Below, one piece after another: positions 1 to 61,011 of a stretch of 61,011 nucleotides of DNA. Within the stretch, counting starts at the first letter, position 1. Each line of letters starts with the position of its first letter. A program made the translations under genes and the position numbers. A model generated the notes under the pieces. The model did not search any database and was not told the origin of the DNA. It saw nothing but the letters and a program-made list of their open reading frames with translations. This DNA comes from Colwellia sp. (GTDB lineage: Bacteria > Pseudomonadota > Gammaproteobacteria > Enterobacterales > Alteromonadaceae): positions 1 through 61,011 of the forward strand of contig JALJPA010000003.1 of assembly GCA_022969215.1 (NCBI GenBank), written 5' to 3'.

Positions 1-2
1 CG

Positions 3-1817
3 GCTTGGTCGCTATTAATTATTTGCACACAAGCCAATATAACCTCAGTTAAAGCCTTTGTTACTGACCCGAGAATCAAGCAGTACCTACAAATTTGGGC
101 TGGCTTATCAACACTCTGCTGGGGAGCTGCATTATTTATTCCAGATAGCGTTAAGCTTTTATTCTCATTATTTTTATTACTTAATTTGTGGCTACTGGTC
201 TTACTTGAACAGTTATATAGAAATGCCGAAGTTAAAGTAAAATGGGCTCTATGGTCATTGATCATAGCCTTAGGTATGGCAACAGTGTTTGATTTTGTAC
301 TTTTTGCTCAGGCAGCCATGGTTAACCAATTAGACTTTTCTTACTGGTATGCCCGTGGCTTTATTACGGCGTTAGGTATGCCGTTAATATTGGTCAGTAC
401 TCGACGGATAAAAGACTGGTCAGTGGATGTTTTTGTTTCCCGTGAAATGGTTTTCTATAGCTCTATGTTATTAATATCAGGGGGATACTTATTATTATTA
501 GCCATAGCTGGCTATGCGATTAATTTTTTTGGTGGCACTTGGGGCGATGTAATTAGTATCGCTTTTATTCTTTTAGGTGGTAGTGTTTTAGCCGCACTAT
601 TAATTACTGAGAGATTACGTCGAGAGGTTAAGGTATTTATTACCAAACACTTTTTTGCTAATAAATATGATTATCGAATTGAGTGGCTTAAATCAATTGA
701 GCAGCTCGAAATTGGCGCAAGTGATGATTACTATCATACCGCTACTCATATTATTTGTTCATCTTTAAATATCGAGCAAGGGGCGTTAGTTAAAAAAATT
801 GCTACAGGAAGTTATCAGTGCCTTTACCAACAAAACTATCGTCTTGAGCAAGAGGATTTACACTGTTTAGCCACTGTTGATGAATTTTGCCAACAACATG
901 GTTGGATTATAGATGTCCGAGAACTCGCTATTGTTGAACAAAGTTACCCAGGCTTATCGTTAGATGCGCAATTATGTCGACAAAAGCACATTGATATAAT
1001 CATTCCTATATTTATGAATAAGTCAGTTTATGGATTTTTTATATTAGCCATGCCTGAAGAGCAAGGGTTATTAAACTGGGAAGACAGGGACTTACTTTTT
1101 TCCATCTCTAGGCAACTCAGTAACTACTTATCACTTAATGAAGCCAATGAACGGATAGCTGAGTCTAAGCAGTTTGATGCTTTTAATCGAATGTCTGCTT
1201 TTTTAGTCCATGACTTAAAAAATATTCAAGCGCAACTGTCTTTAATTAATAGCAATGCAAAACGACATCGAGATAACCCTGCTTTTATTGATGATGTTTT
1301 TGAAACGGTTGCCTCGGCAAACGGACGGCTTGATAAAGTACTGACCCAATTGCGTAATAAACAACTGGCGGAGTCAAGCAAGAAAAATACCGATGTACAG
1401 GCGTTAATCATGGAGGTGGTGGAGCAACGTAACGTACATATGCCGCATATTAGCGTGCAATTATCCCTTGAAAGTAGGATCTCTATTGATGAAGAGACCC
1501 TTTCTTCAGTATTAAATCATCTATTACAAAACGCACAAGAAGCGACAAACGATAATGGCTGGGTTAAGATAATTGCGCAGATGAGGGCAAGTGAATTACA
1601 TATCGAAATTATTGATAACGGTTGCGGTATGTCAGTAGATTTTATCGCTAACCGCCTATTTAAGCCCTTTGATACTACTAAGGGTAATGCTGGTATGGGG
1701 ATTGGTGTTTATGAAGCGAAACAATTCATTGAGAGCGTGGACGGCACCATGCAGGTAGCCAGCCAGGAAAATGAAGGTAGTCATTTTAAAATAGTTATAC
1801 CCTGTAAAACTCTTTAA
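3..1817 (+). CDS. prsK: XrtA/PEP-CTERM system histidine kinase PrsK (5'-truncated by window edge)
   Basis: Frame is open from nt 3 (AWSLLIICTQ...), so the TTG at 186 is not the true start. Multiple TM segments, KHFFANKYDYRIEW, H-box FLVHDLKN, HATPase boxes NAQEA/DNGCG/FKPFDTTKGNAGMGIG. Directly upstream of a PrsR-type regulator. Confidence 0.92.
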   Translation, partial: AWSLLIICTQANITSVKAFVTDPRIKQYLQIWAGLSTLCWGAALFIPDSVKLLFSLFLLLNLWLLVLLEQLYRNAEVKVKWALWSLIIALGMATVFDFVLFAQAAMVNQLDFSYWYARGFITALGMPLILVSTRRIKDWSVDVFVSREMVFYSSMLLISGGYLLLLAIAGYAINFFGGTWGDVISIAFILLGGSVLAALLITERLRREVKVFITKHFFANKYDYRIEWLKSIEQLEIGASDDYYHTATHIICSSLNIEQGALVKKIATGSYQCLYQQNYRLEQEDLHCLATVDEFCQQHGWIIDVRELAIVEQSYPGLSLDAQLCRQKHIDIIIPIFMNKSVYGFFILAMPEEQGLLNWEDRDLLFSISRQLSNYLSLNEANERIAESKQFDAFNRMSAFLVHDLKNIQAQLSLINSNAKRHRDNPAFIDDVFETVASANGRLDKVLTQLRNKQLAESSKKNTDVQALIMEVVEQRNVHMPHISVQLSLESRISIDEETLSSVLNHLLQNAQEATNDNGWVKIIAQMRASELHIEIIDNGCGMSVDFIANRLFKPFDTTKGNAGMGIGVYEAKQFIESVDGTMQVASQENEGSHFKIVIPCKTL

Positions 1818-1855
1818 AAATATAGATATTTAAAAATAAAGGAAATAGCATTGCG

Positions 1856-3205
1856 ATGGAAAAATTACTGATTGTTGATGATGATCTCGGTATACAAAAA
1901 CAATTGAAATGGAGCCTAGCTGATTACGACGTGGTATTAGCGGATACCCGTGAGAGTGCTATTGCCGCCGTAAGACGCCATGAACCTAAGGTTGTCACTT
2001 TAGATTTAGGCTTACCACCAGACGCCGCCAATGCCAGCGAAGGCTTGGCAGCGTTAAAGCAAATACTAGAGCTTGCACCCCATACCAAAGTTATTGTTAT
2101 TACGGGTAATGATGATCGAAGCAATGCCCTTAAAGCGATAGAAATGGGCGCTTATGATTTTTACCAAAAACCCGTAGATGCCGATGTGATTAATGTCATT
2201 GTTTCTCGTGCTTTTAGTTTGGCGACCATAGAAAAAGATAACCGCAGTATGAAATCAATAGTGGGCTGTGATACAGGTATTATTGGTAGTAGTGAAAGTA
2301 TTGATAGGTTACGCCTTATGGTGCAACGTATTGCTCCTACTCAAATCACCGCGTTATTACTAGGAGAAAGTGGTACCGGTAAAGAGGTTACCGCCAAAGC
2401 TATTCATAAAGTGAGTGACCGTAGTGATAAACCTTTTATTGCCATTAACTGTGCTTCTATTCCTGAAAACCTATTAGAAAGTGAATTGTTTGGCTTTGAA
2501 AAAGGTGCTTTTACTGGTGCTCACAAAACCACCCTAGGAAAAATAGAATGTGCTCAAGGCGGGACGTTATTTTTAGATGAAATAGGTGATATGCCTTATC
2601 ACTTACAAGCTAAATTGTTACGGTTTTTACAAGAAAAAGTCATAGAGCGCTTAGGCGGCCGTAAAGAAATACCGGTTGATGTCCGTGTTATTTGTGCAAC
2701 CAACCAAAATTTAGAACGTATGGTGGCGGAGAAAACCTTCCGTGAAGATCTTTTTTACCGTATTACTGAAATCACTCTGAATATTCCACCACTGCGTGAT
2801 CGAGAAGAAGATGTACTTATTTTAGCTAACTTTTTTTTACAGCAATACGCTGGCGAGTATAAGAGCAGTGTTAAATCATTTGCCGATGACGCCTTATACG
2901 GTCTGAGACATCATAAGTGGCCGGGTAATATTCGAGAATTACAAAACAAAGTAAAATCGTCGGTTATCATGAGTACCGGTAACCAAGTGACTGCGTTTGA
3001 TTTAGGTTTTTTTGATAAGGAAAATGCTGAATATGAACTGTCGTTAAATTTACGTGCGGTTCGTGAGCAAGCAGAAACTATAGCTATACAAAAGGCTTAT
3101 GCTTTAACAGAAGGAAATATGTCGAAAACGTCGGAGTTATTGGGAATCACCAGACCGACGCTTTATTCGTTAATTGAAAAATATAAAATCGCTATTAATA
3201 CTTAA
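1856..3205 (+). CDS. prsR: PEP-CTERM-box response regulator PrsR (sigma54 enhancer-binding protein)
   Basis: Receiver domain (VDDD...TLDLGLPP), AAA+ Walker A GESGTGKE, GAFTGA loop, FLDEIG, WPGNIREL, C-terminal Fis-type HTH (LLGITRPTLY). Confidence 0.94.
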   Translation: MEKLLIVDDDLGIQKQLKWSLADYDVVLADTRESAIAAVRRHEPKVVTLDLGLPPDAANASEGLAALKQILELAPHTKVIVITGNDDRSNALKAIEMGAYDFYQKPVDADVINVIVSRAFSLATIEKDNRSMKSIVGCDTGIIGSSESIDRLRLMVQRIAPTQITALLLGESGTGKEVTAKAIHKVSDRSDKPFIAINCASIPENLLESELFGFEKGAFTGAHKTTLGKIECAQGGTLFLDEIGDMPYHLQAKLLRFLQEKVIERLGGRKEIPVDVRVICATNQNLERMVAEKTFREDLFYRITEITLNIPPLRDREEDVLILANFFLQQYAGEYKSSVKSFADDALYGLRHHKWPGNIRELQNKVKSSVIMSTGNQVTAFDLGFFDKENAEYELSLNLRAVREQAETIAIQKAYALTEGNMSKTSELLGITRPTLYSLIEKYKIAINT

Positions 3206-3233
3206 CTCATTAAAAATAATGGTCCACTGATAA

Positions 3234-4268
3234 TTATTTACTATCAGTGGCTTTACTTTGTAGTTCGGCAAATTCACGGTTTTTTTGTTTTAAAAGCTTA
3301 TCAATATAGCGAGTCATTTTAACTTTTTGTTGAATCGAGCCTTCTAATATTTCTTCCACTTCTCGTAAAACATTTTTTATATTTTCAACGTGTTCAGTTG
3401 AGTTGATGACAAAAGGCTTACTTTCATTTTCTAGGACTGCACCATTAAGGGATCCTGTTAATTCAACCGACATTTCCTTCGCGACTTCATTAATAACTTT
3501 ACAATCTATCTGACTAAGCTCTTCGAGGAAACCAAACAATAAAAGCCTATCAACAAATATATTTATTTTTCTTGGTACGCCGAGTGTTTTTTCAAAAATA
3601 AGCTGAAAGGCATCATCAGAAAATAAAGCTTCTTTACTACAATTGGCCTGCGCTAACCTGTGATTAATATAATCTTTTACTTCTTCAACACTTAGTGGCT
3701 TTAGGTGAGCTGAAGCAATAATACGCTGTCTAAATTGCTCCATGTCAGGTGCGGAAATAATGGTTTTTAACTCTTCCTGACCCAGTAAAAAACTTTGAAT
3801 AAGTGGTTTATTATCTAGTTGGAAGTTAGAGAGCATACGTAGCTCTTCAACCGTTTCTGCTGGTAAGTTTTGTGCTTCATCAACAAGCAGTAAAGCACGC
3901 TTACCTTGCTTATTTAAGCCAATAAGAAACTGTTCAATACTTCGTAGTGTATCAGCCTTACTGTTACCATTTACTGTGATTTTAAACTCAGCGGCAACGA
4001 GTTCAAGTAACTCATTTGGAGATAGGTTAGTGGTAACTAACTGAGCTGCAACAATATTCTCATCGGCAATATTAGCTAATAAATTACGAGCAATGGTTGT
4101 TTTTCCTGTGCCAATAGGACCGGTAATAACAATAAAACCTTCCCCCTGATCTAAGCCATATTGTAAATAAGATAAAGCTCGTTGATGATGGGTAGTGGCA
4201 AAGAAAAATCGAGGGTCAGGACTTAACTGGAAAGGCCGTTCACTAAAGCCATAGTAACTTTCATACAT
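3234..4268 (-). CDS. XrtA/PEP-CTERM system-associated ExeA-like AAA ATPase
   Basis: MYESYYGFSERPFQLSPDPRFFF start, Walker A GPIGTGKTT, Walker B LLLVDEAQNL, GVPRKIN; position in the locus. Confidence 0.88.
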   Translation of the reverse strand: MYESYYGFSERPFQLSPDPRFFFATTHHQRALSYLQYGLDQGEGFIVITGPIGTGKTTIARNLLANIADENIVAAQLVTTNLSPNELLELVAAEFKITVNGNSKADTLRSIEQFLIGLNKQGKRALLLVDEAQNLPAETVEELRMLSNFQLDNKPLIQSFLLGQEELKTIISAPDMEQFRQRIIASAHLKPLSVEEVKDYINHRLAQANCSKEALFSDDAFQLIFEKTLGVPRKINIFVDRLLLFGFLEELSQIDCKVINEVAKEMSVELTGSLNGAVLENESKPFVINSTEHVENIKNVLREVEEILEGSIQQKVKMTRYIDKLLKQKNREFAELQSKATDSK

Positions 4269-4269
4269 A

Positions 4270-5796
4270 TTAGAAATCTTTTGTTAAATTAATGGAAGCG
4301 CGGGCTTCAGTGTAGGTGTAGCGCTCAATATTTGATTGCCTATCAAGGTATTGTAAGGTTAAAAATGCCTTGAGCGAGGACGCTAAACTTCTATTATAAG
4401 TAGTGGAGAAGGTTTTATAGGTATCTTCTTGTCGGGGACCATCTGGTCTATCTTTGTCAAAAGTATTGTTACTGTAATCCAGATAAACAGTAACATTACT
4501 TCGAGCACTCATACGACGAGTAACACTAAAACGAGCCTCAAGGTAGTCATCTATCACACCGCTACTTAAGGTTTCTCGCTCGCGGTTAGCTAAATTTAGG
4601 CTAAAGGTAGTACGAGCTAGGGTTAATTTCGATTGCCATGCAAGACGTTTATTTAAACTAAACGAATTATCTTCAACAAGCTCTGATTCGTTTTCACTAG
4701 TGCCACCTGGAGGTACGCTATTAGCTTCTTGAAAGTTATTACGATCGAACACTTCAATGGTTTCATGGTAAGAAATACTATTACTTAGTCGTTTGGTTCT
4801 ATGTGAAAAGTCTAACGTATAAGAATCACCAAAAAAGCGCTTAGAATAGCCTGCTTTTAGTGACGTCCGTGCAGATAGTTGCCAATCAATATCAGCAGCG
4901 ACGTAATCATCACTGGCCTGAGTGTCATCTCGTACATAATTATACGATAAATCGATAATAAAGTGCTTGGCTACTTGGTAACGTATGCCTGGACCCCAAG
5001 ATGGGATAGCATCAGGATTACTACCTGCTAACGTGCCGGTAACTCGCTCATTATAAAAACGGACAAATGGGTTTAGTTTATAGGGGGTAATAGCGCCGAT
5101 TTTAGTTTCTATCTGATAGTTTTCACTGGTAAAATCGCCATTTTCTCTATTTGAGAAGGAACCATCAACTTGCCAGAAAATATAACGGGCAGCATTACCA
5201 TTTTCACTCGTTATTATCGCGGAATAACCATTGCTTTCACCGATATCATCTTCAGTATCGGTGATGCTGTAGGATAAAGAGGAAAATAGTGAGTAATCGC
5301 TGTTAGCACTATTAAACTGCAAGCCTGCTGAGTTACTCAGTTGTTGAACCGTATCGCCGCTAACTAAGTCAGCTAAGCTATTACCTGTATCATTACTACT
5401 GACATTAGTGATGGATGAGCTGCCAATAACAAATAACTTATCATTCCATAGCTCATAAGATGCGGTTGCTAATAAGGTTTGATAGTCATCATTAAGCTCA
5501 CTATCATGGCTGTAGCCTACTAGTGTTTCTGTGCCGGCAAATGAAAACTTCAATTTTTTTGAACTAAAATTAGCATCAGCAGCAATAATGAATTGGCTCA
5601 CTAAACTCGTTTGTTTATCTAACTGATTTAGTTCAACATTATCAGTATAGGTTTCGGTGAGTCCTAAGCTGGGATCAAAGCGCCATTCACCCGCTAATGA
5701 GCTGGCAGATAAAAATAAGCCAGCTAGAGTGAAGCAATGTATCTGTGACAGAAACTTACTGATTTTTTCTGCCATAGCCATATCCATAATAGCCAT
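4270..5796 (-). CDS. PEP-CTERM system-associated outer-membrane beta-barrel protein (TIGR03016-like)
   Basis: Signal peptide followed by W.F.PSL...ETYTDNV, alternating beta-strands, C-terminal Phe (INLTKDF); lies between the kinase and the ATPase. Confidence 0.82.
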   Translation of the reverse strand: MAIMDMAMAEKISKFLSQIHCFTLAGLFLSASSLAGEWRFDPSLGLTETYTDNVELNQLDKQTSLVSQFIIAADANFSSKKLKFSFAGTETLVGYSHDSELNDDYQTLLATASYELWNDKLFVIGSSSITNVSSNDTGNSLADLVSGDTVQQLSNSAGLQFNSANSDYSLFSSLSYSITDTEDDIGESNGYSAIITSENGNAARYIFWQVDGSFSNRENGDFTSENYQIETKIGAITPYKLNPFVRFYNERVTGTLAGSNPDAIPSWGPGIRYQVAKHFIIDLSYNYVRDDTQASDDYVAADIDWQLSARTSLKAGYSKRFFGDSYTLDFSHRTKRLSNSISYHETIEVFDRNNFQEANSVPPGGTSENESELVEDNSFSLNKRLAWQSKLTLARTTFSLNLANRERETLSSGVIDDYLEARFSVTRRMSARSNVTVYLDYSNNTFDKDRPDGPRQEDTYKTFSTTYNRSLASSLKAFLTLQYLDRQSNIERYTYTEARASINLTKDF

Positions 5797-6661
5797 AGAT
5801 ATCCTTTTTAGATCTAATGGTTTTATTCATTACTAAGCCTAAAGCTATATCGTTATTTAACTGACTTACTGCTGTTTTAACGTCATCTGTTTTAGTTTTT
5901 GACTCTTCGACCACTATAAGCGCTTGGCCAACAAGATCGGATAATACTGGAGTTTCTGTAACGCCGATGATTGGCGGGCAATCGAAAATAACGATTCGAT
6001 CTGGATAACGTTCTGCTAGCTCTTTCGCTAAATTCGCCATTCGCTCACTGGCCAATAATTCATTGGTTAAATGGTGTGGCTTACCGGCAGGAATCAATTT
6101 TAAGTTTTCAATGTTAGTACTATAAATAATATCGGAAAGTGATGTCACCTCAGCTAATAAGTATTCGAGTAAGCCCTGTTTGCTATCAAACTCTAATTCT
6201 CTATGCAAACTAGGTCTTAGTACGTCGGCATCAATTAGCAGTACTGTCTTATCCTGTTCTAGGGCAATACTTAATGCTAAATTAATAGCGATATAGGTTT
6301 TTCCTTCATTAGGATGAGAGCTGGTCACCATAATCAAGTTACTATTATGTAGTGTTTTTGATGCTAAGCCAAAAGCATTATTTAGCAATTTTCGTTTAAT
6401 ATGCCGAAACTCTTCTTGAATATGATGAGCGCTATCGGGGCTATAAATAAAGCCGCGCTCATTTAACCTATTACCATTTAAAATAATCTTATCTTTATTA
6501 CTGGGGATATTACTGTTCACTGGTTCGTTTGCTACGGGTACTGACGTACTAGTGGTTTTTGGCATAACTGTTTTAGTTATATTTGCATTTTCAGCGATGT
6601 TAGTGATTTTATCTTGCTGAGCTAATCTTTGTTTAGCCAGGGCTTTTTCAATGGTACTCAT
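5756..6661 (-). CDS. XrtA-associated bacterial tyrosine autokinase (BY-kinase, Wzc C-terminal-like)
   Basis: EEFRHIKRKL, Walker A SSHPNEGKT, A' LLIDAD, B IVIFDCPP, C-terminal Tyr cluster YGYYGYGYG. Confidence 0.92.
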   Translation of the reverse strand: MSTIEKALAKQRLAQQDKITNIAENANITKTVMPKTTSTSVPVANEPVNSNIPSNKDKIILNGNRLNERGFIYSPDSAHHIQEEFRHIKRKLLNNAFGLASKTLHNSNLIMVTSSHPNEGKTYIAINLALSIALEQDKTVLLIDADVLRPSLHRELEFDSKQGLLEYLLAEVTSLSDIIYSTNIENLKLIPAGKPHHLTNELLASERMANLAKELAERYPDRIVIFDCPPIIGVTETPVLSDLVGQALIVVEESKTKTDDVKTAVSQLNNDIALGLVMNKTIRSKKDIYGYYGYGYGRKNQ

Positions 6662-6663
6662 GG

Positions 6664-8250
6664 CTAAAAGATCCTTTTCAATGGAGCCTGTACTAGGTCA
6701 GGAAATAAAAAATAACTAATAAATAGCACTAATATGCAGAGTAGCATCAAATTTGAACCGACAAAAATCAAAGTTTTCTTTTGATGCCATTTATGTAAAC
6801 CTAAGTTCTCATTGGCTGATATAACTCCAAAAATAGGCACGCCAGTGGCTTTTGATAATTGCATTGTCGAGGTTGCTACTGGGTTTAATAGGCTCATTAA
6901 TAAAGATAAACCAATGCCAACACCAAAACCTAACACTGTGACCGCGCCAAATAAAATAAAGCGTTTTGGCCCTGATGGTTTACTTGCTATTCGTGGTGGG
7001 TCTATGGTGCGAAATTGAATTTTATCCGTTGTTTCATCAGCTTGTTGCGCTAGCTGTGCCGTTTCTTTACGAGATAATAACTCTTCGTACTTTCCTTTGG
7101 TAATGGAATAACCGCGGTTTAGGGCGATCAACTCGGCCTCAATCTCAGGTAATGTATGTACTCTATTTTCAAGTTCAATGATGCGCTGGCGGTAATTGTC
7201 AGCCCTAACATTGAGTGAAGCAATCAAGTTTTCCAATTGGTTAACTTGAATTTGTACTTCTTGAATAACAGGGTTAGCACTTAATCGTTTTAAGCTACCA
7301 CTATTTTCACTATTTTGCGCAAGATACTTGTTAATCTCACTACTGCGTAATTTATTTAAATGTGCCAAATTTCTACTTATTTCAATGACATCTGGATGTC
7401 TGTCGGTATAACGGAGTTTTAAAGTATCAAGTTGTACTTCGAGCTCTCTAATACGATCATCGTAAGTGGTTTGAATTGAGCTATCACTTTTGATTTTATT
7501 ATCACTGTTGGTATCGGTAACTATCGACTGGGCAAGTTGCTTTTTAGCTGATTCTAAACGCGTTTTATTTTCCAATATTTCTAATTCTATGGACTTTAAC
7601 TGATCTATACTGACGTTAAGTTTTCTGTAATAACCGCCAGACTGTTCAGGTAAAATACCACTATATTTTTGTTTAAAGCTAGTGAGCCTAGCCTCCGAAT
7701 GACTTAAACGCTTTTCATAGTCTCTAATTTGAGTATTTATAAATTTCCGGGCACTATCTGAATCGTTGCGTGTTTCTCCTAAGGTATTTTCAATAAACAC
7801 ATTTAACGCAGCGCGAACGATATTTCTCGCCATTTCAGGGTCTTTATCTTCAATACTTAAGGTATAAATATTTTCTCGACCAACCCCTGATATTTTGATG
7901 TTGTTTTTTAGTGATTTAATAATCTGCTCATATTCTTCACTATTACTTGCTTGTACATCAAGGTCGGTCATACGCGATATTCGTTCTAAATTTGGTCGGC
8001 TTAATAGTGTTTTAACCATAAGGCGAATTTGAGTGTTCGGATTAGTTTCAACAGTTAACCCTTTTAGTAGTGGACGTAATAATGATTGTGTATCAACATA
8101 AACTCTTGCTTCTGATTCATAGATATTGGGCATAGATGAAACGAAATACCAACCAAGCGGACAAATAAGCCAAGTTGCTATGATGATATAACGACGTTTT
8201 AACCAAATTCCTTTTAGATAATCAATTATCTCTTCAAATATTTCGTGCAT
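6664..8250 (-). CDS. XrtA system polysaccharide chain-length determinant (Wzc N-terminal/PCP)
   Basis: Two TM helices flanking a long coiled coil; YESEARVYVDTQSLLRPLL, YTDRHPDV, FRTIDPP..PSGPKR. Confidence 0.9.
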   Translation of the reverse strand: MHEIFEEIIDYLKGIWLKRRYIIIATWLICPLGWYFVSSMPNIYESEARVYVDTQSLLRPLLKGLTVETNPNTQIRLMVKTLLSRPNLERISRMTDLDVQASNSEEYEQIIKSLKNNIKISGVGRENIYTLSIEDKDPEMARNIVRAALNVFIENTLGETRNDSDSARKFINTQIRDYEKRLSHSEARLTSFKQKYSGILPEQSGGYYRKLNVSIDQLKSIELEILENKTRLESAKKQLAQSIVTDTNSDNKIKSDSSIQTTYDDRIRELEVQLDTLKLRYTDRHPDVIEISRNLAHLNKLRSSEINKYLAQNSENSGSLKRLSANPVIQEVQIQVNQLENLIASLNVRADNYRQRIIELENRVHTLPEIEAELIALNRGYSITKGKYEELLSRKETAQLAQQADETTDKIQFRTIDPPRIASKPSGPKRFILFGAVTVLGFGVGIGLSLLMSLLNPVATSTMQLSKATGVPIFGVISANENLGLHKWHQKKTLIFVGSNLMLLCILVLFISYFLFPDLVQAPLKRIF

Positions 8251-8301
8251 TACTACCCTTTAATTGTGCGCTGATTTGAGATGTTGTTAACGATGACAGG
8301 T

Positions 8302-8937
8302 TTAAAACCATGCCTCAGGAATGATAATAATATCACCGGGTAACATATCAACATTTGCACTTATCTCTCCATCTTTAAGCAATTGATCTATCATAACTTG
8401 ATATTGCTTTTGCTTACCATTTTCAATACGTATCAATACCGCATCATTACCATCGGCAAACTCAGTCAAACCACCGACTTGGATCATAACATCCAGTAAA
8501 GTCATATGCTGAGTATAATTAATTGCCCGCGGTTGCGCGGCTTCACCGATAACACGGATTTGCTCACTAAAAGGACCGACAAAATTTGCTACTGTAACCG
8601 TAACAATAGGGTCGCGCAGGTAAGTTGCTAATATTTCTTCAATTGAGCGGGCTAGTTCAGTTGGGGTTTTACCTGCTACCTCGATATCTTCAACTAGCGA
8701 TGTGGTAATCATACCATCGGGTCGAACAACAAAAGAGCCGGATACCTCGGGGTTTCGCCAAACAAAAATATTAAGCACATCACCTGAGCCGATTAAGTAC
8801 TTATACGAATCGATATTAATAGTATTTGATGGGTGCAAGGTTGCGCTAGGAAGTGTACTGTTTGAACTACAGCCTGAAAGAAATGTTGCTAGCAATAGCA
8901 GTGCAATTTTTAAGTTGTTGGCAAAGCGATTATCCAT
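8302..8937 (-). CDS. wza: Polysaccharide export outer-membrane lipoprotein (Wza/OPX family)
   Basis: Lipobox LSGC; YLIGSGDVLNIFVWRNPE, VRPDGMIT, PGDIIIIPEAWF. Confidence 0.9.
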   Translation of the reverse strand: MDNRFANNLKIALLLLATFLSGCSSNSTLPSATLHPSNTINIDSYKYLIGSGDVLNIFVWRNPEVSGSFVVRPDGMITTSLVEDIEVAGKTPTELARSIEEILATYLRDPIVTVTVANFVGPFSEQIRVIGEAAQPRAINYTQHMTLLDVMIQVGGLTEFADGNDAVLIRIENGKQKQYQVMIDQLLKDGEISANVDMLPGDIIIIPEAWF

Positions 8938-9135
8938 AATTTACACCTTTTATAAAATACAATTTAATTAGAAAACAATGATTAATTGTATGATATTTTA
9001 TCTTAGTTTAACAACGTAAATTAACAAGTGTAAATTAAACGTTAACTTTATTATCTTTTTTGTTAGAATTAGTGCTGTTTTGTCGGAAGGTACTTGCAGT
9101 TTAGCAGCTATCAATTTAAGGGAATCTAGTCGACT

Positions 9136-10539
9136 ATGTCTAGTTCGAAGTTTCGTGATTTATCAGCAGGAAGTAAGTCTTTAATTATCATAGAGCAGAT
9201 CCTATTCGCAGGCTCTCTGTTTTTAGCTGTTCATTTGAATAGCTTATTTAAAGTTGTTGAGTTTCAGCTGATTCCAGATGGTTTCTTATTGCTATATGCG
9301 GTTATCTTCGCGCTGCTTAATCAATTAAGCGCTTTAGCATTAGGTTTATATAACTCAAAACTGAGAGAAAGCTTTCGCGGTATTTTCCGTCGTATGTTGA
9401 TGTGCGTATCTGTGGCTTTTTTTGTCGCAACCATAATAAATCCCTTTTATGGGCCTTATCACCTACCCATTGAATTATTGGCTATCGCCTCATTGATTAG
9501 TGTTTTCCTGATTAGTTGCTTCCGTTACTTTACCTTTAAAGTCGATTTTTTTGGCTTTGGAAAACGAAATATTTTAGTGCTGGGTGCGGGCGAGCGAGCA
9601 TCAATAATTGAAAAACGTATGCGGCGTGATGTCGATAGACAAGACTTCACCGTACATGGCTTTATCGTTATGGTGGGGGATTCACCCGAAGGTATCAAAT
9701 TTGAAACACGTATTAATCTAACTGAGTCATTGGTGGAGTACTCTTTAGCAAATGAAATTGATGAAATTGTCGTCGCCAATGATGAACGGCGTAATAATTT
9801 ACCCGTAGATGAACTTTTTGCTTGTAAAATTCGTGGTATCGAAATAACCGAAATATTAGATTTTATCGAACGTGAAACAGGGCAAATAGCGGTAAACCTT
9901 ATTTATCCTAGTTGGGTTATTTATTCCAATGGCTTTGCTTCTAATAATCACTTGCGCAATACCTTAGATTGGATTTTTAATGCGGTAATGGCAGTGGTTT
10001 TATTGTTAGTTACTTGGCCAATTATGCTTATTGCTGTGTTATGCATGAAACTCACCGAAGGCTTTAATGCACCGGTACTTTATAGGCAAGAGCGGGTCGG
10101 TTTAGACGGCGAACCCTTTAATATTATTAAATTTCGCAGTATGCGTTTAGATGCAGAAAAACACGGTGCACAAATGGCTAGTGAAAATGATAGTCGCATT
10201 ACCAAGGTTGGCCGATATTTGCGCAAATACCGTATTGATGAATTGCCACAAATTTGGAATGTACTGCATGGCGATATGGGCTTTGTTGGTCCTAGACCGG
10301 AACGGCCACAATTTGTGCAAGGCTTAATTAAAAATCTACCTTATTACAACGAACGTCATAATGTTAAACCGGGTTTAACGGGGTGGGCACAATTGAAATA
10401 TCCTTACGGGGCAACAGAGGCTGATTCACTGGAAAAGTTAAAATATGATCTTTATTACATTAAGCACCGTAGTTTTTTGTTGGATTTATTGATATTAATT
10501 AGAACCGTTGAAATAGTTTTGTTTGGCAAAGGACGCTAA
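9136..10539 (+). CDS. Priming undecaprenyl-phosphate sugar transferase, PEP-CTERM system associated (TIGR03013-like)
   Basis: N-terminal TM helices plus Bac_transf motifs YRQERVG, KFRSM, DELPQ, GPRPER, VKPGLTGWAQ, KLKYDLYY. Confidence 0.92.
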   Translation: MSSSKFRDLSAGSKSLIIIEQILFAGSLFLAVHLNSLFKVVEFQLIPDGFLLLYAVIFALLNQLSALALGLYNSKLRESFRGIFRRMLMCVSVAFFVATIINPFYGPYHLPIELLAIASLISVFLISCFRYFTFKVDFFGFGKRNILVLGAGERASIIEKRMRRDVDRQDFTVHGFIVMVGDSPEGIKFETRINLTESLVEYSLANEIDEIVVANDERRNNLPVDELFACKIRGIEITEILDFIERETGQIAVNLIYPSWVIYSNGFASNNHLRNTLDWIFNAVMAVVLLLVTWPIMLIAVLCMKLTEGFNAPVLYRQERVGLDGEPFNIIKFRSMRLDAEKHGAQMASENDSRITKVGRYLRKYRIDELPQIWNVLHGDMGFVGPRPERPQFVQGLIKNLPYYNERHNVKPGLTGWAQLKYPYGATEADSLEKLKYDLYYIKHRSFLLDLLILIRTVEIVLFGKGR

Positions 10540-10544
10540 TTAAG

Positions 10545-11402
10545 ATGTCAGTAGTAAATAAAGCCAGTCAATTACCAGAAAAACAAGTATTAACGGTTGA
10601 TGTAGAAGATTACTTTCATGTCTCAGCTTTTGAAAAGGTTATTAATAAGTCAGATTGGCCAAGCTTAGAAATGCGCGTAGAGCGTAATACCTATCGTTTA
10701 CTAGAGTTATTTGAGCAAAATAAAGCCAAATGTACTTTTTTTACTCTAGGTTGGGTTGCAGAGCGCTGCCCTAATTTAATTAAAGCCATTGTTGAACAAG
10801 GGCATGAGCTAGCTAGCCACGGCTTTTCTCATCAACGTGCGACGATCATGACACCCGATGAATTTTGCGCTGATGTCAGTAAAAGTAAACAAATACTTGA
10901 AGATACTTCAGGGCAAGCCATTATTGGCTATAGGGCTCCGAGCTTCTCCTTTAACGATAGTAATATTTGGGTTTATGAAATTTTGGCGGAGTTGGGTTTT
11001 GACTATAGCTCTAGTACCTATCCTATTAAGCATGATTTATATGGCGTGCCTAATTGGCCACGCTTCAAATACCAGCGTCCGGAAGGAATTTTAGAGATCC
11101 CAGTGCCAACAGTGCGTAAAAATGATCGTAATACCGGCATTGGTGGTGGCGGTTATTTCCGCCTTTACCCTTATTTTTTATCAAAAAGGCGTATTGATAA
11201 CTACTTAAGTACAGAGCAGCAGCCTTATAGTTTTTACTTTCACCCTTGGGAAATCGACCCTGAGCAACCCCGAGTGGCTGGCGCCTCGATTAAATCAAGA
11301 CTTCGTCACTACTTAAATTTATCCCGTATGGAGGCTAAGGTAGTGCGCTTATTAGAGGATTACCAATGGGACACCATGAGAAGTGTTTACTTGGATAAAT
11401 AG
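10545..11402 (+). CDS. XrtA system polysaccharide deacetylase (CE4, DUF3473)
   Basis: TVDVEDYFH, HELASHGFSH, GYRAPSFS, GGGGYFRLYP, FYFHPWEID. Confidence 0.9.
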   Translation: MSVVNKASQLPEKQVLTVDVEDYFHVSAFEKVINKSDWPSLEMRVERNTYRLLELFEQNKAKCTFFTLGWVAERCPNLIKAIVEQGHELASHGFSHQRATIMTPDEFCADVSKSKQILEDTSGQAIIGYRAPSFSFNDSNIWVYEILAELGFDYSSSTYPIKHDLYGVPNWPRFKYQRPEGILEIPVPTVRKNDRNTGIGGGGYFRLYPYFLSKRRIDNYLSTEQQPYSFYFHPWEIDPEQPRVAGASIKSRLRHYLNLSRMEAKVVRLLEDYQWDTMRSVYLDK

Positions 11403-11473
11403 CTAAGTACTAAACGGATACTATGTAACTTTGGTGGGATTACCATTAAGCTAAATAACAAGAGAATGGATAC

Positions 11474-12556
11474 TTGAATACTACTTATAATACTAGCATT
11501 GATACAACGTCTAAAAATCATAGTGCAATTAAACAGCTAACCTCCGCTGACTTTGAACAGTGGGATCTATATGTCAAAAAACACTCGCAAGGTAGCTTTT
11601 TTCATTTAAGTGGTTGGCAAGAAGTTATCTCAAAAAGCTTTAACCATGATTGCTATTTTTTGTTTATAGAGCTTGATGGCAATATTGCCGGTGTTTTACC
11701 TTTAGTGGAAGTTAAAAGTAAATTGTTTGGTCACGCGCTCATCTCAACGCCTTTTTGTGTTTATGGCGGTGCTATTGCAGATACTCCAGCTCTTGTACGC
11801 CAACTGGAACAAAAGGCTTGCCAATTAGCCGAAAAGCTTTCCGTTGATTATTTAGAATTAAGATATCAAGAAAAGCAGGACTCTCCATTACTGTTAAAAC
11901 AGGCGCATAGTAGTTTTGCTTGTGAATTGGCCGATGACAATGAAAAAATCCTGGCCAATATTAAGAAAAAACAGCGTGCCGTTATTCGTCATTCCCTTAA
12001 AAATGAACTGAGTTTTTCTCTTGAGCAAGGTAAAAAGAATTTTCATGATTTTTATCAACTATTGTCAACAAGCTATCGCAACTTAGGTACGCCTATATTT
12101 AGTCAGGACTATTTTACTAATTTAGTTGAGGTTTTTGGTGAAAATATTGATATCGCCGTCATCAAAAATAAAGATAACCAGCCTTCAAGTGCTGTGATGA
12201 ACTTCTATTTTAATGAGCAAGTATTGCCTTATTATGGGGGTGGCAACGATAGCGCCCGCGGTCTAAAAAGTGCTGACTATATGTATTACCAAGTGATGTG
12301 TAATGCCAGAGAAAGAGGTTATAGATGGTATGACTTTGGTCGTAGTAAAAATGATAGTGGACCCTACAAATATAAGAAAAACTGGGGCATGCAGCCTAAG
12401 TCACTGTATTACTATTACCACCTAGTTAATGCCGATGAATTACCTAACTTAAGTCCTAACAATCCAAAATATAAGTTGTTTATTCAGCTTTGGCAGAAAT
12501 TACCGTTAAAAGTAAGCCAAATTGTTGGTCCATTTTTATCTAAGTTTTTGGGGTAA
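11474..12556 (+). CDS. FemAB-related GNAT-fold protein, PEP-CTERM system associated
   Basis: STPFCVYGG, RNLGTP, VLPYYGGG, YDFGRSK..SG..YKKNWG, PNLSPNNPKY. Start codon uncertain (TTG). Confidence 0.87.
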   Translation: MNTTYNTSIDTTSKNHSAIKQLTSADFEQWDLYVKKHSQGSFFHLSGWQEVISKSFNHDCYFLFIELDGNIAGVLPLVEVKSKLFGHALISTPFCVYGGAIADTPALVRQLEQKACQLAEKLSVDYLELRYQEKQDSPLLLKQAHSSFACELADDNEKILANIKKKQRAVIRHSLKNELSFSLEQGKKNFHDFYQLLSTSYRNLGTPIFSQDYFTNLVEVFGENIDIAVIKNKDNQPSSAVMNFYFNEQVLPYYGGGNDSARGLKSADYMYYQVMCNARERGYRWYDFGRSKNDSGPYKYKKNWGMQPKSLYYYYHLVNADELPNLSPNNPKYKLFIQLWQKLPLKVSQIVGPFLSKFLG

Positions 12557-12561
12557 TTGCC

Positions 12562-13833
12562 GTGACCCTTGCTAGTCAGCCAGTTCAACTCGATGTAAGC
12601 CCAAGCAAAAAAGAGCCATTGCTGTTTCTTTGTCATCGAATACCTTTCCCGCCTAATAAGGGCGATAAAATACGTTCATTTAATATTTTAAAAAAATTAA
12701 GTGAGTATTATGATGTGCATTTGGGCTGTTTTATCGATGACCCCTTTGATAAGCAATATGTGGCAACCTTAGCTAAATATTGTGTAGCAGTATTTCATTT
12801 AGATCAGCATAAAACACTGGCGAAAATTAAAGGCTTAACCGGCTTTATAACGAACCAGCCAATTACTCTGCCTTATTATTTCGATAAACGTATGCAGCAA
12901 TGGACGAACAGAACACTTGCTGAGCATAGCATTAGCAAGGTTTTTATATACTCTTCTTCTATGGCGCAGTACGTGCAAAGCAAGCCCGGTAAAGATGATG
13001 AGTATAAAGTATTAGAACGTGTGATTGACTTTGTTGATGTCGATTCTGATAAATGGCGTCAGTACGCGAATAAAAAAACAGGTATTGCTAAGTGGTTTTT
13101 TAATCGAGAATATAAGTTGTTGGCGAAAGAAGAAAACTCAATTAGCGCCCAATTTACTCATAGTTTATTTGTTTCACGGGATGAAGCACAACTCTTTAGG
13201 GATAGTCAGCCACAAGCGCAACAAGCGAAAATACACGGTTTGCTTAATGGTGTAGATGTTAACTTCTTCAACCCTGAAGCTGAATTCTCTGAAGAAAGCT
13301 TAGTCCCTCAGGTACCATTTATTAGTTTTACTGGTGCTATGGATTATTGGGCAAATGTTGATGCCGTGTTGTGGTTTGTTGAACATGTTTGGTCATCAAT
13401 TTTAGCCAAGCAACCCGATGCTGTTTTTTGTATTGTTGGTGGTAACCCAAGTAGTGAAGTGAGTGCTTTAGCTAAAAAGAAAGGTATTGTTGTTACGGGT
13501 CGTGTACAGGATGTACGGCCTTTTATAGAGCAAGCTCAATGTGTTGTTGCACCATTACAAATTGCCCGTGGCATTCAAAATAAAGTATTAGAAGCTATGT
13601 CCCTTAATAAAGCCATTGTTGTAACAACGATGGCGATGGCAGGCATTAATGCCCAGCAATCTGATGGTGTCATCATCACCGATGATAGTAATGCATACGC
13701 ACAAGCTTGTTTAGCATTCCTCGATGAGCAGCCAAAGGCTTTAACAAATAGACAGTGGATTTTAGCGCACTTTACTTGGCAGCAAACTTTACAGCCATTA
13801 ATGAATTATTTTTCAGCTAAGGAAGATCATTGA
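12562..13833 (+). CDS. GT4 glycosyltransferase, PEP-CTERM/XrtA system (TIGR03087-like)
   Basis: LCHRIPFPPNKGDKIRS, DFVDVDSDKW, FTGAMDYWANVD, ARGIQNKVLEAM. Confidence 0.9.
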   Translation: MTLASQPVQLDVSPSKKEPLLFLCHRIPFPPNKGDKIRSFNILKKLSEYYDVHLGCFIDDPFDKQYVATLAKYCVAVFHLDQHKTLAKIKGLTGFITNQPITLPYYFDKRMQQWTNRTLAEHSISKVFIYSSSMAQYVQSKPGKDDEYKVLERVIDFVDVDSDKWRQYANKKTGIAKWFFNREYKLLAKEENSISAQFTHSLFVSRDEAQLFRDSQPQAQQAKIHGLLNGVDVNFFNPEAEFSEESLVPQVPFISFTGAMDYWANVDAVLWFVEHVWSSILAKQPDAVFCIVGGNPSSEVSALAKKKGIVVTGRVQDVRPFIEQAQCVVAPLQIARGIQNKVLEAMSLNKAIVVTTMAMAGINAQQSDGVIITDDSNAYAQACLAFLDEQPKALTNRQWILAHFTWQQTLQPLMNYFSAKEDH

Positions 13834-15305
13834 TGAAGATAACCGATAAACGATTTTTGGCTACATTTTCATTGCTCATTCTAGCTTGGGCACTGGTTTA
13901 TCAAGACGCTTTAATGGGGATGGAAGCAATATGGTCAAGATCTGATACTTTTGCCCATGGCTACTTTATCTTACCTATTAGCTTATGGCTTTTGTGGCAA
14001 GATAAAGAAAACTTGCTGAAAAGTAATGTACAAGCTAGTTGGTTGCCTTTGCCTTTATTGGTAATTTCCTTGTTTGTTGGCTTATTTGCTTATGCTGCAG
14101 ATATAAATGTCTTGAGCCAATTGTCGGCGGTTACTTCGCTAATATTCCTACTGTGGCTGCTCGTTGGCAATAAACTTGCCTGGCATTATAAGTTTCCCTT
14201 AGCCTACTTGTTGTTTGCCGTGCCTATGGGGGAAAATCTTATTCCCTGGCTGCAAGACGTAACCGCATGGTTTACCGTGTTCTTTTTAAAGTTAAATGGC
14301 ATACCGGTTTATGTTGATGGCTTATATATTCAAATACCCACGGGCATGTTTGAAGTGGCGGTTGCTTGTTCGGGCATTCGTTACTTAATTGCTTCTGCGG
14401 CGGTAGGTGCTTTATATGGGCACTTAACTTATCAAAAAATCCATAAACAAATCATCTTTTTTATCTTCGCTTTGTGTTTACCTATTTTAGCTAATGGTAT
14501 ACGCGCATACGGCATAGTGGCAATTGCCTATTATTCAGATATGGAATACGCCACCGGAGCTGATCATTTGATTTATGGTTGGTTATTTTTTGGTTTAGTC
14601 ATCATGTTGATGTTCTGGATTGGTGGCTTTTTTGCAGATAAAGAGAAAAGTAGTGCCCTCACGCAGCCAAGTGAAGTTAAAAGCAATAACAACACTAAAG
14701 CTATTTTTGGGTATTTATACAAGGTATCTGTAGTTTTTCCGTTATTTTTATTGGCTTTTTACCTGCTGCAATCCATTCCTATAATTTCAGCTGCCAGTAT
14801 GGACAATGATGAAACGCTAGTCTCTTCTTGGGGGATTTCTTTTTCTGGTGCGCTAGATAAAACTAAAATAAGTGATAATGATGGTGTCGAACTTTTTCAT
14901 GCTGTGTATGGTAATAAACAAACTAAAGGAGAGATGATCTCCTGGGAAAATGTCACTCATGACCATGATAAATGGACAGTCGTGAGCGTTGAAGAGTTAT
15001 CAATCGCTGATAAACCAGTAATGTTGGTACACCTACGTAGTGTCAATGGCCAACCGAGAAGTTATTTATATCAATATAAAGTTGGTGATTTCTATACGGT
15101 TAATGAAAATAAAGCCAAATTAATGCAAGCATGGAATAGCTTAACTCGTCAGTCAGATATTAGTGAAGTTAGAGCTGTTTCTTTCGCGGGACAAATAGAT
15201 GTGTCCGTTGCTGAAGATAAGCTTACTATGGCTTTTATACAGGCGAATTTTTCTGAGTTCTCGCGTGAATATCTACTAAAGGCAACCGTTAGCTATGCTA
15301 GATAA
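13830..15305 (+). CDS. xrtA: Exosortase A with C-terminal EpsI-like domain
   Basis: About 8 TM helices; catalytic Cys (VAVACSGIRY), Arg (ANGIRAY) and His (GADHLIYGW) all present; TFAHG motif; periplasmic C-terminal domain. Confidence 0.93.
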   Translation: MMKITDKRFLATFSLLILAWALVYQDALMGMEAIWSRSDTFAHGYFILPISLWLLWQDKENLLKSNVQASWLPLPLLVISLFVGLFAYAADINVLSQLSAVTSLIFLLWLLVGNKLAWHYKFPLAYLLFAVPMGENLIPWLQDVTAWFTVFFLKLNGIPVYVDGLYIQIPTGMFEVAVACSGIRYLIASAAVGALYGHLTYQKIHKQIIFFIFALCLPILANGIRAYGIVAIAYYSDMEYATGADHLIYGWLFFGLVIMLMFWIGGFFADKEKSSALTQPSEVKSNNNTKAIFGYLYKVSVVFPLFLLAFYLLQSIPIISAASMDNDETLVSSWGISFSGALDKTKISDNDGVELFHAVYGNKQTKGEMISWENVTHDHDKWTVVSVEELSIADKPVMLVHLRSVNGQPRSYLYQYKVGDFYTVNENKAKLMQAWNSLTRQSDISEVRAVSFAGQIDVSVAEDKLTMAFIQANFSEFSREYLLKATVSYAR

Positions 15306-16419
15306 GGATAAAGCCCCAGTAATAGCGCACCTTATCTATCGTTTAGATATCGGCGGTTTAGAGCGAGTGATGCTTAATTGTATTAATCAGATGCAGGGTG
15401 AAAAATTTCAGCATGTCATTATATCTTTAACGGATGCTAATAACTTTGCCCAAGCTGAACATAATCATATTGAAGTTTTTTGTTTAGGTAAAAAGCAGGG
15501 TATTGATCTTGGTATTCACTTTAAACTATTTAAGCTTTTAAGAAAAATAAAGCCCGCGATATTACATACTTATAATCTGCCAACCATTGAATACCATCCA
15601 ATTTCCTGGTTAGCGGGTGTTAAAGGTCATATCCATGCCGAACATGGACGTGACATTGGTGATCCACAAGGCTTAAATAAAAAGCATAATTTTTTACGAA
15701 AATTGATGGCGAACTTTATACAGCGGTATGTCTGTGTAAGTGAAGACTTACATCAATGGTTAATAAGTACTGTCGGCATATCTCAGCGTAAAGCCTTACT
15801 TATTCAAAACGGTATCAATACCGATCGTTTTAACCTGCCAAAAATTCTTAACAAAGAAAACACCAAGCAGCTACGCTTTGCTATTGTCGCGCGTATCACG
15901 CCAGTAAAGGATCACCAAAATTTATTAAACGCCTTCGTCTTATTGCAAGAGCAAATAGGTAGCGCCAAAATGCCGCAACTTGCAATTGTTGGAGATGGAG
16001 AACAACGAGCACAATTAGAACAATACTGCCAAGATCATGCTTTAAGTACTGTAGAGTTTCTCGGTGCTCGTGATGATATAGAGCAGATATTATCGGAAAC
16101 AGATGTTTTTGTTTTATCTTCAATTGCCGAGGGTATCCCTATGACCATCTTAGAAGCTATGTCGGGAAAAACTCCGATAGTTGCTACACGAGTGGGCGGT
16201 ATTCCAGAAGTCATTGATGATGCTAAAGAGGGCTTTTTAGTTGAGAAAAGTAATCCAGCAGCTTTAGCAAAGGGATTACTACGCTATATCAATCAACCTG
16301 AATTAATTGTGGAGCATGGTGATAATGCCCGTGCCAAGGTATTGAAAAAGTTTAATGAAAAATACATGGTGCAAGCTTATTTGCAGCAGTATAAAGCGCT
16401 AGTTAAAGGACAATATTAG
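15295..16419 (+). CDS. GT4 glycosyltransferase, PEP-CTERM/XrtA system (TIGR03088-like)
   Basis: HLIYRLDIGGLE, HAEHGRD, NGINTDRF, EGIPMTILEAM, TRVGGIPE. Confidence 0.88.
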   Translation: MLDKDKAPVIAHLIYRLDIGGLERVMLNCINQMQGEKFQHVIISLTDANNFAQAEHNHIEVFCLGKKQGIDLGIHFKLFKLLRKIKPAILHTYNLPTIEYHPISWLAGVKGHIHAEHGRDIGDPQGLNKKHNFLRKLMANFIQRYVCVSEDLHQWLISTVGISQRKALLIQNGINTDRFNLPKILNKENTKQLRFAIVARITPVKDHQNLLNAFVLLQEQIGSAKMPQLAIVGDGEQRAQLEQYCQDHALSTVEFLGARDDIEQILSETDVFVLSSIAEGIPMTILEAMSGKTPIVATRVGGIPEVIDDAKEGFLVEKSNPAALAKGLLRYINQPELIVEHGDNARAKVLKKFNEKYMVQAYLQQYKALVKGQY

Positions 16420-16420
16420 A

Positions 16421-18451
16421 ATGTGCGGGATAACAGGTTTTATACATTTCTCAGCGAAAAATACAGTAGGCAGCTCGTTAAATCGTTCAGCTAATGATTC
16501 AATAGTTGATCAAAAGCTATTAGCGCAAATGAATAAGGCGCAATTTCATCGTGGTCCAGATGAAGGTGGCGAATATCTTGATGAGCATGTTGCTCTAGGG
16601 CATAGACGTTTATCAATTATTGATTTATCGTCAGGTCAGCAGCCCATGGCAAGCGAGGATGGCGACTATGTGCTTATCTTTAATGGTGAGGTATATAACT
16701 TCAAAGAAACGCGAGTTGAACTTGAAGCATTAGGGCATACTTTTCATAATCACAGTGACACTGAAGTTATCTTGCATGCTTACATGCAGTGGGGTCAGGC
16801 TTGCGTTGATAAATTTCAAGGTATGTTTACCTTTGCACTATGGCATAAATCCAAACAGCATTTATTTATTGCCCGTGATCGTTTGGGTATAAAACCATTA
16901 TTCTATGCCCTGATTGACGGCACACTTTATTTTGCCTCTGAACTTAAAAGTATCACCTTGGTACCAGGATTAAGTAAAAAAATAGATGTAAAAGCTATCG
17001 AGCAATACTTTGCCTTAGGTTATGCCGCTGAACCGCATACTATTTATCAACAGGTAGCTAAATTGCCGCCTGGTTATACCTTAAGTATTACCGTTGGTGA
17101 TAGGGCACCTAAAATAGAGCAGTACTGGGATGTAAGCTATGCTCAGCAAGTCGAAATGGACGAAGAAGACTACCTCGAAGAAATGGTCGAGCAATTTAAA
17201 ACCGCCGTTGATAGCCATATGAATGCCGATGTGCCATTGGGCTCATTTTTATCAGGCGGTGTAGACTCAAGTGCTGTGGTGGCCATGATGTCGCAACTTA
17301 ACAGTGAAAAATTGAAAGAAAGCAGTTCAGGTAGTGTATCAAATAAGGCGGTCACAACTTGTTCTATCGGTTTTGATGTAGAAGATTACAACGAAACTGA
17401 CTTTGCTCGTATGGTTGCTAAAGATTATAAGACCGATCACCATGAACAAGTCATTTCCAGTGACGATTTTGAATTAGTTGATATTATCGCAGGCTTATAT
17501 GATGAGCCTTATGCTGATAGCTCCGCCATGCCTACTTATCGTGTTTGCCAAATGGCGCGTGAGAAAGTAACCGTGTGTTTATCTGGTGACGGAGCAGACG
17601 AATTATTAGCAGGCTACCGCCGTTACGGCTTAATGATGAACGAAGAAAAAGTACGTTCAATATTACCATACGCAATTCGAAAACCAATATTTGGCACGCT
17701 TGGCAAGCTTTATCCTAAAATGGATTGGGCGCCACAATTTTTACGGGCGAAAACCACCTTTCAGTCTTTAGCAATGGATACTGCAGAGGGCTACTTCCAC
17801 GGTGTATCTCTGCTAAATGATGCCCAACGTAAAGCATTATTTTCTGACGAATTATACCAAGAGCTTAAAGGTTATACGGCTCTTGAAGTATTTAGAGAGC
17901 ATGAAGCTAACTTTGATGGCAATGACCCGTTATCTCTCATTCAATACTTAGACATTAAAACCTACCTTGTTGGTGATATTTTAACTAAGGTTGACCGCGC
18001 GAGCATGGCACATAGTTTAGAAGTTCGTGTACCTTTTCTAGATCATAAGTTTGTTGAATGGACTGCGAAAATTCCAACATCCCTAAAAATTAAAAATGGT
18101 TGTGGTAAATATATTTTGAAAAAAGCCATGGAACCACATCTGCCACACGATGTACTTTACCGAAAGAAAATGGGCTTTAGAGTGCCATTATCTGATTGGT
18201 TTAGAGGTCCTTTAAAACAAAAATTACGTGATTCATTATTAAGTAAGCAAATGATAAATAGCGGCTTATTTAATATGAAAACGATTGAAAAGTGGCTAGA
18301 TGATCATCAATCAGGTCGCAAAGAGTATAGTGCGCCATTATGGACGCTGTTAATGTTTGCATCTTTTTATAAACAAGCAGAGGAAGATTATAAGTTAACG
18401 TACAGCGTCACTTCCGAGGTTATTTCGGCAGTCCATATTTCACCTTATTAG
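16421..18451 (+). CDS. XrtA/PEP-CTERM system amidotransferase (asparagine synthase AsnB-like)
   Basis: N-terminal MCGI nucleophile, HRGPD, LGHRRLSIID, FNGEVYN, LSGGVDSS, SGDGADE, KVDRASMAHSLEVRVPFLD. Confidence 0.92.
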   Translation: MCGITGFIHFSAKNTVGSSLNRSANDSIVDQKLLAQMNKAQFHRGPDEGGEYLDEHVALGHRRLSIIDLSSGQQPMASEDGDYVLIFNGEVYNFKETRVELEALGHTFHNHSDTEVILHAYMQWGQACVDKFQGMFTFALWHKSKQHLFIARDRLGIKPLFYALIDGTLYFASELKSITLVPGLSKKIDVKAIEQYFALGYAAEPHTIYQQVAKLPPGYTLSITVGDRAPKIEQYWDVSYAQQVEMDEEDYLEEMVEQFKTAVDSHMNADVPLGSFLSGGVDSSAVVAMMSQLNSEKLKESSSGSVSNKAVTTCSIGFDVEDYNETDFARMVAKDYKTDHHEQVISSDDFELVDIIAGLYDEPYADSSAMPTYRVCQMAREKVTVCLSGDGADELLAGYRRYGLMMNEEKVRSILPYAIRKPIFGTLGKLYPKMDWAPQFLRAKTTFQSLAMDTAEGYFHGVSLLNDAQRKALFSDELYQELKGYTALEVFREHEANFDGNDPLSLIQYLDIKTYLVGDILTKVDRASMAHSLEVRVPFLDHKFVEWTAKIPTSLKIKNGCGKYILKKAMEPHLPHDVLYRKKMGFRVPLSDWFRGPLKQKLRDSLLSKQMINSGLFNMKTIEKWLDDHQSGRKEYSAPLWTLLMFASFYKQAEEDYKLTYSVTSEVISAVHISPY

Positions 18452-18514
18452 TTGTAGTAATTATAAATAACAGCTCAATATGATAGTGAAAGGTTAACTT
18501 AAAATAATAAACAT

Positions 18515-19738
18515 ATGAAAATATTACACGTATTTGATCATTCCCTGCCATTACATAGTGGCTATACTTTTAGAAGCTGCGCCATATTAAAGCAGCAGCA
18601 TGCATTAGGCATTGAAACCTGCCATGTTACCAGTCCCAAACATGGTAATGACCAAATTGAAATTGAAGAGATTGATGGCCTTAAGTTTTATCGTAGTGCG
18701 CCCATTTCTGGCTTGATGTCAAAACTACCGCTATTGAACCAAATGGCTTACATAGCCCCTATGGTTAAGCGGATTCTAGAAGTTATTGCAATTGAAAAAC
18801 CTGATGTTATTCATGCTCATTCTCCGGCACTTAATGGTTTAGCGGCCTTAAAAGCGGGCAGGAAATCAGGCTTACCGGTTGTTTATGAAATTCGTGCTTT
18901 CTGGGAAGATGCTGCCGTTGACCATGGCACCTGTAAAGAAGGTGACTTACGCTATCGTTTAACCCGAAAAATGGAAACTCATGTGGTTAAGAATGCTAAT
19001 GCTGTGACTACTATCTGTGAGGGGTTACGTGCAGACCTCATTAGTAGAGGCTTCGACGAAAAAAAATTCACTGTTATAGCTAATGCGGTAAATATCGAAC
19101 AATTCAATGTTATTACACCCCAAGATAAAGCCAATAATACCGACTTAGCTAAAGCATTAGCATTAACGGATTGTGATGTACTCGGTTTTTTAGGTTCTTT
19201 TTATGCTTATGAGGGTCTAGACCTAGCTATTGCGGCTATGCCGGCAGTCTTGGCTAAAAATCCGAAAGCGCGATTATTACTTGTTGGCGGCGGTCCGCAG
19301 GAGCAAAACCTTAAACAGCAAGTTATTTTATTAGGTTTAGAAGGGAAGGTGATATTTACCGGTCGAGTACCTCATAGTGAAGTTGGTAAGTATTATAGTT
19401 TAGTCGATCTATTAGTATATCCACGTAAAGTTATGCGCTTAACCAATTTAGTAACACCATTAAAACCCCTTGAAGCTATGGCACAAGGTAAGCCCGTACT
19501 TGCATCTGATGTTGGTGGTCATAAAGAACTTATTAGTGATAATGAAACAGGCTTCTTATTTAAAGCGGGTGATAGTGTCGAACTTGCTGAGCGTATGGCT
19601 GATTTATTGGCAAATGAGAATAAACTTAACAGCGTACTTTCTAATGGTCGTGATTATGTTGAAAATGTCCGTAACTGGCGAAATAGTGTCAGCAATTACT
19701 TACCGCTTTATCAAAAATTAACTGAACAAAGCAGCTAA
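18515..19738 (+). CDS. GT4 glycosyltransferase, PEP-CTERM/XrtA system (TIGR04063-like)
   Basis: DHSLPLHSGYTFR, YEIRAFWEDAAVD, GSFYAYEGL, VTPLKPLEAMA. Confidence 0.9.
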   Translation: MKILHVFDHSLPLHSGYTFRSCAILKQQHALGIETCHVTSPKHGNDQIEIEEIDGLKFYRSAPISGLMSKLPLLNQMAYIAPMVKRILEVIAIEKPDVIHAHSPALNGLAALKAGRKSGLPVVYEIRAFWEDAAVDHGTCKEGDLRYRLTRKMETHVVKNANAVTTICEGLRADLISRGFDEKKFTVIANAVNIEQFNVITPQDKANNTDLAKALALTDCDVLGFLGSFYAYEGLDLAIAAMPAVLAKNPKARLLLVGGGPQEQNLKQQVILLGLEGKVIFTGRVPHSEVGKYYSLVDLLVYPRKVMRLTNLVTPLKPLEAMAQGKPVLASDVGGHKELISDNETGFLFKAGDSVELAERMADLLANENKLNSVLSNGRDYVENVRNWRNSVSNYLPLYQKLTEQSS

Positions 19739-20928
19739 TGAATATTCTAGTTTTAACGACACTCTATCCAAATAATGTTCAGCACAGGCATGGTATCTTC
19801 ATTGAAAATAGAGTGAAAGAGCTAGTGAAACGTTATCCTGACGCTAAGGTAAAGGTACTTGCGCCAGTGCCTTATTTTCCTGCTTGGCTACCTATTAATG
19901 AATATAAGAAATATAGTGGCGTAGCTGAGCAAGAAGTTCGCGCCAATATAGAGGTTTTCCATCCTAAATATTTAGTTATACCTAAAGTGGGTATGAATAT
20001 TACGCCGCACTTCTTATATAGAACATGTTTAACCAGTATTGCTGAAATTCAAGATGAAGGTTTCTCTATTGATGTAATAGATGCACATTACTTCTATCCT
20101 GATGGGGTTGTTGCTAGTTGGATAGGTAAAAAACTAAATATTCCAGTAATGGTTACGGCACGTGGTAGTGATATTAATATTATCCCTGAAAATAAAATTG
20201 CCAGAAAACGAATAATAAAAGCATTAATGAATATTGATGCTAGTGCCGCTGTTTCCCAAGCGTTGGCTGATGAAATGGTTAAGCTTGCGCCATTGGCTAA
20301 GCCGCCACTAGTATTAAGGAATGGCGTCGACTTCGATTTTTTTCACCCCGATGTACCTAAACCACAGTTACCATTTACTTTATCTAAAGATGAAAGATTA
20401 ATTCTCAGTGTTGGTAATTTAATCGAGTTGAAAGGGCATCACCTTGTTATTGAGGCACTGACTTTAATACCTAATATAAAACTGATTATTATTGGTGAAG
20501 GTATATTGAAAGCAAAATTACATCAGCAAGTGGAAAAACTAAACTTAGAAAGTAGAGTGCACTTCACCGGTAATATACTGCAAAGTGAACTACCGGGTTA
20601 CTACGCCAGTGCGGACGTTTTAGTACTGGCATCCAGTAGAGAGGGGATGCCTAACGTCTTGATGGAATCTATAGCATGTGGAACACCTGTTATTGCAACT
20701 AATGTTGGTGGTAGTAAAGAAGTAATATATTCATCAGAAGTGGGTGAGCTGCTAAATGATAGAAGTAGTGAAAGTATCGTTAAAGCGTTAAATTCTGTAT
20801 TATCAAAAGATTTTAACAAAGAGGAAATCCGAAATTTTGCAAATTTATACGGCTGGAAAATAACAACAGAACAACAATATAGCCAGCTAACCGGAATAGC
20901 TATGAATAATACCAAAGGTTTATATTAA
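19738..20928 (+). CDS. GT4 glycosyltransferase
   Basis: TTLYPN, DAHYFYPDG, TARGSD, VGNLIELKGH, SSREGMPNVLMES. Confidence 0.88.
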   Translation: MNILVLTTLYPNNVQHRHGIFIENRVKELVKRYPDAKVKVLAPVPYFPAWLPINEYKKYSGVAEQEVRANIEVFHPKYLVIPKVGMNITPHFLYRTCLTSIAEIQDEGFSIDVIDAHYFYPDGVVASWIGKKLNIPVMVTARGSDINIIPENKIARKRIIKALMNIDASAAVSQALADEMVKLAPLAKPPLVLRNGVDFDFFHPDVPKPQLPFTLSKDERLILSVGNLIELKGHHLVIEALTLIPNIKLIIIGEGILKAKLHQQVEKLNLESRVHFTGNILQSELPGYYASADVLVLASSREGMPNVLMESIACGTPVIATNVGGSKEVIYSSEVGELLNDRSSESIVKALNSVLSKDFNKEEIRNFANLYGWKITTEQQYSQLTGIAMNNTKGLY

Positions 20929-21015
20929 ATGGATAGTTTATTGTTTTTAGTTAATTTAATCTCTGTAGCTTATTTATGTTATTGGGCCGTTAAAAATGAT
21001 ACTGAGGATAAATAG
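20929..21015 (+). CDS. Putative 28-aa single-pass membrane peptide (not in ORF track)
   Basis: ATG at 20929 directly follows the upstream stop; TAG at 21013-21015 directly precedes the next start. Encodes MDSLLFLVNLISVAYLCYWAVKNDTEDK. SD-like AAAGGT at 20914-20919. Confidence 0.6.
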   Translation: MDSLLFLVNLISVAYLCYWAVKNDTEDK

Positions 21016-22347
21016 TTGCGCGATATATTATTGGTTTTAGTTTTTCCTATCTTACTATTTTTTATTTTTAAACGCCCATATATTGGTGTATCTCTATGGA
21101 TTTGGAGTGCCATGTTTTTTCCAAACGGTTGGGTTTGGGGTTTTGCCTCATCATTTCGTTATAATTTATTAATAGCAATCGCAACTATCCTATCCTATGT
21201 ATTCCAAAAAAATAAAATAAAAACCGAAGCTTCAGGGTTAACTGTTTTGATTCTGTTCTTTTTTATCTGGAGCACCATTTCTAGTATCTTTACTATTTCA
21301 AATCCTGACCTTGTTTGGTTTGAATGGAATATATTTTTTAAAATAATAATTTTTTATCTTCTTTGTGTTTTAACGATAAAAACAAAACATCATATTAATG
21401 TTTTTATATGGGCTATTACTTTATCCGCAGCTTATTTTGGTGCTGCAGAGGGGCTGAAGTACATAGTGACGGGCGGTGGACATACTATTGCGGGTATACC
21501 AGGTAGTCGATTGGGTGATCGCAATGAATTAGCACTTGCTGTTAATATGACTTTGCCATTAATTGTTTTTTTATTGTCACAAACAAAATCTAAATGGTTG
21601 AAAATAGCTTTGATTGGCGCCGTTATTTTTAATGTTGTGGCAATAATTGGTTCTTTCTCACGTGGTGGTTTGTTAGGGCTAATAGTGATCGGCGGCTATT
21701 TCTTTTTGCAAAGTAAACATAAATTATTAGTATCATTGGTTATAGTTTTAGGTGTCGGTATTGGTAGTGCCTTTGTTTCTGATAAATGGACAAATCGTAT
21801 GGATACTATCAATACCATGGATCAGGATAGCTCTTTTCTTGGCCGCGTTGTGGCTTGGAAGCAGGCGGTATTAATGGCTACGGACCATCCTATTTTTGGT
21901 GGCGGTTTTAAGGCCGGGCAAAACCCTAGTGTATGGTATTTGTATGAAGATGACTTCCATCGTTTAAACTTCATTATTGATACTGGTGATTATAGAGTAA
22001 AAAGGCCAAAGGCTGCCCATAGTATTTATTTTCAAGTATTAGGTGATCAAGGTTTTGTTGGTTTATTTATGTTTTTAGCTATTTTGTTGCTCTGTTATCG
22101 TAAGCTATCGTGGGTTATTAAGAATACAGACGATGAATGGCTTATGGGCTTAGCGCGAATGCTAAGAGTATCCTTAGTCGCTTATGCTGCTGGCGGGGCT
22201 GCACTTAGTTTACCTTATTTTGATTTGTCATTTGCAATCTTTGCTTTAAGCCATATTTTATGCGAAGTAATTAAGCGAGCTAAAAACGACAAAGAACAAC
22301 CTGAAATAAGTGTAATAGGTTCTAAAGTTCAGAGGAGGGCTGAGTGA
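21016..22347 (+). CDS. Putative O-glycosylation ligase / Wzy_C family protein, exosortase A-associated (TIGR03097-like)
   Basis: About 12 TM helices; MRDILL start, GDRNELA, SFSRGG, DHPIFGGGF, AAHSIYFQVLGDQGFVG. TTG start with GAGGA SD. Confidence 0.87.
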   Translation: MRDILLVLVFPILLFFIFKRPYIGVSLWIWSAMFFPNGWVWGFASSFRYNLLIAIATILSYVFQKNKIKTEASGLTVLILFFFIWSTISSIFTISNPDLVWFEWNIFFKIIIFYLLCVLTIKTKHHINVFIWAITLSAAYFGAAEGLKYIVTGGGHTIAGIPGSRLGDRNELALAVNMTLPLIVFLLSQTKSKWLKIALIGAVIFNVVAIIGSFSRGGLLGLIVIGGYFFLQSKHKLLVSLVIVLGVGIGSAFVSDKWTNRMDTINTMDQDSSFLGRVVAWKQAVLMATDHPIFGGGFKAGQNPSVWYLYEDDFHRLNFIIDTGDYRVKRPKAAHSIYFQVLGDQGFVGLFMFLAILLLCYRKLSWVIKNTDDEWLMGLARMLRVSLVAYAAGGAALSLPYFDLSFAIFALSHILCEVIKRAKNDKEQPEISVIGSKVQRRAE

Positions 22348-23282
22348 TTACATTATTTATTAAAGCGTTAGTTGATTCTTTTCTTTGGTGTTTTGGCAAA
22401 AACAAACTCAGTATTTTAACTTACCATCGTGTGGGAGGCACTGGTGATGCACTTGCTATGGACGAAATACTATTTGAACAACACTTAATCTGGATTAAGC
22501 GCTACCTTAGACCAATCAGCTTAGCTGAAGGTTTAGCTTTGCAAGCTAAAGGTATATTACCGCGTGGTTCAGTCTCTATTACGGTCGATGATGGCTACGT
22601 TGATAGCTATAATATTATTTTTCCATTGTTAAAAAAATATGAGCTCAAAGCGACATTTTTTATTAGTACCATAGGTTTCGAAAATGGTTATTTATGGGAT
22701 GAAAAAGTAGCTTTTATTATAATGAAAACAAAGCTGACAGAGATCAATTTTAATAATCAGAAATATTCTCTATTAACCCATAAAGAAAGAATCGCTTGTT
22801 TAACTGATTGCCTAGCAAAAATAAAATATGAAACCATCACCGAGCGTGATGCGTTAATAGATCAATTAGTTATACAGAGTCAACAAACAGAAACGCCACA
22901 GCAATTTCTAACAAAAGAGCAAACAGTTCACTTACATAAATCAGGAATGGGTATTGGGTCACATACGCATACACACCCAATTCTTCTGAAAGAAAATGCA
23001 AGTATTGCTTTAGATGAAATTAAACAAAGTAAGGCCATTCTTGAAGGTATAATTAATAGTCCAATAAAATACTTTGCTTACCCTAATGGAAAGTTTGGCT
23101 TAGATTTTGATGTTACCCATATTGAAATGGTAAAAAAGAGTGGCTTTTTAGCTGCATTGTCTACGGATAAAGGGATATTGAAAGACCAAAAAACTGATGG
23201 ATTTCAAATTAAGCGATTTACCCCTTGGGACGAAACGGAGCTTAAATTCGTATTACGCTTAGCACTGAACTACTGCCAATAA
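22344..23282 (+). CDS. Polysaccharide deacetylase (CE4, IcaB/PgaB-like)
   Basis: ILTYHRV, ITVDDGY, GSHTHTHP, FAYPNG. Confidence 0.87.
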   Translation: MITLFIKALVDSFLWCFGKNKLSILTYHRVGGTGDALAMDEILFEQHLIWIKRYLRPISLAEGLALQAKGILPRGSVSITVDDGYVDSYNIIFPLLKKYELKATFFISTIGFENGYLWDEKVAFIIMKTKLTEINFNNQKYSLLTHKERIACLTDCLAKIKYETITERDALIDQLVIQSQQTETPQQFLTKEQTVHLHKSGMGIGSHTHTHPILLKENASIALDEIKQSKAILEGIINSPIKYFAYPNGKFGLDFDVTHIEMVKKSGFLAALSTDKGILKDQKTDGFQIKRFTPWDETELKFVLRLALNYCQ

Positions 23283-23335
23283 TATAGATAGTGGCACTGC
23301 AGAAAACTTTGATTAACTCATAAAGAGATACGTAA

Positions 23336-24568
23336 ATGGATAAACATATAATCGAAAGAAATTGGCGAAATAAATACAATGTGCTTGTGCCTCAAGCAGA
23401 CTCTATGGGGGCTATTGCTGTTATTCGTTCATTAGGATCGCATGGCTATAATGTATTTGCTGCATCATCTAAAGCAGGTGCGCTTGGATGTCGTTCAAAT
23501 TTCACTACAATGGCGGTGACTTGTCCTCCATACGATAAGAATTATCTTGAGTGGCTAAGATCTTTCATTAAAGAACATGATATCCAAGCGATTATTCCAA
23601 GTGAAGCCTTTTATTTAGTAATAAAAAATTGTTTTGATGAATTTGCACACTTATTACCAATTAGCAGCACGAAAGAGGTTATCTATCAGTGTTTATGTAA
23701 AGTGGATGTTTTTGATGCATTTTTATCAAGTGGCGATAATTCATTAACAAATAATATTTCTAATACCCAAGTTGTTGCTAGTGAAGCTGAGGTCGATTGG
23801 GCTGTGACAGCCAGTTGGAACTATCCACTATTTATTAAAGGTGATGGTTTTTATGCGCATTCAGGAGATGACGCTAGAATTATTAAGGCTGAAACTGAGC
23901 TTGATGCCAAACAAGCAGTGATAGATATTTTCAAGTCTTATAATAAAGCCATTGTCCAAGATTGCAGTGAAGGCGTTAAAGCAACGGTTAACTTACTTTT
24001 TCAAGATGGACAATTGTTAGCGGAGTCTATGGCTGTTGCAACTCATGAAAATCCTCATACAGGTGGTTTAACTTCTCTACGGCATAGTTGGTGGCAGCAA
24101 GAAATGTATGAGGATGCAGTGCTACGCTTGAAGTTCCTCAAGTGGAATGGGCCAGCCATGGTTGAGTATAAATGGCATGAGGCAACTAATTCTTTTGACT
24201 TTATCGAGCTTAATTCTCGCTATTGGGCGGCATTAAATTTAGATATTTTAGCCGGGGTTCATTTTCCCTGTATTCATCTAGACTACTTTTTTGAAAAATT
24301 AGCACCTAAAACAGCAATTCGGTTGGAAAATCATATTCAAGTACGAAATGCATTACCAGCAGATTTTGGCTATATGCTGTCCTCATTAAAAGACCCGATC
24401 ATCACAAAAACAAAAAAGGTGGCTATTGTAGCTGAATTTTTATTGTTATTTCTTCATCCCAATATCAAAGCCGACTTGCTCTATCCGAATGACAGAAAGT
24501 TATACTTTATAAATTTATGGGCATTTACTAAGGAGTTTACTAGCTCGTGCTTAAAGCGATTAAAATAA
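23336..24568 (+). CDS. ATP-grasp carboxylate-amine ligase
   Basis: AVIRSLG N-terminal domain, YPLFIK, AIVQD, GPAMVEYK, FIELNSRYW...AGVHFP. Confidence 0.78.
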   Translation: MDKHIIERNWRNKYNVLVPQADSMGAIAVIRSLGSHGYNVFAASSKAGALGCRSNFTTMAVTCPPYDKNYLEWLRSFIKEHDIQAIIPSEAFYLVIKNCFDEFAHLLPISSTKEVIYQCLCKVDVFDAFLSSGDNSLTNNISNTQVVASEAEVDWAVTASWNYPLFIKGDGFYAHSGDDARIIKAETELDAKQAVIDIFKSYNKAIVQDCSEGVKATVNLLFQDGQLLAESMAVATHENPHTGGLTSLRHSWWQQEMYEDAVLRLKFLKWNGPAMVEYKWHEATNSFDFIELNSRYWAALNLDILAGVHFPCIHLDYFFEKLAPKTAIRLENHIQVRNALPADFGYMLSSLKDPIITKTKKVAIVAEFLLLFLHPNIKADLLYPNDRKLYFINLWAFTKEFTSSCLKRLK

Positions 24569-25551
24569 TAGCTCTTTTTATCATCAAGCATTTAGGTGGT
24601 TTTTGGCTAGCTCGTATACTGAACAAAGGTAATACCTGTGTCTTGTGTTATCACGGTTTTGCTTATGAAGATGAGTATCAATTTCGCCCGAAACTTTTTA
24701 TGCGCCCGGAATCTTTTAAAAAAAGGCTGGCATGGTTGCAGGATAGTCCATATAAGGTTGTTAGCTTATCTGAAGCGATTAACAATCAGCATAATGAGAA
24801 CCTTGTTGTACTAACGATGGATGATGGCTGGGCTGGCACTAAAGAGCTAGTAGGCGATTCTTTAGCTGAACATAACTTTCCATTAATGCTGTATGTAACG
24901 AGCTATTACGCGCAAAAGCAAGGCGCAGTGATTAATGTAGCTTTGGCTTATATTCTTTGGAAGTCAGTAGGTAAAACCTTAGTAATTGACGGGTCTATAT
25001 TAGCAATCAATAAGACATATCTAATTAGCGTAGAAAACACAGTTAGTATTGTTAATGAACTTTGCCAGCAGATAGATGAAGTAGAAGACTTTGCTACTAG
25101 GCAGAGAGTACTTTTAGCTATAGCAGAACAACTTCAAGTGAGCTTGCATTCAGATGATCAGTTAATGTTTCGCTCACTGACTGCTGAGGAGTTAACTGGT
25201 CTACAACAGAGTAATGTTGATATCCAATTACACACTCATAGGCACTGTTCCCCACAAAACGAGCAAGAGTTTAAGTTAGAAATTAGTCAAAACATTGATT
25301 ATTTACAGAACATCGAACTCAAAAATACTTTGCAGCACTTTTGCTACCCAAGTGGCGAACATTACCTTACTCAACTTCCTTGGCTAAAAGAGAGTGGCGT
25401 AGTTACTGCTACCACTGTTTTTTCAGGGATGTTAACTCCTGATACGGAACATTTGCAAATATCGCGCATTTTAGACGGGGAGGATGTTCACCAATTAGAG
25501 TTTGAAGCTGAACTTTGTGGCTTGGCTACTTTCCTTCGTAAATTATATTAA
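24547..25551 (+). CDS. Polysaccharide deacetylase (CE4)
   Basis: VLCYHG, LTMDDGW, QLHTHRH, HFCYPSG. Confidence 0.85.
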   Translation: MLKAIKIIALFIIKHLGGFWLARILNKGNTCVLCYHGFAYEDEYQFRPKLFMRPESFKKRLAWLQDSPYKVVSLSEAINNQHNENLVVLTMDDGWAGTKELVGDSLAEHNFPLMLYVTSYYAQKQGAVINVALAYILWKSVGKTLVIDGSILAINKTYLISVENTVSIVNELCQQIDEVEDFATRQRVLLAIAEQLQVSLHSDDQLMFRSLTAEELTGLQQSNVDIQLHTHRHCSPQNEQEFKLEISQNIDYLQNIELKNTLQHFCYPSGEHYLTQLPWLKESGVVTATTVFSGMLTPDTEHLQISRILDGEDVHQLEFEAELCGLATFLRKLY

Positions 25552-25574
25552 TTCAATACCAACATAGAAGACAT

Positions 25575-26672
25575 ATGTATATGAGCTCAATTAAAGTAAC
25601 GGGTTTTAAAAAGTTGCAAAGAACATTGGCTTTAATAAAGCTAGAATCTCAAAGAAAAAAAAGAAGTTCGGCCGCTATTATTGTTGAAATGATACGTTTA
25701 TATCTAAAAAACTCCATAGGTCCTAATTATTATTTACAAGCTGGTATGGCAGAGAAGAATATGTCTTGGGATTATAAGTGTTCACATATTAGTGATAAAG
25801 ATTACCACGCCGCTTTAGATAAGTTGAACCCTCGCCCCTATCGAAAAATAACGCAACATAAGCTATCAGAGAAATCATTTTTGCAGTTTTCTCACATTCC
25901 TTGCGCCAAGCTTATAGGGTTTTTAGAGCCTGTTAAAGGTTTTGATGTTGATGGCAATCATTTGACTAATGAGCAGCAATTAATTGATTTACTTGGTAAC
26001 TATATTAATGAAGCGATTTGCATAAAAATCCCAGAAGGCTACGGTGGTAAAGGTTTTTTTGCGGGAACAGTGTTTTTAGATAACGATACATTAAAGATAA
26101 AGGCCTTAAATGAAGAAAAATCCTTAACCATTTCTCAGGTATTGGACCGGTATCGTACGGTAATTGCAACAGAAGGGTTATTGTTTGAATCTTTTATTGA
26201 ACAGCACCCAAGTTTCGCTCAGTTTAACCAGTCGAGTGTAAATACCTTACGTATTTGGGTGTTACAAACCGCTGATAAAGTTGAAGTCATTGGAACTTAT
26301 ATTAGGATTGGCCGTGCGGGTAAACTAACCGATAATGCTGGTAGTGGTGGCATTATGTGTCCTGTTAATCTTATGACTGGTGTAGTTGATAAAGGGCTAA
26401 CCACATCGGTTCCATTTAGGGATGACTTTGAAAAGCATCCTGATCATCAAGCACAAATCTATGGCGTTAAATTACCATTTTGGGATGATATTCTTAGTTG
26501 TGCTACAGAGACATTGAGAAAGCTGCCTTATACAAAATTTGTTGGCCTTGATCTCGCTATGACCACTGAAGGCCCGTTAATTATTGAAGTTAATGTTTGT
26601 CCTGATAAAAATGGTGCCGCAAGTGGCATGATTAGCTCAAGTCCTATTAAAAATGCGGCAAATTTACTTTAA
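25575..26672 (+). CDS. Sugar-transfer-associated ATP-grasp protein (ATPgrasp_ST-like)
   Basis: KIPEGYGGKG, FIEQHP, SSVNTLRI, RIGR...DN..SGG, HPD...G..LPFWD, VGLDLA...GPLIIEVN. Confidence 0.82.
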   Translation: MYMSSIKVTGFKKLQRTLALIKLESQRKKRSSAAIIVEMIRLYLKNSIGPNYYLQAGMAEKNMSWDYKCSHISDKDYHAALDKLNPRPYRKITQHKLSEKSFLQFSHIPCAKLIGFLEPVKGFDVDGNHLTNEQQLIDLLGNYINEAICIKIPEGYGGKGFFAGTVFLDNDTLKIKALNEEKSLTISQVLDRYRTVIATEGLLFESFIEQHPSFAQFNQSSVNTLRIWVLQTADKVEVIGTYIRIGRAGKLTDNAGSGGIMCPVNLMTGVVDKGLTTSVPFRDDFEKHPDHQAQIYGVKLPFWDDILSCATETLRKLPYTKFVGLDLAMTTEGPLIIEVNVCPDKNGAASGMISSSPIKNAANLL

Positions 26673-26689
26673 AGAGAATATGCAAACCT

Positions 26690-27898
26690 ATGAAAAAAGC
26701 TTTAATGATTGCTTTGGAATTTGCTCCATGCCGAAGTGCGGGAGTTCAACGTACATTGCGTTTCTCAGAATATATGCTTGCACATAACTGGCAACCTCTG
26801 ATTATTACCGCCTCTGAAAATATTTATAATCGTCGCGATGACACACTAAAGGTGTTGCCTGAGGTTGCGCGTTATGTGGTTAAAGCTCAGTGTCATGATG
26901 CAGCCAAAAAATATTCGTTCAAAGGACGTTATTTTCAGTGGATGACACAACCTGACAGATACTGGCCATGGTATTTTGATGCAGTTAAGCAAGCGAGTAT
27001 GGTTATAGAGCAAGAAAATCCTGATGTGATTTGGTCTACATACCCCATTTTAACAGCACATTGGATCGCGAGAAAGTTACAAAAAAAATATAATATCCCT
27101 TGGGTTGCTGATTTTAGAGATCCGTTGCAGTGTCGTTATGACCAGTCAGCACAACGTTATGCTTGGCTTAAAAAGTGGATGGAAAGAAGTGTCATCAAGC
27201 ATGCTGATAAAGTTATATTTACTTCACAAAGAGCGGCATCTCTATATCGAGAAATTTACCCTAATGAAGATCCCGCTAAATTTATTACTATAGAAAATGG
27301 CTATTATTTAAGTGATAACTTGGCGTCACTAACACCAGTAAAACAAGAAAAATTTCAATTGTTATATAGTGGTTCTTTGTATGCTAATGGTCGAGATCCT
27401 AAGCAATTATTTACCGCTTTATCACGGTTAAAAAAACTAAATATCATTTCACAAGACAACTTTATTCTAACTTTTAGGCCAGGTAAAATCGACGCCTTTC
27501 AAGCGCCGCTCACCGAGTTAAATATATCCGAATTAGTTGAATTCTTACCTTCTATTTCTTTTGATGGGGCTATTGCCGAAATGCAACAAGCTTCAGCTAC
27601 TGTTTTGATTCAAGATGAAATATTTCATCGACAAATACCGGGTAAAATTTACGATTATATCAGTGTTAAACGACCTGTTTTAGCCATAACGCCTAAGGAC
27701 TCTGCAACTGCTGATTTAATCACAGGCCTTACTTTTGGGGTCAGTGCTTGGGGTGTCGATGAAATAGTAACAAGCTTAAAAACTATGCTGAATCATAATA
27801 TCGATTGTTGTGCTGATGTTGAGCAATATAGCCGGAAAGTAAAGACTCAAGAATTAGTCGATGTTTTTAATAATATAAGCGGTTGTAAACAAAACTAA
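26690..27898 (+). CDS. GT4 glycosyltransferase
   Basis: SAGVQR, PD.Y..W, IPWVADFRDP, IENGY, YSGSLY..GRDP, PGKIYDY. Confidence 0.85.
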   Translation: MKKALMIALEFAPCRSAGVQRTLRFSEYMLAHNWQPLIITASENIYNRRDDTLKVLPEVARYVVKAQCHDAAKKYSFKGRYFQWMTQPDRYWPWYFDAVKQASMVIEQENPDVIWSTYPILTAHWIARKLQKKYNIPWVADFRDPLQCRYDQSAQRYAWLKKWMERSVIKHADKVIFTSQRAASLYREIYPNEDPAKFITIENGYYLSDNLASLTPVKQEKFQLLYSGSLYANGRDPKQLFTALSRLKKLNIISQDNFILTFRPGKIDAFQAPLTELNISELVEFLPSISFDGAIAEMQQASATVLIQDEIFHRQIPGKIYDYISVKRPVLAITPKDSATADLITGLTFGVSAWGVDEIVTSLKTMLNHNIDCCADVEQYSRKVKTQELVDVFNNISGCKQN

Positions 27899-27927
27899 TG
27901 ACAAATAAATTGAGTGTTATATAAAGC

Positions 27928-29436
27928 ATGGCAAGTTTACAAAGCAAAGCAGTAAAAGGTGTTGCTGCATTAGGTGTGGGTAAAGGCATTGGTAGGTTAA
28001 TTTCTTTTGCCAATACTATTATTTTAGCGCGAATTTTATCACCGGATGACTATGGCCTTATGGCAATGGCCATGGTGGTGTGTGGATTTATTACCTTTTT
28101 TAATGAAATAGGCTTAGGCAGTGCGATTATTCAGCGAGAAGAGGTAAGCGATAAGCAGTTAAATGGCGCTTTTTCCATTGCATTGCTGGCCAGTTTCGTG
28201 CTTTATGGGATTACCTATCTATTAGCTCCCTCCATAGGTGGCTTTTATAATAATCCTCAAATTGGCGATATGCTACGATGGCTGGCAGTTTCTTTTGTTT
28301 TCGGAGGCTTAGCAACAATTTCTAGCGCATTAATTTCGAAAAACATGCAATTTAAAGCGCTTGCAGGTGTTGAGTTCCTTACTATTGTTGTACAAGCACT
28401 ATCAACCTTAGCATTTGCTGTAACAGGTTATAAAGCATGGTCTTTAGTTTTTGGTTATGTTATTTCTCAGCTAGTTAGAATGATTTTTATAATTTTTGTT
28501 GCGCGTTGGAAGCCAACTAAATTGGGTGAGTTTAAAGAAGCGTTATCATTAATAAAATTTGGCTTAACCGTGACTTATTCGCGTTTAACTTGGTATTGTT
28601 ATTCTAATGCGGCCACTTTTATTGTTGGTAAAGTTTCAGGTGAAAAGCAATTAGGTTTGTATTCTATGGCGGGTACTTTAGCTACTCTACCGACCACACA
28701 TATTACCTCGCTTGTCGGACAAGTTACCTCATCAGCCTTTGCAAAACTACAAAACAACTTAGTGGAATTAAATAAACTGCTTAATGGCTTTACTGCAGGG
28801 TTGAGTCTGATTAATTTCCCTGTTTTAGCTGGTATGGCAATAACTGCGCCGGAGTTGGTACCTATATTGTTAGGGCCACAGTGGCTTGCGATTGTATTAC
28901 CAATGCAAATTATGTGTGTTACCGGCTTTATCAGAACAGTAAGCCCACTACTAACTCAAGCGTTAACTTTTGCAGGTAAAGCGCACGTAACTGCTCAATA
29001 CACAACCATATGTGCTTTTGTCATACCTTCTACAGTCTTAGTGGGAGTGTACTGGCGAGGTATCGAAGGTGTCGCGATATTATCACTACTTGCCTATAGC
29101 ATTTTAACTTTTATTCTATTATTGCTGTGTAAAAAGCATATCAAAATGAAGGTTAAAACTTATTTGTTGCAACTTATTACCCCCATTTTAGCTAGCCTTG
29201 CAATGGTTTTTGCCGTGTTCTTGAGTAAAATGCTCTTAATCGACTATTTGAATATTATTCCACTCTTTATTCTGGAAGTAACCTTAGGCATATTCACTTA
29301 TTTACTGTGGCTTATTTATGTACAGAAAAAGGGGCTATATCAATTAAAACAAGTACTACAGCATTTGGGGCTTTCACAGCAAAAATTAACTCGCTGGCCT
29401 TTCAATAATTTAAATAATAATCATTATAAAACCTAA
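27928..29436 (+). CDS. wzx: Wzx-type polysaccharide flippase (WzxC/PST family)
   Basis: ILARILSPDDYGL, GLGSAIIQ, about 12-14 TM helices, LGLYSMA, LLGPQW. Confidence 0.88.
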   Translation: MASLQSKAVKGVAALGVGKGIGRLISFANTIILARILSPDDYGLMAMAMVVCGFITFFNEIGLGSAIIQREEVSDKQLNGAFSIALLASFVLYGITYLLAPSIGGFYNNPQIGDMLRWLAVSFVFGGLATISSALISKNMQFKALAGVEFLTIVVQALSTLAFAVTGYKAWSLVFGYVISQLVRMIFIIFVARWKPTKLGEFKEALSLIKFGLTVTYSRLTWYCYSNAATFIVGKVSGEKQLGLYSMAGTLATLPTTHITSLVGQVTSSAFAKLQNNLVELNKLLNGFTAGLSLINFPVLAGMAITAPELVPILLGPQWLAIVLPMQIMCVTGFIRTVSPLLTQALTFAGKAHVTAQYTTICAFVIPSTVLVGVYWRGIEGVAILSLLAYSILTFILLLLCKKHIKMKVKTYLLQLITPILASLAMVFAVFLSKMLLIDYLNIIPLFILEVTLGIFTYLLWLIYVQKKGLYQLKQVLQHLGLSQQKLTRWPFNNLNNNHYKT

Positions 29437-29440
29437 TTTA

Positions 29441-30196
29441 ATGGTCAATACAATGTTCGATACCTATAAAAAAATATTTGATAACCGTGCAGAGTCCTAC
29501 CATAAAGCGATGCGAGACTTCCCGTTAGCGCGAAAAGAAGAGTTTGAGTGGGCATTGCACTATTTAGCTATTAACCCGGGAGATAACGTTTGTGATGTAC
29601 CATCAGGAGGCGGATATTTAAAAGATTTCGCTTTAGATGAAGATTGCTTTTTTAATTTTTTAGAAACCAGTGAAAGCTTTGCCTCTTATAATGTTGATTG
29701 CCCTAATAGCAAAACCCAGGTATGTGAATTTGAAGACCTACCTTTAGCAAACCAAAGTGTTGATAGCTTAATATGTCTTGCTGCACTTCATCATGTTGAT
29801 AATAGGGAAAAAGTATTTCAAGAGTTTCGTCGCGTGGTGAAATCACAAGGTAAAATCCTCATTGTTGACGTTGAAGAAGGCAGTAACACGGCTGGTTTTT
29901 TGAATGTTTTTGTAAACGAATATAACTCCATGGGACATAATGGCTCGTTCATTAACGGACAAGTTGTTAATTCATTAGAAAAAAATGAAATTACAGTAGT
30001 TTCATATAACAGCCACACCTTTCAATGGACCTTTGATAATGAACATTGCATGGTAACTTTTTGTCGGGGCTTATTTGGTCTCGATAAAGCAACGGATGAA
30101 GATATTATTCACGGTATTAAAATCTATTTAAATCCCCATTATCAACAAAACCAAGTCAGTTTAGACTGGGATTTGGTTTATATTGTCTGTAATTAA
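29441..30196 (+). CDS. Class I SAM-dependent methyltransferase
   Basis: Motif I variant VCDVPSGGGYL; LPLANQSVD; LAALHH; EFRRVVKSQGKILIVD. Confidence 0.82.
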   Translation: MVNTMFDTYKKIFDNRAESYHKAMRDFPLARKEEFEWALHYLAINPGDNVCDVPSGGGYLKDFALDEDCFFNFLETSESFASYNVDCPNSKTQVCEFEDLPLANQSVDSLICLAALHHVDNREKVFQEFRRVVKSQGKILIVDVEEGSNTAGFLNVFVNEYNSMGHNGSFINGQVVNSLEKNEITVVSYNSHTFQWTFDNEHCMVTFCRGLFGLDKATDEDIIHGIKIYLNPHYQQNQVSLDWDLVYIVCN

Positions 30197-30213
30197 TAAA
30201 GTGATATTTTACT

Positions 30214-31335
30214 ATGAATAGAAATAATATTTTAAGTGTTCCTAACCCCGTATCATATAAAGAAAATGTGTTAAAAAAAGTGGGCTACATCATCGCCCTA
30301 AGTCGATATATCAGACAGGAAAAAGGTATTAACTTAACGACACAGTATAGCGAAATGCTGTTTCTTTATATCGTAAAGCAGCTAGGTCCAATACTGTATT
30401 TTGAAGCACGATTATGGCGTAGGACATTTTCATTAACTGAAAAAATGCGTTTTCTTAATACCTCTCAATATAAGAAACGTATCAATGAATTGAATCCACC
30501 AACGTATCGAAAATTCTCAAATGATAAGCTAGTGGAGAAGTCTATTTTATCTTTGCTAGGTGTACCTACAGCTAAGTTTTTAGGATTTCTTCATCCTTTT
30601 AATGGCAGTGATAGCAAGGCTCAGCCTTTAACTACCCCAGAGCAACTAACTGAATTTTTAAGACAGTATATTGATAAAAAGCTATGTTTTAAGTTGACTG
30701 AAGGCTGGGGTGGCGATGGTTTTGTTGCTGCAAAAGTGTTGGCGGTTAATGGTGAGTTATTTTTATGCTCGTTAAAGGCAGGAGCTAAACCGCAACCGAT
30801 AAACGATTTCTTTAGGCAATATTTAGCCAAGAATTATCATGACGGCTTGGTTATAGAAGCCTTTATCGAACAGCATGCGGTGTTATCACAACTTAATGAA
30901 TCGAGCGTTAACACCTTACGCATGTGGTTAATACAGTCACAAGGCAAAGTGAAGGTGATAGGTGCAGTGTTACGTATTGGTCGAAAAGATCAATTGGTTG
31001 ATAACTGTGGTCAAGGCGGTTTTGTTTGCTTAATTGATAAAGATAGCGGGAAAATAAAGCATGGTATGACCCCTTCAGTGATACCAAGGCCGTTTGATCA
31101 GCATCCTGATACGCAAGTACAGTTAACGGGCATTCAACTACCTTATTGGGATAAGTGCCTTAAAATTGGACAATCGTGTTTGCGTGTTTTCCCACATACC
31201 AATTTTGTGGGGTTGGATATTGCCTTTTCTAAGGATGGTCCTTTAATTGTTGAGCTGAACCAAGAGCCAGATAAAATCAGTGCTCGTATCTTTGGTCTGC
31301 CATTAAAAGATTTATTGGATAATGACTCTTTTTAA
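30214..31335 (+). CDS. Sugar-transfer-associated ATP-grasp protein (paralog of 25575..26672)
   Basis: KLTEGWGGDG, FIEQH, SSVNTLRM, RIGR...DNCGQGG, HPD...GIQLPYWD, VGLDIA...GPLIVELN. Confidence 0.82.
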   Translation: MNRNNILSVPNPVSYKENVLKKVGYIIALSRYIRQEKGINLTTQYSEMLFLYIVKQLGPILYFEARLWRRTFSLTEKMRFLNTSQYKKRINELNPPTYRKFSNDKLVEKSILSLLGVPTAKFLGFLHPFNGSDSKAQPLTTPEQLTEFLRQYIDKKLCFKLTEGWGGDGFVAAKVLAVNGELFLCSLKAGAKPQPINDFFRQYLAKNYHDGLVIEAFIEQHAVLSQLNESSVNTLRMWLIQSQGKVKVIGAVLRIGRKDQLVDNCGQGGFVCLIDKDSGKIKHGMTPSVIPRPFDQHPDTQVQLTGIQLPYWDKCLKIGQSCLRVFPHTNFVGLDIAFSKDGPLIVELNQEPDKISARIFGLPLKDLLDNDSF

Positions 31336-31417
31336 CTTTATGTTTTAATGGCGAATTACAACACTCTTAATTCAAGCGATTTATAGTTTAATTACACATT
31401 AAAAATGGAGCGTACTC

Positions 31418-32914
31418 ATCAAGAAATATTTTATTGTTATCGGTTTACTCTTTAACTTAATGTTTGTCCTAAGTGTTGTTTTTGTTTTTCGTCAGATATA
31501 TTCTTCAGGTTTATCATTACCACTTTTTAGTGAAAAAGCGCGAGAAAATATATCGGTAAATCAACCCAATTTATATAAAGTAGTAGCGCCGATACTAACT
31601 ACGTTGAGCTACTTTAAGGTTGAAAATCATTATTTTCGCCAAATTGAACTATCACAGTGGTCAGGGGTAGGTGCAAATAACAAATATTCAAGCAAGCTAA
31701 TTAACGATCAAATAGCCTTGTCAGGTATTAATCAAAAACTTAGGGTTTATAGTACATCTGAGCTTATTCAGGCTTTAAAAACGGTACAAGCAGGGCAAAC
31801 AATTATTCTTGCTCCGGGTGAGTACCATATCACTGCAAATCGGATAACAATTGGTCAAGGTGGTACTGCAGCTAAGCCTATTCACCTGACTGCGTTAGAG
31901 TTAGGATCGGTAAAAATATTCTTAAAAGGTGAAGGCTTTGTGGTAAATAAGCCTTTTTGGCAGTTCAGTAATTTGCACTTTATTGGTAATTGTAAGCGTC
32001 ATACACAATGCGAACATGCCTTTCATGTGGTTGGGCAAGGGCATCATACGGTTATCAAAAATAGTATTATGCAAGACTTTAACGCCATGATAAAAGTAAA
32101 TGGCGTTGGTGAGCATTACCCTGATTATGGCAAAGTTACTCAGAACACATTTTTTAATTCCACAGCAAGAAAAACGGCTAATCCAGTAACCCCTTTCGAC
32201 TTAATGCATGCTAATTATTGGCAAGTAAGTGATAACTTTATTTTTGATATTCAAAAATCGGCTGGCAATAAGGTGAGTTATGCAGCTTTTTTTAAAGGTG
32301 GCTCAGAGCACGGAATTTTCGAACGTAATTTAGTTATATGTGCAGCTAATTTACCGGATAAATACACCGCAATAGGTTTATCTTTAGGTGGCGGCGGCTC
32401 CGCCAAACGGCATAGACGTAATCAAAATAGCGCAGAGCATGTAGGTGGAGTTATTCGTAATAATATCATCATGCATTGCTCTAATGATGTTGGAATATAT
32501 CTTAATAGATCACGTGATAGTTTAATTGAGCATAATATTCTTTATAACACATTAGGTATTGATATTAGATATCCAGAAAGCGATGCTAAAGTGGTTAATA
32601 ACATTATTTCGGGTCGGATAAAAATTCGCGACAACGGGAAGCTATTTAAAAGTAAAAACCTTGTTGTTAGTCGGAATTTCATCACTGGGGAAGATAGCTT
32701 ATCAGATTATTTTGTTGCGCCAGATATTGGGGATTTCACCTTGAAAGGTGTATCAAACACTGACTTATCAATTAACTCCCCGGTTAAATCTACGGGCTCA
32801 ATAACGTTTGATTTTTGTGGTGCGACGCCAAATAATCTATACCTTGGCGCTTATGCAGCAATGAGATTTTGTCTGGAAAAGTTAAATATTAACAATAAGG
32901 CTAATGGTGAGTAG
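31418..32914 (+). CDS. Membrane-anchored right-handed beta-helix protein (chondroitinase B/pectin-lyase-like fold)
   Basis: ELIQALKTVQAGQTIILAPGEY cap motif; repeated xxNxx beta-helix turns (IRNNII, IEHNIL, VVNNII). Start is either ATG 31460 (track) or ATC 31418 behind a GGAG SD. Confidence 0.72.
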   Translation: MKKYFIVIGLLFNLMFVLSVVFVFRQIYSSGLSLPLFSEKARENISVNQPNLYKVVAPILTTLSYFKVENHYFRQIELSQWSGVGANNKYSSKLINDQIALSGINQKLRVYSTSELIQALKTVQAGQTIILAPGEYHITANRITIGQGGTAAKPIHLTALELGSVKIFLKGEGFVVNKPFWQFSNLHFIGNCKRHTQCEHAFHVVGQGHHTVIKNSIMQDFNAMIKVNGVGEHYPDYGKVTQNTFFNSTARKTANPVTPFDLMHANYWQVSDNFIFDIQKSAGNKVSYAAFFKGGSEHGIFERNLVICAANLPDKYTAIGLSLGGGGSAKRHRRNQNSAEHVGGVIRNNIIMHCSNDVGIYLNRSRDSLIEHNILYNTLGIDIRYPESDAKVVNNIISGRIKIRDNGKLFKSKNLVVSRNFITGEDSLSDYFVAPDIGDFTLKGVSNTDLSINSPVKSTGSITFDFCGATPNNLYLGAYAAMRFCLEKLNINNKANGE

Positions 32915-32919
32915 ACCCG

Positions 32920-34119
32920 ATGAAAGCATTCATTAAAAAAACTGTCACAAACTACTTATTTTTATCAGGTGTTTTAGTACACATATTAGTTATTGTTCTG
33001 TTTGTCGTTCAGCCTTTTCTGTTTTATAAATTAACGAGTAAAGTCACCAACTATTATTACGCATGGCAAAAAAAACAGGACTATCACGCCCTGACGCAAG
33101 GTAAAAAATATACATTAACAGATGAAATTAATAATGTATTTTATCCATGGCAAGCTGAGCCTCACAGTAAAGTAATGCTGCAAAATTTTGAAGTTAATGG
33201 CATTGGTTTTTCTGACATCTCTGCTGCAGTCTCTGCGTTGAGAACGGGTGATGAATTATTCATTGCCGCAGGAACCTATAATATACCACTCACCATTAGT
33301 CAAAATGATATTACTATTACCGGAATCGGACATGTTATTTTTCAACGTGGTGTTGCTGCAGGTAAAGGCTTTATTTTAAGCAAAGGCAATAACTTAACTA
33401 TTAATAATATAGAGTGCAGAGATATTGCTGTAAGAGACGGTAATGGTGCTTGTGTTCGTCACGAGGGTGTTAACTTAACCCTAAACCACGTTTTCTTTCA
33501 TAGGAGCCAAGAAGGAGTATTAGAAACATCGCGTCAAGCTGGTGTAATAAAAATAATTAATAGTCGTTTTGAGCGTTTAGGGTTTAATGGTCAGGCTCAT
33601 GGTATTTATACTAACAAAGCGTCGTTGTATATTGAGCAATCATTATTTATTGCCGCCAAAAGCCAAGGGCATGCCATTAAGGTCAGAGGGAAGAAATTAA
33701 CGATAGAGCAGAGTATTATCGTGTCACTTTCATCTGATGATAGCCGCTTAATTGATATGCCCAACGGTGGAGAGTTGTTAGTAGTTAACTCTTTGCTAGG
33801 TCAAGGACCTAACTCGGTTAATGGGCAAATGATAGGGTATGGCTTAGAAGGTATGTCGCATCAGCGCAATACGATAAACCTTATCGACAATGTTATATAT
33901 TTAGAGCGAATAGGTACAAATTATTTGTTAGCGTTACCTAAAGATAATAGTTTAATTACGCTCACTCAAAATAACAATATGATTATCGGAGAAGACAGTT
34001 CTCACTTTACAGATGCAACAAATACATACTTTAGTGATCGAGCCGAATTAGGTTTACCGTTGTACCCAAAGTTACCAAATAGTTTTTGTGATTCATGGCG
34101 TTATTGCCCGATAAATTAA
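32920..34119 (+). CDS. Membrane-anchored right-handed beta-helix protein
   Basis: N-terminal TM helix; ISAAVSALRTGDELFIAAGTY cap; DGNGACVRHEG, GQAHGIY, GHAIKVR, SRLIDMPNGG. Confidence 0.72.
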   Translation: MKAFIKKTVTNYLFLSGVLVHILVIVLFVVQPFLFYKLTSKVTNYYYAWQKKQDYHALTQGKKYTLTDEINNVFYPWQAEPHSKVMLQNFEVNGIGFSDISAAVSALRTGDELFIAAGTYNIPLTISQNDITITGIGHVIFQRGVAAGKGFILSKGNNLTINNIECRDIAVRDGNGACVRHEGVNLTLNHVFFHRSQEGVLETSRQAGVIKIINSRFERLGFNGQAHGIYTNKASLYIEQSLFIAAKSQGHAIKVRGKKLTIEQSIIVSLSSDDSRLIDMPNGGELLVVNSLLGQGPNSVNGQMIGYGLEGMSHQRNTINLIDNVIYLERIGTNYLLALPKDNSLITLTQNNNMIIGEDSSHFTDATNTYFSDRAELGLPLYPKLPNSFCDSWRYCPIN

Positions 34120-34303
34120 GCCTTCTTTGCTCTTGGGCAAACTATCTACTTCCAATTAACGTTACTGGTTTATCTTTTTATTTTAATAGATCCTGTTGAT
34201 GAACAATTTCCTTCTTTTGTTAAGGTTTACCTGCCTTAGTTATAGGAAATTATATAGCGATAGCTTATTATTAGGGTACTATAATCTCATCAACGGAATA
34301 CAT

Positions 34304-35719
34304 ATGAGTTCTGCTATTATCTACCCAGCAATTATGTGCGGCGGCAGCGGCACACGCCTTTGGCCTCTTTCTCGTGCACTTTTTCCTAAGCAATTTTTAC
34401 CTCTGGTTAATGATACTAGTATGTTACAGGATACGCTTTTACGCTTGCCTAACAATAGCAATGAGCCAGTATTTATTTGCAATGAAGAACATAGATTTTT
34501 AGTGGCAGAGCAAGTTAGGCAACTATCACAAAGCCAGGGCACTATTTTACTTGAACCGGAAGGACGAAATACCGCTCCTGCTGTTGCCTTAGCGGCAATT
34601 CATGCATTAGAAAAAGATAAAAATGCATTATTACTAGTGTTAGCTGCCGATCATGTTATTCAAGACACCGTCGCTTTTCATCAAGCCGTTGCGCAGGCCG
34701 CTATTGCAGCACAGCAAGGTAAATTAGTTACCTTTGGTATCGTGCCTACACATGCTGAAACTGGCTACGGCTATATTAAAAAGGGCGAAGAGCTAGAAAA
34801 ATCTACTTTTAAAGTGGCTAAATTTGTAGAAAAGCCAGACAAAATAACTGCTGAGAGCTATTTAGATTCAGGTGAATATTTATGGAATAGTGGCATGTTT
34901 CTATTTAAAGCATCACGTTACCTTGAAGAGCTGGCTAAATACCGCGCCGATATACTAAAAAAATGCCAACAAGCAATGACTGATGTTGAGCTAGATTTAG
35001 ACTTCTTACGCCCTAATAAGGATGCTTTTCTTGCTTGTGCCAGTGAATCCATTGATTATGCGGTGATGGAAAAAACTGATGCTGCCGTAGTTATTCCTCT
35101 TGACGCAGGATGGAGTGATGTCGGTTCTTATTCTGCTTTGTGGGAGGTTTGTCAGCAAGATGAAAATCAAAATGTCCTGAAAGGAGATATCATTGCCCAG
35201 GCCACCACGAACAGCTACATCCATAGTCAAAATAAACTGATTGCTACCATTGGTGTTGATAATTTGGTGATAATCGATACCCCTGATGCTGTGCTGGTTG
35301 CTAATAAAGATAAAGTGCAAGATGTGAAAAAAATTGTTGAGCAGCTAAAGTCTCAGCAACGCTCTGAAGCTGTATTACACCGAGAGGTTTATCGTCCTTG
35401 GGGTAAATATGACAGTGTTGATACCGGTGATCGTTTTCAAGTAAAACGTATTACGGTAAAACCTGGCGCTAAGTTATCAGTGCAAATGCATCATCATAGA
35501 GCTGAACATTGGATCATTGTTTCAGGCACTGCAAAAGTTACCATAGATGAAAAAACAGTGTTATTAACTGAGAACCAATCGGCGTATATCCCCGTTGGCG
35601 CAGTTCATGCCTTAGAAAACCCAGGGATACTGCCTTTAGAAATGATTGAAGTGCAATCTGGTAGCTACTTAGGTGAGGATGATATTGTTCGTTTTGAAGA
35701 CAAGTATGGTAGGGCGTAA
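34304..35719 (+). CDS. manC: Mannose-1-phosphate guanylyltransferase / mannose-6-phosphate isomerase
   Basis: [69 protein letters not shown]. Start moved to ATG 34304 (MSSAIIYP). Confidence 0.95.
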
Positions 35720-35898
35720 TTTCAATTTTTAGTAAGTAGATATTAAAATTAATATTGGGCTACTCTACTGGAAAGAAAGGACTAATGTTTTTAGCTAAAA
35801 GGCACGCCTGATACGCAGCTAATATATGGATTTTCAGTGCAAGCCGCAGGTATTCATTTCATTAGAGAAGCGTATTACTTTTCACCTATTTTGTTAGG

Positions 35899-36918
35899 TT
35901 ACCGACCACCTAATGCAATCGAGGATATACGAGGGAGAATTTTTTTGAAGTACCGAGCAAAAAATATTGACGTGAATACCATAATTGGAGGAGCCAACAA
36001 CCAGTAAACATAGTAAGGCATCTCTATTGGTATTTTTTTAAATATAAGCCATAGAATCAATATGATTGGTCCATGTGCAAGAAAAGTAAAAAAGCTGCTT
36101 TTTGAATTTTTATATAAAAACTCATATAGGGCTGTGTTTGTAATTAATGATATTGATGGCCAGACCAAAAAGGGTGATAATAATCGGAAAAACTCTCTAT
36201 TTTGTATATCAAATAATACAATCGCTATGCAGAAAGAGATAAATACGAAAAAAAGTAGCTTGGCATATTTATCTAAACAGGTTAAAGACCACTTTTGTGT
36301 AGCAGCTAACCCACCAGTATAAAAACTTACCAACATACTATTTCGCAGAACAAATGAGCTATCTAGATTAAAATAATAAACTACCAAAACGATAACCAAT
36401 CCTAAATATGGCAATCTTTTCAAAAAAAACCAAAATATAGGTGATAATAATGAAACTGCAAATAAATCTCTTAGAAAGTTAAGAGGGTAATTGGCAGGAG
36501 TTCCAAACAACCCCGTTAATGCATCTACCCAATTCAACAAATTAAACGGATAAAGCTCGGCTGAAAAGTCATGTGACAGAATGCCGTATTTCTGTGAGAG
36601 GTAAATGGCTATAACGATGGGGATATTCCATATAATGAGAGGAACCAATACCGATGTGATCTTTTTAGATAATAGCTGCAAAGGTTTTAAATGAAGATTA
36701 AATTGAAATATTAAAAACCCCGAAATCACCGTTAACACTGGAACGGTGGCTCTAAAAACACCATGTGAAAAGAATGCCTTTACATAGTCGAATACTGATG
36801 CGCCAAGTGTATTTAATGGTTGATATGGTGGTAAATGAAGTACAATGATACCGATAACCATTAAATATCGTGTAACCCAAATCCGTTTACTTATTTCTTT
36901 ATTCAAGTGCTTATCCAT
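35899..36918 (-). CDS. Acyltransferase family 3 membrane protein, ExoH (succinyltransferase)-like
   Basis: About 10 TM helices; R..MVIGIIVLH.PPY, VFRATVPVLTVISGFL, KK....LVP.IIWN, P.NYPLNFLRDL. ExoH resemblance is recalled, not searched. Confidence 0.75.
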   Translation of the reverse strand: MDKHLNKEISKRIWVTRYLMVIGIIVLHLPPYQPLNTLGASVFDYVKAFFSHGVFRATVPVLTVISGFLIFQFNLHLKPLQLLSKKITSVLVPLIIWNIPIVIAIYLSQKYGILSHDFSAELYPFNLLNWVDALTGLFGTPANYPLNFLRDLFAVSLLSPIFWFFLKRLPYLGLVIVLVVYYFNLDSSFVLRNSMLVSFYTGGLAATQKWSLTCLDKYAKLLFFVFISFCIAIVLFDIQNREFFRLLSPFLVWPSISLITNTALYEFLYKNSKSSFFTFLAHGPIILILWLIFKKIPIEMPYYVYWLLAPPIMVFTSIFFARYFKKILPRISSIALGGR

Positions 36919-37437
36919 AATTTATCGGTTATCTACTAACGGAGGTTTTATTTTCTTGATAAAAGGGTCGTGAAATTTAAATTACGCGATACTAACTTAT
37001 AGAATATTAGACCACTTTACTTTATCTACAATTTTTTTGTAAGTTTTACTACGGAGCTAAATGCGCTTGCAAGCTGATTTTTTTAGTGATTTTGCAATGG
37101 CTTTTCCGGTCAGTCTTTTACCAAAGTAAGATTGTTAGCATTACATCACCCAGCTCTTTATGGTAATTTGCGGGGCTCCAAAACTAGTGAGTTACACAAC
37201 TTCATTAAAAAAGCTACTGCACTCAAGGTGTGTTTTTATAGCTGAAAATTTTTACATTGACTATTATTAGTTAGCATATGTAGATAACTGACGTGATCTG
37301 GTGAAATTGGCATCGAGAGAAATTAATCTTATGAGTAAAGTGTTATAAAGCTGAAATTGAAATTATAAAAGGCATATTATGATCAAATTAATTCTTTTTG
37401 TACGCCCTGAAAGGGATTGGTGTATTTTGGATTTGTC

Positions 37438-37473
37438 GAAAAGTAATCACTTAAATATCTGTGATTACTTTTC
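37438..37473. terminator. Perfect 13-bp hairpin, probable terminator
   Basis: GAAAAGTAATCAC / GTGATTACTTTTC with a 10-nt loop; downstream of the minus-strand tag-like gene. Confidence 0.55.
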
Positions 37474-37480
37474 AATGTAA

Positions 37481-37513
37481 ACCTTCCCTAAGTGAATCTC
37501 ACTGTAGGAAGGT
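37481..37513 (-). terminator. Imperfect hairpin just downstream of the tag-like gene
   Basis: ACCTTCC...AGTGA atc TCACT...GGAAGGT, followed by TTT on the minus strand. Confidence 0.45.
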
Positions 37514-37528
37514 ACGGTTTATTGTTGT

Positions 37529-38257
37529 TTAGTCAACCTGCACATAATTATCACCACAAGAAAAAGCAATTAAACGACTAAGCTGGGTTAAGCTATAGCC
37601 ACTTTCACTTTGTAATTTATTAAAGTGTGCTTGTATCGCTGTTAAGCTTTTTTTACTTTGTAAACCACCATCAATGATCTGCTGTGCTCTTAAATAAGCT
37701 TCAACATCACTGCTTAAAATAAAGGTATCTTTACCTAATAAACGTAATGCATAAGGTCCGGTATTGCCGCCTAAACGTTGACCGTGCTTTTTCAGGTAAG
37801 CCCATAAACCAATAATATCTGTACTTGGCCAGTTGTTTATAAACTGAGCAAAACTAGTATTACTTTCAATGTGGTGATCGAACATCATTTGCGCATTGGC
37901 TTTAATGGTTTTTACTTTATTATAATTACGAATTATTTTTGGGTCGGCGGCTTTTCGTTCCAACATTTCTTCTGGCATCATAAGAATTTTTTCAATATTA
38001 AAATTGAAAAAATGCTCTTCAAAGTCAGGCCATTTATTTTCGACCACACGCCAGACAAAACCTGATTTGAAAATTTGTTTGGTAAAAGCCGCAAGAATAC
38101 GGTCATCACCTAGCTCAGTGATATTTTGTTGTGCAGCGGTATCGTCTAGTAACCGCTTACCAAGGATTTTTTTACCTAGCAATACTTCTAAAGCGGGTAC
38201 GCCACCTTTTCTTTGGGCAGCACGTTGGAATAGTGATTTAAATGATTCGTGAGTCAT
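37529..38257 (-). CDS. DNA-3-methyladenine glycosylase I family protein (Tag-like)
   Basis: IFKSGFVWRVVENKWPDFEEHF, IIRNYNKV..I..NA, RLGG.TG..ALRLLGKDTF. Confidence 0.8.
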   Translation of the reverse strand: MTHESFKSLFQRAAQRKGGVPALEVLLGKKILGKRLLDDTAAQQNITELGDDRILAAFTKQIFKSGFVWRVVENKWPDFEEHFFNFNIEKILMMPEEMLERKAADPKIIRNYNKVKTIKANAQMMFDHHIESNTSFAQFINNWPSTDIIGLWAYLKKHGQRLGGNTGPYALRLLGKDTFILSSDVEAYLRAQQIIDGGLQSKKSLTAIQAHFNKLQSESGYSLTQLSRLIAFSCGDNYVQVD

Positions 38258-38335
38258 AGTTTCTTAATTTGGATGGTTCTTTTGATCAGTTATATCATTC
38301 CTGCATTTACTGAGCGGGAAGCTAACCTTATGAAT

Positions 38336-38366
38336 GAGCCTTAGCCTATGGTCTAGGCTAAGGCTC
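38336..38366 (-). terminator. Perfect 13-bp hairpin downstream of prlC
   Basis: GAGCCTTAGCCTA tggtc TAGGCTAAGGCTC; weak U-tract. Confidence 0.55.
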
Positions 38367-38385
38367 TGTTAACACGAGAGGCTCG

Positions 38386-40437
38386 TTATGCTTCAATACC
38401 ACAATGGCGTAACAAAGCATCAATTTCAGGTGCACGGCCACGGAATTTTTGGAACAATTCACTCGGCTCTTCACTACCACCTTTTTCTAGGATATTGGTT
38501 AAAAATGACTGTCCGGTTTGCCCATTGAAGATGCCTTGCTCTTCAAATAAACTAAAGGCATCAGCTGATAATACCTCTGCCCATTTGTAGCTGTAATAAC
38601 CTGCAGAATAACCACCACCAAAGATATGGCTAAAACCATGTTGGAAACGATTAAATGCAGGTGCTTTCACTACTGAGTACTGAGTTCTAACGCTATCGAG
38701 AGTTTTTTGAATATGTTTTTCATTATTTGATGCTTTTGGATCAAAGCTTTCATGCATAGTAAAGTCGAAGATGCTGAATTCCAATTGACGTAACATTTGC
38801 ATGGCAGATTGAAAATTTTTGGCTGCCAGCATTTTATCTAACATTTCTTGCGGTAGTGGCTCGCCCGTTTCAAAATGGCCAGAAATAAAGGCTAACGCTT
38901 CTGGTTGCCAGCACCAGTTTTCTAAAAATTGACTAGGAAGTTCAACCGCATCCCAAGGTACGCCATTAATACAGGCAACACTGCTGGCATTAATTTGGCT
39001 TAACATATGGTGAATGCCATGGCCAAACTCATGGAATAAGGTCACTACTTCATCATGAGTAAATAATGCCGGATTATTGCCGACAGGGCCGTTAAAGTTA
39101 CAGGTTAAATAGGCAACGGGAAGTTGAATAGAACCATCAGACTTCTGACTACGACCAACACAAACATCCATCCAGGCGCCGCCACGTTTTTTCTCGCGGG
39201 CATAAAGGTCTAGATAAAAGCTGCCACGCTTTGCACCGGATTTATCAACTATGTCATAAAAATTAACATCATCATGCCAAACATCAACGTCTTCTCGTTG
39301 GGTAATCGAAAGACCGAATAATTTATGCACCACAGCAAACAAACCTGAGACTACTTTATCCTTTGGAAAATAAGGGCGTAATTGCTCATCTGAAATGGCA
39401 TAACGGCTTTGTTTTAATTTCTCACTGTAATAAGCCAAATCCCAAGCTTGTAGGTTTTCTTGCTTGAACTCACTATCAGCAAAGTCAGTTAGCTCTTTAA
39501 AATCTTGTTGCCCTTGGTGTTGTGATTTAATGGCTAAGTTTTCAAGAAACGCCATTACTTCAGCGGTATTATTGGCCATTTTAGTTGCTAATGAGTGCTG
39601 AGCATAGTTGTCAAAGTCGAGTAAATTGGCTAATTCATGCCTTAAGTTTAATAACTCATTCATAGTGTCACTGTTATCAAACTCATTGGCGTTAGGCCCT
39701 TGGTCTGATGCACGTGTAACAAAGGCGGTATAAAGCTGTTCACGTAAATTAGCATTATCGCAATACATCATTACCGGTAAGTAGCTTGGAATATCTAGGG
39801 TAAAGGTATAACCTGTTTTATCTTTATTATTGGCTAGCTCTTGGGCTGCAGCTAAGGCGCTGTCAGGTAAGCCAGTTAACTCATCTTTGTTTTCGATAGT
39901 GATACTAAAAGCATGGGTGGCATCGAGTACGTTATTGCTAAAGCTTGAGCTGAGCTCTGATAAACGCGTTTTAATTTCACCGTAACGCTTTTTATCTTCA
40001 TCATTTAGCGCAATGCCTGATAATTTAAAATCGCGTAGTGCATTGGTAATTACTTTTTGTTGGGCTACGTCGAGTTGTTCAAATTCATTGGCATTTTTAA
40101 TACTAAGGTAGGCTTGATATAAACCTTCGTGTTGACCAACATAAGTGCCGTATTCAGATAATATCGGTAAGCAAGATTCATAAGCATCACGTAATTCATC
40201 ACTACTAAGTACCGAGTTCATATGAGAAACCGGTGACCACAACTTTGATAACACATCATCAATGTCATCAATTGGCATAACTAAGTTCTGCCAAGTAAAC
40301 ACATCATTGTCAGCGAGAACTTGCTCAATAACTTTTTTACAATCACTAATGGCTTGTTCAACAGCAGGTTTTACATGCTCTGGTTTGATTTTGGAAAAGG
40401 CAGGAAGTTCACTCGATACTAATAATGGATTGCTCAT
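38386..40437 (-). CDS. prlC: Oligopeptidase A (M3 metallopeptidase)
   Basis: MSNPLL start, WSPVSHMNSV, KRGGAWM, TLFHEFGHGIHH (HExxH), WDAVELPSQFLENW, AGYYSYKWAEVLSAD. Confidence 0.96.
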   Translation of the reverse strand: MSNPLLVSSELPAFSKIKPEHVKPAVEQAISDCKKVIEQVLADNDVFTWQNLVMPIDDIDDVLSKLWSPVSHMNSVLSSDELRDAYESCLPILSEYGTYVGQHEGLYQAYLSIKNANEFEQLDVAQQKVITNALRDFKLSGIALNDEDKKRYGEIKTRLSELSSSFSNNVLDATHAFSITIENKDELTGLPDSALAAAQELANNKDKTGYTFTLDIPSYLPVMMYCDNANLREQLYTAFVTRASDQGPNANEFDNSDTMNELLNLRHELANLLDFDNYAQHSLATKMANNTAEVMAFLENLAIKSQHQGQQDFKELTDFADSEFKQENLQAWDLAYYSEKLKQSRYAISDEQLRPYFPKDKVVSGLFAVVHKLFGLSITQREDVDVWHDDVNFYDIVDKSGAKRGSFYLDLYAREKKRGGAWMDVCVGRSQKSDGSIQLPVAYLTCNFNGPVGNNPALFTHDEVVTLFHEFGHGIHHMLSQINASSVACINGVPWDAVELPSQFLENWCWQPEALAFISGHFETGEPLPQEMLDKMLAAKNFQSAMQMLRQLEFSIFDFTMHESFDPKASNNEKHIQKTLDSVRTQYSVVKAPAFNRFQHGFSHIFGGGYSAGYYSYKWAEVLSADAFSLFEEQGIFNGQTGQSFLTNILEKGGSEEPSELFQKFRGRAPEIDALLRHCGIEA

Positions 40438-40460
40438 AGGGTTACTTAAATAGCGTTATG

Positions 40461-40590
40461 AATTACTTATATGTAATGTTTAATGACCCTTATTTCAAGG
40501 TGTCAGACTAATAATAAAGTTAAGCATTTAGCTGGCTTATATCCTCTTTCTAAAATGGCACTTGAAATAAGGCCTTAGCGGGCACATATA
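40461..40590. promoter_or_regulatory. Back-to-back sigma32-like promoters for prlC and gor
   Basis: CTTGAAATAAGG on the minus strand (40488-40499) and the plus strand (40561-40572), each followed 11-13 nt later by ACATATA; resembles RpoH consensus CTTGAA-N13-17-CCCCATNT. Confidence 0.45.
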
Positions 40591-40624
40591 TTGAGTACAA
40601 ATAGATGAATATTTTGAGAGAATT

Positions 40625-41989
40625 ATGACACAACATTTTGATTATCTTGCCATTGGTGGCGGTAGTGGTGGTATAGCATCAGCTAACCGTGCAGCTAGAT
40701 TAGGTAAGAAGGCCGCAGTTATTGAAGCTAAATACATTGGTGGTACCTGTGTCAATGTTGGTTGTGTCCCGAAAAAAGCCATGTGGTACGCCGGACAAAT
40801 AGCCGATGCGTTAAAATATGCCCATGATTACGGCTTTAGCCAGCATCTTAGTCAAGGTGAGTCTCAATTTGATTGGGGCAAGTTAGTTGCCAACCGTGAA
40901 GCTTATATTAAACGAATTCATGCGGCCTATCAGCGTGGTTTTGATGCGAATGATGTCACTGTGATTAATGGCTTTGCCAAATTTGTTGATAAAAACACTG
41001 TCGAGGTTAATGGTGAGCTGATCACCGCTGATCACATAACTATCGCTACCGGCGGACGTCCATCAATTCCAACTATCGAAGGTGCTGAGTACGGTATCGA
41101 TTCCGATGGCTTTTTTGCTTTAACTGAGCAACCTAAAAGCGTTGCTGTTATTGGTGCAGGTTATATTGCCGTTGAATTAGCCGGAGTCTTTCAAGCCTTG
41201 GGCACTGATTCTCACTTAGTAGTGCGTAAAGAAAAACCATTGCGCGGCTTTGATGACATGTTAAGTGATACCTTAGTTGAACAAATGGCTAAGCACGGTC
41301 CTAAGCTACACAATCACAGCACACCAGAACGCATTGAGAAACTGAGTGACGGAAGATTAGTTGTGCACTTTACTAATGGTAAATCATTAGCGCCAGTAGA
41401 TACTGTAGTTTGGGCAATTGGCCGTGAGCCAGCCACCGATAATATCAACTTAGCTGCCACAGGCGTAGAAGTTAATGAACGTGGTTTTATTGTTACTGAT
41501 AAATATCAAAACACCAATGTTGCCGGTATATATGCCGTAGGTGATAACACCGGTCGAGCACAATTAACACCGGTTGCTGTTGCTGCAGGGCGCCGTTTAT
41601 GTGAGCGTTTATTTAACAATAAACCAGACTTACATTTAGATTATTCAGGCATTGCTACGGTAGTTTTTAGTCACCCTGTGATTGGCACTGTCGGATTAAC
41701 CGAAGACGAAGCTAAAGCTGAATACGGTGCAGATAATATTACCGTTTATAACTCACAATTTACCGCACTTTATCAAGCGATCACGGAAGATTATCGTGAC
41801 CCTACTCGCATGAAGTTAATTTGTGTCGGTAAAGATGAAAAAGTGGTTGGTTTACACAGTATTGGTTTTGGTAGTGATGAGTTATTACAAGGTTTTGCTG
41901 TGGCGATGAAAATGGGCGCCACTAAAGCTGATTTTGATAACACTATTGCTATCCATCCAACTTCAGCAGAAGAGTTTGTCACTTTATAG
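40625..41989 (+). CDS. gor: Glutathione-disulfide reductase
   Basis: [19 protein letters not shown] redox disulfide, [30 protein letters not shown]. Confidence 0.97.
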
Positions 41990-42011
41990 CCGTTAACAAA
42001 CTTTATATTTC

Positions 42012-42043
42012 AGATTGATGCTAACAGTGATTAGCATCAATCT
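42012..42043 (+). terminator. Hairpin after gor, probable intrinsic terminator
   Basis: AGATTGATGCTAA cagtga TTAGCATCAATCT followed by ACTTCTT. Confidence 0.6.
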
Positions 42044-42317
42044 ACTTCTTGCTTCACCCCCCTTAAAATTCAATTAAGCTGACGCTAATGGTATAACTGG
42101 CCGAATCACGTCACTGACAATTAACCCTTCCATTTCTGAAAATTAGTCCATGAGACACTTGATTGTCTTATTTATTAGGCGTTTAGCTTGTTCTGTCGCC
42201 GACTGTTTTGGTTTTTGCATAGCTATACTTGCTATACAAAAATTAGCACCTAATCTTAGCTATTACTTGTTTAGTAACCTGAGGCAGGCGAAAGCATGCC
42301 AAATCAAAGGATTGAAG

Positions 42318-43997
42318 ATGAAACATTACTTTAGAGATATGCCGTTACGGATAAAGCTATTTAGTTATGCCGGTGTGATGTTATTTTTGCTCGTTACTAG
42401 CTTTATTTTTTCTAGCTATTCATTAAATAGTATAGGTAAAGAGTTAAATACTATTGTCGAAGAAGATATACCGTTAACGCAAATGCTCTCCAAAATGACA
42501 GTGACTCAGTTAGAGCAAGCCATTTCCTTTGAAAGAGCGCTCCATTATGGGGCAACTTTAACGCTTGAAACAAAAGCACCACAGCACTTTCAACAAGCGA
42601 TTAACCATTTTCATCAGGGGACTGAAGTCATAAATCAGTCGATAGCAGATGCTGAATTCATTGTTGATCAAGGTAGACATATTAACTCCGAAGCCCTACA
42701 GGTCAAACTTAGCCAGGTGAGTAAATCACTAAAACATATTCATGCGGCTCATGATAGTTACATAGAGCATGCTCAAGAAATATTTACCTTATTAGCAAAA
42801 GGCGAACAGCACCTAGCGGAAGAGCTCATTGAAAAAATTGAAGTGGAAGAAGAAGCATTAGATAAAGAAAATGAAGATTTACTGAATAATTTGCAATTGT
42901 TTACTAAAAAAAGTGCCATGGCTGCAAAAGAGCATGAAGAGTCGGCACTTACTATGCTGCTTATCATTGGTTTGGCAAGTATATTTATAGGTGGTGTTTT
43001 TAGCTTTTTATTAAGTAACTTTATTGTTCGGGGTATTCAAAGTGCTATCACTACGGCTTCTGGCGATCTAACCAAAGAAATTAAAGTAACCAGTAAAGAT
43101 GAAATTGGTCAATTACTTGAAGCGATGAATGCCATGAAGGCTAATTTACTCAGCATGATCCGAGAAATTACCGGTATAACCGGAGAGCTTTCCAGTGCTT
43201 CAAGTGATATGTCAGCTGTTACTAGCCACACTAATGACATGATGACTCAGCAAGTGAGTGAAACCGAATTAGTAGCCACCGCTATGAATCAAATGACGCA
43301 AACCGTACATTCAGTTGCCAGTAATATTAGTGAAACAGCCAGCCATGCTTTTGATGCAATAAAGCATACAGATGAGGGAAAAAAGGTTGTTGATAATGCG
43401 GTGTGTGAAATTGAGCAGCTTGCCACACAGATTGCTTTAGCAGGCGAAACGATTAATGATTTACAGCAACAAGGCGATGAAATTAACTCGGTTATGGATG
43501 TTATTACTAGCATTGCCGATCAAACTAACTTATTAGCATTAAATGCAGCAATTGAAGCTGCTAGAGCTGGGGAGCAGGGACGAGGATTTGCAGTTGTTGC
43601 CGATGAGGTCCGAACTTTGGCTGAACGTACGCAACTGTCAGCGAAAGAAATTAGTACCATGATTGAAAATCTGCATAAAAATACCAACCATGCAGTAAGT
43701 ATTATGAAACAAAGCCAACAACAAACTGAAGCAGCTGTTTGTGGCACTAAAGCATCAAGACAAGCTTTTGAGGTTATATCCGAATCAGTGAATCAAATAA
43801 GTATAATGTGCGAACAAATAGCGGGGGCAGCAGAGCAGCAAGGCTCAGTAAGTGAGGAAATCAATCGTAATATTGTGCAAATAAATGATATGTCGTCACA
43901 GACTGCCTCAGGAGCAGAGCAAACGAATGTAGCAAGCAAGGGGCTAGCTAGCATGGCAAAAAAACTACAGGGCTTGTTAAATAATTTTGCCGTGTAA
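42318..43997 (+). CDS. Methyl-accepting chemotaxis protein
   Basis: Two TM helices, helical periplasmic domain, HAMP (GDL...DEIGQL), [37 protein letters not shown]. Start moved to ATG 42318 behind the AAAGGA SD. Confidence 0.93.
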
Positions 43998-44049
43998 GCT
44001 AGCTCAGCTTCGATCGATGAACATTTGGTTTAGTTAACTTTAGTTAACA

Positions 44050-44095
44050 AAAAATCCCCTGATACTTACTTGAATATAAGTCTCAGGGGATTTTT
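44050..44095. terminator. Bidirectional intrinsic terminator between convergent MCP and DUF4399 genes
   Basis: AAAAATCCCCTGA...TCAGGGGATTTTT with A/T tracts on both sides. Confidence 0.7.
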
Positions 44096-44131
44096 ATAAA
44101 TGCATATTGTTTAATGCTATTTTATTTATCT

Positions 44132-44572
44132 TTACTCAACGGTAATAGTAATCTTCTTAGAAACAACCGCTGGTTTATGAGGAATATGATGATGATCGCC
44201 CATAATCAGCTGCAAAGTATGTGTGCCTTTAGGTAAGGTTAACGTTGTTTGAGTTTGACCACCACCGAAGTGTTTTACATCACCACCCATCGGCATATCA
44301 AAAGCAGGCAGTGAGGCCTTATCAATTAATAAGTGATGATGACCCGTATGCTTTTTCGCCATACCAGCAGGAGCAACACCCATATCTTTTAAACCAAAAG
44401 TCACTGTAAAAGTACTTTTCACGGTTGCACCATCGGCAGGTGAAATAATGTAAACATTAGCACTAGCTGGAGATACAGATTGCGGCATACTGCTGGCGTT
44501 AGCTAGTTCCGATGTTAATAACACAGGGCTTAACGCTAAAGTTAACAGTGATAATTGGATAAATTTTTTCAT
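44132..44572 (-). CDS. Secreted DUF4399 domain protein (His-rich)
   Basis: Signal peptide; VYIISPADGATV, FGL..MGVAPAG, TGHHHLLID, HFGGGQT, G.HTLQLIMGDH.HIPH. Confidence 0.83.
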   Translation of the reverse strand: MKKFIQLSLLTLALSPVLLTSELANASSMPQSVSPASANVYIISPADGATVKSTFTVTFGLKDMGVAPAGMAKKHTGHHHLLIDKASLPAFDMPMGGDVKHFGGGQTQTTLTLPKGTHTLQLIMGDHHHIPHKPAVVSKKITITVE

Positions 44573-44675
44573 CTTATGACTCGCTTATTTCAAGTAAATA
44601 ATCTTAATCGATTGTTTTAATTAATTTTCGGATGGGATAAAAATAGCGGTACTTATTGTAGCCGTCAATATTTGA

Positions 44676-45458
44676 TTAAAATTGGTAATCTATTTTAAAA
44701 TTAAAACTGGTGTCAGTCTGGCTGTAATTTCCCCAATCTAAATTGGAATATACTATTTCACCCGCTAACCCCATACCAAAAGAAAATCTATGTTCTATGG
44801 CGATGTTTGCACCTATCATATAACCATCACTTTTAAGTTGCTGGGTAGTGGCATTGGTAATGTTTTTATTGCCGTTGAGCTGACCCCATTGATAAAAAGG
44901 GCCACCATAGATAATGTCTCTGGCAGCGAATTTATAACCGACTACCCAGGCAATGTCATAAACATTGGTGTCATGCTGCCAATTGCCCGTTTCTGAGACA
45001 TAATCACAATAAAAATCATTGCAATCGCTGTAATAGCCACCATTGTAGTATTGCTCACTAGTAGTATTTCTTTCATAACCTAAGGTAAACGCTTGTGAAA
45101 GATTCCCTTTCGTTGATTGCTCCGTATGGGCACCATAAAATTGATATTTGATACCAACATGAGTCGCTGAATCTTCATCACCTCGTAGTGATATTTCTAA
45201 ACCTTTTGCTGCGGTGATATTACCTCGGTAATAGCCATAAAGATTCGTGCCACTAATATCATAATCATCCCCTTGCTCTTCTATAATCAACCTTGTTCTA
45301 CCGCCATAACCTAAAGCTAAATTCACTTTTAAAGGTTCACTGCTAACTTCTGGATTATCAAATCGAGTAGTAGACATAGAGACACTAACGGGGTTAGTAG
45401 AACAAGCCGATAATAATATAACTAAACATAGGCTGGTGAGTAGGGGGGAATATTTCAT
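44676..45458 (-). CDS. Hypothetical lipoprotein with beta-barrel-like character
   Basis: MKYSPLLTSLCLVILLSAC lipobox (start moved to ATG 45458); amphipathic strands; ends FNFKIDYQF. Confidence 0.6.
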   Translation of the reverse strand: MKYSPLLTSLCLVILLSACSTNPVSVSMSTTRFDNPEVSSEPLKVNLALGYGGRTRLIIEEQGDDYDISGTNLYGYYRGNITAAKGLEISLRGDEDSATHVGIKYQFYGAHTEQSTKGNLSQAFTLGYERNTTSEQYYNGGYYSDCNDFYCDYVSETGNWQHDTNVYDIAWVVGYKFAARDIIYGGPFYQWGQLNGNKNITNATTQQLKSDGYMIGANIAIEHRFSFGMGLAGEIVYSNLDWGNYSQTDTSFNFKIDYQF

Positions 45459-45760
45459 TAATGTCAGATCCTTTTGATATTTTGCCGGCAAAGATAGCAA
45501 AATTATAGAGTTGGCTCAAATAAAAATAGGTCTCATTCTTAAATATAAATTAAGAGGGGGAATATGGGGTGATATGTAAGGGTAACGGGTATCAATATTA
45601 ACTCTGTTTTGTTAAATTCAAGCAAAAGGTTGGTCGAAATATAACCCCTTAAGTGTCATTGGTCAGTTACATTTAATTACTTGATAGCACTTTAATTTTT
45701 TTAGACAACTTGTAATACTGATGCATCGCAAGGTTGACTGCATGGCTTAATTTGCTTTTA

Positions 45761-45789
45761 TTGACTAGGTTAATTTTTTTGATTAACAT
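45761..45789 (+). promoter_or_regulatory. Putative sigma70 promoter of the leader-czcCBA operon
   Basis: TTGACT (45761-66), 17 nt, TAACAT (45784-89); overlapping inverted repeat GTTAAT-N7-ATTAAC. Confidence 0.45.
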
Positions 45790-45830
45790 CTTCCTTCGCA
45801 GGTTCTTATATTAGGGTAAACATAATACCG

Positions 45831-46178
45831 ATGAAAAACACTTGGCTTGGCTTAGTATTAGTATTATTGATTGCATTGCAATCATATGCTGCTGTGGCTA
45901 ATTCAGATGAAAGTCATCAAGTTGACTCACAACATATTCTCACAGAACATTCTCATGATGTTGATGACATTGAACTTTTCGATGAATCATCTGACAGTGA
46001 ACATAATATTAAAGACTGCCATCACTGTGGTCATTGTCAAGGCGCTCATACCCAATGGGTTGCCAGTAACAAATCTGCTTTACCGACACCTCAATTTATA
46101 ATCACCAATCAATATTTCTATACAGACAATTTTGATAAGAGCTTCATTGAAGAGCTTATACGCCCCCCCATTTCTTAA
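45831..46178 (+). CDS. Exported His/Cys-rich small protein with C-terminal RPP (CzcI/DUF2946/CutF-like leader)
   Basis: Signal peptide MKNTWLGLVLVLLIALQSYAAVA; His/acidic tract; DCHHCGHCQG; ends ELIRPPIS; first gene of the metal-efflux operon. Confidence 0.75.
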   Translation: MKNTWLGLVLVLLIALQSYAAVANSDESHQVDSQHILTEHSHDVDDIELFDESSDSEHNIKDCHHCGHCQGAHTQWVASNKSALPTPQFIITNQYFYTDNFDKSFIEELIRPPIS

Positions 46179-46303
46179 TTTAATTTAAAAACTACCCGCA
46201 ACAAACCTTATCTTTAAGCAAAGCTTAACTAAAGCCGAATTTGATTTAGCTTAGTTAGTTTATTTGAGCTTAGTTGCGACATTTTATTGTTAAATTAAGA
46301 GAT
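46170..46303 (+). promoter_or_regulatory. Long nested mRNA stem-loop pairing the leader stop region with the czcC RBS
   Basis: ATTTCTTAATTTAA (46170-83) pairs with TTAAATTAAGAGAT (46290-303): 14 bp with one G-U. Inner helices CGCAAC/GTTGCG, TAAGC/GCTTA, TAACTAAAGC/GCTTAGTTA. Confidence 0.65.
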
Positions 46304-46307
46304 TATT

Positions 46308-47546
46308 ATGAAATTTTTCTCGGTAAAATCTGCTGGCGTAGCGTTATTCATTAGCTACTCGGCAACTATGTCGGTAAGTTGTTTGGCTTTTGCACAAACA
46401 ACTTTATCAAGTGATTGGCTTGATCGACAAATCAATAAACATCCTGATATTGTCTCAGCGCGTGAACTGATGAATGCTGAATTCTCAAAAGCACAGGGCA
46501 GTAAGTTACCACTTTATAACCCTGAATTGTCTACCGGTTATGAGCGAGAAGGTGATGGCAATAACTTTAATATTGGTATTAGCCAAACCATTGATTTGTG
46601 GGATAAGCAGGCCGTTAATGTTGCCATTGGCGATAAAATATTAACCGTAGCTAGTAATCAATTTACTTACGCAGTAGCACAAAAAAAAGCCCAAGCATTA
46701 ACAGCATTGATTAACTGGCAACTTGCCACGGACAAATCGGTACTTGCGTTTGAGCAGGAACAACAATTAGATATTCTGCTAAAAATTGTTACTAAAAGGC
46801 AGCAGGCTGGCGATCTTGGTCCGGTTGATGCTGAGCTGACGTTCTTGAATTTGTCGCAACTACTCAATAAAACTGCGCAAATACAAGCACAGTTAACCCA
46901 AGCTCAAGCGGATGTTAATGAACTACTGCCTGACTGGCGCCCTGATACTCAGGTGTATCCAGAGAAGGGCTTGGGAGTTACAAACTTTCAAGTAGTTGAG
47001 CAGTGGTTAACACAGCATCCGCAAGTATTAGCGGCGCAAGCGCTATGGCAAGTACAAAAAAACATTGCTCAATATGCCATGCTTGAAACCAAAGCAGATC
47101 CTACTATTGGTCTTAGTGCCGGAAAAAATGCTGACGATAATATAGTCGGCATCACCTTTTCTATGCCATTAAATATTCGTAATGACTACCAAGCCAATGC
47201 CAAGGCCAAAAATCAGCAAGCTATCGCCGCAGAAGCGAGTTTTCGTGCGGTTATGCGCAAACAAAAGTATCTGATACAGGCAAGTACCGCGTCATTAATC
47301 TCTAACAAAAAATACCTTGGCCGTTGGCAAGAGTTAATGACAGGGCGTGGCGAAAATAGTGCCCAGTTATTGCAAAAACAATGGCAATTAGGTGATTTAA
47401 ATACCTCTGATTATTTATTAGCGTTACAACAAAGAGCGGAAGGTTTATACGCGGGCATTGAATTACAAGCCCAGTTCAAATTAAGCGAAGTGCAATGGTT
47501 ACTGAATGTCGGCCAATTAAATGTCGCCACTAAGCTATTAAACTAA
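46308..47546 (+). CDS. TolC-family outer-membrane efflux protein (CzcC-like)
   Basis: Signal peptide; HPDI..A, YNPEL, GISQTIDLW.K, R..AGD, HPQV..A, FSMPL..RN; first of the CBA triad. Confidence 0.85.
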   Translation: MKFFSVKSAGVALFISYSATMSVSCLAFAQTTLSSDWLDRQINKHPDIVSARELMNAEFSKAQGSKLPLYNPELSTGYEREGDGNNFNIGISQTIDLWDKQAVNVAIGDKILTVASNQFTYAVAQKKAQALTALINWQLATDKSVLAFEQEQQLDILLKIVTKRQQAGDLGPVDAELTFLNLSQLLNKTAQIQAQLTQAQADVNELLPDWRPDTQVYPEKGLGVTNFQVVEQWLTQHPQVLAAQALWQVQKNIAQYAMLETKADPTIGLSAGKNADDNIVGITFSMPLNIRNDYQANAKAKNQQAIAAEASFRAVMRKQKYLIQASTASLISNKKYLGRWQELMTGRGENSAQLLQKQWQLGDLNTSDYLLALQQRAEGLYAGIELQAQFKLSEVQWLLNVGQLNVATKLLN

Positions 47547-47591
47547 AACCGGTATCTCATCTTACATAACTACCATAAGCGTAGGTGTAAG

Positions 47592-48923
47592 TTGTCAAAG
47601 AATTTGGAATTTAAAATGAAAAATATAATAACTGATAAAGTATCTCAAAAAGTAAAAACAATCACTCTAAGCTATCTCTTTACTGGCTTAGCCGTGGTAT
47701 CGACCACTGTGTTAGCCTACAGCGATGCTGCGCTTGAAAATCCGAAACCGGTAGTGCAAACAATAGTGGCACAAGCGGAACATAAACATGAAACTGGCCA
47801 TGATCACGAAAGTGAGCAGAAAGCAGCAGAGGATGAAACTGGTCATGATCATGACAGTGAAAATAAAGCCGACGATGGTCACGGGCATGAAAAGTCTAGT
47901 GAAGAAGATCATGAAGAAGGCATAAGCTTCAGCCCAGAAAAAATGGCCTTAGCTAATATCAAAGTATCTACTCTAAGGGCAAAAATTTTCGCTAAAAGCG
48001 TTTATGCCCCAGGAGAAATAAAAGCCAACGGTTACACCAGTTATATTGTCTCGCCACGTACTGAGTCAGTAGTGATCAGCCGTCACGCTATTTTGGGCGA
48101 ACATGTCGAAAAAGGTCAAGCGCTAGTGACACTATTTAGTGAGTCAATGGCAGACGCACAAGCCGAATATCGTCTTGCTTATAGCGAGTGGCAGCGCACT
48201 AAAAAATTGGGTCTTGGTACAGTCAGTGAAAGCCGTTTATTAGCCAGTGAAACAGCTTATATTACGACCTCTGGTCGGCTAAAAGCCTTTGGTTTAACCA
48301 AAGCCGCCATTGACGATATTGTTAAGAATAATTCATCAAACCTTGGTGAGTATACCTTGGTAGCTAAACGCGCTGGTGCGGTATTAAGTGATGATTTTTC
48401 CCAAGGGCAGCGAGTGATGCCTGGGGATAAAATAATGGTCTTGGCCAACGAAGAAAGTTTATGGGTAGAAGCGCGCGTTTCACCCAATAAGAAACTGAAC
48501 TTACCCGTAGGAACCCTAGCTAAAATTGAGTTTGCTGGCCAAGTACATTTCGCTAAAGTGATCCAAGAAGCACACACCATAGACCCCATTACCCGTACTC
48601 GAATTGTGCGATTGTCCGTTGACAATAAAGATGACACCTTACATTCCGGCATGTTTGTTAATGTAAATTTTCAGTTTGATACCCAAACCCCAGTAATGGC
48701 GGTACCAGAAACGGCATTAATGCGTGGCGCTGATGGTGATTGGACGGTATTTGTTGAAGATCACCCAGGTGAGTTTAAAGCCGTTGAAGTAGAGCTGGGT
48801 CAGCCTTTAGGTCATTACCGTCAAATTATCGGTATTGCCCCTAATACGCGAGTAGTAATCAAAGGTGCATTCTTTGTTGCTTCAGAAATTGCAAAAGGCG
48901 GATTTGATCCGCACGGCCACTAG
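47592..48923 (+). CDS. RND efflux periplasmic adaptor (CzcB-like) with His-rich N-terminal region
   Basis: His/acidic tract; APGEI.AN, G..V.KGQ.L, LWVEA, IDPITRT, GMFV, ends GGFDPHGH. Start TTG 47592 or ATG 47616. Confidence 0.88.
   Translation: MSKNLEFKMKNIITDKVSQKVKTITLSYLFTGLAVVSTTVLAYSDAALENPKPVVQTIVAQAEHKHETGHDHESEQKAAEDETGHDHDSENKADDGHGHEKSSEEDHEEGISFSPEKMALANIKVSTLRAKIFAKSVYAPGEIKANGYTSYIVSPRTESVVISRHAILGEHVEKGQALVTLFSESMADAQAEYRLAYSEWQRTKKLGLGTVSESRLLASETAYITTSGRLKAFGLTKAAIDDIVKNNSSNLGEYTLVAKRAGAVLSDDFSQGQRVMPGDKIMVLANEESLWVEARVSPNKKLNLPVGTLAKIEFAGQVHFAKVIQEAHTIDPITRTRIVRLSVDNKDDTLHSGMFVNVNFQFDTQTPVMAVPETALMRGADGDWTVFVEDHPGEFKAVEVELGQPLGHYRQIIGIAPNTRVVIKGAFFVASEIAKGGFDPHGH
47788..47869 (+). 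repeat. Intragenic 45-nt-period imperfect tandem duplication encoding ETGHDH(E/D)SExKA
   Basis: ATGAAACTGGCCATGATCACGAAAGTGAGCAGAAAGC (47788) and ATGAAACTGGTCATGATCATGACAGTGAAAATAAAGC (47833). Confidence 0.8.
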
Positions 48924-48938
48924 GTAAGGAATGAAATT

Positions 48939-51900
48939 ATGTTTAATAAAATGATTGATTGGTCGATCAATAATCGACTATTGGTAGTTATCGCACTGAT
49001 CGCCACAATGGCGGCAGCTATTATGGTGATCCCCAAGTTAAATTTAGATGCTTTTCCTGACGTAACCAATGTTCAGGTCGCTATAAATACCGAAGCACCT
49101 GGCTTAGCCGCTGAAGAAGTTGAGCAGCTAATTACTTATCCTATTGAAGCTGTGATGTATGCACTGCCTGATGTTGAGCAAGTACGTTCAATTTCAAAAA
49201 CAGGTTTGTCGGGCGTAACGGTAGTTTTTAAAGAAGGCACCGACATTTATTTTGCTCGACAACTGGTCTTTGAACGCTTGCAAGCGGCGAAAGAATTAAT
49301 TCCCCAAGGTGTAGGTACACCAGCCATGGGGCCTAATACCTCGGGCTTGGGTCAAATCTTTCAGTATTTGTTAATTGCTGACAAAGATTCTGGCTATGAC
49401 TCAATGACTTTAAGAAGTTTGAACGACTGGATAGTAAAATTATTAGTTATGCCGGTAGATGGTGTTACCGATGTCTTGTCTTTTGGCGGCAATGTTAGGC
49501 AGTATCAGGTAAACATTGAACCAAGTAAATTATTGTCATATCAGTTAACGCAAGACGATATTGTTAGAGCACTTGAGAATAATAATACCAATGTTGGTGG
49601 TTGGTATATGAACCGCGGGCAAGAGCAATTAGTGATTCGTGGTACGGGTTGGTTTAATAGTGGCGAAGCAGGTTTAGACGATATTAGACAAGTACCAGTG
49701 AAAACCGTTGCGGGTACTGTCGTTACTATTGATGATGTTGCGAAAGTTTCACTGGGCAGTGAGATTCGTCAAGGCGCGGTAACAATGACGCGCAGAGACG
49801 CAGAGGGCAATATTGAAAACTTAGGTGAAGTGGTCACCGGCATAGTGCTAAAACGTATGGGCGCAAATACTAAAGCGACCATTGACGGTATTAGTGCACG
49901 TATTCCTATGATCAACCAAGCATTACCTGAAGGTGTACGTTTTGAACCCTTCTATGACCAGGCTGATTTAATTACTAAAGCGGTTGATACCGTGGTTGAA
50001 GCACTCGCCTTAGCATTTATCTTCATTGCTATCGTGTTAGCGCTGTTTTTAATGAACCTACGCGCCACGTTTTTAGTACTGATTTCAATTCCTATTTCTA
50101 TCGCTATCGCGTTAATGGTGATGTCTTGGATAGGTTTATCCGCTAACTTAATGTCGTTAGGCGGTATTGCGGTTGCTATTGGTATGCTGGTTGATGGCTC
50201 GGTAGTGATGGTTGAAAACATGGTAAAACATCTTAATAGACCTGATGCAACGCATTACGAAAATGCTCAAGCAAGAAATCCAGATACGGATGCTGATCCA
50301 CATAATGCTGCAGATGATGAAGCAGGTATCCCTTTACGATTAAAAGAAGCGGGTAAAGAAGTCGCCCGTCCGGTATTTTTTGCCGCCTCAATTATTTTAG
50401 TGGTCTTTATGCCGCTGTTTAGTTTTGAAGGTGTTGAAGCTAAATTGTTCCAACCTATGGCTATCAGCATTATTTTAGCGGTTGTTTCGGCTATTTTAGT
50501 GGCATTACTTGTGGTACCAGCTTTAGCGACTTATATGTTTAAAAAAGGCATTAAAGAAAAAGAAAGCTTTGTCTTAAAACCACTAGACAAGCTTTATCGC
50601 AAAGGGCTTACAGCGGCAATGAAGCACACTAAAGTAGTTATTGCTGCGTCTGTTTTATTATTTGTTGCCGCAGCCGCTTTAGTACCACAAATTGGTACCG
50701 AGTTTGTACCTGAGCTCGAAGAAGGCACTATTAACCTAAGAGCGACTTTGGCGCCTTCATCAAGTTTGGAAACTGCCTTGTCAGTGGCCCCCATTCTTGA
50801 AGCAATGCTAATGGAATTCCCTGAAGTAGAGTACACCCTAAGCAGAATTGGTCGTGCTGAAATCGGCGGTGATCCAGAGCCGGTCAATAATATTGAAATA
50901 TACATTGGCTTAAAACCTGTCTCCGAGTGGACCAGCGCCAGTAATCGTATTGAGCTACAGGGTTTAATGGAAGAGAAACTTGAACAATTTCCTGGTTTAT
51001 TACTTAACTTTTCACAGCCAATTGCTACGCGTGTCGATGAGTTACTTTCTGGCGTTAAAGCGCAACTTGCGATTAAGCTGTTTGGCCCTGAGTTAGATAT
51101 TCTGGCGAGTAAAGGTCGAGAAATTGAAGCGGCAATCAAAAAAATTGACGGTGCTAGGGATGTTGCGCTAGAACAAATCGCGGGCGAAGCACAACTAGTG
51201 ATCAAACCGAATAGACAACAGCTATCACGATATGGCTTGTCGGTGGGTGATGTTATGGCCGTGGTTAAAGATGGCATTGGCGGCGTTAGTGCTGGCCAAA
51301 TAATTAATGGTAATGAAAGATACGATATTTATGTACGTTTTGAAGAAAAATATCGTGATAACCAAGCAGCTATTGCCGACTTAAGAATACAATCACCTAC
51401 CGGTGCTTGGGTGCGTTTAGGCGATATCGCTACCGTTAGTTTTGAATCTGGACCGCCACAAGTTCGCCGTGATGACGTGCAAAGACGTGTGGTTATTCAA
51501 GCCAATGTACAGGGTCGTGACATGGGCAGTGTAGTCGCTGATATTCGTGCCGCCATTGCCAGTAAAGTGGACTTGCCAGCAGGTTATTCTGTGGTTATTG
51601 GTGGTCAGTTTGAAAATCAACAACGCGCACAGCAACGACTTGCTGTGGTAGTGCCGTTATCACTGGCGTTAATTGCTTTACTACTTTACTTTGCCTTTGG
51701 CTCGGTTGGTCAAGCTATGCTGATATTAGTGAATGTACCATTGGCTATTATTGGTGGTATTTTCGCGCTCTATATTTCGGAGCAATATTTATCAGTACCG
51801 AGCTCGGTTGGTTTTATTACTTTATTTGGTGTTGCCGTGCTTAATGGTGTGGTGATGGTAGAAAGTATTAATCAACTGGTTAAAGACGGTATTGACACCT

Positions 51901-52139
51901 CAACAGCAGTTTTTGATGGCGCAGTATCACGTTTACGTCCGGTATTGATGACGGCTATAACTTCGGCACTAGGTCTAATACCTATGCTGATGTCAAATGG
52001 TGTTGGTGCTGAAATTCAACGACCACTTGCCAGTGTTATTGTTGGTGGCTTAGTAACAGCAACGTTATTAACGCTATTTGTTTTACCAGTATTGTATCCA
52101 TGGTTTTCTAAAACAAAAATTGTCCAACTAACGCGTTAA
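48939..52139 (+). CDS. CusA/CzcA family heavy-metal efflux RND permease
   Basis: LDAFPDVTNVQV, EEVEQLITYPIE, YFARQLVFERL, NLMSLGG.A.AIGMLVDGSVVMVEN, RLRPVLMTA, EIQRPLA. Confidence 0.94.
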   Translation: MFNKMIDWSINNRLLVVIALIATMAAAIMVIPKLNLDAFPDVTNVQVAINTEAPGLAAEEVEQLITYPIEAVMYALPDVEQVRSISKTGLSGVTVVFKEGTDIYFARQLVFERLQAAKELIPQGVGTPAMGPNTSGLGQIFQYLLIADKDSGYDSMTLRSLNDWIVKLLVMPVDGVTDVLSFGGNVRQYQVNIEPSKLLSYQLTQDDIVRALENNNTNVGGWYMNRGQEQLVIRGTGWFNSGEAGLDDIRQVPVKTVAGTVVTIDDVAKVSLGSEIRQGAVTMTRRDAEGNIENLGEVVTGIVLKRMGANTKATIDGISARIPMINQALPEGVRFEPFYDQADLITKAVDTVVEALALAFIFIAIVLALFLMNLRATFLVLISIPISIAIALMVMSWIGLSANLMSLGGIAVAIGMLVDGSVVMVENMVKHLNRPDATHYENAQARNPDTDADPHNAADDEAGIPLRLKEAGKEVARPVFFAASIILVVFMPLFSFEGVEAKLFQPMAISIILAVVSAILVALLVVPALATYMFKKGIKEKESFVLKPLDKLYRKGLTAAMKHTKVVIAASVLLFVAAAALVPQIGTEFVPELEEGTINLRATLAPSSSLETALSVAPILEAMLMEFPEVEYTLSRIGRAEIGGDPEPVNNIEIYIGLKPVSEWTSASNRIELQGLMEEKLEQFPGLLLNFSQPIATRVDELLSGVKAQLAIKLFGPELDILASKGREIEAAIKKIDGARDVALEQIAGEAQLVIKPNRQQLSRYGLSVGDVMAVVKDGIGGVSAGQIINGNERYDIYVRFEEKYRDNQAAIADLRIQSPTGAWVRLGDIATVSFESGPPQVRRDDVQRRVVIQANVQGRDMGSVVADIRAAIASKVDLPAGYSVVIGGQFENQQRAQQRLAVVVPLSLALIALLLYFAFGSVGQAMLILVNVPLAIIGGIFALYISEQYLSVPSSVGFITLFGVAVLNGVVMVESINQLVKDGIDTSTAVFDGAVSRLRPVLMTAITSALGLIPMLMSNGVGAEIQRPLASVIVGGLVTATLLTLFVLPVLYPWFSKTKIVQLTR

Positions 52140-52219
52140 TAAACTATTTGACTCTGCTAAGCCAAGAGGCAGAGTGCAGTTGGAATTCTAAACTTGTATT
52201 TTGCCATATCAAAGGGATA

Positions 52220-52258
52220 AAAATGCCTACTAAAATTTAGTAGGCATTTTGTTTTTTT
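52220..52258 (+). terminator. Intrinsic terminator of the efflux operon
   Basis: AAAATGCCTACTAA aat TTAGTAGGCATTTT followed by GTTTTTTT. Confidence 0.8.
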
Positions 52259-52475
52259 AAATAAAATTAATCATAAATATTTTTATTTAACTGGTGGATC
52301 TGTTGCTAGCTATTGTCCTTACTCGCTTATGTTTTTTTGTTCTTTAAAAGTGTAACTACTCTGTAAAAAAATTTTAAAAATGCGCTGGTAATCACGCCAA
52401 ATTCTGATAATCTCTTACCTCGTTATTTTCATCAGGTGCTTTTTTGTACAACTTGAAAGTAACTTGATAATAAAA

Positions 52476-52630
52476 TTATCCACATATTATAAAAATAAGA
52501 ACATTGTCTATTAGAAGTCTTTAGAACTTCGTTTTTTTACAATTAAATCAAAAGACTATATTTACCAAGCCAGATTTTATATTTGAAAATCCTTGGCTGT
52601 TTTTCGTACTTGATCACAAGGTTATCCACA
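52476..52630 (+). promoter_or_regulatory. Two perfect DnaA boxes upstream of polA
   Basis: TTATCCACA at 52476-52484 and 52622-52630; three GATC sites cluster around the second box. Confidence 0.7.
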
Positions 52631-52740
52631 AGAGGATCCATGATCCAAGCAATTAAGCACACTGATAAAGTGGAGCCTACTTGCGCTTTGTGGCATGCTT
52701 AGCCACCTTTAGCTTATTTTACTCGCTTCGCGTATTTCTT

Positions 52741-55527
52741 ATGACAACTTCTGCAACCTCACCTGATGCTAATAACACGCAATCACCCTTGATCTTAGTT
52801 GATGGCTCTTCGTATTTATTTCGAGCCTATCACGTGCCATATTTACAAGCACTTTCAACCGCAGATGGCCAACCAACAGGTGCCATCACTGGTGTATTGA
52901 ATATGCTGCGTAGTTTGAAAAAAGACTACCCAAATGGCAATATCATCGCTATTTTTGATGCAAAAGGTAAAACCTTTCGCAATGATATGTATCCAGAATA
53001 CAAAGCAAATCGTCCACCAATGCCGGATGATTTACGTACACAAATAGCGCCATTGCATGAGATTATTACTGCTATGGGTTTACCCTTATTAGTCATCCCT
53101 GGCGTAGAGGCCGATGACGTTATTGGTACTTTGGCAAAACAAGCCGATGAATTAGGTATCGAAACGGTCATTTCGACTGGTGATAAAGATATGGCGCAGT
53201 TAGTTACTAAACATGTGCGTTTAATTAATACCATGACTGATGTAGAAATGGATGTTGCCGGCGTTAGTGAAAAATTTGGTGTTCGCCCCGATCAAATCAT
53301 CGACTATCTTGCCTTAATGGGCGATAAAGTTGATAACATTCCTGGTGTAGTAAAGTGTGGTCCAAAAACTGCCGTTAAATGGTTAGCAGAGCATGGCACC
53401 ATGGCTGAAGTTATTGCTAATGCTGATAAAGTAAAAGGAAAAATAGGCGAGTACCTACGTGATGCGCTAGTGCAGCTACCTTTGTCATATAAATTAGCCA
53501 CTATTAAATGTGATGTTGAACTAGAGCAAACCGCAGGACAATTAGCTGCCGGTGAAGCAGATGTCGAAGCACTTACTAAGCTTTATCAAAAATTTGAATT
53601 AAAACGCTTATTAGCTGATTTAGCTAAAGGTGTCGATGAGGCAAGCACTAAATCAAGTAAATCGACAAGCTCAACAGGCGAGCAAGCTGCGGAAATCGAA
53701 GCGGTGACAGTTACAAAAAGTGAATACGATATTATTTTAGATAAGGCCTTATTTAGCCAGTGGCTGGAGAAGTTACAAGGCTGTGATGCCTTCGCTTTTG
53801 ATACTGAAACAACCAGTGTTGATTATATGAAAGCTGAGATAGTCGGCGTATCTTTTGCAGTTGAAGTAGGTAAAGCGGCTTATGTACCATTAACTCACGA
53901 TTATGAAGATGCTCCCGAACAGCTTGATAAAGACTGGGTATTAGCGCAGTTAAAACCGTTACTAGAAAGTAAAACCATTAAAAAAATTGGTCAAAACCTT
54001 AAATATGATGCCAATGTATTAAGTCATTATGATATCGCTTTGCAAGGTATCGAATTTGATACCATGATCGAGTCATATTGCTACAACAGTGTTGCTACTC
54101 GCCATAATATGGATGCACTAGCACTGAAATACCTTGATTATAAAACGGTAAAATTTGAAGATATTGCTGGTAAAGGTGCAAAGCAGCTTACTTTCAATCA
54201 AATTGAACTGGAAAAGGCCGGTCATTATGCCGCCGAAGATGCTGATATTACTTTGCGTTTACATAAAGCTATTTTCCCAGCGCTAGAAAAGTCAGCCTCA
54301 CAGCTCAGTGTTTTTAATGAAATTGAGATGCCTTTATTACCTGTACTGGCCCGTATGGAGCAAACAGGGGTATTGGTTGACAGTGATATTTTAGCCGATC
54401 AAAGCCAGACCCTAGGTCAGCGCTTAGCCGAGCTGGAAATTGAAGCACATAACTTAGCCGGTAAAAGCTTTAACTTGGCATCACCGAAGCAATTACAGCA
54501 AATTCTTTTTGAAGATCTAAAAATCCCGGTCATCAAAAAGACACCAAAAGGTGCACCATCTACTGCAGAAGATGTATTGCAAGAGCTAGCACTTGATTAC
54601 CCATTACCTAAAGTTATTTTAGAAAATAGAGGTTTAAGTAAATTAAAGTCGACTTATACCGACAAGTTACCGTTAATGGTTAGCGATAAAACAGGTCGTT
54701 TGCATACTTCATATCATCAGGCAGTTACGGCGACGGGGCGTTTATCTTCGACCGATCCAAACTTACAAAATATCCCAATTCGCAGTGAGCAAGGTCGTAA
54801 AATTCGCCAAGCGTTTATTGCCCCTAAAGATCATAAAATAGTGGCAATAGATTACTCTCAAATTGAATTACGCATCATGGCGCACTTGTCCGATGATAAA
54901 GGTTTAGTTACTGCTTTTAGCGAAGGTAAAGATATCCATAGAGCGACAGCAGCAGAAATTTTTGCTGTTGAGCTTGATGAAGTGACCATAGATCAACGTC
55001 GCAGTGCCAAAGCCATTAACTTTGGTTTGATTTACGGAATGTCAGCCTTTGGTTTATCCAAGCAATTAAATATAGGCCGTAAACAAGCACAAGAGTATCA
55101 AGATAAATACTTTCAACGTTATCCAGGTGTATTAACTTATATGGAAGATACTCGCATAAAAGCGAGTGAGCAGGGCTATGTTGAAACCTTGTATGGCCGC
55201 CGCTTATATTTACCGGACATTAATGCTAAAAATGGCATGCGCAAAAAAGCGGCCGAGCGTGCTGCAATCAATGCGCCTATGCAAGGTACGGCTGCGGATA
55301 TCATTAAAAAAGCTATGTTAGCGGTAGATTCATGGTTGTTAGAGCAAAACGATGAGCGTATTAAAATGACCATGCAGGTGCACGATGAATTGATTTTTGA
55401 AATTCATCAAGACATTGTCGAAGAAACTACGCAGAAGTTGGTTGAATTGATGAATGATGCAGTAGAGCTGAAGGTGCCATTAATTGCTGAAGCAGGCATA
55501 GGTGATAACTGGGATGAAGCTCACTAA
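52741..55527 (+). CDS. polA: DNA polymerase I
   Basis: 5'-3' exonuclease (LVDGSSYLFRAYH, GVEADDVIGTL), 3'-5' exonuclease (FAFDTETT, YAAEDAD), polymerase motifs (DYSQIELR, KAINFGLIYG, QVHDEL). Start moved to ATG 52741. Confidence 0.98.
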   Translation: MTTSATSPDANNTQSPLILVDGSSYLFRAYHVPYLQALSTADGQPTGAITGVLNMLRSLKKDYPNGNIIAIFDAKGKTFRNDMYPEYKANRPPMPDDLRTQIAPLHEIITAMGLPLLVIPGVEADDVIGTLAKQADELGIETVISTGDKDMAQLVTKHVRLINTMTDVEMDVAGVSEKFGVRPDQIIDYLALMGDKVDNIPGVVKCGPKTAVKWLAEHGTMAEVIANADKVKGKIGEYLRDALVQLPLSYKLATIKCDVELEQTAGQLAAGEADVEALTKLYQKFELKRLLADLAKGVDEASTKSSKSTSSTGEQAAEIEAVTVTKSEYDIILDKALFSQWLEKLQGCDAFAFDTETTSVDYMKAEIVGVSFAVEVGKAAYVPLTHDYEDAPEQLDKDWVLAQLKPLLESKTIKKIGQNLKYDANVLSHYDIALQGIEFDTMIESYCYNSVATRHNMDALALKYLDYKTVKFEDIAGKGAKQLTFNQIELEKAGHYAAEDADITLRLHKAIFPALEKSASQLSVFNEIEMPLLPVLARMEQTGVLVDSDILADQSQTLGQRLAELEIEAHNLAGKSFNLASPKQLQQILFEDLKIPVIKKTPKGAPSTAEDVLQELALDYPLPKVILENRGLSKLKSTYTDKLPLMVSDKTGRLHTSYHQAVTATGRLSSTDPNLQNIPIRSEQGRKIRQAFIAPKDHKIVAIDYSQIELRIMAHLSDDKGLVTAFSEGKDIHRATAAEIFAVELDEVTIDQRRSAKAINFGLIYGMSAFGLSKQLNIGRKQAQEYQDKYFQRYPGVLTYMEDTRIKASEQGYVETLYGRRLYLPDINAKNGMRKKAAERAAINAPMQGTAADIIKKAMLAVDSWLLEQNDERIKMTMQVHDELIFEIHQDIVEETTQKLVELMNDAVELKVPLIAEAGIGDNWDEAH

Positions 55528-55579
55528 GCTAAGTTAGCTGAGTAAGTTTTAAGCTAATAAACTATAACGTATCAAAAGT

Positions 55580-55621
55580 AAGGCAGTTATCTAATCAAAT
55601 GCATTAGATAACTGCCTTTTT
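55580..55621. terminator. Intrinsic terminator after polA (likely bidirectional)
   Basis: AAGGCAGTTATCTAAT caaatgc ATTAGATAACTGCCTT followed by a T tract; 16-bp perfect stem between convergent genes. Confidence 0.8.
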
Positions 55622-55642
55622 ATTGCGGGTATTAAAATCCGT

Positions 55643-56677
55643 TTAGAAATCTAAAGTACAACCACTACCCACCTTGATAAACCTATCGGTTTCACCACTT
55701 TGTTGAAACTCTAATAACGCTAAATTAACGTCATCGAGTAACTGAGACCATTGTTGATATTTATTGCTGATGGCAAAATATAAATGGTTGTATTTTAACG
55801 CAGGCTGTACTATTTCTAAGTTATTGAGCAGTGCTTGTTTATTGCGATTTGATAAGTTGGAGTAATTGACACTATAGGTAAACACTTTAGGATCACCAAT
55901 GATTAAGTCGACTCTTTTAGCGACAAGTAGCTTTACTAATTGTAATTCATCTACCGCTTCAATAACGGCAAATTGTTTTGAATCCATCATGGCATCAAAC
56001 TCAGGGGTATTTTGATAGCCGCGAACAACACCAATTATCTTACCTTTTAAATTCCTCAAATTTTCTTGTAAATCAAACGGGTAACCTAGCCTTTTCAATA
56101 AAGATAACTCACCGCCAGAAAACTTATTTGACAGCACTAGTAGTTCACTGCGTTTTTTACCTGGCACAGCATCTGATGGTGCGGAACTTTCAATAAAATA
56201 CTCTGGGAAGAGTATGTCCATTTTACCCTGCTCCACTAACATCACAGATCTTGCCCAAGGGTAAAAGTGGATATTTACTTGGTAACCTTTACTGACGAGT
56301 ACTGCGACGGCAAATTGGAAAACCCAACCTTTATTGCAGAGCTCTTCACTAATATAAGGCGGCCAATTTAAGCTGGCTAGGTTAATGACTTTATTGGATC
56401 TTTCGTTAAAGCGATAACCTTGAGCTGTTTGTTTTCCTTGAATGGTATGTTGTTGGCCTTCGCTGAAATAAGTAACCGTTAACTGTTCGTTTTGACTATC
56501 GCTTAGAGCTTTAGCTTGTACAATTTGGCTTAAGCCTAAACTCAAACTAATGATGAAGATAAGGGGGAAAGTAATGCTTTGAATTGCAGGTAAAAGTGAA
56601 GCTAACGGACCTGTATGTACATTAGCTTTTATCGAGGAGAATTTTTGCTCTAGTGTCGCGGAGAAATAGAATAACAT
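55643..56677 (-). CDS. Periplasmic substrate-binding-domain protein (family 3-like), orphan
   Basis: NWPPY, FYPWARS...V..GKMD, L..LKGK.IGVVRGY, LVKLL...RVDL, LY.AISN. True start uncertain. Confidence 0.78.
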   Translation of the reverse strand: MLFYFSATLEQKFSSIKANVHTGPLASLLPAIQSITFPLIFIISLSLGLSQIVQAKALSDSQNEQLTVTYFSEGQQHTIQGKQTAQGYRFNERSNKVINLASLNWPPYISEELCNKGWVFQFAVAVLVSKGYQVNIHFYPWARSVMLVEQGKMDILFPEYFIESSAPSDAVPGKKRSELLVLSNKFSGGELSLLKRLGYPFDLQENLRNLKGKIIGVVRGYQNTPEFDAMMDSKQFAVIEAVDELQLVKLLVAKRVDLIIGDPKVFTYSVNYSNLSNRNKQALLNNLEIVQPALKYNHLYFAISNKYQQWSQLLDDVNLALLEFQQSGETDRFIKVGSGCTLDF

Positions 56678-56795
56678 CAGCTAAAATCCCATTACTTAGG
56701 TGTGCTACTTCTAACTGTAGCTGTTCATCACAATTATTTCATGGTGAATAATTGTTTGGTTAGTAGAACGGCAAAACACAGCCCCATTTTTATAT

Positions 56796-58172
56796 TTAAA
56801 TAAGAAACGCGTAACAAACCATAGCGACAATACTCGATACTATAACGCTCAAAATAAAGCCTTCTTTAACCATATCTTGAATTTCAATCTCACCTGTACC
56901 ATAGGCAATAGCATTAGGAGCTGTCGCAACAGGCAGCATGAACGCACAACTAGCGGCCATCGCTGCGGGTATCATAAGTATCTCAGGGTTTAGCCCCGAT
57001 GATATAGCTGCAACAGCTAATATAGGCATTAGTAAGGTAGCCGTAGCGGTATTACTGGTTATCTCAGTCAGGTAAGTAACCAGCAAACAAATGGTCAATA
57101 TCATCAACATTGGCGGTAGGCTAGATAATGATGTTAACCCCTCACCAAGAATGGTACTAAGACCCGAAGCAGCAAAACCTTTCGCTATGGCAATACCACC
57201 GGCGAACAACAACAGCATGCCCCATGGAATTGAATTAGCTGTTTTCCAATCAAGTAATCTGCCGCCTTTGCCATTGGGCACGACAAACATAATAACTACA
57301 GCTAGCAGAGCTACTGTGCTATCACCGGCAATCTTTATATCCAGCAATGAACTCCAGCCACCAAAGGGTTCGCCTCTAGTAATCCAAGCTAGAGCGGTTA
57401 AACCAAATACCCATAAGGTACGCTTTTCCTCTGGTCGCCATTTACCCAACTCGGGTAACGTTAGCTCATGTTCAAGTTTAACTTTACGTGTTAACCATAG
57501 GGCCATTATCGGTAAAGATATAAGCACCACAGGTACCCCGATTTTCATCCACGCAAGGAAGCCAAATTCTTTACCGGTGTTCTCTTCATAGATAGCGGCG
57601 AAGATTATATTAGGCGGAGTTCCAATCAATGTACCGAGTCCACCAACACTAGCTGCATAAGCGATACCTAATATCAGAGCAACCTTTAACCTTCTATTAT
57701 CTACATGGCTCAGTATTGCTAAAGCCATTGGTAACATGATTAAGGTAGTAGCAGTATTTGATATCCACATACTCAAGAAACCCGTTGCCAGCATAAAACC
57801 TAGCACTAATCTCCTACCGCTAGAAACACCGACAAGCCGAAGCATGTAAACAGCCAATCTTTCATGGGCGCCACTCTTCTCTAATGCTTTTGAAAGCATG
57901 AATGCACCCATCAACAAGAGAATAACGTGACTACCTAGCGATGAAGCCACTGTCTTATGGTCAAGTATTCCGAACATTGGCAGCAGCGCGAAAGGCACAA
58001 GCGATGTTGCCGGAATTGGGATAGCTTCAGTGATCCACCATATTACCGTTAGTAGCGTAATTGCTGCGGCTATGGCCGGTTTATCTGCTAAACCAAAGTA
58101 ACCTAGTAATAAATAAAAGCCAAAGGCAATAGCTGGCCCTAATGGGATAAAGTGCTGACGGGTTAATTTCAT
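56796..58172 (-). CDS. SLC13/DASS family Na+/dicarboxylate or sulfate symporter
   Basis: WITEAIPIPATSL, LSMWISNTAT, GTLIGTPPN, TEITSNTAT, AFMLPVATAPNAI. Start moved to ATG 58172. Confidence 0.92.
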   Translation of the reverse strand: MKLTRQHFIPLGPAIAFGFYLLLGYFGLADKPAIAAAITLLTVIWWITEAIPIPATSLVPFALLPMFGILDHKTVASSLGSHVILLLMGAFMLSKALEKSGAHERLAVYMLRLVGVSSGRRLVLGFMLATGFLSMWISNTATTLIMLPMALAILSHVDNRRLKVALILGIAYAASVGGLGTLIGTPPNIIFAAIYEENTGKEFGFLAWMKIGVPVVLISLPIMALWLTRKVKLEHELTLPELGKWRPEEKRTLWVFGLTALAWITRGEPFGGWSSLLDIKIAGDSTVALLAVVIMFVVPNGKGGRLLDWKTANSIPWGMLLLFAGGIAIAKGFAASGLSTILGEGLTSLSSLPPMLMILTICLLVTYLTEITSNTATATLLMPILAVAAISSGLNPEILMIPAAMAASCAFMLPVATAPNAIAYGTGEIEIQDMVKEGFILSVIVSSIVAMVCYAFLI

Positions 58173-58251
58173 AATGATTACAAACTCTATTATTAGTAGC
58201 ACTCAGTTAACGGTGCTTTTATTATTTGTTTATTTAAAAAGAAGTGTTTAC

Positions 58252-61011
58252 TTATCCTGCTGGCGCCAGTGAACAGCTAATATTACTTGCAGAAGCGGCA
58301 AGAGCTTGTACTTTACCGATAATGAGACGATTAGCAGCAAGCTGGTCATCACTTAATAGTGCCTGCTGAATATTACGGCTTCGCTCCTGCGCTAAGTTGA
58401 CCAACATATTATTATCAACCACTACCTTTGCTAATAATGCCGGTTCAACTTGCTCTATTTTCCAGCGGACTAAAGCATCGACTGCCATACTTGGCGCTTC
58501 ACTAAAGTTATACCCTTGACCATAGCTTTGACTATAGGCACTTTCTAATGCAGCTAAGCGTTGGCTATTATTTAGCTCTGCAGCATTTGGGTTAATATTT
58601 TGTGTGAATATTTGTTGTTTTAGCGCTTCGCTATCTTGCGGATGATAACAGCCAGTAACTTCTAGCTGTAATTCAGGTCTTTGTAGTAAGGCTTGTTTCA
58701 GCAAGTTTAACCGAATAATCATAGCTTCATCTGGCGTAGCGTTGCCAGCAATAAACTCAATAGCGCCTAAATCTTCTTCACTATCAACTAAGCCAGCTAA
58801 CAAGCTAAAGGGTGAAGCGACGGCTTTAATAATTAAGTTGCCTAATGTCTGCCAGACAAGTTTACCGTAACTAAAATCAGGATCACTAAGGTTACCGCTT
58901 ATTGGCATATCAATATGAATTTCATCTTTACTGTCTTTTAATAAGCTCACGGCTAGACCAATAGGGAGACTCGTTGCCTGTTCACTTACTACGTCATCGC
59001 CCAAATGAAATTGGTCGATAAAAATAGTGTTTTCGGCAGTAAGCTCTTGATCTTCAATGAGGTATTTTACGTTCAGGTTGAGCTTACCTTTATCAATCTC
59101 ACGGCCAACATAAGTGCCTGAGAAGGGAGTAAAGTCGCTCATTTGCAGGTCATTTAACACTAGATTGAAATTGGTATATAAGCTTTCAGAGAGTAAATTA
59201 ACACTACCGGTTAATTTAAGCGGCGCAAACTGATTTATCTTACCTTGTAAATCAATAGTTGCTCGGCTATTCACTTTACTCGACAGCCCCTTAATTGTTG
59301 CTTGTAGCGGCTCTATACGCATTTTATAACGTGGACTAACAGAGTAATCGCTATAAACCACAGCAGAGGAGTTTAGTTGAAAATGTTTAAGGTTAATTAC
59401 TGCCGAATTACCGGCGTCTGCTGCGTCATGACGGCGTTCCATACGCTCTTTACGAATGCTTGCTACATTCATTATACCTGCTTTGTTACGCTGAGCGTTG
59501 AGCCATAATTTATCAATAGTGACCTTATCTATGTCTATGGTGTTTTCTGGCTGTGCAATATTAATGCCTTGAACTGAAACTTTATTAATACGTATATAAT
59601 CATCATCTTTGTCTGTAACTCGGCTACGCCAGGTATTTAATGCCATGTCGCCAGTAATATGCAGTTTTTCCGGGCTGGCAGGTGTTGAAAGTTTGGCGGC
59701 AAGTGCTTCGACATAAGTAAGCTTTAATTTGGCATCAAAATTACCGGCAATAAGCTCTGAAATAATCCATTGATGCATATAAGGTTCAATACTCAGTAGC
59801 GGCACCGTTTCTGCGTTAAAGTTGAGTTTGGCTGTTAGCGGATATAAGGACAGCTCTCCATTGGCGGAAATATTACCACTTTGTTCAACAACCGCTGAAA
59901 AGTCTAAGGGGAACATAGCCTCTGCTTGTAAGCTGAACTTAGTTAAGTTCATATTAATAGCCGTTAAATGTACCTGGGTTGCTACATCCGTGGTGTTATC
60001 GGTCAGTTTTAACTGATTATTTACTAAGCTTATTTTATCAATAGCTAGTTGCAGTTTTTGTGGTGCAGCGGTGTTACTTGCTGGTTTAGGGCTTCCTTCA
60101 TTAGGGCTATCTTGGTTAGTGCTTGGCGGTAACATTTGTAGTAAGTTCAGCTCTCCGCTTTTACTGCGAATGACATTTATTAAGCTGTCAGTAAGAACAA
60201 CTTCTTCTAGTGTTACTTGGTTTTCTGGTAATGAATAATTAAGACCATTGATGGCAAGGCTGTTTAATTGCACATCATCAATGTTGGCGGCTTTTTGTTT
60301 AATGAATAAGTTAGTAAACAACAGGTTGGTATTCTTGATCTTAAGTATCATCTCTGGTTGAGAGAGATCTACGGCATATTCGGCACTGATATTTAATTCA
60401 CCTGAGCTAAGCGCAGTTGGAAAGTCCTCTTGAAAATATTGGTACAGGGTTGGCAGGTCAATACCGTCTATTTTAATTTTACCGGAAGAGCGTAATGGTA
60501 AAATAGTGACATGACCTTGCCATTCAAGGCTAGAGCCAATAACACCACCGGCAGAGGTTGCTTTTAGCTTATAGGGACTATTTAACTCTCGTTGTGTGGT
60601 GAAGTTATTCAGTTCAATAGTTAATGGGCCAACGTTGGCATCAAATGGCTCTTGTTTAGCATGGTCGGTAAAGCGTAAATTTAATTGCTCAATATTTAAA
60701 CGCGAGATTAGGATCTCTGGAATAGCACTTTCTTCCGCACTCTCTTCAGCATTTTTTGTAGTTTTTGTGCTGCTTTGCGAGCCAATAAGTTCATCAAAGT
60801 TACTACTGTTATCTTGGTATATCTGGTAGTGCAAGTGTGGGGCTTCTAGGTTGAATTCATCAAAAGTCCATAACCAACGAAATAGTGAGGACATTTGGAA
60901 ATTGACAAATAAGCGCTTAAATCCGGTAAAATCGTCACCATTTTTATCGAGTATTTTTAATTGTTTAACTTCAAGGGATAAGTAAAAGGGGTTGATATCA
61001 ATATCTGCCAC
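58252..61011 (-). CDS. DUF748 domain-containing AsmA-like protein (N-terminus beyond window)
   Basis: Repeated beta-taco segments (NFDEL, GELNL, GIMNV), FTPFSGTYVG..IDKGKL, LPIGLAVSLLKD, ISGNLSDPDF, SPFSLL, LAQERS. Confidence 0.82.
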   Translation of the reverse strand: MADIDINPFYLSLEVKQLKILDKNGDDFTGFKRLFVNFQMSSLFRWLWTFDEFNLEAPHLHYQIYQDNSSNFDELIGSQSSTKTTKNAEESAEESAIPEILISRLNIEQLNLRFTDHAKQEPFDANVGPLTIELNNFTTQRELNSPYKLKATSAGGVIGSSLEWQGHVTILPLRSSGKIKIDGIDLPTLYQYFQEDFPTALSSGELNISAEYAVDLSQPEMILKIKNTNLLFTNLFIKQKAANIDDVQLNSLAINGLNYSLPENQVTLEEVVLTDSLINVIRSKSGELNLLQMLPPSTNQDSPNEGSPKPASNTAAPQKLQLAIDKISLVNNQLKLTDNTTDVATQVHLTAINMNLTKFSLQAEAMFPLDFSAVVEQSGNISANGELSLYPLTAKLNFNAETVPLLSIEPYMHQWIISELIAGNFDAKLKLTYVEALAAKLSTPASPEKLHITGDMALNTWRSRVTDKDDDYIRINKVSVQGINIAQPENTIDIDKVTIDKLWLNAQRNKAGIMNVASIRKERMERRHDAADAGNSAVINLKHFQLNSSAVVYSDYSVSPRYKMRIEPLQATIKGLSSKVNSRATIDLQGKINQFAPLKLTGSVNLLSESLYTNFNLVLNDLQMSDFTPFSGTYVGREIDKGKLNLNVKYLIEDQELTAENTIFIDQFHLGDDVVSEQATSLPIGLAVSLLKDSKDEIHIDMPISGNLSDPDFSYGKLVWQTLGNLIIKAVASPFSLLAGLVDSEEDLGAIEFIAGNATPDEAMIIRLNLLKQALLQRPELQLEVTGCYHPQDSEALKQQIFTQNINPNAAELNNSQRLAALESAYSQSYGQGYNFSEAPSMAVDALVRWKIEQVEPALLAKVVVDNNMLVNLAQERSRNIQQALLSDDQLAANRLIIGKVQALAASASNISCSLAPAG

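Follow-up and report, generated by a model that had tools for sequence, protein, structure and literature searches.

A candidate metal-sensing leader peptide of the CutF/CruR kind ahead of a heavy-metal RND efflux operon in Colwellia

Introduction

Metal efflux pumps are textbook cases of two-component or MerR-type control. What, then, governs a heavy-metal pump operon that has no regulator gene at its side and whose first gene encodes a small protein ending in Arg-Pro-Pro-Ile-Ser? The question is raised by a locus in the window, by which we mean the whole stretch of DNA analysed (61,011 nucleotides, positions 1 to 61,011 of contig JALJPA010000003.1 in the Colwellia sp. assembly GCA_022969215.1). 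The original prediction for this locus was that the first gene encodes a co-translationally exported metal sensor, related to CruR and CutF, which arrests the ribosome at its C-terminal RPP and thereby switches on the pump genes.

Two systems provide the background to this proposal. In Bordetella pertussis, CruR (Bp2923) is a uORF product, and copper relieves the arrest at its RAPP motif, leading to Rho-dependent termination before the gene of a TonB-dependent transporter (PMC9426467). In Rhodobacter capsulatus, CutF is exported co-translationally, and copper on its Cys motif prolongs a stall at PPP, which opens a stem-loop over cutO's Shine-Dalgarno sequence (SD) (PMC9973294, 10.1101/2025.02.05.636593). 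The metal-binding motifs of CutF-like proteins may be made of Cys, of His or of both, and the mechanism has been proposed as general (PMC9973294). RAPP-type peptides stall with the codon of the third residue in the P site, and RAPP-like sequences in ordinary proteins mostly do not stall (PMC10987492).

Results

The operon begins with a conserved leader gene

The features originally described for the first gene, a 115-aa ORF with a signal-like N-terminus, a His/Asp/Glu tract, CHHCGHC and an RPPIS end, are all confirmed from the sequence (Table 1). The N-terminus reads as a positively charged, hydrophobic, signal-like segment (MKNTWLGLVLVLLIALQSYAAVA, followed by NS). The DCHHCGHCQG motif at D62-G71 contains CXXC twice (C63-HH-C66 and C66-GH-C69), and the protein carries a Cys3His3 cluster plus a His tract; R111 is separated from C69 by 41 residues and from C66 by 44. 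The C-terminus is R111-P112-P113-I114-S115-stop, encoded by CGC CCC CCC ATT TCT TAA, and CCC is the rarest Pro codon (10%) among the genes of the window. In an AlphaFold2 model based on a 75-sequence alignment, the signal helix is the sole confident part of the leader (pLDDT 95-98), and the mature protein, with a pLDDT of 55-66 and a pTM of 0.29, has no confident fold.

A word-indexed search returned 64 close homologues of 50-94% identity, nearly all 115 aa long. Most come from Colwellia, some from Paraglaciecola and Pseudoalteromonas, and one from a Methylophaga MAG. An exhaustive search of 1.84 billion representatives yielded 177 clusters at E<=1e-3, and 13 of 400 sampled genomes of the class encode a member of the leader family. 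In the Colwellia genome searched (87% complete), the gene is present in a single copy. Given the 64 close homologues, the 177 clusters and an RPPI that is invariant in the Colwellia-type homologue set, we regard the leader ORF as a real conserved gene.

Table 1 Positions of the leader, the pump genes and the associated RNA elements in the window
Feature	Positions	Strand	Basis
Candidate sigma-70 promoter (TTGACT, 17 nt, TAACAT)	45761..45789	+	Consensus scan, 9/12
Leader ORF (P0001), 115 aa, CutF/CruR-like, DUF2946-related	45831..46178	+	ATG 45831, TAA 46176-46178
Signal-peptide-like N-terminus, residues 1-23, A-V-A before N24	45831..45899	+	Read off the sequence
His/Asp/Glu-rich tract, residues 29-58, with conserved H29, H35, H40, H42 and H58	45915..46004	+	Homologue alignments
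Putative metal-binding motif D-C-H-H-C-G-H-C-Q-G, residues 62-71	46014..46043	+	Conservation in relatives
Spacer, residues 72-110, of fixed length and poorly conserved sequence	46044..46160	+	Ruler count in 133 representatives
Candidate arrest site, R111-P112-P113 codons CGC CCC CCC	46161..46169	+	PP invariant, R in 121/133
5' arm (anti-SD), Ile-Ser-stop codons plus 6 nt, ATTTCTTAATTTAAT	46170..46184	+	MFE fold; conserved in Colwellia-type set
Inner helices of the intergenic rod, including the CGCAAC (46197-46202)/GTTGCG (46273-46278) stem	46197..46278	+	Fold, conservation
3' arm with the OEP Shine-Dalgarno, GTTAAATTAAGAGAT, ATG 46308	46289..46303	+	Fold, conservation
Outer-membrane factor OEP, CzcC/CusC-like	46308..47546	+	PF02321, E 2e-19
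Periplasmic adaptor HlyD_D23, CzcB/CusB-like; likely ATG 47616	47592..48923	+	Domain match
CusA/CzcA-family heavy-metal RND permease	48939..52139	+	TIGR00914, 1034 bits vs cut-off 701.45

The leader is probably a peripheral relative of DUF2946 proteins

With the leader as query, Pfam returned only DUF2946 (PF11162), at an E of 1.4e-4 and 23.0 bits, below the gathering score of 23.7, in an alignment that spans residues 5-90 only. The only NCBIfam match was the CopL family (NF033807; E 1e-3), at 19.7 bits where the cut-off is 40, in an alignment that extends to the leader C-terminus. The DUF2946 model matches 16 of 75 subfamily members at E<0.01, and several close homologues carry the NCBI/UniRef name "DUF2946 domain-containing protein".

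The published hallmarks of DUF2946 are a CXXC, a C-terminal RAPP three residues before the end, and an export signal in >95% (PMC9426467). In the leader, the CXXC, a fixed spacer of ~45 aa, the export signal and the first place in a metal operon are all present; the Ala of RAPP is absent, the motif being R-P-P with 2 residues after it. The leader also agrees with the rule set given for CutF-like proteins in PMC9973294, with its 115 aa, PP at 112-113, signal-like N-terminus and OEP gene 129 nt on. We conclude that it is, as judged from these matches, a peripheral relative of DUF2946 (CruR/CutF/CopL). The earlier assignment to a CruR/CutF-related class is thus borne out by the DUF2946 match, the names of the homologues and the shared hallmarks.

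A spacer of fixed length lies between the Cys cluster and Pro-Pro

Distances within the protein were counted in 133 representatives of 50%-identity clusters, namely those with both the Cys motif and PP. The second Cys lies 44-46 residues from the first Pro in 131 of the 133 representatives, and the N-terminal stretch ahead of the first Cys differs in length between them (sd 14 residues). Arg precedes PP in 121/133; the residue after PP is Ile in 100 and Lys in 21, and exactly two residues follow PP in 115/133. Conservation of RPP and of its distance from the Cys motif was what the original prediction expected of the homologues, and the loss of RPP that it had named as contrary evidence is absent. 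The Cys cluster itself varies among the representatives as DCHHC[GC]HC[HSQ]G.

Alignments point in the same direction. The columns invariant in 29 sequences include H29, H35, H40, H42, H58, D62-CHHCGHCQG-71, H73, W76, Y95, Y97, E107 and R111-P112-P113-I114. In 75 diverse relatives, C63, C66, H68 and C69 are invariant, as are P112 and P113, with H29 and H35 nearly so; Q17 and S18 are nearly invariant in both alignments. Between the Cys cluster and RPP, no conserved column was found in the 75-sequence alignment, and N93, Q94, Y95, Y97 and E107 are conserved inside the Colwellia clade. At the DNA level, the R-P-P codons vary synonymously among loci (CGC, CGT or AGA, followed by CCT, CCC, CCA or CCG), which argues for selection on the peptide. 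The segment from Cys to PP, fixed in length and free in sequence, therefore looks like a ruler rather than a folded domain.

The leader is linked to RND pump genes and has no regulator gene beside it

A gap of 129 nt separates the leader from the gene of the outer-membrane factor, which is followed by those of a periplasmic adaptor, whose N-terminal region is rich in His/Asp/Glu, and of an RND permease (Table 1). The pump had been labelled czcCBA, the name of Zn/Co/Cd-specific HME1 pumps. Of this label, only membership in the CusA/CzcA family is established, by the TIGR00914 match. The TM4 segment of the permease is AIGMLVDGSVVMVEN. The corresponding signatures are DFG...DGA...VEN in CzcA and A-x-G...DAA...IEN in CusA, and we take the window permease to be intermediate between the two. 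We keep the name czcCBA for convenience, since the sequence appears to support CusA/CzcA-family membership alone. No CusF gene was found at the pump locus, and the genome has at least one further HME-type RND gene on other contigs. Linkage to the pump extends beyond close homologues: in ten diverse relatives, drawn from metagenomes and other families of the class, the next gene after the leader encodes OEP (8/10) or HlyD_D23 (2/10).

That no regulator gene flanks the operon, as first stated, also holds for about 10 kb around it: the ORFs at 35.9-61.0 kb include none of the two-component, MerR or ArsR type. The remaining genes of this region, none of them for a transcription factor or sensor kinase, encode an acyltransferase, a methyladenine-glycosylase-like protein, an M3 peptidase, a pyridine-nucleotide disulphide oxidoreductase, a chemoreceptor, a DUF4399 protein, a 274-aa protein without family, DNA polymerase I, a 344-aa familyless protein, a CitMHS/Na-sulphate-type transporter and a DUF748 protein. 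The genome encodes many histidine kinases, and a search of it (87% complete) for the heavy-metal sensor kinase TIGR01386 gave no match above the cut-off (best 196 vs 292 bits). Since the assembly covers 87% of the genome, a transcription factor may be encoded elsewhere.

Upstream of the leader, TTGACT-17 nt-TA(A/G)CAT is the only conserved block in 21 homologous loci, and no conserved dyad accompanies this promoter across them. These data fit a constitutive promoter, with control exerted after transcription start. A consensus scan found no internal promoter-like site between leader and OEP, and a terminator scan found no intrinsic terminator in the leader-OEP intergenic region. The sole terminator-like hit falls inside the OEP gene and was rejected as an intergenic terminator. 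Two metatranscriptome runs contain only short contigs matching the locus, which show neither level, ends nor strand and may stem from DNA carry-over. The contig of run 1 covers 45845-45940; that of run 2 covers 46296-46494 and probably comes from a relative, because its loose end matches a variant of the type found at locus L002.

The last codons of the leader are predicted to sequester the SD of the next gene

The MFE fold of 46130-46330 is a rod with a z-score of -2.9. It is closed by a helix of 15 pairs, two of them G-U, formed by 46170-46184 and 46289-46303, and the latter arm contains the sole SD-like sequence ahead of the OEP ATG. Among 401 windows, 46170-46184 is the best partner for the SD window. 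In the partition function of the free mRNA, the SD has an unpaired probability of 0.01 at 37 °C and of 0.00 at 10 °C. Barring the footprint of a stalled ribosome from pairing (46152-46179 or 46155-46182, corresponding to P112 or P113 in the P site) brings the mean unpaired probability of the SD to 0.22-0.36 and costs the ensemble ~15 kcal/mol. In the folding model, footprint masking would thus free the SD, in part only. The SD-shielding helix opened by a stalled ribosome, which characterizes CutF, is present here in silico only.

In 34 Colwellia-type intergenic regions, block conservation is confined to the two arms and the CGCAAC/GTTGCG stem. Pairing in the stem amounts to 90%, and 2 of its 6 pairs are altered on both sides. 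As for the arms, 86.6% of the cells pair within Colwellia, vs 30-44% after a shift of the partner by 1-3 columns. Changes on both sides of the arms amount to 11 cells within Colwellia, a modest covariation, as the arms are A/U-rich and highly conserved.

Pairing next to Pro-Pro recurs in other lineages

For each of 68 non-identical loci, a 16-nt window was slid over 300 nt of leader and intergenic region and matched with a 21-nt stretch surrounding the SD of the following gene, giving about 350-400 windows per locus. In 36 of these loci, vs ~3 expected by chance, the best SD partner starts between -7 and +6 nt from where the PP codons end; these loci are related, so that 36/68 overstates their independence and is not a probability, and the figure includes noise from wrong downstream start calls (L003, L011, L012, L018, L081, L090, L101).

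The arms themselves differ between lineages (Table 2). Relative to the window type, L057 has U-A replaced by C-G on both sides. L110 and L113 have arm pairs of their own sequence, and L113 also has a terminator-like hairpin. For the arm pairs of L022, L057, L104, L108, L109, L110, L111 and L113, shuffling gave p values of 0.002-0.05. By the same test, significant PP-adjacent pairing is absent in L106, L107, L115, L119 and L002; the intergenic region of L119 resembles a four-segment relay.

Table 2 Arm sequences next to the Pro-Pro codons (5') and around the SD of the next gene (3')
Locus	5' arm	3' arm
Window type	CUUAAUUUAAU	AUUAAAUUAAG
L022	AAUUCCCA	UGGGAAUU
L057	CUUAAUUC	GAAUUAAG
L104	AUUUCUUAAAUUU	AAAUUUAAGAAGU
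L108	GUCUAACUCACCAU	AUGGUGGGUUAAC
L109	UCUAACCCA	UGGGUUAGA
L111	AAAUCCUG	CAGGAUUU

Loci with altered leader ends help to separate the arm from the stop codon. The L022 leader ends RPPIKNSQSV, six residues beyond RPPI, and its anti-SD lies inside the extra codons, at an unchanged distance from PP. A single inserted base throws L019, L072 and L073 into another frame, in which the conserved RNA arm is read as extra codons (…ISLI, …IRLI, …IHLI). Where the stop moves, the arm keeps its place beside PP, indicating that it follows PP and is conserved as RNA. We conclude that anti-SD complementarity adjacent to PP appears, from these alignments of arm and SD, to recur with different sequences in several lineages. 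Among the natural variants encountered are the frame-shifted tails, a 59-nt insertion in the 3' arm and the relay-type intergenic region.

Discussion

How, then, is the pump likely to be controlled? We assign a probability of about 0.6 to the reading that the leader is a cis-acting, co-translationally exported metal-sensing peptide of the CutF/CruR kind, whose arrest at RPP frees the SD of OEP. The computed support for it consists of the family relation, the conservation of motif and ruler, the linkage to the pump, the SD helix and the recurrence of the latter in several lineages. The core of the original prediction finds support in the kinship with CruR and CutF, the RPP and ruler of the 133 representatives and the PP-adjacent SD pairing; the accompanying claim to novelty for a CBA pump is overstated. 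As a counterpoint, the RPP of the leader is distinct from the motifs tested so far, RAPP and PPP.

In the proposed switch, one conserved, apparently operator-less promoter would transcribe leader and pump genes together; co-transcription is suggested by the gene order and by the lack of an internal promoter or terminator. On the free mRNA, 46170-46184 would pair with the OEP SD region (46289-46303) and keep OEP translation off, and the untranslated message may be prone to polarity. The nascent leader, to judge from its signal peptide, would be targeted to SecYEG. Some 45 residues roughly span the exit tunnel and the SecYEG channel together; with RPP at the peptidyl-transferase centre, the Cys/His cluster would lie ~45 (43-49) residues back, and the His tract would already be periplasmic. 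By analogy with CutF, metal on the emerging segment would prolong the pause at RPP. The paused ribosome would cover the 5' arm (46170-46182) and free the SD, so that OEP would be translated, in the direction given by the masking fold. Translation of adaptor and RND permease would presumably come next, and we speculate that translation of the 1.2-kb OEP gene shields the message from polarity. Export, RPP arrest, metal dependence and the effect on the two distal genes are the parts of this scheme that we infer. The ON sign of the metal response is likewise deduced, from physiological logic only, since CruR and CutF respond to copper in opposite directions.

The alternative that survives best, and that we consider unlikely, is constitutive translational coupling, with no metal sensing by the nascent chain and with any metal control exerted on transcription by a factor encoded elsewhere. 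The helix would then simply tie OEP translation to that of the leader, the PP pause would constitutively lengthen the time during which the helix is open, and the peptide, once secreted, may bind metal. The helix would be opened by any ribosome that reads on through 46170-46178, most RAPP-like motifs cause no arrest alone (PMC10987492), and the genome, 87% complete, has many histidine kinases, the best of heavy-metal type reaching 196 vs 292 bits. However, coupling leaves unexplained why the Cys-PP distance is kept at 44-46 residues in 131/133 representatives across an unconserved spacer, and why the arm tracks PP, not the stop, in tails of the L022 and L019 types; nor does a conserved operator stand beside the conserved promoter.

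A nascent segment that is made to fold by metal close to the exit of the tunnel or translocon can pull on the chain and release an arrest. Such a pulling force could release the RPP arrest if the leader followed the logic of CruR, in which arrest is the default and metal relieves it, with Rho-dependent termination or lost SD exposure as the consequence; in that case expression would fall with metal, or the signal monitored would be something besides excess metal. CruR, the DUF2946 prototype, has the same CXXC-ruler-R(A)PP anatomy and an intergenic region of 162 nt vs 129 nt here (PMC9426467). Yet there is little physiological reason to repress a pump under rising metal, a helix that sequesters the SD is how CutF is arranged (PMC9973294), and the intergenic region has no intrinsic terminator, which makes this order of events very improbable. 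There is similarly little chance that the leader is just a metal-binding protein secreted to the periplasm and active in trans (a chaperone, a buffer or a CzcI-like regulator), with RPPI as an interaction or processing motif and the helix as incidental: the Cys/His motif is strongly conserved, as are N93, Q94, Y95, Y97 and E107 in the Colwellia clade, CzcI precedes czcCBA in Cupriavidus and is without a Pro motif (PMC9973294), and the leader may have a dual role, but the mature protein has no confident fold, the ruler is fixed in length and free in sequence, several lineages repeat the anti-SD complementarity next to PP in sequences that differ, and CutF and CopL act in cis only (PMC9973294).

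The cis-acting sensor that we favour resembles several known systems without coinciding with any of them. With CutF (cutFOG) it shares the small Sec-exported first gene, the Cys motif, a C-terminal Pro repeat near the stop, action in cis and an mRNA helix over the SD of the next gene that is proposed to open on ribosome stalling. CutF, however, has CxxxC and PPP (…GPPPRL) and acts on a Tat-exported multicopper oxidase, whereas the leader has DCHHCGHC with a His tract, RPP followed by 2 residues and an OEP-MFP-RND target, and its own last codons and stop form the anti-SD that closes a 105-nt rod. CruR is likewise an exported uORF product with a CXXC, a ruler of ~45 residues kept within 1-2 residues (45 in CruR) and a C-terminal motif of the R-x-P-P type near the stop, and its gene comes first in a metal operon that has a long intergenic region. 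CruR differs in having RAPP, not RPP, in its target, a TonB-dependent importer that is repressed by copper, and in functioning independently of its signal peptide.

CopL of Xanthomonas and Stenotrophomonas is summarized in PMC9973294 as a small leader, rich in Cys/His, which the downstream copA needs in cis for its induction by metal; its downstream gene encodes an oxidase, that of the window leader a pump. The gene of CzcI, a small periplasmic protein of Cupriavidus metallidurans, stands directly before czcCBA, as the leader gene does before its pump genes. PMC9973294 places CzcI among the CutF-like proteins (SSN cluster 20), and by the description given there CzcI is set apart by having no C-terminal proline motif. 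SecM, ApdA, ApdP and leaders of the ermC type also present an arrest motif at the peptidyl-transferase centre in an exported chain, or have a stalled ribosome that remodels the mRNA and exposes an SD; unlike the proposed sensor, they monitor the secretion machinery or an antibiotic, not extracytoplasmic metal, and the motif of SecM, ApdA and ApdP is R-A-P-P or R-A-G-P (PMC10987492).

It is outdated to regard control of this kind as undescribed for a CBA pump: PMC9973294 already lists, as the genes most often found downstream of CutF-like ones, those for OEP of RND systems, followed by ACR_tran, HlyD_D23 and CusF. In the literature searched, whose coverage is incomplete, we found no experimental study of an RND metal pump controlled by an arrest peptide, beyond this bioinformatic statement (PMC9973294). 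The class and its association with RND pumps are therefore already published, and the pump-linked subfamily is well-defined, experimentally new ground. More tentatively, and with somewhat less than even odds, the DCHHC[GC]HC...RPPI subfamily as a whole may be a factor-free translational ON switch for HME-RND pumps that reads periplasmic metal at the SecYEG exit; the metal sensed is possibly not copper, given the Cys3His3 cluster and the His tract.

The ruler of ~45 residues, the RPP with two residues after it, the complementary anti-SD that varies with lineage and the natural variants offer concrete material for tests. If the proposed switch is true, it would be the first case in which an arrest peptide is demonstrated to control a tripartite efflux pump, and the CutF/CruR principle, by which extracytoplasmic metal is sensed via the translocon and reported to the ribosome, would extend to the commonest genomic context of the family.

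Codon usage and RNA arrangements around the RPP motif

The C-terminal RPP motif of the leader is encoded by CGC CCC CCC. Among the long genes of the window, CCC is the rarest proline codon (10%), whereas 20% of the arginines are encoded by CGC; across the leader loci, the arginine of RPP is nearly always encoded by CGC.

Two homologous loci display other arrangements in the intergenic region that follows the leader. In L119, a second leader copy (G088:C1), the intergenic region resembles a relay: UUUCCCGCU, located directly after the PP codons, pairs with the mid-region AGCGGGAGA, while the mid-region GGGAG can alternatively pair with a CUCCC further downstream, which itself matches the Shine-Dalgarno (SD) GGGAG of the next gene. 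Such a relay would be a four-segment switch of the ermC type, in place of direct pairing to the SD. In L113 (G271:C2), a GC-rich hairpin, CCTCCC...GGGAGG, is followed by TTTTTT in this intergenic stretch. Transcription attenuation may be used by this member.

In some Colwellia strains (loci L002, L003 and L011), the intergenic region carries a palindromic insertion (~59 nt) whose inverted repeats lie around CCGCATAAAGAAG...CTTTCTTATACGG. The insertion is located within the 3' arm, immediately upstream of the SD. The same variant is found in one contig of DNA run X1. In L002, the leader stop codon is mutated, so that the peptide ends in RPPISYI. The SD flank is also new in this locus (UAUAAGAGAU), and the equally new 5' sequence, AUAUCUUAUA, matches it. 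L011 carries the insertion without the L002 change.

Features of the window (strand where given)
Feature	Position	Strand
Divergent gene	44132-44572	-
Divergent gene	44676-45500	-
RPP codons	46161-46169	
Insertion site in the run X1 contig	46295/46296	
RND pump gene	48939-52139	

Genomic neighbourhood and pump type

Two genes are oriented divergently to the leader. The product of the first (44132-44572) is a DUF4399 protein that has a signal peptide as well as the His-rich stretches HTGHHH and GDHHH. The product of the second (44676-45500), a 274-aa protein with a lipoprotein-type signal (LLSAC), gave no family match at all; it ends in ...YQF, a C-terminus typical for outer-membrane beta-barrels. 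Both genes may be part of one metal-related neighbourhood together with the leader.

Over the whole genome of this Colwellia (87% complete), the heavy-metal sensor model TIGR01386 detected no histidine kinase at its cut-off, the best match, on contig C394, reaching 196.5 bits versus 292.55. At least two further CusA/CzcA-family RND gene fragments are present in this genome, on contigs C352 and C166, and a search of the genome found no second leader copy with them.

CzcA-type pumps carry DFG...DGA...VEN in TM4, and CusA-type pumps A-x-G...DAA...IEN. The TM4 signature of the RND protein in the window, at residues about 400-430, is AIGMLVDGSVVMVEN, which we take to be of neither type. The pump may be a member of a less studied HME subgroup.

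Follow-up and report, generated by a model that had tools for sequence, protein, structure and literature searches.

CutF from Rhodobacter capsulatus, a Sec-exported protein of 118 residues, carries a C69xxxC73 motif and a PPP stretch (residues 114-116) with R-L-stop after it. Its 40-bp spacer contains a stem-loop shielding cutO's Shine-Dalgarno (SD) sequence, mutation of the stem renders CutF dispensable, and stalling is both copper-induced and EF-P-sensitive (PMC8456105; 10.1101/2022.11.11.516240; 10.1101/2025.02.05.636593). The rule-based definition of CutF-like proteins comes from Ozturk et al. (10.1101/2022.11.11.516240, that is, PMC9973294). In the survey of 5,334 CutF-like proteins by the CutF group the commonest downstream neighbours are outer-membrane efflux proteins (CusC/CzcC/SilC), and the mechanism is considered to be probably widespread; for this outer-membrane-factor class the survey gives spacer lengths only, with no RNA structure, and its authors expect unfolding of the stem-loop to be limited to short spacers.

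CruR (Bp2923) from Bordetella pertussis, the prototype of DUF2946, relies on Rho-dependent termination, with metal relieving the arrest and copper switching the operon off (PMC9426467). CutF and CruR are the only DUF2946/CutF-like proteins studied experimentally, and they work in opposite ways. The SecM-secA, MifM-yidC2 and VemP-secDF pairs (summarised in 10.1101/2025.02.05.636593 and PMC10502375) also have an exported upstream ORF, whose C-terminal arrest parks the ribosome on the 5' arm of a start-masking stem. Finally, the gene for the small protein CzcI from Cupriavidus metallidurans lies directly upstream of czcCBA, and CzcI falls in cluster 20 of the CutF-like sequence similarity network (SSN) (10.1101/2022.11.11.516240).

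The window here analysed, meaning the whole stretch of 61,011 nucleotides, belongs to Colwellia sp. (GTDB lineage Bacteria; Pseudomonadota; Gammaproteobacteria; Enterobacterales; Alteromonadaceae) and corresponds to positions 1-61,011 of the forward strand of contig JALJPA010000003.1 in assembly GCA_022969215.1. It contains a small ORF at the head of a pump operon, the features of which are collected in Table 1.

Table 1. Features of the small ORF, the spacer hairpin and the efflux operon, in positions of the window.
Feature	Position	Strand	Basis
Two overlapping sigma-70-like promoter matches, candidate operon promoter	45761-45812	+	Consensus scan: TTGACT-17-TAACAT, TTAACA-18-TATATT
Sec-type signal peptide, MKNTWLGLVLVLLIALQSYAAVANS	45831-45905	+	Read by eye
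CutF-like/DUF2946-like ORF, 115 aa, C-terminus IRPPIS-stop	45831-46178	+	Translation, homology
CHHCGHC putative metal-binding motif, residues 63-69	46017-46037	+	Invariant in protein alignment of relatives
CGC CCC CCC, Arg111-Pro112-Pro113, candidate arrest motif	46161-46169	+	PP invariant, R nearly so
5' arm of closing helix: Ile-Ser codons, stop TAA (46176-46178), six bases beyond	46170-46184	+	Fold, conservation, covariation
Inner hairpin part: 46186-46190/46282-46286; CGCAAC/GUUGCG 46197-46202/46273-46278; variable apical part	46186-46286	+	Fold
3' arm of closing helix, carrying SD AAGAG (46297-46301)	46289-46303	+	Fold
Outer-membrane factor gene, czcC/cusC-like, 412 aa, putative regulated target	46308-47546	+	Pfam OEP, 2.2e-19
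Periplasmic adaptor, CzcB/CusB-like	47592-48923	+	Pfam HlyD_D23, 1.1e-31; NCBIfam RND_mfp, 95.1 bits, above cut-off
Heavy-metal RND permease, CusA/CzcA family	48939-52139	+	TIGR00914, 1034 bits vs cut-off 701

Considering that (i) the permease scores above its curated cut-off and (ii) the OEP and HlyD_D23 genes lie directly upstream of it within one operon, the system qualifies as a heavy-metal efflux RND pump. The motif in the fourth transmembrane segment of the permease reads AIGMLVDGSVVMVEN, of the form AIG..DGS..VEN. The small ORF precedes the OEP gene by 129 nt on the same strand, which agrees with the neighbourhood used to recognise CutF-like proteins. Downstream of the permease gene lies polA, and upstream, on the opposite strand, are encoded one protein without family match and one DUF4399 protein; Pfam annotation of the neighbouring genes revealed no regulator gene flanking the pump operon. 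The upstream sigma-70-like matches rest on consensus, their number being no greater than the shuffled expectation. In three metatranscriptome runs of one marine-sediment study, short contigs 90-99% alike were found over the small ORF and over the 5' end of czcC, with none bridging the spacer; DNA carry-over is possible, and these data are uninformative on co-transcription or transcript level.

The earlier note on this DNA had described the upstream frame as a leader; it is instead no short peptide but a protein of 115 residues with a signal peptide recognisable by eye (charged start, hydrophobic core, AVA-NS). Searches with it returned 385 homologues at E<=0.001, and a CHHCGHC-based pattern retrieved 213 relatives. 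The comparative set of loci, assembled by searching 61 related genomes and scanning 185,579 species genomes, comprised 100 loci with 64 distinct spacer regions, distributed over at least 10 genera (Colwellia, Pseudoalteromonas, Thalassotalea, Glaciecola, Paraglaciecola, Psychrosphaera, Alteromonas, Shewanella, Rheinheimera and others). Small proteins of these relatives are 30-96% identical to that of the window, and they conserve the hydrophobic core and an LQS..AVA motif in the protein alignment. The Colwellia protein further contains a His/Asp/Glu-rich tract.

Against Pfam DUF2946 (PF11162) the protein reaches 23.0 bits (E 1.4e-4), just short of the gathering cut-off of 23.7, and the match spans profile positions 2-90 only, leaving the C-terminal motif region of the profile unaligned. 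Similarly, 6 of 18 relatives compared with PF11162 match at E<=0.01, none of them above 23.0 bits, although NCBI and UniRef label close homologues as 'DUF2946 domain-containing protein'. The Colwellia protein is treated here as a divergent marine subfamily. There is no NCBIfam model for it, and no further PF11162 copy was found in the source genome.

As judged from its sequence, the protein fits the rule-based definition of CutF-like proteins: its 115 residues are within the limit of <150, P112-P113 fall among the last 15 residues, and CHHCGHC provides the cysteine motif, its metal binding being putative. The likeness to CutF extends to overall size and probably to the export signal (read by eye for the Colwellia protein), to the spacing of ~40 residues that separates the cysteine motif from consecutive prolines in both, to the two residues that follow the prolines before the stop (PPP-R-L in CutF, RPP-I-S in Colwellia), and to a stem-loop, predicted in Colwellia, that begins within the final codons and covers the SD belonging to the following gene. 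On the contrary, CutF combines CxxxC with PPP, whereas the Colwellia protein combines CHHCGHC and a His-rich tract with RPP; the target of CutF is a multicopper oxidase and that of the Colwellia protein an RND efflux operon; and the 40-bp spacer of cutF contrasts with the 129 nt of Colwellia, where a long-range closing helix surrounds an inner hairpin. CutF has been studied experimentally, and with copper, whereas the Colwellia switch is predicted from sequence.

Regarding CruR, in both cases an upstream ORF with an export signal (in Colwellia as read by eye) heads a metal-homeostasis operon, and its CXXC keeps a set spacing to an R-(A)-P-P motif at the C-terminus, near the stop. Compared with the description of CruR-type DUF2946 proteins, the Colwellia protein presents CXXC twice (C63-C66 and C66-C69), RPP instead of RAPP, 44 residues between C66 and R111, and two residues after the prolines instead of the three of the CruR type; the spacing from CXXC to the proline motif is 45 residues in CruR and 44 in Colwellia when counted from C63xxC66. 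They differ in that the target of CruR is an importer with no SD-masking helix described, whereas Colwellia shows conserved SD masking ahead of an exporter. No homology of the Colwellia protein to SecM, MifM or VemP was found; these proteins sense secretion pulling force instead of a metal, and their arrest sequences, such as RAGP in SecM, are unrelated in detail. CzcI and CzcI2 are devoid of a C-terminal proline motif (10.1101/2022.11.11.516240), whereas that of the Colwellia family is invariant.

In 60 distinct relatives the PP pair is invariant and the preceding Arg nearly so (Ile in one clade), the stop lies exactly two codons after PP in 54 of the 60 sequences, and the separation between the end of CHHCGHC and RPP is 40-41 residues in all 60, even though proteins differ in the length of their N-terminal part. 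The codons for Arg and Pro vary at the third position (CCn CCn; CGC, CGT and AGA), which indicates selection on the peptide and not on RNA pairing. At the few loci where the stop has been lost, giving tails such as ISYI, ISLI or I-x-YLT, the 5' arm of the hairpin still adjoins the PP codons. The sequences of these displaced-stop loci point to a ribosome on PP, and not a terminating one, as the relevant occupant. In addition, the last codon is nearly always xCU (Ser, Ala or Thr) and appears, from the sequences, to serve both coding and pairing, its CU facing the AG of the SD; the restriction of the final residue to Ser, Ala or Thr would follow from this pairing.

Secondary structure predictions place this end of the ORF within a single element. 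As the earlier note had claimed, positions 46170-46183 (ATTTCTTAATTTAA) are complementary to 46290-46303 (TTAAATTAAGAGAT), with one U-G wobble, and the minimum-energy fold lengthens this closing helix to 15 bp; the nested inner helices that it proposed (46197-46202/46273-46278, 46215-46219 and 46226-46235) are also all within that fold. The SD, which was correctly recognised as the only SD-like run ahead of the czcC ATG at 46308, pairs with the anti-SD UUCUU at 46172-46176, made up of the third Ile-codon base, the whole Ser codon and the initial base of the stop, and in free mRNA its predicted unpaired probability is 0.01 in an equilibrium model. The 138-nt element from 46170 to 46307 folds as one hairpin of about 50 pairs and -30.3 kcal/mol, and none of 200 dinucleotide shuffles is as stable (mean -17.3, sd 3.05, z -4.26); the wider region 46150-46330 gives z -2.60, with 1 of 200 shuffles being equally stable. 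Consensus scanning of 46179-46307 detected neither a terminator-like nor a sigma-70-like site, in agreement with the proposal of one long hairpin that lacks a terminator and with the expectation that the spacer holds no internal promoter. Thus, the element corresponds to a CutF-type stem-loop in starting within the last codons and in its predicted shielding of the downstream SD. The spacer has no Rfam family at E<=1. A dispersed repeat or MITE was considered as the origin of the hairpin and ruled out, the spacer being single-copy in its own genome.

The relatives' spacers are between 52 and 278 nt long, with inner sequences that show no relation from one clade to the next, yet a hairpin is always present. 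In minimum-energy folds of the region from 30 nt ahead of the stop to 30 nt past the start, the stop window pairs with the start window in 58 of the 64 distinct loci, and the six exceptions comprise two whose 3' arm carries a palindromic insertion, two in which the outer-membrane gene has been replaced or deleted, and two divergent ones. For a background, the genome of the window supplied 600 pairs of same-strand ORFs separated by 50-200 nt, which were treated equally: five or more such base pairs occur in 78 of them (13%), and 15 are reached in only 3. Ranked against every 25-nt window in the 3.3-kb locus to which it belongs, the duplex between stop and start windows lies in the top 5% for 35 of the 64 loci, the median rank being 0.04 versus the 0.5 expected by chance.

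Compensatory changes within the arms are evident in alignment-free and clade-wise analyses. For 28 loci with diverse arms, cognate arms pair with a mean of -9.17 kcal/mol versus -5.76 kcal/mol when swapped, and none of 20000 permutations was as good. Bases immediately after the stop co-vary with those immediately 5' of the SD (TAA-TTTAA/TTAAA-TTA, TAA-ATTT/AAAT-TTA, TAA-TC/GA-TTA and TAA-CTT/AAG-TTA), a TAG stop is matched by CTA (GCC-TAG-CGC/GCG-CTA-GGT), and a Val codon GTT by AAC; a further example is ATCGTTTAA/TTAAACGA. Even in a locus with a 278-nt spacer and the alternative SD GGGGAAG, this SD pairs with a post-stop CTTCC (TAG-CTTCC/GGGGAAG). Within the clade of 81-84-nt spacers, 91.7% of the cells of the 11-pair helix are paired, versus at most 60.5% when the partner is slid, with three pairs and 10 cells changed on both sides (0/500 shuffles). 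In the window's clade the closing helix is 85% paired and helix 2 (CGCAAC/GUUGCG) 83%, versus at most 44% when slid, with three pairs of helix 2 changed on both sides, whereas the apical helices are only 48-67% paired and poorly conserved. All these counts overstate the number of independent events, because the loci are interrelated and some are near-identical across genera. RNAalifold predicted no pairs on a plain MAFFT alignment of 45 spacers of all clades, which is read as an alignment failure, since 3' arms are one base off-register between clades and the inner parts are non-homologous; the clade-wise alignments and the arm-swap test replaced it. Altogether, the switch interpretation advanced in the earlier note is supported by this comparative evidence at the sequence level, its expectations of a fold more stable than shuffled sequence, of conservation and of covariation being borne out.

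These observations are best accommodated by a nascent-chain metal switch of the CutF type at the head of a heavy-metal RND efflux operon, with the hairpin as its output module; to this reading we assign a probability of roughly 60%. In free mRNA, the closing helix would mask the start site of czcC. A ribosome on the Pro-Pro codons would have 6-8 bases from the start of the 5' arm, the anti-SD UUCUU included, in its mRNA channel. Structures of the ribosome indicate that it holds ~11-13 nt of mRNA downstream; with Pro112 (first base at 46164) in the P site the footprint would reach 46175-46177, and the anti-SD would be covered. The SD would then be released, the closing helix would be unable to reform, and the pump genes would be translated. 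By analogy with CutF, binding of metal at the Cys/His motif as it emerges would lengthen the pause on RPP, such that more metal would yield more pump, a polarity that suits an exporter. The pause on RPP, its metal dependence, the identity of the metal and the polarity of the response are what we infer here.

Modelling is consistent with a partial release. With the footprint of a ribosome on Pro-Pro masked, the predicted cost of opening the 30S site (-13 to +3) decreases from 9.8 to 4.2 kcal/mol, and masking of the 5' arm raises the unpaired probability of the SD in the equilibrium model only to about 0.2, the SD staying mostly paired due to a weak local hairpin with codons 4-5 of czcC. Some aspects count against the pause. 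A two-proline motif is a weak pause site that EF-P normally resolves, and RPP matches neither CruR's RAPP nor the PPP found in CutF. Moreover, the C-terminus of CutF alone was no strong arrest sequence in a LepB reporter (10.1101/2022.11.11.516240).

Overall, the locus is a well-supported new example of the known CutF mechanism and not a new kind of switch, with modest twists in its RPP motif, in its RND pump target and in a long-range closing helix through which the length of the spacer ceases to matter. Together with its ~60 relatives, it provides comparative evidence, compensatory changes included, for a conserved SD-masking stem in the class that precedes RND outer-membrane factor genes, the stem being anchored at the Pro-Pro codons across spacers of all the lengths observed. 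It also offers a concrete and easily mutated system in which to ask whether nascent-chain metal sensing controls heavy-metal efflux. More tentatively, and with perhaps one chance in four of being right in our judgement, the hairpin, its conserved closing helix clamped by an inner hairpin that evolves freely, might act as a length-independent bridge through which a ribosome paused on Pro-Pro controls, or hands over directly to, a start up to 278 nt away, and the His-rich CHHCGHC chain might sense Zn, Co, Cd or Ni and not copper. If the bridge holds, control by arrest peptides would extend past the short spacers assumed by the CutF authors, and if the metal is not copper, this would be the first non-copper nascent-chain sensor for an RND pump, one that works without a transcriptional regulator beside it.

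The main rival is unregulated translational coupling, in which each ribosome that finishes the small ORF would open the hairpin, pump synthesis would simply follow translation of the first gene, and RPP would be kept for some periplasmic role of the small protein itself, in metal binding or chaperoning. Since any ribosome reaching the stop opens the helix, the structure is explicable without a regulated pause: the closing helix spans the stop itself, so that a terminating ribosome covers the whole 5' arm, and the inner hairpin would bring stop and start near each other at any spacer length. Even for CutF, its authors cannot tell if initiation is by the stalled ribosome or by a second one (10.1101/2025.02.05.636593). 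However, coupling leaves unexplained why PP is invariant at exactly two codons before the stop, why the Cys/His motif keeps its 40-41-residue distance among sequences only 30% identical, and why the arm stays beside PP where the stop has moved; furthermore, mature CutF is rapidly degraded and has no known function in trans (10.1101/2022.11.11.516240). Coupling is rated as a serious but clearly less probable explanation than the CutF-type switch.

It is rather improbable that the hairpin is primarily an element of mRNA processing or stability, either as a target of RNase III or RNase E or as a protective stem, giving the message of the small ORF and that of the pump unequal half-lives, SD pairing then being incidental. 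Its length of about 50 pairs fits such a role, and the cutF-cutO stem-loop was first described as affecting how stable the cutFOG mRNA is, the cutF end being less abundant (PMC8456105). Nonetheless, only the closing helix and the next one are conserved, the apical bulk of the putative RNase III substrate varying in length and sequence, and covariation concentrates on the stop/SD pairs.

Attenuation of the CruR type, in which the ribosome paused on RPP would block Rho loading on the spacer until metal relieved the pause and Rho terminated transcription ahead of czcC, appears still less plausible. It draws on CruR, which belongs to DUF2946 and has RAPP at its C-terminus and a spacer of 162 nt (PMC9426467), and on the first half of the Colwellia spacer being C-rich relative to G (14 C and 6 G in 65 bases). 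Its polarity, however, would turn an efflux pump off as metal rises, the spacer is highly structured, the spacers of many relatives (52-84 nt) are too short for typical Rho loading, and the feature conserved is SD pairing, which Rho control does not need.

Least of all do the data favour chance pairing of AT-rich segments or the remnant of a palindromic mobile element: the arms are indeed AT-rich, as the earlier note cautioned, 13% of the control pairs in this AT-rich genome have end-to-end pairing of at least 5 bp, and the spacers of three relatives hold a palindromic repeat, but the stability relative to shuffles, the mere 3 of 600 control pairs with 15 bp, the arm swaps, the single-copy spacer and the retention of pairing with compensatory changes in 58 of 64 loci contradict it. 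The repeat of those three relatives is a different palindrome, an insertion of 62 nt within the 3' arm. Colwellia sp. DT_22 carries the closest public locus, with a small protein 96% identical to the one described here, and the family appears to be mobile between marine genera.

Near-identical versions of the small CutF-like ORF, the spacer and the czcC start (LEAILRPPIS ... MYIYLKNTGLVL) occur in the related loci L051-L067, L071-L075 and L079, which are distributed among Colwellia, Cognaticolwellia, Thalassotalea, Pseudoalteromonas, Glaciecola, Psychrosphaera, Psychromonas and Rheinheimera, and this near-identity across genera suggests that the cassette as a whole has recently spread by horizontal transfer. 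It is present twice in several genomes, including G017 and those of P. distincta ATCC 700518 and C. chukchiensis. Residues 413-427 of the RND permease (window 50175-50219) display the TM4 signature AIGMLVDGSVVMVEN; when set against the canonical CzcA TM4, DFG..DGA..VEN, the "czc" name and the metal specificity it implies would be nominal only.

The stop codon of the small ORF is lost in L003, L019, L020, L029 and L049, either because TAA became TAT or because one nucleotide was inserted, extending the ORF by 2-3 codons with the tails ISYI, ISLI or I-x-YLT, and the sequence of the 5' hairpin arm still adjoins the PP codons in all of them. According to tblastn, the gene 3' of the small ORF is not czcC-like in L008/L041 (Colwellia sp. 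bin.13b), L044, L046, L047, L106 and L089, these genes having differing N-termini such as MMKNTLGKK, MTNSMKNH and MSEILLSQ. Base pairing between the stop and start windows is still kept in most of them (L044, L046, L047 and L106); it is absent in L008 and L089. In L004/L032 (Colwellia piezophila ATCC BAA-637, NZ_KB905168.1:156626-159970) small ORF and hairpin are both intact. This locus has nevertheless decayed, since its czcC start codon is gone (ATG AAA TTT replaced by AAT AAA TTC) and the gene is cut to ~25 codons, followed by an unrelated one. In L019, too, czcC is reduced to an N-terminal remnant.

Among 600 sampled same-strand ORF pairs of the window's own genome with spacers of 50-200 nt, predicted pairing of the upstream stop window with the downstream start window reached at least 15 bp in three other gene pairs and at least 12 bp in 17, which may represent further coupling hairpins.

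The 3' arm of three Colwellia relatives is interrupted, between TTAAAT and AAGAGAT, by a palindromic element of ~57-62 nt that starts with GAATACTGTTCCGCATAAAGAA... and has a predicted folding energy of -19.6 kcal/mol. It looks like a member of a small REP/MITE-like repeat family, because the window's own genome has five incomplete copies of it at other sites, each 31-37 nt long and with 92-97% identity.

Palindromic element in Colwellia relatives and its partial copies in the window's own genome
Feature	Locus or sequence	Coordinates	Strand	Source
Element in 3' arm	L003 = L031	1307-1500	-	Colwellia sp. DT_17
Element in 3' arm	L004 = L032			C. piezophila ATCC BAA-637
Element in 3' arm	L007 = L040			Colwellia sp. 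TT2012
Partial copy	C157	16544-16580		own genome
Partial copy	C376	17760-17796		own genome
Partial copy	C195	4405-4441		own genome
Partial copy	C270	3547-3583		own genome
Partial copy	C126	274-304		own genome

Additionally, one metatranscriptome contig displays the end of the palindromic element (TACGGATTGGTA) fused to the czcC start region.
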